Source: a virus (taxonomy: Duplodnaviria; Heunggongvirae; Uroviricota; Caudoviricetes). From it: 9,822 nt of DNA. The notes beneath the pieces are model-generated. The model did no database searches, was not told where the DNA came from, and saw only the letters and a list, made by a program, of their open reading frames with translations. Position numbers and translations under genes: made by a program. Positions 1 through 9,822 of the stretch are shown one piece after another. Numbering within the stretch: position 1 is the stretch's first letter; every line of letters begins with the position of its first letter. The stretch lies in the IMG/VR virus record IMGVR_UViG_3300011952_000030; one strand, written 5' to 3'.

Positions 1-129
1 ACTGGGGTTACACCAGGTAAGTATAGGTGGAAAATCAATATTCGCCAGTTCAACAATAAGGAAAATCTCATTGCATCACAACTATAAAACCATGTGTTTA
101 ACTCACAAAAAACAAATCATTAAACTAAT

Positions 130-151
130 CTGTTATATTATAATAGCTGCG
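130..151 (+). repeat. Left copy of a 22-bp imperfect direct repeat (CTGTTATATTATAATAGCTGCG) bracketing the blc / DUF523-DUF1722 module
   Basis: It matches 2139-2160 (CTGTTATATGATAATAACTACG) at 19 of 22 positions in the same orientation. Weaker similarity continues on both sides (AAAC..AA upstream, TGCAAT vs TGCGAT downstream) if one indel is allowed per side. Confidence 0.5.
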
Positions 152-389
152 TGCAATAATAATATTATATACTCTTAATATTCACTTGAAATATCTTCAT
201 ATAAAAACAGATTGAATAAAATCTTTTGGGGCTGGTATGTTTACCAACATTAAATTGCATCTCAATGTTTTCTTCAGCGTGAACAGGATTTTTATACAAA
301 CTGACACTATGGGTATCATAGTGTAGTTTTTACGATTGTAAATATCCTGCATACAGGAACTCATCACTTTCAGATGATATCGCATACAG

Positions 390-1349
390 TTAATTCACCA
401 TCAGTCTTAGAGCCAGTTCTTCCGGATAGGGATCGAAGTAATTCTGTGTAAGCAAGTAATCATTAGGATACTCACCCAGATAATGCTTCAGCAGAGTCAA
501 CGGCGCAAGAAGAGGCAATGTGCCAAAGCGATAGTTAAGTATAACCTCGGTCAACTCTTTACGCTGGCGTGTACTTAAGTAATTACTAAAATACCCCTGT
601 ATATGCATCAGCACATTCGTGTGATTTTTACGTGATGCAGGTTTTCTGAGAATCGCCATCAGCTTATCACGATACACCTCAAAGTATGATTCAAGGTCCG
701 CCCACTCGTGTATTGCAGCCACAAATGGTCCCATATCTTTATAGCCTGCCTGACTATGCGCCAACAACTGAAGCTTATAACGACTATGAAAAGCTAATAA
801 CTCTCTTCTTGATAATTTCTCCTTGTAAAGGTGATTGAGCTCATGCAAAGCAAAAACTCTTTCAACAAAATTCTCACGAAGCACTGGATCATGTAATCGC
901 CCATCCTCTTCAACCGGTAGCCAGGAAAACTTTTCCATCAAAGTGCTCGTAAATAGTCCCACTCCATCTTTACGACCTCGATTACCATTTTCATCATAGA
1001 CACGCACGCGCTCCATGCCACAGCTGGGAGATTTAGCACAAACCACAAACCCCGATACATCCTTTAATTTGTGCATATAAGAACGACTAAACTCTGTCAT
1101 TCTCTCTGTCACATCCTCATTCTGGTCGTGGCTGAAACACATCCGTATATTTCCTTGCTTCGAGCGCACAAGACGTAGAGCAGGACGCGGAACTGGCAGC
1201 CCTATAGCCATTTCCGGACATACTGGTCTGAATGTTACCCATTCCACTAATTTGTCCATTAAAAAGTCAGCTCTTTTGTGACCACCATCAAAACGAACAG
1301 CAGAACCGGCCAAACAACCGCTGATTCCAATCACAGGTTTTTTTATCAT
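390..1349 (-). CDS. DUF523 (TudS-like, Cys-rich) fused to DUF1722 (YbgA-like) protein, 319 aa
   Basis: A 960-nt ORF. The N-terminal half has the three-Cys pattern I associate with DUF523 / thiouracil-desulfurase-type proteins (GISGCLAG, VCPE, KSPSCG). The C-terminal half is helical and YbgA/DUF1722-like (LLAHSQ, NHTNVLMHIQGYF). A purine tract GGGGGAGGA lies directly upstream of the ATG at 1349. Confidence 0.8.
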   Translation of the reverse strand: MIKKPVIGISGCLAGSAVRFDGGHKRADFLMDKLVEWVTFRPVCPEMAIGLPVPRPALRLVRSKQGNIRMCFSHDQNEDVTERMTEFSRSYMHKLKDVSGFVVCAKSPSCGMERVRVYDENGNRGRKDGVGLFTSTLMEKFSWLPVEEDGRLHDPVLRENFVERVFALHELNHLYKEKLSRRELLAFHSRYKLQLLAHSQAGYKDMGPFVAAIHEWADLESYFEVYRDKLMAILRKPASRKNHTNVLMHIQGYFSNYLSTRQRKELTEVILNYRFGTLPLLAPLTLLKHYLGEYPNDYLLTQNYFDPYPEELALRLMVN

Positions 1350-1541
1350 ATCCTCCCCCTTGACTAATTCATTAACACATAAACTGTGTAGTGCACGGAA
1401 TAAATTGCCTTTCTGACGTCATCACTGACAATTTTTCTGTTATGGACTATTCCTAATATAGTATGAAAGTTCTTTAAGTGATCGGTCGTAATCATCTATC
1501 TTTCATACTTACTCTCAACTATCAAAAGTACAGGATTGATT

Positions 1542-2066
1542 ATGAAGTTATGGCCTGTGTTGACTGGCATTGCACTCTCTTTCACTCTTATAGCATGTAA
1601 GGCCCCGACACCACCTAAAGGTGTGCAGCCGATTACAAATTTTGACGCCAACCGCTACCTCGGAAAATGGTATGAAATAGCTCGCCTCGAGAACCGGTTC
1701 GAACGTGGTCTGGAACAGGTCAGCGCTACTTATGGAAAACGGAACGACGGAGGGATTCGTGTACTTAACCGTGGATACGATCCAACGAAAAATAAATGGA
1801 GCGAGAGCGAAGGTAAAGCATACTTTACTGGAGATACTAAAACTGCAGCGTTGAAGGTTTCGTTTTTTGGCCCCTTCTATGGTGGCTATAATGTAATCAA
1901 ACTGGATGATGAGTATAAGTATGCTCTTGTTAGTGGTTCGAACAGAGAATACCTATGGATTCTGGCAAGGACCCCAACTATTCCAGATAAAGTAAAAGCA
2001 GACTATGTGCGAACCGCTCAAAAGTTGGGATTCAATGTCAATGAATTATTATGGGTTAAACAATAA
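1542..2066 (+). CDS. blc: Outer-membrane lipoprotein Blc (bacterial lipocalin)
   Basis: The ORF-track start at 1536 is TTG. The ATG at 1542 lies 6 nt after AGGA (1532-1535). The product has a signal peptide with lipobox L-I-A-C and lipocalin motifs GKWYEIAR, FERG, SFFGPFYGGYNV and YLWILART. It is clearly related to, but diverged from, E. coli Blc as I remember it. Confidence 0.85.
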   Translation: MKLWPVLTGIALSFTLIACKAPTPPKGVQPITNFDANRYLGKWYEIARLENRFERGLEQVSATYGKRNDGGIRVLNRGYDPTKNKWSESEGKAYFTGDTKTAALKVSFFGPFYGGYNVIKLDDEYKYALVSGSNREYLWILARTPTIPDKVKADYVRTAQKLGFNVNELLWVKQ

Positions 2067-2094
2067 AATCCCTACCCGAAATGATACTTATTAG

Positions 2095-2121
2095 AAAAAA
2101 ACCAGCCTTTGGGGAGGCTGG
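2095..2121 (-). terminator. Intrinsic terminator read on the minus strand: tR'-like terminator downstream of Q, possibly also serving blc
   Basis: A perfect 7-bp stem, CCAGCCT (2102-2108) with AGGCTGG (2115-2121), encloses a 6-nt loop. A7 at 2095-2101 on the plus strand gives a U7 tail after the hairpin on the minus strand. There is no T-run on the plus-strand side, so blc termination would rely on the hairpin alone. Confidence 0.5.
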
Positions 2122-2138
2122 CTAAATCAGGAAACAAG

Positions 2139-2160
2139 CTGTTATATGATAATAACTACG
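2139..2160 (+). repeat. Right copy of the 22-bp imperfect direct repeat (CTGTTATATGATAATAACTACG)
   Basis: 19 of 22 positions match 130-151. It lies between the candidate late promoter and the tR'-like hairpin. Confidence 0.5.
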
Positions 2161-2180
2161 TTGCGATTCCAACATTTAAA

Positions 2181-2209
2181 ATGTTAGACTAATGACAATC
2201 AGACAGCAA
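2181..2209 (-). promoter_or_regulatory. Candidate PR'-like late promoter just downstream of Q
   Basis: On the minus strand: TTGCTG (2209-2204), a 17-nt spacer, then TAACAT (2186-2181). The position (12 nt after the Q stop and about 60-90 nt before the terminator) fits the lambdoid Q / PR' / short leader / tR' layout. The hexamers are only 4/6 matches each. Confidence 0.3.
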
Positions 2210-2221
2210 CTTTTCCTTTAA

Positions 2222-2599
2222 TTATTTCGAACAATCAGCATCCATCTCCAATCGGAGATCCAATACCATCAGCATGCCCTCCACTACGCCCTCAGCTTTC
2301 TGGAGCATCCTGCCAACCCAACAATCAGATCGCCCATGCTTACGTGCAAGCGCCATAAAAGTCATGCCGCCGACATAATAGTCCACCAATAAACCATGTA
2401 AATCGCTGTTGTTTTTTCTCAGGCGAGCCATACATTCACAAATGATCATCGCGTCATCGTCACAACATTGCGGGCGAGATTTTACTTTTGAAGGAATTAA
2501 TCCCTTAAAACCAGCGGCAATGGACGACCAGGTCACATCTTCATGATTATTAGCCGCCCATGCCCCCCAACGCTCAAGAACCATCTGAATATCACGCAT
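2222..2599 (-). CDS. quuD: Lambdoid late-gene antiterminator Q (phage-82 / DLP12 QuuD type), 125 aa
   Basis: The sequence [34 protein letters not shown]...CCDDDAMII...DLRLEMD closely matches my recollection of E. coli DLP12 QuuD. The ORF-track start at 2614 is TTG. The ATG at 2599 is preceded by GGAG with a 7-nt spacer, so it is preferred. Confidence 0.85.
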
Positions 2600-2616
2600 C
2601 AACTTACTCCACAAAA

Positions 2617-3603
2617 TTAGGCCAGCACACCAATTGCCAGCGCGCGATCGATAAATCGAAAAATCAGCTCCAGTTGGGAGCCATACTTCTCTTCAAATGC
2701 CACGGTATCCGTATGCAACTCGTCGTGATGCTTTCTGCACAAAGGCAACACAAAGAGATCATGTGCTTTGGTTCCCATTCCGCCCTGCCCGTGACCAATC
2801 AGATGATGCGGATCGTCGGCTGGCATCCCGCAGCAAGCACACGGCTGTGTCTTAACCCAGCGTGTGTATTTCTCCTTAACCCAACGGTGACGTTTAGGCA
2901 GCTTCATGAAAGATTCCGGAGACTCTGGATCAACGGTGATGCTTACCACCGTCTTTTCCTGTGATGGGTTTTGTTGCTGGTGGGCGTGAGGCAACGGTGC
3001 AAGATTTTTTGTGCGCTGTTTCAATATGCTGGTGGCGGTCTGCTCTCCCGGTACGATGTCGCTTTCGCGGTACACCGAGCAGATTTTTTCCGCTGGTAAT
3101 CCCAGCGAGCGACGTAATACCGCTTCCGGTAGCGCGTCCGCCAGCTGATTGCGGACCGCCCACCAGGATAATTCAGCCAGAGATAATTCACGCTCCTTCG
3201 TACCGCTTATTGCGTGACCGATGACGTCAATCATCCATGCTGCCAGGTTTTGATGAGCAAGTTGCTCGAGTGATTCGGATGTCTGGTCACGCAGTTGGTT
3301 GTCGCAGTGCCAGCACAACACCATTGCGCCGGTACCATATCGGTGAATAACGGTTTCNNNNNNNNNNNNNNNNNNNNNNNNNNNNNNNNNNNNNNNNNNN
3401 NNNNNNNNNNNNNNNNNNNNNNNNNNNNNNNNNNNNNNNNNNNNNNNNNNNNNNNNNNNNNNNNNNNGCAGATTACGCATGCTTTTCGGTTCCGGCTCCA
3501 CCAGTACCCGGGTATTGTGGAATACCGGCATGGATTCACGGCCCGGCTTAACGACCACCAGCCCGAGTTCCGGTACCAGAACAGGTCGAAGTAATACCCG
3601 CAC
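2617..3603 (-). CDS. ydfU: DUF968 (YdfU-like) phage protein with a C-terminal HNH/zinc-like motif; the interior is unresolved (N-run 3358-3467)
   Basis: The C-terminal part carries PCACCG...[16 protein letters not shown]...[12 protein letters not shown], typical of DUF968 proteins encoded next to Q in Qin-type prophages. The GTG start at 3603 sits 4 nt after GGAGG and 1 nt after the upstream stop, which suggests coupling. The reading frame is preserved across the 110 N. About 37 codons are unknown. Confidence 0.7.
3358..3467. other. Run of 110 unresolved bases (N)
   Basis: Directly visible in the sequence. It falls inside the DUF968 ORF. Confidence 1.
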
Positions 3604-3604
3604 G

Positions 3605-3883
3605 TTACCTCCAGATGCGTTGCTGGAATGTACGGGACGGACGCGGTGGGCGTTCGGAGTAAGGCAATCTGACTGAGATTATCCAGTGACGGTAGTCGAG
3701 ACTAAGGGCTTTCTTAACCTCGTATCCGCGCCTGCGGTAACACTGAATTATCCATTCAGCCTGCTCTTCAGTGCATGGAGGGTGCTGGAACCATTCAGAC
3801 TTGAATGCGTGAGAATACCGCTCGTGCGTGCAGGCAAGAACGGGCGAATTATCAGAATTGTAATATTTTACGTTGCGTGCCAT
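3605..3883 (-). CDS. Hypothetical phage protein, 92 aa
   Basis: The ATG at 3883 is preceded by GGAG with an 8-nt spacer. The ORF is co-oriented with its neighbours and ends 1 nt before the DUF968 start. I recognise no family. The C-terminal ~20 residues (Pro/Arg-rich) may partly reflect the overlap region. Confidence 0.6.
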   Translation of the reverse strand: MARNVKYYNSDNSPVLACTHERYSHAFKSEWFQHPPCTEEQAEWIIQCYRRRGYEVKKALSLDYRHWIISVRLPYSERPPRPSRTFQQRIWR

Positions 3884-3949
3884 CGGTTTTCTCCGGTGGC
3901 ACGGTGTTACTCAGCGGGAGTTCAGCCCCGCGCAAGATTGTAGATGAGT

Positions 3950-4201
3950 TTATTCTTCTGCAAAAGCTGAAAAGCCTGCTTTTATTCCGATCTCTTTCAG
4001 TGCCTGTAATGAAGTGACAAACTCACCTTCGCGCAAGATAAATCCGTCTGTCACTCGACCATCCACAAAATTAATTAACGCAGCCCCATTCTTTCGCAAA
4101 CACATAATGCGGTAATGACTAACAAGATTTCCATTTTCAACGCACACAGCATAGAGGCCATCTTCACAAAAAATTTTACGCAGTTCTTCGATGTTCATCA
4201 T
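3950..4201 (-). CDS. rem: Rem-like small phage protein, 83 aa
   Basis: It has the same length (83 aa) and the same position (between hokD and ydfU) as rem of the E. coli Qin prophage as I recall it. A strong SD (GGAAGGA) lies 5 nt before the ATG. Function is unknown. Confidence 0.65.
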   Translation of the reverse strand: MMNIEELRKIFCEDGLYAVCVENGNLVSHYRIMCLRKNGAALINFVDGRVTDGFILREGEFVTSLQALKEIGIKAGFSAFAEE

Positions 4202-4279
4202 CAGAATCCTTCCGGATAATTAGCTCTCCCCTTTAAGGGACCATCCCTCTTATCCCTGCGCGCTACTTAAGTATTTTTG

Positions 4280-4309
4280 ATTCTATTCCGGCACCGTCCA
4301 GAACTTCAA
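4280..4309 (-). promoter_or_regulatory. Candidate sigma70 promoter upstream of rem
   Basis: On the minus strand: TTGAAG (4309-4304), an 18-nt spacer, then TAGAAT (4285-4280). It lies just after the T-rich 3' end of the hok transcript. Confidence 0.3.
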
Positions 4310-4417
4310 ACGCGTTGAAAATAAAAACAAAAACACGCCGAAGCGGGTTAAGTGCGGGTGCGTTGAGGATGCCTGTCACATCAGAGGTGGCGAGGGATTT
4401 CTCCCTCGCCGGGTCTC

Positions 4418-4573
4418 TTACTCCTCAGGTTCGTAAGCTGTGAAGACAGCGACCTCCGTCTGGCCGGTTCGGATTCGTACCTCGCAGAGGTCTTTCCTCG
4501 TTACCAGTGCCGTCACTATGACGGTTAAACAGATGACGATCAGGGCGATTAACATCGCCTTTTGCTGCTTCAT
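4418..4573 (-). CDS. hokD: Hok-family type I toxin, 51 aa
   Basis: MKQQKAMLIALIVICLTVIVTALVTRKDLCEVRIRTGQTEVAVFTAYEPEE matches HokD (RelF) as I remember it. AAGGAG lies 9 nt upstream of the ATG at 4573. Confidence 0.9.
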   Translation of the reverse strand: MKQQKAMLIALIVICLTVIVTALVTRKDLCEVRIRTGQTEVAVFTAYEPEE

Positions 4574-4630
4574 AGCCTGCTTCTCCTTGCCTTTCGGCAC
4601 GTAAGAGGCTAACCTACATGTGTCTAGCAT
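4418..4630 (-). CDS. Mok-like reading frame: an in-frame 19-codon N-terminal extension of hok (70 aa)
   Basis: The ATG at 4630 opens MLDTCRLASYVPKGKEKQA and runs in frame into hok. Chromosomal mok frames such as mokC are likewise about 19 codons longer than their hok. The position corresponds to the mok start of plasmid R1 parB in an alignment made from memory. Confidence 0.55.
   Translation of the reverse strand: MLDTCRLASYVPKGKEKQAMKQQKAMLIALIVICLTVIVTALVTRKDLCEVRIRTGQTEVAVFTAYEPEE
4587..4615 (+). promoter_or_regulatory. Sok antisense promoter
   Basis: TTGCCT (4587-4592), a 17-nt spacer, then TAACCT (4610-4615). It is colinear with the R1 sok promoter as I recall it (TTGCGC, 17 nt, TATCCT), including the shared spacer end GTAAGAGGC. 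Confidence 0.55.
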
Positions 4631-4697
4631 GAAATTGGCCTCAGATTAATGTTAAGCGTCTTGCAGGACGCGTAATGTTAACTGGGGCTTTTCTCTA
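4622..4697 (+). ncRNA. sok: Sok-like antisense RNA (about 75 nt), complementary to the mok start and leader
   Basis: It starts about 7 nt after the -10. A 15-bp stem, 4646-4660 paired with 4667-4681, contains 2 G-U pairs and 1 mismatch and has the loop TTGCAG. This is followed by CUGGGGCUUUUCUCU, the same hairpin-GGGGCU-U-rich ending as R1 Sok. The ends are approximate. Confidence 0.6.
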
Positions 4698-4748
4698 TCT
4701 GCCGTTGGTGTTCATGCCCGAGGCAGATAGCCTCAAGCACCCGCAGGC

Positions 4749-4777
4749 ATTCTACTTAACTCCCGTTATCTCGCCAA
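4749..4777 (-). promoter_or_regulatory. hok/mok mRNA promoter
   Basis: On the minus strand: TTGGCG (4777-4772), a 17-nt spacer, then TAGAAT (4754-4749). The predicted start is about 7 nt later, at GTGCTTGAGGC (4740-4730), which corresponds to the conserved 5' tac element of hok mRNAs. Confidence 0.5.
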
Positions 4778-4784
4778 TATGAAA

Positions 4785-4871
4785 TCAGTCAGAAAGGCGA
4801 TCCATAAGAATAACAGAACAATAAATTACCCGCACCACCGCAATAGTCAGCGAACATTTAAGAACCAACAT
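4785..4871 (-). CDS. Possible 28-aa hydrophobic small protein (MLVLKCSLTIAVVRVIYCSVILMDRLSD)
   Basis: It is below the ORF-track cutoff and was found by hand translation. The ATG at 4871 is preceded by GGGAGG with a 5-nt spacer. The product has one hydrophobic helix and a charged tail. There is no homology evidence. Confidence 0.3.
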   Translation of the reverse strand: MLVLKCSLTIAVVRVIYCSVILMDRLSD

Positions 4872-4934
4872 GACAGCCTCCCACATTTAAAGTACGTATG
4901 TTCTAATAAATATAAATGGCATGATTCTGCGAAA

Positions 4935-4951
4935 TACTTACATAAGCAATT
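4935..4951 (+). repeat. Left copy of a 17-bp imperfect direct repeat (TACTTACATAAGCAATT) flanking the low-GC operon
   Basis: 14 of 17 positions match 7982-7998 (TACTTCCATAACCAACT). It abuts the 29-bp palindrome. Statistical support is modest. Confidence 0.35.
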
Positions 4952-4980
4952 CGCTCAAATCTGACTGTCAGTTTTGAGCG
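4952..4980. repeat. 29-bp near-perfect palindrome CGCTCAAAtCTGACtGTCAGtTTTGAGCG
   Basis: The outer arms are 8 bp and the inner arms 5 bp, with a T-T mismatch between them and a single central T. It lies 38 nt downstream of the ATPase stop. Neither strand has a flanking U-run, so it is not a canonical intrinsic terminator. Confidence 0.9.
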
Positions 4981-5018
4981 AGAAAAATGATATCTACATA
5001 TCTATCAAATTACAAATC

Positions 5019-6743
5019 TTAAAGCCTAAAAAACTTATCGTCCTCCCCAAGCTCAAGCACAACACTATTATTGATGAAGTCTTGATCAATATTCTCCAAC
5101 TTGTCTTTAAGAATAGCCAATATATATTGACCATTAATCCCCGAAGCTATCTCGAATAACTTATTTATTTGATTTACATGAATTGCCTCAATTCCATCAT
5201 GAGCTATAAAACGTGGTGTTCTGGCTTCTAAAGACTCCTGGACAGATAAATAGGCAAAATCTAAAGAGGCAACCTGGGCTTTCTTTTTTCCTTCTCCCTG
5301 ATTACCTGATGTGAGCAAAGTTCCTAAAGGTTCAATGGTAAAAACGAAAGAACCGGAGGAATCTTTATAGGAAAGAATATATTCATCCTGATATAATTTT
5401 TTAGTATATAAAGAAAAATAGGAATTGAATAGCGCAAGACGTTTGTTAAAATCGTCAAGTTTAGATTTTAATCTATCTGACACATCATTAAACTTTGCTT
5501 TCAGTATATTAAAGTTGTTCTCCATCTCTTGGATTTGAAGTAGTCCAGCTTCAAGCCCACCTTTTTCTTCAAATAATGAATTTAATTTTTTTTGCATTAT
5601 TTGCAGGTCTGCCAATGTCCCATGCGAAGACAAACTCTTTAAAAGCTCTGATTCTTGAGTCAATAAGTTATTTAGTTCATCTTTATATTTGGAAATTTCT
5701 TGCAGCACTGGCTGCATTTGTTTTCTAATAAACTCAGCTTTTTTTACAAGCATTTTATTATGAAACGAAAGTAGCTCAGTAAACTCTTTGTTTAAGTTAC
5801 CTAACCGATCAGTTGCTTCTAAGTACAACTTCTGTAGATCTAGTGTATTTATATTTTCATGACTTTTTTCCAGATCTAGTATAGCCTTATCGTTTAATTT
5901 TTGCTTAAACTCCAAAGATGATAGTGTGATAGAAACTTCACTAATTTTAATTTTTAACTCATTTAACTCAGCAAGCATATCATTATAAGAGTCTGCCACT
6001 TGAAAATTAGAAATTAACTCTTCTTGTGCTATAATATCTCTATTTATAATTGCAATAGCTTGTTCCAAAGCATTCTTTGAGCGATGGCGAGTAATTACTT
6101 CATAATCGGATTTCGCCAGTTTATAGGCTTTAGTCACTGACTGTTTTTCATCCAGAATCTGTGAGTTACCGAACCCAAACATAAACAGATTTAACGTTTC
6201 ATATTGTGTATTAGAACCCATTTTTATCGTTTTTAATGCGTTCGACATCTTGTCATGCGTATTTCGAATAACACGTCCCATAATCTCTCGTATGGTCGGT
6301 TTTATCGCGGAATCAAGATATAATGTTCTTTTTAAAGCCTCGTTGAAATCTTTAGCCTTCGTATAGGACTCTTCATTTATTGAGGCTATAACCTTCGTTT
6401 TATTAGTCTCAGATGTAATTTTACGCTTAATTTTTATTACTGGTGCAGTTTTATTATTCAAATCTTTTGTGAGAATTAAACAAAACTCAATCTCGTTCTC
6501 TATCAAATAATTTTTTATAACCGAATTTTCTTTCTTGAATTCAGGATCGGTATAAAAATTCAGTTGTTCTGCTCCAAAACAAAAATCTAAAGCTCTTAAT
6601 ACAGTAGTTTTTCCCACACCATTTCCAGTTTGCTCTTTGCTGGAGGTGTTTCGGTCAATAATCAAATTAACGCCAATGTGAAATTCGATATCACGAATCA
6701 CTCCAAGCCTGAAAGAACTGACTATTAGCCGTTTCAAAAACAT
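5019..6743 (-). CDS. Coiled-coil ABC/SMC-type ATPase, 574 aa (LmuB / ABC-3C ATPase-like, DUF2326-like termini)
   Basis: The P-loop GNGVGKTT is at 6603-6626. A central segment of about 230 residues (about 5394-6101) is heptad-rich and poor in Pro and Gly. A signature-like SGNQGEGKKKA is at 5280-5309 and Walker B RFIAHD at 5196-5213. GGAG lies upstream of the ATG at 6743, and the gene overlaps the upstream ORF by 10 nt. Confidence 0.85.
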   Translation of the reverse strand: MFLKRLIVSSFRLGVIRDIEFHIGVNLIIDRNTSSKEQTGNGVGKTTVLRALDFCFGAEQLNFYTDPEFKKENSVIKNYLIENEIEFCLILTKDLNNKTAPVIKIKRKITSETNKTKVIASINEESYTKAKDFNEALKRTLYLDSAIKPTIREIMGRVIRNTHDKMSNALKTIKMGSNTQYETLNLFMFGFGNSQILDEKQSVTKAYKLAKSDYEVITRHRSKNALEQAIAIINRDIIAQEELISNFQVADSYNDMLAELNELKIKISEVSITLSSLEFKQKLNDKAILDLEKSHENINTLDLQKLYLEATDRLGNLNKEFTELLSFHNKMLVKKAEFIRKQMQPVLQEISKYKDELNNLLTQESELLKSLSSHGTLADLQIMQKKLNSLFEEKGGLEAGLLQIQEMENNFNILKAKFNDVSDRLKSKLDDFNKRLALFNSYFSLYTKKLYQDEYILSYKDSSGSFVFTIEPLGTLLTSGNQGEGKKKAQVASLDFAYLSVQESLEARTPRFIAHDGIEAIHVNQINKLFEIASGINGQYILAILKDKLENIDQDFINNSVVLELGEDDKFFRL

Positions 6744-6970
6744 AATATCAAATCTCCATTTTCGTTAGCATCAACCAGGCCTAATAAATATAGCCAATTT
6801 AAAGTGTAAATATATTGCGTGAATGAAGAGTTGTTATTTTTAGATTTGAATTCATTATACAAGTCTATAATATCAACATACGAATAAGCATTTGAACTCA
6901 TGCATTCTAATAACCGAGCTCCCAGGTAATACAAGGTTTGGCTTGGTTTTGTTACATCAGAGATAATCAT
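6734..6970 (-). CDS. 78-aa small protein, winged-helix-like; candidate middle component (LmuC / ABC-3C MC-like)
   Basis: It shares an ATGA start/stop overlap with the upstream gene and a 10-nt overlap with the ATPase gene. The C-terminal TLNWLYLLGLVDANENGDLI looks like a recognition helix plus beta-wing. Its size and its position immediately 5' of the ATPase fit the middle-component slot. Confidence 0.7.
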   Translation of the reverse strand: MIISDVTKPSQTLYYLGARLLECMSSNAYSYVDIIDLYNEFKSKNNNSSFTQYIYTLNWLYLLGLVDANENGDLILCF

Positions 6971-7563
6971 ATTGGTTTTTCCAGAATCTTACACTCTACG
7001 AATGCATGATAAACGATAAAAGAAGCATGGCATTCGATTTCTTCGCTTGTGTAATTCATTGCCATAAGAGAATTTAAGCATTTCTTAATGATGTGCTCTA
7101 TTACACTGTCTATTATCCAATCTGCAAACTCTCTTACCAATTGAATCTTTAAATTATTCCGTTCCTGAGCATCCTTGCAGCTCTTATACGCTTCTCTATG
7201 TTTAAGCAATAAATCTCCTTGACAATCAAGATATCGTGAATTGATGCTTTTCAGTGCCGTTTCCTTAGCAGTAGGCATACTTTCATTTAATGTTTCATAC
7301 GCTTTATCTATCATCGAAGAATATAGATAGAACCCTTCAATACGTTCTCTATGTTTTATAACATCATTGAAGTCTATTTTATTCTCAATATCATATGGCT
7401 CGTAGTCATTGTTTGTACGAGGATCAATAACATTCGAATCAACTAAAATACCAACAAGATCCATAAAAATCGATGGAGACTTTATAATATCAACAGAGTT
7501 AGAATCGACAACCACCTGCACATTACGTGAGTAATTCCCTGACCTTTGAGTAACACCAACCAT
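6967..7563 (-). CDS. 198-aa largely alpha-helical protein with an N-terminal QRSGNYSRNVQVVV motif; candidate third component (LmuA-CTD-like adaptor or sensor) with no recognisable catalytic motif
   Basis: The ATG at 7563 lies 2 nt after the upstream stop, with GAGG 6 nt upstream. I could see no nuclease, HEPN, Sir2, TIR, protease or lipase signature. The helical C-terminal end is ...FIVYHAFVECKILEKPI. Confidence 0.75.
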   Translation of the reverse strand: MVGVTQRSGNYSRNVQVVVDSNSVDIIKSPSIFMDLVGILVDSNVIDPRTNNDYEPYDIENKIDFNDVIKHRERIEGFYLYSSMIDKAYETLNESMPTAKETALKSINSRYLDCQGDLLLKHREAYKSCKDAQERNNLKIQLVREFADWIIDSVIEHIIKKCLNSLMAMNYTSEEIECHASFIVYHAFVECKILEKPI

Positions 7564-7565
7564 GA

Positions 7566-7805
7566 TCAGCCTCGCTTGTTTTCATTATTTCCAAAAACGA
7601 CCGTCTGATTATTTTTTGAATGGCTACCGCTTTTTTGAATTATTGTATGCCCTGAACTTTTTTTATTAACAATAAATGTACCTAAAAATGTTACAAGAAA
7701 GCTACCAGAAGTGAACATCAATGGCACACTATTGAAGTGATATGCAGCAAAGCCAGCGCAAGCAACGAATGTCAAAGAAAATATTCTAATCATAATTCGG
7801 ATCAT
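7566..7805 (-). CDS. Small 2-TM membrane protein (79 aa from the ATG at 7805; 81 aa from the GTG at 7811) with a polar C-terminal tail
   Basis: Two hydrophobic helices (about 7734-7784 and 7668-7727) are separated by only 2 residues. They are followed by the tail NKKSSGHTIIQKSGSHSKNNQTVVFGNNENKRG. AGGA lies 7 nt upstream of the ATG at 7805. It is the first gene of the tightly packed operon. Confidence 0.7.
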   Translation of the reverse strand: MIRIMIRIFSLTFVACAGFAAYHFNSVPLMFTSGSFLVTFLGTFIVNKKSSGHTIIQKSGSHSKNNQTVVFGNNENKRG

Positions 7806-7909
7806 AGCCACATCCTGTAAGTACTGTTGTCATCTTTTAGTGATTCTTGAATCCCATACTATACAAAAGCTTATCCATCTTTTGTACAAGCTTCCGCTTT
7901 GAAAGTGAC

Positions 7910-7938
7910 ATTATAAAGTAACTACAACTTAGAGTGCA
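7910..7938 (-). promoter_or_regulatory. Candidate promoter of the low-GC operon
   Basis: On the minus strand there is a perfect -10 TATAAT (7915-7910), with a weak -35 TGCACT (7938-7933) at 17-nt spacing. It lies about 95 nt upstream of the first ATG. No better candidate is visible before the N-run. Confidence 0.3.
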
Positions 7939-7981
7939 TCCCCCTAAATATCTCCGATGGTGATAGTTGCTGGCTACAACT

Positions 7982-7998
7982 TACTTCCATAACCAACT
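7982..7998 (+). repeat. Right copy of the 17-bp imperfect direct repeat (TACTTCCATAACCAACT)
   Basis: 14 of 17 positions match 4935-4951 in the same orientation. It lies about 30 nt before the N-run. Confidence 0.35.
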
Positions 7999-8028
7999 AA
8001 CTGGCTTGCTCTGCGTTAATTAGTGCAT

Positions 8029-8085
8029 NNNNNNNNNNNNNNNNNNNNNNNNNNNNNNNNNNNNNNNNNNNNNNNNNNNNNNNNN
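8029..8085. other. Run of 57 unresolved bases (N)
   Basis: Directly visible in the sequence. It is flanked by TGCAT on both sides (8024-8028 and 8086-8090). Confidence 1.
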
Positions 8086-8190
8086 TGCATAGGAATGTCA
8101 GCATTATCCGCTCTTGGCACAAACCAAACGACCACGCTAGCGCTAATCTTGTGCCACGAAAATGTCAATTCACATCTGAACTAATGCTCT

Positions 8191-8622
8191 TTAATCTCGT
8201 CGCTTCAATAGATATCGAACATTTCCCTGATAGAATGCGAGTATACGCTGCATAACTTCAGTCTTCCGGCACTCGCGACAGATTATGTTTAGGCGACTGT
8301 CGTAGCGGCGTATTTCTCCGTCAGGTAATGACCAGATAAGGTCCGGATCAACCACAGCAGGTTTCTTCACCTTTGCCCTCGAGAGTTTTTTGCGGGCGTG
8401 TTGCCAGTCCTTACGCGCCTGTTCAGACGGGAATAACCCGTAGCCGGAGTTGTATACATCGCCACTGGCTACCAGCTCTCTGGCAAGAACGCTCATCAGA
8501 TATCTAGTCGCACCTGTTTTAGCTTCCAGTTGCCGTAACGTCTCACGACCGCTCTGGCGCACGAGTTCCACCACCTGCCCTTTAATTTTTTCCCGCTCTT
8601 CTTGTGTAAAAACTTTTGCCAC
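8191..8622 (-). CDS. Hypothetical phage protein, 143 aa
   Basis: The GTG start at 8622 is preceded by GGGGGA. The ORF is co-oriented with, and follows, the replication gene. The N-terminal ~55 residues look winged-helix-like (ETLRQLEAKTGATRYLMSVLARELVASGDV), and the C-terminus has a CRECRK motif. I recognise no family. Confidence 0.7.
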   Translation of the reverse strand: MAKVFTQEEREKIKGQVVELVRQSGRETLRQLEAKTGATRYLMSVLARELVASGDVYNSGYGLFPSEQARKDWQHARKKLSRAKVKKPAVVDPDLIWSLPDGEIRRYDSRLNIICRECRKTEVMQRILAFYQGNVRYLLKRRD

Positions 8623-9130
8623 AAGTCCCCCTTAAAATTACCTCATGACCTGAAATCAACACTTATCCTCTGAAACCAGGCGGAATTTCTGTATCCGGTT
8701 CAGAAATATGATTAACACAACGCTGTACAGGTGAACGTCCCAGGCGGATGACCAGTTCGTCCCATTTTTCGCGGAGCTTTGACGGGCTCATGATGTTTTT
8801 TACCCAGAATGGATCTCGCTGAACCCGACCAAACATTTCGCAAATTTGTCTGTGGCTTCTGCCATCCAGCATCCGCATTGTGCGCACGTCATTGGCCCAG
8901 GCAGTCCAGTTAGGCTCTTTTGGTCGCATGATCTCGCCATCATCACTGGCTGCCTGTTCGTAGAGACCCACGATCCGCCCCCAGATCCACTGCGCACACG
9001 CCAAATCCTCCCTGCTACCCCACTGGCGTTTTTTCGCACTAAACACAACCGCGTCGGAGTTCCGGGTTAAAAAATCCTGTTCAGTCGTCTGCGGGTCCGG
9101 TTGCGAAGCTTCCGGACGAAAAGTGTTTTT

Positions 9131-9166
9131 ATTCTCTGTAGTAATCTCTGTTGTATTCTCTGTAAG
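9131..9166. repeat. Three tandem 12-bp repeats (ATTCTCTGTAGT / AATCTCTGTTGT / ATTCTCTGTAAG) in an AT-rich stretch next to the iterons
   Basis: Directly visible in the sequence. The repeats encode TENTTEITTEN in the replication protein. Their position corresponds to the AT-rich flank of a lambda-type ori. Confidence 0.8.
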
Positions 9167-9176
9167 ATCATCAGGC

Positions 9177-9309
9177 CATTTTGACCCGATGACATTGGAT
9201 CGTTTTGAACCAATGGAGCGTTTCATTTTGACCTCTTCCATCGTGTCATTTTGACCTGATGGAGCGGCGCATTTTGAACCGATGGATTCGTTCAATTTGC
9301 CACCATCTA
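9177..9309. repeat. Origin iterons: 5 good copies and 1 degenerate copy of CATTTTGA(A)CC-GATGGA in a 23-bp register
   Basis: Copies start at 9177, 9201, 9224, 9247, 9270 and 9293 (the last is degenerate). The spacings are 24, 23, 23, 23 and 23 bp. The array lies inside the O-like gene, as in lambda ori, and produces the reiterated SIGSK peptide. Confidence 0.8.
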
Positions 9310-9586
9310 AAAGCTCGCTCCCATAGTTGATCGTGTAGAAATTGGTCATATCGCGCTTTGATTTATTGAGCTTTTCACAACGCAAAAGCCCCAGCGTTTT
9401 CAGACTTGCAAACGCGCGCTTTAACGTTGACTCTGACCAGAATGGGAACTGTTCCAGCCATTGTTCCGTTGTGTTATAAATCCAGCGGAGTTGGTATCTC
9501 TCAACCAGTAGTGCAGTTGTTGCAAAACAATGGCTTCGTTTAAGCCGATTTTCATTGCCAGCTGCGTGTTTATAACCAGTGGGCGT

Positions 9587-9822
9587 TCAGCAAAAAGAAG
9601 ACTCATAATTCCATCCAGCTTTTTGTTGGTATTGCTGTCGATACGCAAGCTTGAAAGCAATTGCTTTTTCTATAAGTTCGTCAGTTTCACGATCTACAAC
9701 GGCAGGATCTGCAAAAAGCAGTCCGGATTCCACCACATCGCCATATTCTTTATTTAACCCGGCGATCATGTACGTAATACTTTTTCCATCACTGGTCTCA
9801 CGATCCAACCTGAAATCACTAA
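9587..9822 (-). CDS. 3' part of a phage ORF that continues beyond the right edge of the window (hypothetical)
   Basis: The frame is open from the window edge to TGA at 9587 (...ITYMIAGLNKEYGDVVESGLLFADPAVVDRETDELIEKAIAFKLAYRQQYQQKAGWNYESSFC). Its last 20 nt overlap the ATG of the replication gene. The ORF-track start at 9808 is TTG and is probably internal. Confidence 0.5.
   Translation of the reverse strand, partial: SDFRLDRETSDGKSITYMIAGLNKEYGDVVESGLLFADPAVVDRETDELIEKAIAFKLAYRQQYQQKAGWNYESSFC

Follow-up and report, generated by a model that had tools for sequence, protein, structure and literature searches.

The low-G+C block at 5019–7811 of the window (the whole 9822-nucleotide stretch of Caudoviricetes DNA that was analysed) harbours a cassette which, from the sequence relationships of its products, is a four-gene member of the ABC-three-component (ABC-3C)/short-Lamassu superfamily and a candidate anti-phage defence system; it forms part of the cargo of a Qin-like prophage. 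The cassette encodes no enzyme that would kill the infected cell. Its LmuA-like protein and a small membrane protein encoded immediately upstream share a matched motif, N-terminal in the former and in the tail of the latter, which suggests a new killing route for the widespread Lamassu/ABC-3C systems. It is considered somewhat probable that the role of effector falls to the membrane protein, which would be recruited in trans by way of this motif.

Organization of the cassette

The four open reading frames, whose coordinates were rechecked, are packed head to tail on the minus strand (Table 1), as reported in a preliminary description of this DNA, and the gene junctions were also read correctly there: a 2 nt gap at 7564–7565, an ATGA overlap at 6967–6970 and a 10 nt overlap at 6734–6743. 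The low G+C content of the block, first noticed from hand counts, is evident over its full length (0.332 versus 0.499 and 0.475 in the flanks). The first gene had been described as encoding 81 residues; while the corresponding frame (7566–7811) exists, its start is most likely to be ATG 7805, yielding 79 residues, and not GTG 7811, since the RefSeq gene starts at ATG 7805, all homologues align from this methionine and an AGGA sequence precedes the ATG by 9 nt, whereas no spacing separates it from the GTG. Shine–Dalgarno-type sites (GAGG and GGAG) also precede the CTD10 and ATPase genes; the site in front of the MC6 gene (GGAA) is weak. The promoter presumably lies in the upstream non-coding region, as the gene layout suggests; a consensus σ70 scan of this region in the window and in an unmasked copy (L001) revealed nothing convincing, and in two genomes the region contains an IS3 insertion.

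Table 1. Positions of the cassette genes and of their principal sequence features in the window
Feature	Position	Strand	Remarks
Gene 1, small membrane protein	7566..7805	-	79 aa; start ATG 7805
Gene 2, LmuA-like adaptor	6967..7563	-	198 aa; N-terminal matched motif and ABC-3C CTD10
Gene 3, LmuC-like middle component ABC-3C MC6	6734..6970	-	78 aa
Gene 4, LmuB-like SMC/Rad50-like ABC ATPase	5019..6743	-	574 aa; DUF2326 C-terminal head
Tail motif of membrane protein, residues 54-72 (TIIQKSGSHSKNNQTVVFG)	7590..7646	-	Matches CTD10 N-terminus
N-terminal motif of CTD10 protein, residues 3-21 (GVTQRSGNYSRNVQVVVDS)	7501..7557	-	Counterpart of membrane tail
Walker A/P-loop GNGVGKTT of ATPase, residues 40-47	6603..6626	-	At least 90% conserved in 53 homologues
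Walker B FIAHD of ATPase, residues 512-516	5196..5210	-	Followed by G517, conserved E519, H522 and N524-Q525
Presumed antiparallel coiled-coil arm of ATPase, residues ~195-445	5409..6161	-	No CxxC zinc hook
Upstream non-coding region	7806..8190	-	Contains masked N-run 8029-8085

Prophage setting and distribution

The gene order Q–ydfU–rem–hokD/cassette/DUF977–replication–cI/cro, also found in an identical RefSeq genome, places the cassette between the replication genes and hok/rem/ydfU/Q, as had been proposed, and in K-12 Qin the slot upstream of hokD is indeed occupied by relB–relE. Members of the family are carried by prophages, plasmids and a P4-like satellite, where the cassette lies between the integrase gene and psu; a search of a cultured-phage collection did not find it. 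The four-gene layout extends over Enterobacterales, an alphaproteobacterial MAG, Bacteroidota (Larkinella and Chryseobacterium) and contigs of metagenomic or prophage origin that are unclassified, with CTD10 identities down to ~20%.

The replacement of relBE, the intact hok/sok adjoining the cassette and the carriage on prophages, a satellite and plasmids would also be compatible with a role in favour of the prophage itself (addiction, stabilization or superinfection exclusion) in place of general anti-phage abortive infection. Prophage accessory slots often house defence genes, and for this reason the location does not discriminate between these functions. On the other hand, the combination of ATPase, middle component and CTD effector is the architecture of experimentally validated Lamassu defence, and homologues are also found on chromosomes within defence neighbourhoods, beside Mrr-nSTAND3, AAA_15/AAA_21, Abi_2 and Fic genes, making a module of purely prophage benefit improbable.

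Family placement of the ATPase and the middle component

Three of the four proteins belong to families of the ABC-3C set, with Pfam scores that are all above the curated gathering thresholds, and RefSeq ABC-three-component names for cassette proteins are already in use. The 574-residue ATPase matches DUF2326 (4.2e-14), the type suspected from its termini, as well as PHROG 5467 (2e-29) and, over its full length, PADLOC PDC-M68B (1.3e-41), a model of a computational candidate system; the other three proteins gave no PDC-M68A match in PADLOC, and a literature search retrieved no paper mentioning PDC-M68. The 78-residue protein matches MC6 (PF20293; 1.6e-13) over its full length, is named `ABC-three component system middle component 6' in RefSeq and is encoded between the CTD10 and ATPase genes at every locus examined. 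The 198-residue protein matches CTD10 (1.6e-10). In the current literature ABC-3C and LmuACB form one superfamily, in which CTD6–12/MC2–8 systems with an LmuB of ~600 residues constitute the `short' Lamassu subfamily (bioRxiv 10.1101/2025.03.14.643221; bioRxiv 10.1101/2025.04.02.646746; PMC10586767).

The split ABC head recognized earlier in the ATPase is well preserved, the GNGVGKTT, SGNQGEGKKKA and RFIAHD motifs all being at least 90% conserved among 53 homologues. A low Pro+Gly content (2.4%) and abundant E/K/L/Q (43%) over the central 250 residues, together with weak Pfam matches to coiled-coil families within residues ~195–445, are consistent with the coiled coil described between the two halves of the head; cysteine occurs in the protein only at positions 55 and 88. 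The preliminary description would have abandoned a Lamassu/ABC-3C-like assignment had the ATPase proved to be a housekeeping protein or had its homologues kept no company with defence genes or prophages. NCBIfam returned no housekeeping match (RecN, SbcC or RecF), and the neighbourhood survey proposed there placed homologues beside known defence genes and in prophages and the P4-like satellite, so the assignment stands.

A short CTD10 protein without an enzymatic domain

According to Pfam and an AlphaFold2 (AF2) model, the 198-residue protein consists of a 22-residue disordered N-terminus and a helical CTD10 domain and nothing else; neither the profile search nor the model revealed an enzymatic domain, in agreement with the earlier remark that no catalytic motif is visible. 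All 15 close relatives have ~198 residues, and ~140 of the best 150 CTD10 family representatives have 170–225; the short form is thus the rule in its clade and neither a truncation nor a product of decay. Across the family the first 30 residues are enriched in N (15.4% versus 7.4%), Q (6.1% versus 2.7%) and G (8.9% versus 2.8%). The similarity of the fold to the solved LmuA C-terminal domains is weak.

The small membrane protein

The product of gene 1, a hypothetical protein in RefSeq (WP_001367360.1), is predicted to form a two-helix transmembrane hairpin (residues 2–42; AF2 helices 2–24 and 27–42, pLDDT ~90) followed by a tail, and its homologues form 30 clusters of 78–83 residues across Enterobacterales. 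Arg3 and Arg7 at the N-terminus and Lys48 and Lys49 after the second helix fit an N-in/C-in topology, and in 14 of 16 membrane proteins the transmembrane span is succeeded by at least two Lys/Arg residues, from which the tail is predicted to be cytoplasmic. Searches of Pfam, PADLOC, NCBIfam and PHROG gave no family match, the only hit (Hol_Tox in Pfam, E = 0.014) being below threshold.

Linkage to short CTD10 genes and exchange with fused effectors

In each of 16 diverged lineages from several phyla (CTD10 identities of 18–62%, except for one pair at 80%), the gene directly preceding that for the short CTD10 protein is a membrane ORF of 57–102 residues (16 of 16). At 27 sister loci, an HNH-like domain is instead fused at the position of the motif, ahead of the conserved `PS' start of CTD10, and among the 24 that have enough upstream sequence to be counted, not one has a membrane ORF with a matched tail (0 of 24; Fisher p = 1.6e-11). 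SMEK_N and Mrr-like fusions are also found at the CTD10 N-terminal position. The membrane gene and fused enzymatic effectors are mutually exclusive and, as the effector domains sit where the motif would be and the membrane gene is then missing, the membrane protein appears to replace the effector and not to provide an added means of localization.

The 2 nt gap between genes 1 and 2 and the resemblance of the tail to the N-terminus encoded downstream could be taken to indicate a single gene, split by a frameshift or a sequencing error, derived from a TM–CTD10 fusion acting as a classical ABC-3C effector. Such an origin is exceedingly unlikely: it is effectively refuted by the occurrence in all 16 lineages of separate genes in different frames, with a start and a stop codon for each, and by the lack of a TM–CTD10 fusion among 199 CTD10 proteins. 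Moreover, the same gene arrangement recurs in 17 E. coli genomes, and both copies of the motif are kept, which a simple split would not yield.

A motif matched within each locus

The matched motif is an N/Q/G-rich stretch of ~20 residues, nearly identical in the two proteins of the cassette. In the window, the local alignment of the membrane tail with CTD10 residues 3–22 scores 48, where the background is 21.7 ± 6.5, and the invariant Gln57, Gly60, Ser63, Asn65 and Gln67 of the tail mirror Gln6, Gly9, Ser12, Asn14 and Gln16 of the CTD10 protein. Over the 16 lineages, cognate pairs score 45.8 and non-cognate pairs 21.7 ± 6.5 (permutation p ≤ 1e-5), with 11 of the 16 cognate pairs ranking first in both directions; in a conservative subset of ten lineages the values are 47.4 and 20.5 ± 4.3, no permutation out of 500 000 reaches the observed value and reversed tails score 22.3. 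When the two families are compared with hhalign, only tail residues 55–73 and N-terminal residues 3–21 align (E = 9.3e-5). The motif varies among lineages, yet remains matched inside each locus. The two copies share 62% nucleotide identity and, where their residues are identical, use the same codon in 58% of cases, which argues against recent gene conversion. Taken from these alignments, the motifs co-evolve and tie the membrane protein to the CTD10 protein. AF2 places strands at residues 54–57 and 67–70 of the tail, giving a low-confidence β-hairpin over the motif (pLDDT ~52), and leaves the CTD10 motif disordered.

The N/Q/G-rich composition of both motifs might also reflect mere compositional bias or a duplication at the junction, in a decayed Lamassu that lost its effector and lies next to an unrelated holin- or hok-like membrane ORF. 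A preprint on short Lamassu describes a Clade O of more than 100 sequences from over 40 species in which LmuA has `seemingly lost the effector domain', LmuC and LmuB remaining intact (bioRxiv 10.1101/2025.04.02.646746), which could be read in the same sense. Decay is nevertheless very unlikely: the layout and the intact ATPase motifs persist across distant taxa, non-cognate pairs and reversed tails of equal composition score at background, the motif changes between lineages but stays matched, and a lone old duplication whose copies had drifted to 62% identity would have decayed without selection. The proposal in the preliminary description that a membrane protein supplied in trans is the killing module gains strong comparative support from synteny, exclusivity and the co-evolving motif.

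Proposed mechanism

In canonical Lamassu, LmuA begins with a nuclease, protease or Sir2 domain, which becomes active once the C-terminal domain of LmuA, sequestered until DNA is sensed, is freed and oligomerizes; killing is performed by the N-terminal domain and not by LmuB (bioRxiv 10.1101/2025.03.14.643221). By extrapolation from CTD7-type systems, the ATPase and MC6 would most likely hold the CTD10 protein inactive, as in the solved Lamassu structures, until it is set free in response to a sign of infection; this cue is probably aberrant DNA of a phage or plasmid, for example DNA ends. The freed CTD10 proteins would then cluster, gathering their N-terminal motifs into a β-structured seed that would capture or template the matching tails, whereupon the membrane protein would oligomerize in the inner membrane; membrane integrity would be lost and the infection aborted. 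The coupling may rely on amyloid-like templating, as in the E. coli Bab/Agp pair, in which an amyloid motif common to the C-terminus of one protein and the N-terminus of the other serves, when T5 infects, to activate a small effector that targets the membrane (bioRxiv 10.1101/2024.11.07.622273).

Synteny and motif matching demonstrate partnership only and not toxicity, and the membrane protein has no match among known toxin families. The motifs might therefore couple the proteins in a different manner, the membrane protein being an anchor, localizer or negative regulator that tethers or sequesters the CTD10–MC6–ATPase assembly at the inner membrane, for instance at sites of phage DNA entry, and interference being exerted by the SMC-like ATPase on DNA or by a host factor; SMC-family systems can indeed restrict DNA directly (PMC10586767). 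This arrangement is regarded as rather unlikely, given that HNH, SMEK and Mrr-like effectors take the position of the motif where the membrane gene is absent, that Lamassu kills through LmuA and that control of this kind over a small membrane-targeting killer has a direct precedent in Bab/Agp.

Comparison with known systems

The cassette shares with short Lamassu/ABC-3C systems (LmuA–LmuC–LmuB, including DdmABC of V. cholerae and LmuACB of Salmonella) the order of effector or adaptor, middle component and ~600-residue ATPase, a middle component from the MC1–8 set and an adaptor ending in a CTD1–12 domain. The HNH and SMEK effectors reported to be specific to short Lamassu are both present at sister loci, and the LmuB of Vc-Cap4 likewise lacks a zinc hook (bioRxiv 10.1101/2025.04.02.646746). 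It differs from these systems in that its LmuA-like protein has no N-terminal enzymatic effector and in its obligately linked fourth gene. Its ATPase also differs, being barely detected by the PADLOC LmuB models (6e-4) and having a Walker B of the form hhhhD-G/R, where short LmuB is reported to have hhhhD[Q/S/T/E] (bioRxiv 10.1101/2025.04.02.646746). Clade O fits the short CTD10 proteins by description alone; the words `membrane' and `transmembrane' are absent from the text of that preprint, and the upstream membrane gene and the matched motif are thus not described there. The invariable linkage, the matched motif and the exclusivity with fused effectors appear to be new.

Bab/Agp (BASS11 of E. 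coli ECOR25) is likewise encoded by adjacent genes in a prophage defence island, and its small protein combines an N-terminal hydrophobic helix with a C-terminal motif of ~20–25 residues matching the extreme N-terminus of the neighbouring sensor; its effector acts at the membrane, the logic proposed here for the cassette. However, its sensor is a single TPR–GreA/B–PIN protein and not an SMC-like ATPase complex, and Bab, a helical `Babybell' domain, is soluble and moves to the membrane, whereas the cassette protein is predicted to be integral, with one or two helices. The motifs are likened by their arrangement, amyloid having been demonstrated for BASS11 and being hypothesized for the cassette. 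In the Bell/NLR BASS pairs of filamentous bacteria and in fungal HET-S/NWD2, some members of a family of oligomerizing sensors have likewise swapped the N-terminal effector domain for a short motif that also occurs in a separately encoded membrane-targeting effector; the sensors concerned, which are NACHT/NB-ARC STAND NTPases, have been reported as rare in Proteobacteria, while the motif of the cassette is borne by the CTD adaptor of an ABC/SMC-type system.

Organization and genomic setting of the cassette

The four minus-strand genes of the cassette, listed in the table together with the neighbouring features, encode a small membrane protein, a CTD10 protein (LmuA-like), an MC6 protein (LmuC-like) and an SMC/Rad50-like ATPase (LmuB-like), in this order. 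The packed ORFs and their junctions (a 2 nt gap, an ATGA overlap and a 10 nt overlap) were found as first described, and the low G+C content noted for the block was reproduced (0.332, compared with 0.499 and 0.475 in the flanks). For the first gene the ORF itself stands, but the GTG at 7811 from which it had been read (81 aa) is a less probable start than the ATG at 7805, which yields a protein of 79 aa: the latter is the RefSeq start, all homologues align from that methionine and an AGGA sequence, directly abutting the GTG, lies 9 nt upstream of the ATG. Three of the cassette genes are named ABC-three-component (ABC-3C) proteins in RefSeq and the first is annotated as hypothetical.

An identical stretch is present in 17 of 5,426 complete Escherichia coli genomes, on the chromosome every time. 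In NZ_AP021933.1 (E. coli WP2-W18-ESBL-08), where positions 4950-8200 of the window correspond to about 2453879-2457130, the cassette is part of a Qin-like prophage, flanked by DUF977 and replication genes on one side and by hokD-rem-ydfU-Q on the other; K-12 Qin has relB-relE at this very position, in agreement with the preliminary description. The YbgA-family and lipocalin-family genes of the same prophage occupy a second variable slot, which holds cspB/cspF in K-12 Qin.

Two runs of N interrupt the window, and both look like masking; the same stretch is unmasked in the NZ_AP021933.1 copy. The run upstream of the cassette is where its promoter should be expected, and consensus scans for promoters and terminators, run on the AT-rich cassette and on the region upstream of it, gave no useful indication. 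In strain KK05-19 (NZ_CM144239.1) an IS3 element at 4698-5860, equivalent to about position 8000 of the window, is inserted approximately 190 nt upstream of the membrane-protein gene, and OZ392455, apparently a duplicate record of this strain, displays the same insertion; the four genes are intact. Placed in the presumed promoter region, the element could silence or deregulate the cassette.

Features of the cassette and of its surroundings (window coordinates unless residues are specified)
Feature	Position	Strand	Remarks
Membrane-protein gene	7566-7811	minus	81 aa from GTG 7811
CTD10-protein gene	6967-7563	minus	198 aa
MC6 gene	6734-6970	minus	78 aa
ATPase gene	5019-6743	minus	574 aa
Walker A, G40-N-x-V-G-K-T-T47	ATPase residues 40-47	minus	kept across 53 homologues
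G-x-G-x-K-K signature-like motif	ATPase residues 480-488	minus	kept across 53 homologues
Walker B ending in D516	5196-5210	minus	followed by conserved E519, H522 and N524-Q525
hok/sok type I toxin-antitoxin module	4418-4742	minus	intact; directly downstream of the cassette
hokD CDS	4418-4573	minus	part of the intact hok/sok module
sok antitoxin RNA, full length	4568-4742		RF01794, 115 bits
YbgA-family gene	390-1349	minus	prophage cargo, between Q antiterminator and lysis genes
Lipocalin-family gene	1536-2066	plus	prophage cargo, between Q antiterminator and lysis genes
N-run	3358-3467		110 bases, inside the ydfU/DUF968 gene
N-run	8029-8085		57 bases, non-coding, upstream of the cassette

Assignment to the short-Lamassu/ABC-3C family

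The suspected kinship with ABC-3C systems was borne out by profile searches, in which three of the cassette proteins scored above the curated Pfam thresholds. The 78 aa product of the gene lying between those of the CTD10 protein and the ATPase corresponds to the ABC-3C middle component MC6 (PF20293, E = 1.6e-13, 50.8 bits against a cut-off of 27.2), residues 36-195 of the 198 aa protein correspond to ABC-3C CTD10 (PF20275, E = 1.6e-10, 42.1 bits against a cut-off of 28.1) and the C-terminal head of the ATPase matches DUF2326 (E = 4.2e-14), the type that had been read from its termini. Among the PADLOC models, the candidate PDC-M68B matches the ATPase over its full length (E = 1.3e-41), and the LmuB models reach only 6e-4 and 0.03, in an alignment that is colinear over residues 1-459. 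PDC-M68A has no match among the other three cassette proteins at E <= 1, and a literature search found the name PDC-M68 in no paper. A sequence search of the PDB with the ATPase and CTD10 profiles returned nothing below E = 0.4.

The ATPase displays the split ABC head that had been recognized by eye, with Walker A, a signature-like motif and Walker B, kept across 53 distinct homologues, arranged around a coiled-coil-like segment of about 250 residues (195-445; 2.4% Pro+Gly). A housekeeping ATPase of the RecN, SbcC or RecF type was considered and rejected, since NCBIfam gave no match. The enzyme has no CxxC zinc hook, its sole cysteines being C55 and C88; as short LmuB proteins may have zero, one or two such hooks at the coiled-coil apex, according to a preprint on this sub-family (bioRxiv 10.1101/2025.04.02.646746), this absence does not discriminate. 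The Walker B motif departs from the form hhhhD[Q/S/T/E] that the same preprint gives for short LmuB (bioRxiv 10.1101/2025.04.02.646746), reading FIAHD-G in the window and D-R in a homologous locus (L010). Across this ATPase family, hhhhD is followed by G or R and a glutamate is conserved three residues past the Walker B aspartate (D516-G-I-E519); the catalytic base may occupy a shifted position.

Recent Lamassu papers equate LmuA-LmuC-LmuB with ABC-3C and define CTD6-12/MC2-8 systems with an LmuB of about 600 aa and zero to two zinc hooks as a 'short' sub-family (bioRxiv 10.1101/2025.03.14.643221; bioRxiv 10.1101/2025.04.02.646746). By this definition, and from the families of its proteins, the cassette, with an ATPase of fitting length (574 aa), is classified as a short-Lamassu/ABC-3C system of a DUF2326-MC6-CTD10 branch; its membership of ABC-3C is practically certain.

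A CTD10 protein devoid of an effector domain

The cassette resembles other ABC-3C systems in its ABC ATPase with a split head, its middle gene of the MC1-MC8 type and its third component of the CTD1-CTD12 type, and differs from their definition in that this third component carries no N-terminal enzymatic or toxic domain. Indeed, in line with the lack of a visible catalytic motif remarked at first sight, only 22-35 residues precede the CTD10 domain and no domain was detected in them; in an AF2 model built on a 56-sequence alignment (pLDDT 80.5), residues 1-22 are disordered and residues 29-189 are confidently all-helical. The short form is not a truncation, since it is shared by close relatives and by representatives of the family: the 15 close relatives are all 195-199 aa long except for one 137 aa partial sequence, and an exhaustive profile search yielded 502 CTD10 family representatives, among the best 150 of which about 140 measure 170-225 aa. 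A few representatives have an N-terminal HNH-like domain (P0163, P0164 and P0186), SMEK_N (P0173, E = 1.9e-35) or a Mrr_cat-like domain (P0132), so that, judging from domain architectures, at least four alternative modules, the short tag included, fill the N-terminal position.

HNH and SMEK effectors are described as specific to short Lamassu in the sub-family preprint, which also notices an effector-less clade and leaves it without an explanation (bioRxiv 10.1101/2025.04.02.646746). The words 'membrane' and 'transmembrane' are absent from its text.

A Foldseek search with the CTD10 model returned a sole meaningful match, the C-terminal part of Bacillus subtilis YydB in an integrative YydD-YydB model (probability 1.0, TM-score 0.59). 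A Mycoplasma mycoides protein annotated with a CTD10 domain, Ben_0691, has been studied as a host-cell interacting factor (PMC12618582), an unexpected setting for an ABC-3C component.

A small membrane protein as a probable substitute for the fused effector domain

The ATPase and the CTD10 protein were used to collect 67 further loci, by contig look-ups and from collections of genomes, metagenomes and viruses, and these loci fall into two classes. In class A (27 loci), an HNH-like domain is fused to the CTD10 domain immediately ahead of its conserved initial 'PS', and there is no small upstream membrane ORF. In class B the CTD10 protein is short and is always immediately preceded by an ORF of 57-102 aa, the product of which has a hydrophobic helix or hairpin at its N-terminus and, behind it, a tail matching the N-terminus of the CTD10 protein. 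The upstream membrane ORF and the fused domain are thus mutually exclusive, the former being found in 16/16 class B and 0/24 class A lineages or loci compared (Fisher p = 1.6e-11). It is mainly this swap, of an enzymatic domain for a tag plus a membrane protein in trans, that argues for the membrane protein being the effector and not an accessory, as the preliminary description had ventured; an effector role is considered probable, with moderate confidence.

Homologues of the 79 aa protein, 78-83 aa in length, are encoded in Serratia, Morganella, Providencia, Klebsiella, Pantoea, Citrobacter and other genera. AF2 predicts a helical hairpin spanning residues 2-42 (pLDDT approximately 90) and, in the tail behind it, two short strands of low confidence. 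In the partner proteins from outside Enterobacterales (L068-L075) the N-terminal helix is single, and the sequence often starts M-[DE]-I-[LF]-x-x-[LI]-[AV], for example MEILDTLANICSILAFIVSLF. Basic residues on the C-terminal side of the hydrophobic span, seen in 14 of 16 small membrane proteins, predict a cytoplasmic tail, in the same compartment as the CTD10 protein.

The two proteins carry matched, co-evolving motifs

The tail of the membrane protein, TIIQKSGSHSKNNQTVVFG, resembles the N-terminus of the CTD10 protein, GVTQRSGNYSRNVQVVVDS, encoded by a gene only 2 nt away. The motif extends over residues 54-72 of 79 in the former and residues 3-21 of 198 in the latter, and the same layout is kept in 16/16 lineages. 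The invariant residues Q-x-x-G-x-x-S-x-N-x-Q coincide in both, and an hhalign comparison of the two enterobacterial families aligned a single stretch, tail residues 55-73 with N-terminal residues 3-21 (E = 9.3e-5). In a distant alphaproteobacterial locus, with an ATPase only 32% identical, a 59 aa single-helix protein ends with SSTGYQAENMTVNN and its CTD10 partner begins with GGTGYQADRMTVHN, a motif unlike that of the window, yet matched within the locus.

The match was quantified by local BLOSUM62 scores between the tail (last 32 aa) and the CTD10-protein N-terminus (first 40 aa) in the 16 class B lineages. Cognate pairs score 45.8 on average, against 21.7±6.5 for non-cognate pairs (permutation p <= 1e-5), and the cognate pair ranks first in both directions in 11/16 lineages, the exceptions being beaten mostly by close relatives. 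In a conservative subset of ten lineages, with CTD10 domains at most about 35% identical, the values are 47.4 and 20.5±4.3, and the observed sum was reached in none of 500,000 permutations (p <= 2e-6). N, Q and G are two to three times over-represented in the first 30 residues across the CTD10 family; a match arising merely from such composition is rejected by the background-level scores of non-cognate pairs and of reversed tails (22.3).

Two alternative origins of the resemblance were also weighed. A split gene, or a frameshifted fusion of the transmembrane and CTD10 proteins, was discarded, with no fusion among 199 CTD10 proteins and with separate ORFs in different frames in all 16 lineages. 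Recent gene conversion or duplication was likewise rejected, given that the motif copies share 62% nucleotide identity and that identical residues use the same codon in only 58% of cases. Taken with the differing frames, these values identify the resemblance as long-term co-evolution at the protein level, and a functional partnership of the membrane and CTD10 proteins through the motif is very probable.

The length and composition of the motif fit the N/Q/G-rich type of about 20-25 residues. No Pfam match to RHIM, Ses_B or HET-s was found in the cassette proteins. In the AF2 models the tail motif forms a β-hairpin at a pLDDT of only about 52 and its N-terminal counterpart is disordered.

A model for effector recruitment

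In solved Lamassu complexes, the C-terminal domain of LmuA is an oligomerization domain that LmuC and two folded LmuB protomers keep bound; sensing of DNA ends frees this domain, the oligomerization of which activates the N-terminal nuclease (bioRxiv 10.1101/2025.03.14.643221). In amyloid-signalling pairs, oligomerization of the sensor gathers short N-terminal motifs, which then template the C-terminal motif of a membrane-targeting effector; one such pair, Bab/Agp of E. coli, confers abortive infection against T5 and is abolished by a single N-to-P substitution in either motif (bioRxiv 10.1101/2024.11.07.622273). A model for the cassette combines the two schemes. The ATPase-MC6 complex would sequester the CTD10 adaptor, which upon infection would be released and clustered; its N-terminal tags would then nucleate the assembly of the membrane-protein tails, and the ensuing oligomerization of the membrane protein would compromise the inner membrane. 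The comparisons establish family membership, synteny, co-evolution of the motifs and mutual exclusivity; the infection cue, sequestration and release, killing and the amyloid nature of the assembly are inferred, and amyloid-like templating is put forward as the coupling only tentatively. The fuller proposition, that a sensor of the SMC family (Lamassu) reaches its executioner through prion-like amyloid templating, the tag of the released, oligomerized CTD10 adaptor converting the matching tail of the membrane protein, which would then assemble into a lethal membrane lesion, is possible but doubtful.

Like the bacterial and fungal amyloid pairs (BASS/FASS; Bab/Agp, Bell/NLR and HET-S/NWD2), the cassette places its motif C-terminally in the presumed effector and at the very N-terminus of the protein on the sensor side, the two genes being neighbours, and its motifs are more alike within than between pairs. 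The sensor differs, being a STAND (NACHT/NB-ARC) NTPase or a TGP protein in those pairs and the CTD10 adaptor of an ABC/SMC-type ATPase here. To our knowledge, all characterized Lamassu/ABC-3C members kill by means of an enzyme fused to LmuA.

Much of this has precedents: the family is known and partly annotated, the effector-less clade has been noticed, and matched-motif signalling to a small membrane effector has been described for the Bab/Agp and Bell/NLR pairs (bioRxiv 10.1101/2024.11.07.622273). We could not find the combination of Lamassu/ABC-3C with a matched-motif membrane partner elsewhere: a literature search returned no paper joining 'Lamassu' with 'amyloid signaling', the Bab/Agp preprint (bioRxiv 10.1101/2024.11.07.622273) mentions neither ABC, SMC nor Lamassu, and the passages found in papers on ABC-3C or CTD10, which do not extend to the original description of ABC-3C (Krishnan et al., NAR 2020), name no membrane partner. 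The cassette departs from the definition of its family in a single defining trait, the effector domain fused to the third component, and a plausible, testable mechanism is offered in its place.

Lamassu/ABC-3C systems, among the most widespread defence families of prokaryotes, occur in approximately 10-15% of genomes, according to two preprints (bioRxiv 10.1101/2025.03.14.643221; bioRxiv 10.1101/2025.04.02.646746), and for their effector-less clade the comparative evidence offers a concrete, testable explanation, namely that the effector would be encoded on its own, as a mini membrane protein, and recruited through a co-evolving peptide tag. Such a tag, linking an effector-less adaptor to its partner across phyla, goes beyond routine annotation of a defence system. 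If the explanation is correct, membrane disruption would join the Lamassu effector repertoire, and tag-matched recruitment of an effector would have a second bacterial example, differing in mechanism from Bab/Agp, the sole experimentally characterized one found among antiphage systems. The release and oligomerization of the C-terminal domain in the structure-based activation model would naturally supply the nucleation step, and matches between terminal motifs would reveal short 'hypothetical' ORFs beside defence genes, a search applicable in general. Should templating also hold, the whole effector-less clade would be explained, amyloid signalling would extend from STAND/TGP sensors to ABC/SMC systems in several bacterial phyla, and the 57-102 aa proteins would constitute a new family of minimal membrane effectors. 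With 17 sequenced carriers, the E. coli example makes experiments straightforward.

Distribution among mobile elements

The anticipated association of homologues with prophage slots and defence genes was recovered, completing the confirmation of the first observation and the support for its interpretation. A 50%-identical four-gene cassette resides next to smpB in a P4-like satellite (L003, 5756-8533; also L007 and L066), between the integrase and psu/ogr-delta genes, a known satellite defence hotspot. Together with the prophage copy, this places the cassette on two or more unrelated kinds of mobile element. Further homologous cassettes adjoin AlpA-type island genes, are embedded in the lysis or tail regions of prophages or occur on IMG/VR prophage contigs, and neighbours elsewhere include Mrr-nSTAND3, Mrr with AAA_21/AAA_15, AAA_15/DUF2813, Abi_2 and Fic. 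The ATPase had no tblastn match in 50,697 cultured phage genomes, and DUF2326 ATPases were found on 24 plasmids. In one metagenomic locus (L045, 94-1006) the membrane-protein ORF and the CTD10 ORF are each split in two, owing either to decay of this copy or to indel errors in the assembly.

Follow-up and report, generated by a model that had tools for sequence, protein, structure and literature searches.

A cognate peptide motif shared by a small membrane protein and the CTD10 third component of ABC-3C operons: a candidate homotypic, amyloid-signalling-like pair

In a prophage operon lying within a 9,822-nucleotide stretch of Caudoviricetes DNA (IMGVR_UViG_3300011952_000030; hereafter, the window), we found that a small two-transmembrane (2-TM) protein and the CTD10 protein encoded next to it carry the same short peptide motif, the former at its C-terminal tail and the latter at its N-terminus. 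Both copies of this motif are conserved and constrained, their likeness is matched operon by operon, and the arrangement is general across the CTD10 family. We put at about even the chance that the two copies constitute a homotypic, amyloid-signalling-like motif pair, which recruits and activates the membrane effector of an ABC-3C sensor complex. The genes concerned and the two motif copies are listed in Table 1.

Table 1. Positions in the window of the operon genes and of the two motif copies
Feature	Position	Strand	Details
ABC ATPase gene, DUF2326	5019..6743	(-)	574 aa; Pfam DUF2326 E=4.2e-14
MC6 middle component gene	6734..6970	(-)	78 aa; Pfam MC6 (PF20293) E=1.6e-13; RefSeq agrees
CTD10 third-component gene	6967..7563	(-)	198 aa; Pfam CTD10 (PF20275) E=1.6e-10
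Small 2-TM protein gene	7566..7811	(-)	81 aa; ORF list, GTG start at 7811
Motif, N-terminal copy	7495..7548	(-)	QRSGNYSRNVQVVVDSNS; residues 6-23 of the 198-aa protein
Motif, tail copy	7584..7637	(-)	QKSGSHSKNNQTVVFGNN; residues 59-76 of the 81-aa 2-TM protein

The two copies, whose previously assigned coordinates we confirmed from the minus-strand translation, align without gaps and show nine identities and two K/R pairs; an initial, sequence-only reading had correctly given the two K/R substitutions over 18 positions, but its count of 10 identities proved to be nine. The core common to both is Q-x-x-G-x-x-S-x-N-x-Q, comprising Q59-G62-S65-N67-Q69 in the tail copy (positions 7605-7637) and Q6-G9-S12-N14-Q16 in the N-terminal copy (positions 7516-7548), and a six-frame translation of the window contains the pattern Q..G..S.N.Q at these two sites and nowhere else. 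The Smith-Waterman score of the pair, 48, was reached by 2/5000 shuffles of both whole proteins, and by 0/5000 when only the soluble tail of the 2-TM protein and the initial 35 residues of the CTD10 protein were shuffled. At the DNA level the copies share 26/54 nt, and one shared Ser is encoded by AGC in one copy and by TCA in the other; the likeness is therefore one of peptides and not of DNA.

The operon, which is ~2.8 kb long in E. coli, lies in an AT-rich island of a lambdoid E. coli prophage, and P2-type phage genes (portal, terminase, and the GPA replication gene) adjoin related operons. The 2-TM and CTD10 genes are in different reading frames, and a stop codon plus 2 nt separate them; the two motif copies are adjacent in the operon, as had been noted. 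In RefSeq, the 2-TM protein (WP_001367360) starts at an ATG at 7805, is 79 aa long, and is named "hypothetical protein," and the 198-aa protein is named "ABC-three component system protein." Our promoter and terminator scan of the operon was uninformative, because its counts were no higher than those obtained from shuffles.

Three of the gene products matched components of ABC-3C systems, in agreement with an early guess as to the type of the operon. The ATPase is, by Pfam and PADLOC, of the coiled-coil insert class, as are ABC-3C ATPases, and is here of the DUF2326 type; it matched the PADLOC model PDC-M68B over residues 17-569 (E=1.3e-41), and its matches to the PADLOC LmuB models were marginal (E=6.2e-4 and 0.032). 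The MC6 protein scored 50.8 bits in Pfam (cut-off 27.2), and its gene is placed between those of the third component and the ATPase, which is where an ABC-3C middle component is encoded. The third component itself was recognized through its CTD10 domain (Pfam, 42.1 bits with a cut-off of 28.1, residues 36-195), which is preceded by 22-35 residues in which neither Pfam nor AF2 detected an effector domain. PADLOC returned no credible defence model for the 2-TM, CTD10, or MC6 proteins, the sole match being that of the CTD10 protein to Csm6, at chance level (E=0.011), and a Foldseek search of the CTD10 model against the PDB gave nothing significant, with the YydB chain of the YydD-YydB model coming out best (E=0.13, TM 0.40). 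ABC-3C systems were reportedly defined by Krishnan et al. in 2020, and reviews put them inside the Lamassu superfamily. On these sequence matches, we assign the operon to the ABC-3C (Lamassu-like) anti-phage systems; it comprises the 2-TM protein, CTD10, MC6, and the DUF2326 ABC ATPase, of which the ATPase is the presumed sensor and the 2-TM protein is a putative membrane effector.

The AF2 monomer model of the 2-TM protein consists of a helical hairpin (H2-26 and H29-44; pLDDT ~90) and a tail of low confidence (residues 50-81; pLDDT 36-50). A K/R-rich flank follows TM2, and the positive-inside rule therefore places the tail in the cytoplasm; a cytoplasmic tail was likewise predicted for 11/11 of the small TM proteins that we examined. 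The family of the 2-TM protein comprises 37 clusters, each of ~80 aa, and across the operons the effector candidates are 53-82 aa long with one or two TM helices. The only Pfam match for the 2-TM protein, to Hol_Tox (PF16935), was below threshold (E=0.014; 15.7 bits with a cut-off of 23.3).

In the 198-aa protein, an N-terminal peptide of 22-35 residues is followed by the helical CTD10 domain, for which AF2 modeled helices at residues 26-41 and 72-189. Residues 1-22 have a pLDDT of <50, and the N-terminus shows a weak strand propensity, with short strands of low confidence at residues 3-6, 15-19, and 22-25. The sequence-only reading had suggested that third components of such systems carry polar N-terminal strands, and this holds across the CTD10 family. 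Long CTD10 proteins contain an N-terminal domain in place of the peptide; the matches of these domains were to SMEK_N (E=1.9e-35) or, below threshold, HNH-like or Mrr-like. One long operon (P0231), whose N-terminal domain has an HNH-like sequence motif and no Pfam match, has no TM gene upstream and nonetheless encodes MC6 and DUF2326, which indicates that the core complex does not need the peptide. In a further CTD10 protein (P0236), CTD10 is naturally fused to a TM helix through an N-rich linker.

Conservation of the motif in homologous operons had been set in advance as a test of the proposal that it is a shared docking or β-strand handle, and both proteins carry the motif, with co-variation, in all of the examined operons whose gene pair was intact and whose upstream DNA could be read. 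The five tail-core positions are invariant in 31 aligned members of the 2-TM family, and in the N-terminal core, examined in 15 homologs down to 33% identity, Gln16 is invariant and the other four positions are conserved at >=90%. Both copies are under purifying selection, with synonymous changes far in excess (pN/pS of 0.086 for the tail copy and 0.118 for the N-terminal copy). The codon identity at shared residues was 0.46 for cognate pairs, as compared to 0.40 among non-cognate pairs and 0.38-0.41 among orthologs, and the nucleotide identity was 0.52 for cognate and 0.48 for non-cognate pairs. A second test, also set in advance, weighed constraint against an unconstrained duplication; the low pN/pS values, together with a codon identity at background level, decide it in favor of a constrained peptide and against a recent duplication of DNA.

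The operons that could be examined in this way were 17 of Enterobacterales type besides the window, and seven distant ones. In 17/17 of the Enterobacterales-type operons, the TM gene abuts or overlaps the CTD10 gene and both proteins carry the motif. In one operon (L015), the first Gln is replaced by Leu and the Gly by Ala, and both replacements are present in both copies. Among 10 clade representatives, the BLOSUM score was higher for cognate than for non-cognate pairs (36.6 versus 28.7; permutation p=0.0008), and this cognate advantage persisted when the five core positions were omitted (p=0.002).

The distant CTD10 operons (22-37% identity) showed the same organization: in 7/7, a gene for a protein with one or two TM helices lies directly upstream, and in 7/7 the C-terminal tail of this protein matches the CTD10 N-terminus of its own operon. 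In all, the window and another 24 operons have an adjacent, collinear gene pair with the motif at tail and N-terminus, the two genes overlapping or lying <=2 nt apart. The distant operons use several classes of motif, as exemplified by the pairs IKISVNGDDNTVSGRDI / IKIDVNGNTNTIAGRDI and GTNSGVMAQEVTGGVHI / GSNSGVIANTVHGGIHL; another operon handle, L027, denotes the class IK[IS][DS]VNG..NT..GRDI. In a 15-operon matrix, the mean local score was 46.5 for cognate and 25.4 for non-cognate pairs, and 0/200,000 permutations reached the cognate value. Outside the QxGG class (n=6 operons), the cognate partner ranked first in both directions in 5/6, and in the sixth (L033) it ranked first one way and second the other way. 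Within the QxGG class, the cognate pair did not always score highest, and in four operons its row rank was 4-8; the specificity inside this class is therefore weak.

We also compared the motif with those of known amyloid signalling systems. Over the 592 motif residues, Asn is enriched 3.2-3.7-fold, and Gly and Gln ~2-fold each, while Leu (0.07-0.35-fold) and Glu are depleted and Pro occurs once; the enrichment in Val and Ile is weak, and Lys is not depleted on the tail side. The motif is ~20 aa long, the identity within pairs is 30-65% (mean 47%), and the conserved core of ~11-18 residues is more polar than the classical BASS and HET-s motifs. Among the bacterial amyloid signalling motifs, BASS1-10 occur in Bell-domain/NLR gene pairs (Dyrka et al. 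2020, bioRxiv 10.1101/2020.01.06.895854), and BASS11 is the 20-aa motif of the E. coli Bab/Agp anti-phage system (Ibarlosa et al. 2024, bioRxiv 10.1101/2024.11.07.622273). BASS motifs are ~20-25 aa long, rich in Asn, Gln, and Gly (with Val and Ile), poor in Pro, Leu, and Lys, and ~40-60% identical within pairs (10.1101/2020.01.06.895854).

The CTD10-associated motif has the marks of a BASS/FASS-type motif in its length and composition (N/G/Q-rich and P/L-poor), in its occurrence in several classes that are each matched inside their own pair, and in its placement, as it is found (i) at the C-terminus of a putative membrane-targeting effector and the N-terminus of a sensor-side protein, (ii) in neighboring, collinear genes that overlap or are only a few nucleotides apart, and (iii) in prophages or defence islands, where abortive infection is the expected outcome. 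It differs from BASS in three respects. First, the presumed sensor is an ABC-3C, SMC-like ABC ATPase complex, with the motif on a CTD adaptor subunit. Second, the candidate effector is a small protein with one or two TM helices rather than a Bell/HeLo helical domain. Third, the conserved core is shorter than in BASS, and the motif as a whole more polar. Neither an NLR (NB-ARC/NACHT) or TGP sensor nor a Bell/HeLo effector is present here, where the sensor side comprises CTD10, MC6, and the DUF2326 ATPase, and a Pfam scan of both proteins (E up to 1) gave no match to RHIM, HET-s, Ses_B, or NACHT_sigma.

In the HET-S/NWD2 pair, the effector is a pore-forming protein whose gene neighbors that of the receptor; its C-terminal motif is identical to the N-terminal motif of the receptor and is templated by it, and receptor oligomerization supplies the nucleus (10.1101/2024.11.07.622273). 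This pair and the FASS pairs differ from the CTD10 operons in that they combine eukaryotic NLR receptors with a HeLo pore-forming domain; moreover, the HET-s motif is a 21-residue β-solenoid rung present twice in the effector, whereas each protein here contains a single copy of ~18-20 residues. Homotypic recruitment between a module on a sensor-side protein and a separate effector is also known from the EADs and Death-like adaptors described by Kaur, Aravind, and colleagues. The CTD10 operons share with these systems the occurrence of one module on the sensor side and on a separately encoded effector candidate, but EADs are folded helical domains of ~80-100 residues, whereas the module here is a short peptide with monomer models of low confidence.

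With Lamassu and the ABC-3C systems (LmuA-LmuB-LmuC, DdmABC), the operon shares a coiled-coil ABC ATPase together with a small middle component, and its third component is likewise of the kind that attaches via a CTD. In Lamassu, LmuA is held via its CTD and its release has been proposed, and it tetramerizes via the CTD, whereupon its N-terminal effector is activated (PMC12663957, PMC11707656). In the described systems, the CTD bears an effector domain (the Cap4 nuclease and others) on its N-terminal side, within one chain, whereas the CTD10 protein has only a peptide of ~20 residues at this position; the likely effector is a separate membrane protein with the same peptide, which would make this a four-gene system. 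In the literature outside the ABC-3C founding paper, we found nothing relevant that joins amyloid with ABC-3C or Lamassu, nothing on PDC-M68, and nothing relevant on ABC-three component systems or DUF2326.

We infer from this pattern that the two peptides bind each other, that their association is β- or amyloid-like in nature, that it follows a trigger, and that the membrane protein is toxic. In the mechanism that we propose, the helical domain of the CTD10 protein would dock onto the complex of MC6 and the ABC ATPase, and the flexible N/G/Q-rich peptide of ~20 residues at the N-terminus of this protein stands where some relatives have a larger domain, while the 2-TM protein would expose the same peptide on its cytoplasmic tail. 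Upon sensing of infection by the ATPase, the CTD10 proteins may be released and/or oligomerized, as is LmuA in Lamassu, and oligomerization would bring several N-terminal peptides together. The clustered peptides could then form a homotypic β-sheet or β-arch (amyloid-like) nucleus that recruits and templates the matching tails of the membrane proteins, and the ensuing clustering of the hairpins would damage the membrane and abort the infection.

Co-variation alone would also fit both peptides tracking a third binding partner. A possible, if unlikely, alternative to the homotypic pair is a stoichiometric docking handle, in which a 1:1 β-strand pair or small sheet constitutively tethers the membrane protein to CTD10-MC6-ABC and activation is conformational, with no polymerization. 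Conservation, operon-specific matching, the cytoplasmic tail, and the adjacency of the genes fit such a handle equally well; a short polar motif with few hydrophobic positions is as compatible with a strand pair as with a fibril, and the short AF2 strands of low confidence at the CTD10 N-terminus are consistent with it. However, a heterodimer interface needs no similarity between its partners, and partners similar to each other are the signature of homotypic stacking. Further, the bias toward Asn, Gly, and Gln, the near-absence of Pro, and the many interchangeable classes parallel amyloid signalling motifs.

We consider it rather improbable that the peptides are competitive mimics, i.e. that both bind one and the same pocket, with the CTD10 domain, MC6, or the ATPase as the third partner that provides it, such that their likeness reflects co-evolution with the shared pocket. 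For example, the CTD10 N-terminus might be an autoinhibitory pseudo-ligand that is displaced by the effector tail, or the reverse. This alternative was already put forward in the sequence-only reading, and under it, too, both copies would be expected to be under purifying selection and to match operon by operon. Against it are (i) the CTD10 proteins with a larger N-terminal domain and without the peptide, MC6 and DUF2326 being retained in the one such operon examined; (ii) the natural TM-CTD10 fusion, whose N-rich, motif-like linker occurs once only; and (iii) the many divergent motif classes, each of which would need a pocket that diverges along with it in domains whose remainder is conserved.

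Very unlikely, in our assessment, is a tag recognized by something outside the operon, be it a host protease or chaperone, the membrane-insertion machinery, or a phage trigger protein, with the two proteins never touching; while the low-confidence monomer models of both segments are as expected for linear motifs, a host factor would favor one motif, and we observed many within-operon classes in seemingly unrelated hosts. Scarcely credible, finally, is a neutral leftover of a local duplication or gene fission, or chance, even though both segments are polar and of low complexity and the TM-CTD10 fusion shows that fusion/fission events occur in the CTD10 family, since recent duplication or gene conversion is ruled out by the background-level nucleotide and codon identity, chance by the shuffles and by the permutations over 15 divergent operons, and absence of constraint by a pN/pS of ~0.1 and by the same core positions being invariant or nearly so in both families.

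The homotypic pair may have a wider bearing on the CTD10-MC6-DUF2326 branch, which comprises ~500 clusters at 50% identity. It is plausible, though somewhat short of an even chance, that in this branch a prion-like templating peptide has replaced the fused effector, and that a cross-β assembly, nucleated by oligomerization of the CTD adaptor, polymerizes and activates a holin-like mini membrane protein with the same peptide. For CTD10-type operons without a fused N-terminal domain there has been no obvious effector until now, and the 2-TM protein is our proposed candidate for this role; the proposal also provides a coupling of this protein to the sensor, whereas its RefSeq name carries no link to any system. 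If true, the operons would hold a natural set of orthogonal motif pairs of ~20 residues, each class matching mainly its own partner, which might serve as engineering tools, matched-motif signalling would extend from filamentous bacteria to the prophages of Enterobacterales, and amyloid signalling would extend from NLR/TGP sensors to SMC-like ATPase sensors.

The C-terminal tail of the 2-TM protein and the N-terminus of the 198-aa protein, whose genes have only a stop codon and 2 nt between them, align without gaps with nine identities and two K/R pairs; the sequence-only reading had put the identities at 10. This segment is the top local alignment between the two full-length proteins, and its score of 48 was reached in 2 of 5000 shuffles of both whole proteins and in none of 5000 when only the soluble tail and the 35 N-terminal residues were shuffled. 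A six-frame translation of the window holds the pattern Q..G..S.N.Q at two sites only, namely the two motif copies. The DNA of the copies is identical at 26 of 54 bases, and one shared serine is encoded by AGC in one copy and by TCA in the other, which places the likeness at the level of the peptide and not of the DNA.

Matched motif segments of the window and of seven distant CTD10 operons (L027-L033)
Operon	Tail of small TM protein	Position of tail	CTD10 N-terminus	Position of N-terminus
Window	QKSGSHSKNNQTVVFGNN	7584-7637, minus; residues 59-76 of the 81-aa 2-TM protein (7566-7811)	QRSGNYSRNVQVVVDSNS	7495-7548, minus; residues 6-23 of the 198-aa protein (6967-7563)
L027	IKISVNGDDNTVSGRDI		IKIDVNGNTNTIAGRDI	
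L028	SQNTIGKNNKQAGGSIN		NQTATGDNNQQAFGNIN	
L029	QKVKGDGNQVAGGNI		QQIVDGDGNIVAAGDI	
L030	QTHSGKGDNINV		QSHTGIGDNIIV	
L031	GTNSGVMAQEVTGGVHI		GSNSGVIANTVHGGIHL	
L032	VSQSGGHFSKNDQTVNIG		VSQDGGIGSTNNQTVNIY	
L033	KIKGNNNIVSGRDVTV		RVDGDGNIVGARDVNI	

The window belongs to a lambdoid E. coli prophage, and the same 3.1 kb, flanked by hokD/rem/ydfU/Q and by the replication/immunity region, is found in 17 of 5426 complete genomes. Its four minus-strand genes, with a GC content of 0.31-0.37 versus 0.42-0.52 in the flanks, form an AT-rich island (5001-8000) between hokD and a DUF977 gene; such low GC inside a prophage suggests that the operon is a horizontally acquired cassette. The 198-aa protein matches the ABC-3C domain CTD10 in Pfam at residues 36-195 (E = 1.6e-10), with 22-35 residues ahead of the domain; the middle component matches MC6 (E = 1.6e-13); and the ABC ATPase matches DUF2326 (E = 4.2e-14), as well as PADLOC PDC-M68B (1.3e-41) and, only at 6e-4, LmuB. 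RefSeq names these three of the four proteins as ABC-3C components, and names and matches together bear out the earlier guess of an ABC-3C system. The 2-TM protein is "hypothetical" in RefSeq, and its only Pfam match, to Hol_Tox, is below threshold (E = 0.014).

In E. coli NZ_CM144239.1 and NZ_OZ392455.1 (hits H10 and H11), an IS3-family element lies inside the 3.1-kb region, and the insertion presumably inactivates the system there. Runs of N at 3358-3467 (110 bases) and 8029-8085 (57 bases) cover part of the ydfU/DUF968 gene and an intergenic stretch upstream of the operon, where they would hide an operon promoter located near 8029-8085. The type I toxin gene hokD lies directly downstream of the ABC ATPase gene (4418-4630, minus); RefSeq hokD spans 4418-4573, and the longer 70-aa ORF adds an upstream extension. 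Genes of the YbgA and lipocalin families (390-1349 and 1536-2066, respectively) are cargo near the prophage late region, unrelated to the motif pair, and the Q antiterminator is at 2222-2614.

Among 15 homologs of the 198-aa protein, down to 33% identity, Gln16 is invariant, and Gln6, Gly9, Ser12, and Asn14 are conserved in at least 90%. A profile search for the 2-TM family gave 37 clusters; every one is ∼80 aa long and comes from Enterobacterales or an unnamed metagenome. In 31 aligned members the sole invariant tail positions are Gln59, Gly62, Ser65, Asn67, and Gln69, and these five coincide with those of the shared motif. Contigs from genomes, metagenomes, viruses, and Logan supplied further loci, of which 17 have an intact gene pair and upstream DNA that can be read. 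In all 17, the motif is present on both proteins, the 2-TM gene directly adjoins the CTD10 gene or overlaps it, and MC6 and DUF2326 come next.

Several operons adjoin P2-type phage genes (portal, terminase, and the GPA replication gene). Three related four-gene operons on Logan contigs (L024-L026) all have a GPA gene beside them, with portal and terminase genes in L025, and this places the system on at least two prophage types. Two loci, L014 and L017, are not clean cases and stand outside the 17. L014 (373-819) appears truncated, with a membrane gene that lacks its TM part and a CTD10 frame that ends early, and P0027, a Providencia stuartii membrane protein of 101 aa, runs past the usual stop by 19 extra residues; both look like decayed or altered copies. 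L017 (1027 bp) encodes a 1-TM protein whose related tail ends in KQTAKGSGNTQTITK, and a CTD10 protein whose start codon could not be placed, perhaps because of a frameshift or because the start is non-canonical. L017 and the protein P0015 represent a CTD10 clade that is divergent (32-34% identity).

Purifying selection acts on both copies: across 14 motif codons in eight close ortholog pairs, which are not fully independent, pN/pS was 0.086 in the tail and 0.118 at the N-terminus. Among 10 clade representatives, the copies had a BLOSUM score of 36.6 within an operon versus 28.7 between clades (permutation p = 0.0008), and with the five core positions removed, 10.7 for cognate versus 4.1 for non-cognate pairs (p = 0.002); in locus L015, the first Gln is changed to Leu and the following Gly to Ala in both copies alike. 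Shared residues had a codon identity of 0.46 in cognate pairs, compared with 0.40 when the pairs were non-cognate and 0.38-0.41 among orthologs, which excludes homogenization of the DNA. The motif pointed out by the sequence-only reading is thus conserved on both proteins of homologous operons, co-varies between them, and is no recent duplication free of constraint.

An exhaustive profile search for CTD10 returned 500 representative clusters (E ≤ 0.001). In the best 150 of these 500, nearly all proteins are 180-210 aa long and consist of CTD10 with an N-terminal extension of 20-45 residues. Compared with the remainder of the protein, this extension is enriched in Gly (3.0-fold), Asn (2.4-fold), and Gln (2.3-fold). 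Seven distant members, 22-37% identical to the window protein, were chosen, and all have MC6 and a DUF2326-type ATPase downstream, the 567-aa product in L031 having no Pfam match on record. Directly upstream in all seven lies a 53-82-aa protein with one or two TM helices (its gene uncalled in one), whose C-terminal tail resembles the CTD10 N-terminus of its own operon in every case, the motif varying among operons. In a 15-operon matrix, the local alignment mean was 46.5 for cognate versus 25.4 for non-cognate pairs, and none of 200,000 permutations reached 46.5. Outside the QxGG motif class, the cognate partner ranked top in both directions in five of six operons and, in the sixth (L033), first one way and second the other; within that class, cross-scores were high, and four cognate pairs were not top-ranked. 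Judged from these sequences, the matched tail/N-terminus pattern holds generally for CTD10 systems.

The AF2 model of the 198-aa protein has a helical domain (26-41 and 72-189) behind a low-confidence segment, with pLDDT <50 for residues 1-22 and short strands at 3-6, 15-19, and 22-25; in that of the 81-aa protein, two confidently modeled helices (2-26 and 29-44) form a hairpin, followed by a low-confidence tail of pLDDT 36-50. A K/R-rich flank follows the last hydrophobic helix in all 11 small proteins examined, so the tail is predicted to be cytoplasmic by the positive-inside rule. Across 30 motif segments, Asn is enriched 3.2-3.7-fold and Gly and Gln ∼2-fold each, Leu and Glu are scarce, proline occurs once in 592 residues, and identity within pairs is 30-65% (mean 47%). 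The nearest structural neighbor of the CTD10 model was YydB (chain B of PDB 9a6c, an integrative model of YydD-YydB from B. subtilis), at a non-significant E = 0.13 and TM 0.40. YydD may be a DUF2326-type ATPase.

Amyloid signaling motifs of ∼20-25 aa occur at effector C-termini and receptor N-termini, the two proteins being encoded side by side and collinearly with minimal gaps between the genes; the motifs are rich in Asn, Gln, Gly, Val, and Ile and poor in Lys, Pro, and Leu, and comprise several families, the tested pairs being 43-56% identical (10.1101/2020.01.06.895854). Amyloid signaling has been shown experimentally for Bab/Agp, an E. coli prophage defense system, in which a 20-aa motif common to a membrane-targeting effector and a sensor is needed for abortive infection (10.1101/2024.11.07.622273). 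The CTD10/TM pair resembles such bacterial and fungal pairs (BASS/FASS) in position, size, composition, and cognate matching, whereas its sensor and effector types differ from those described; a Pfam search of the motif proteins gave no RHIM, HET-s, or sigma match, which puts them outside those families. With ABC-3C, the window system shares three of four defining features but lacks the fourth, a fused effector domain. The third component of described ABC-3C/Lamassu systems joins an effector domain at the N-terminus to a CTD. In Lamassu, which serves as the structural paradigm for ABC-3C, the effector subunit is anchored by its CTD to the coiled coils of LmuB and to LmuC; tetramerization of the subunit through the CTD activates its N-terminal domain, prior release being the authors' proposal. 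Our search of the ABC-3C/Lamassu literature, outside which fell the founding ABC-3C paper (it may mention membrane partners), found no link to amyloids or matched motifs.

A few long CTD10 proteins (P0179, P0167, P0140, and P0231-P0235; L034 locus 3501-6234) carry a larger N-terminal domain and no peptide. One contains SMEK_N (E = 1.9e-35), others give sub-threshold HNH-like or Mrr-like matches, and P0231 shows an HNH-like sequence motif in an N-terminal domain with no Pfam match; its operon, the one long-type operon examined, has MC6 and DUF2326 and no membrane gene upstream. The peptide thus occupies the effector position and is dispensable for the core complex; the sole effector candidate in operons with the peptide is the membrane protein. 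In the metagenomic protein P0236 (191 aa; contig of 1980 bp), an N-terminal TM helix, an Asn-rich linker holding a motif-like stretch, NQNITADNGGKAAGRDL, and CTD10 are naturally fused, a single-chain form suggesting that split and fused forms interconvert during evolution.

The present analysis demonstrates the motif pair's anatomy, its conservation and selection, its operon-specific matching, and its generality. Combining the amyloid-motif signature with CTD activation in Lamassu, we prefer a model whose trigger, peptide binding, β/amyloid nature, and toxicity we infer: (i) sensing by the ATPase would free or oligomerize CTD10, (ii) the clustered N-terminal peptides would nucleate a homotypic β assembly, and (iii) this assembly would recruit the identical membrane-protein tails, clustering the hairpins and damaging the membrane. 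A defined 1:1 strand-pair tether between tail and N-terminus would fit too and suits the short, polar core, but it leaves the likeness of the two partners unexplained. If both peptides competed for one pocket, co-variation would likewise result; this reading is disfavored by the long CTD10 proteins, which have no peptide, and by the retention of MC6 and DUF2326 in the P0231 operon. An external recognition tag is hard to reconcile with the many operon-specific motif classes, and chance or neutral duplication is excluded by the shuffles, codon identity, cognate matrix, and pN/pS. The matched-motif pattern is general across CTD10 systems, unannotated, and directly testable.
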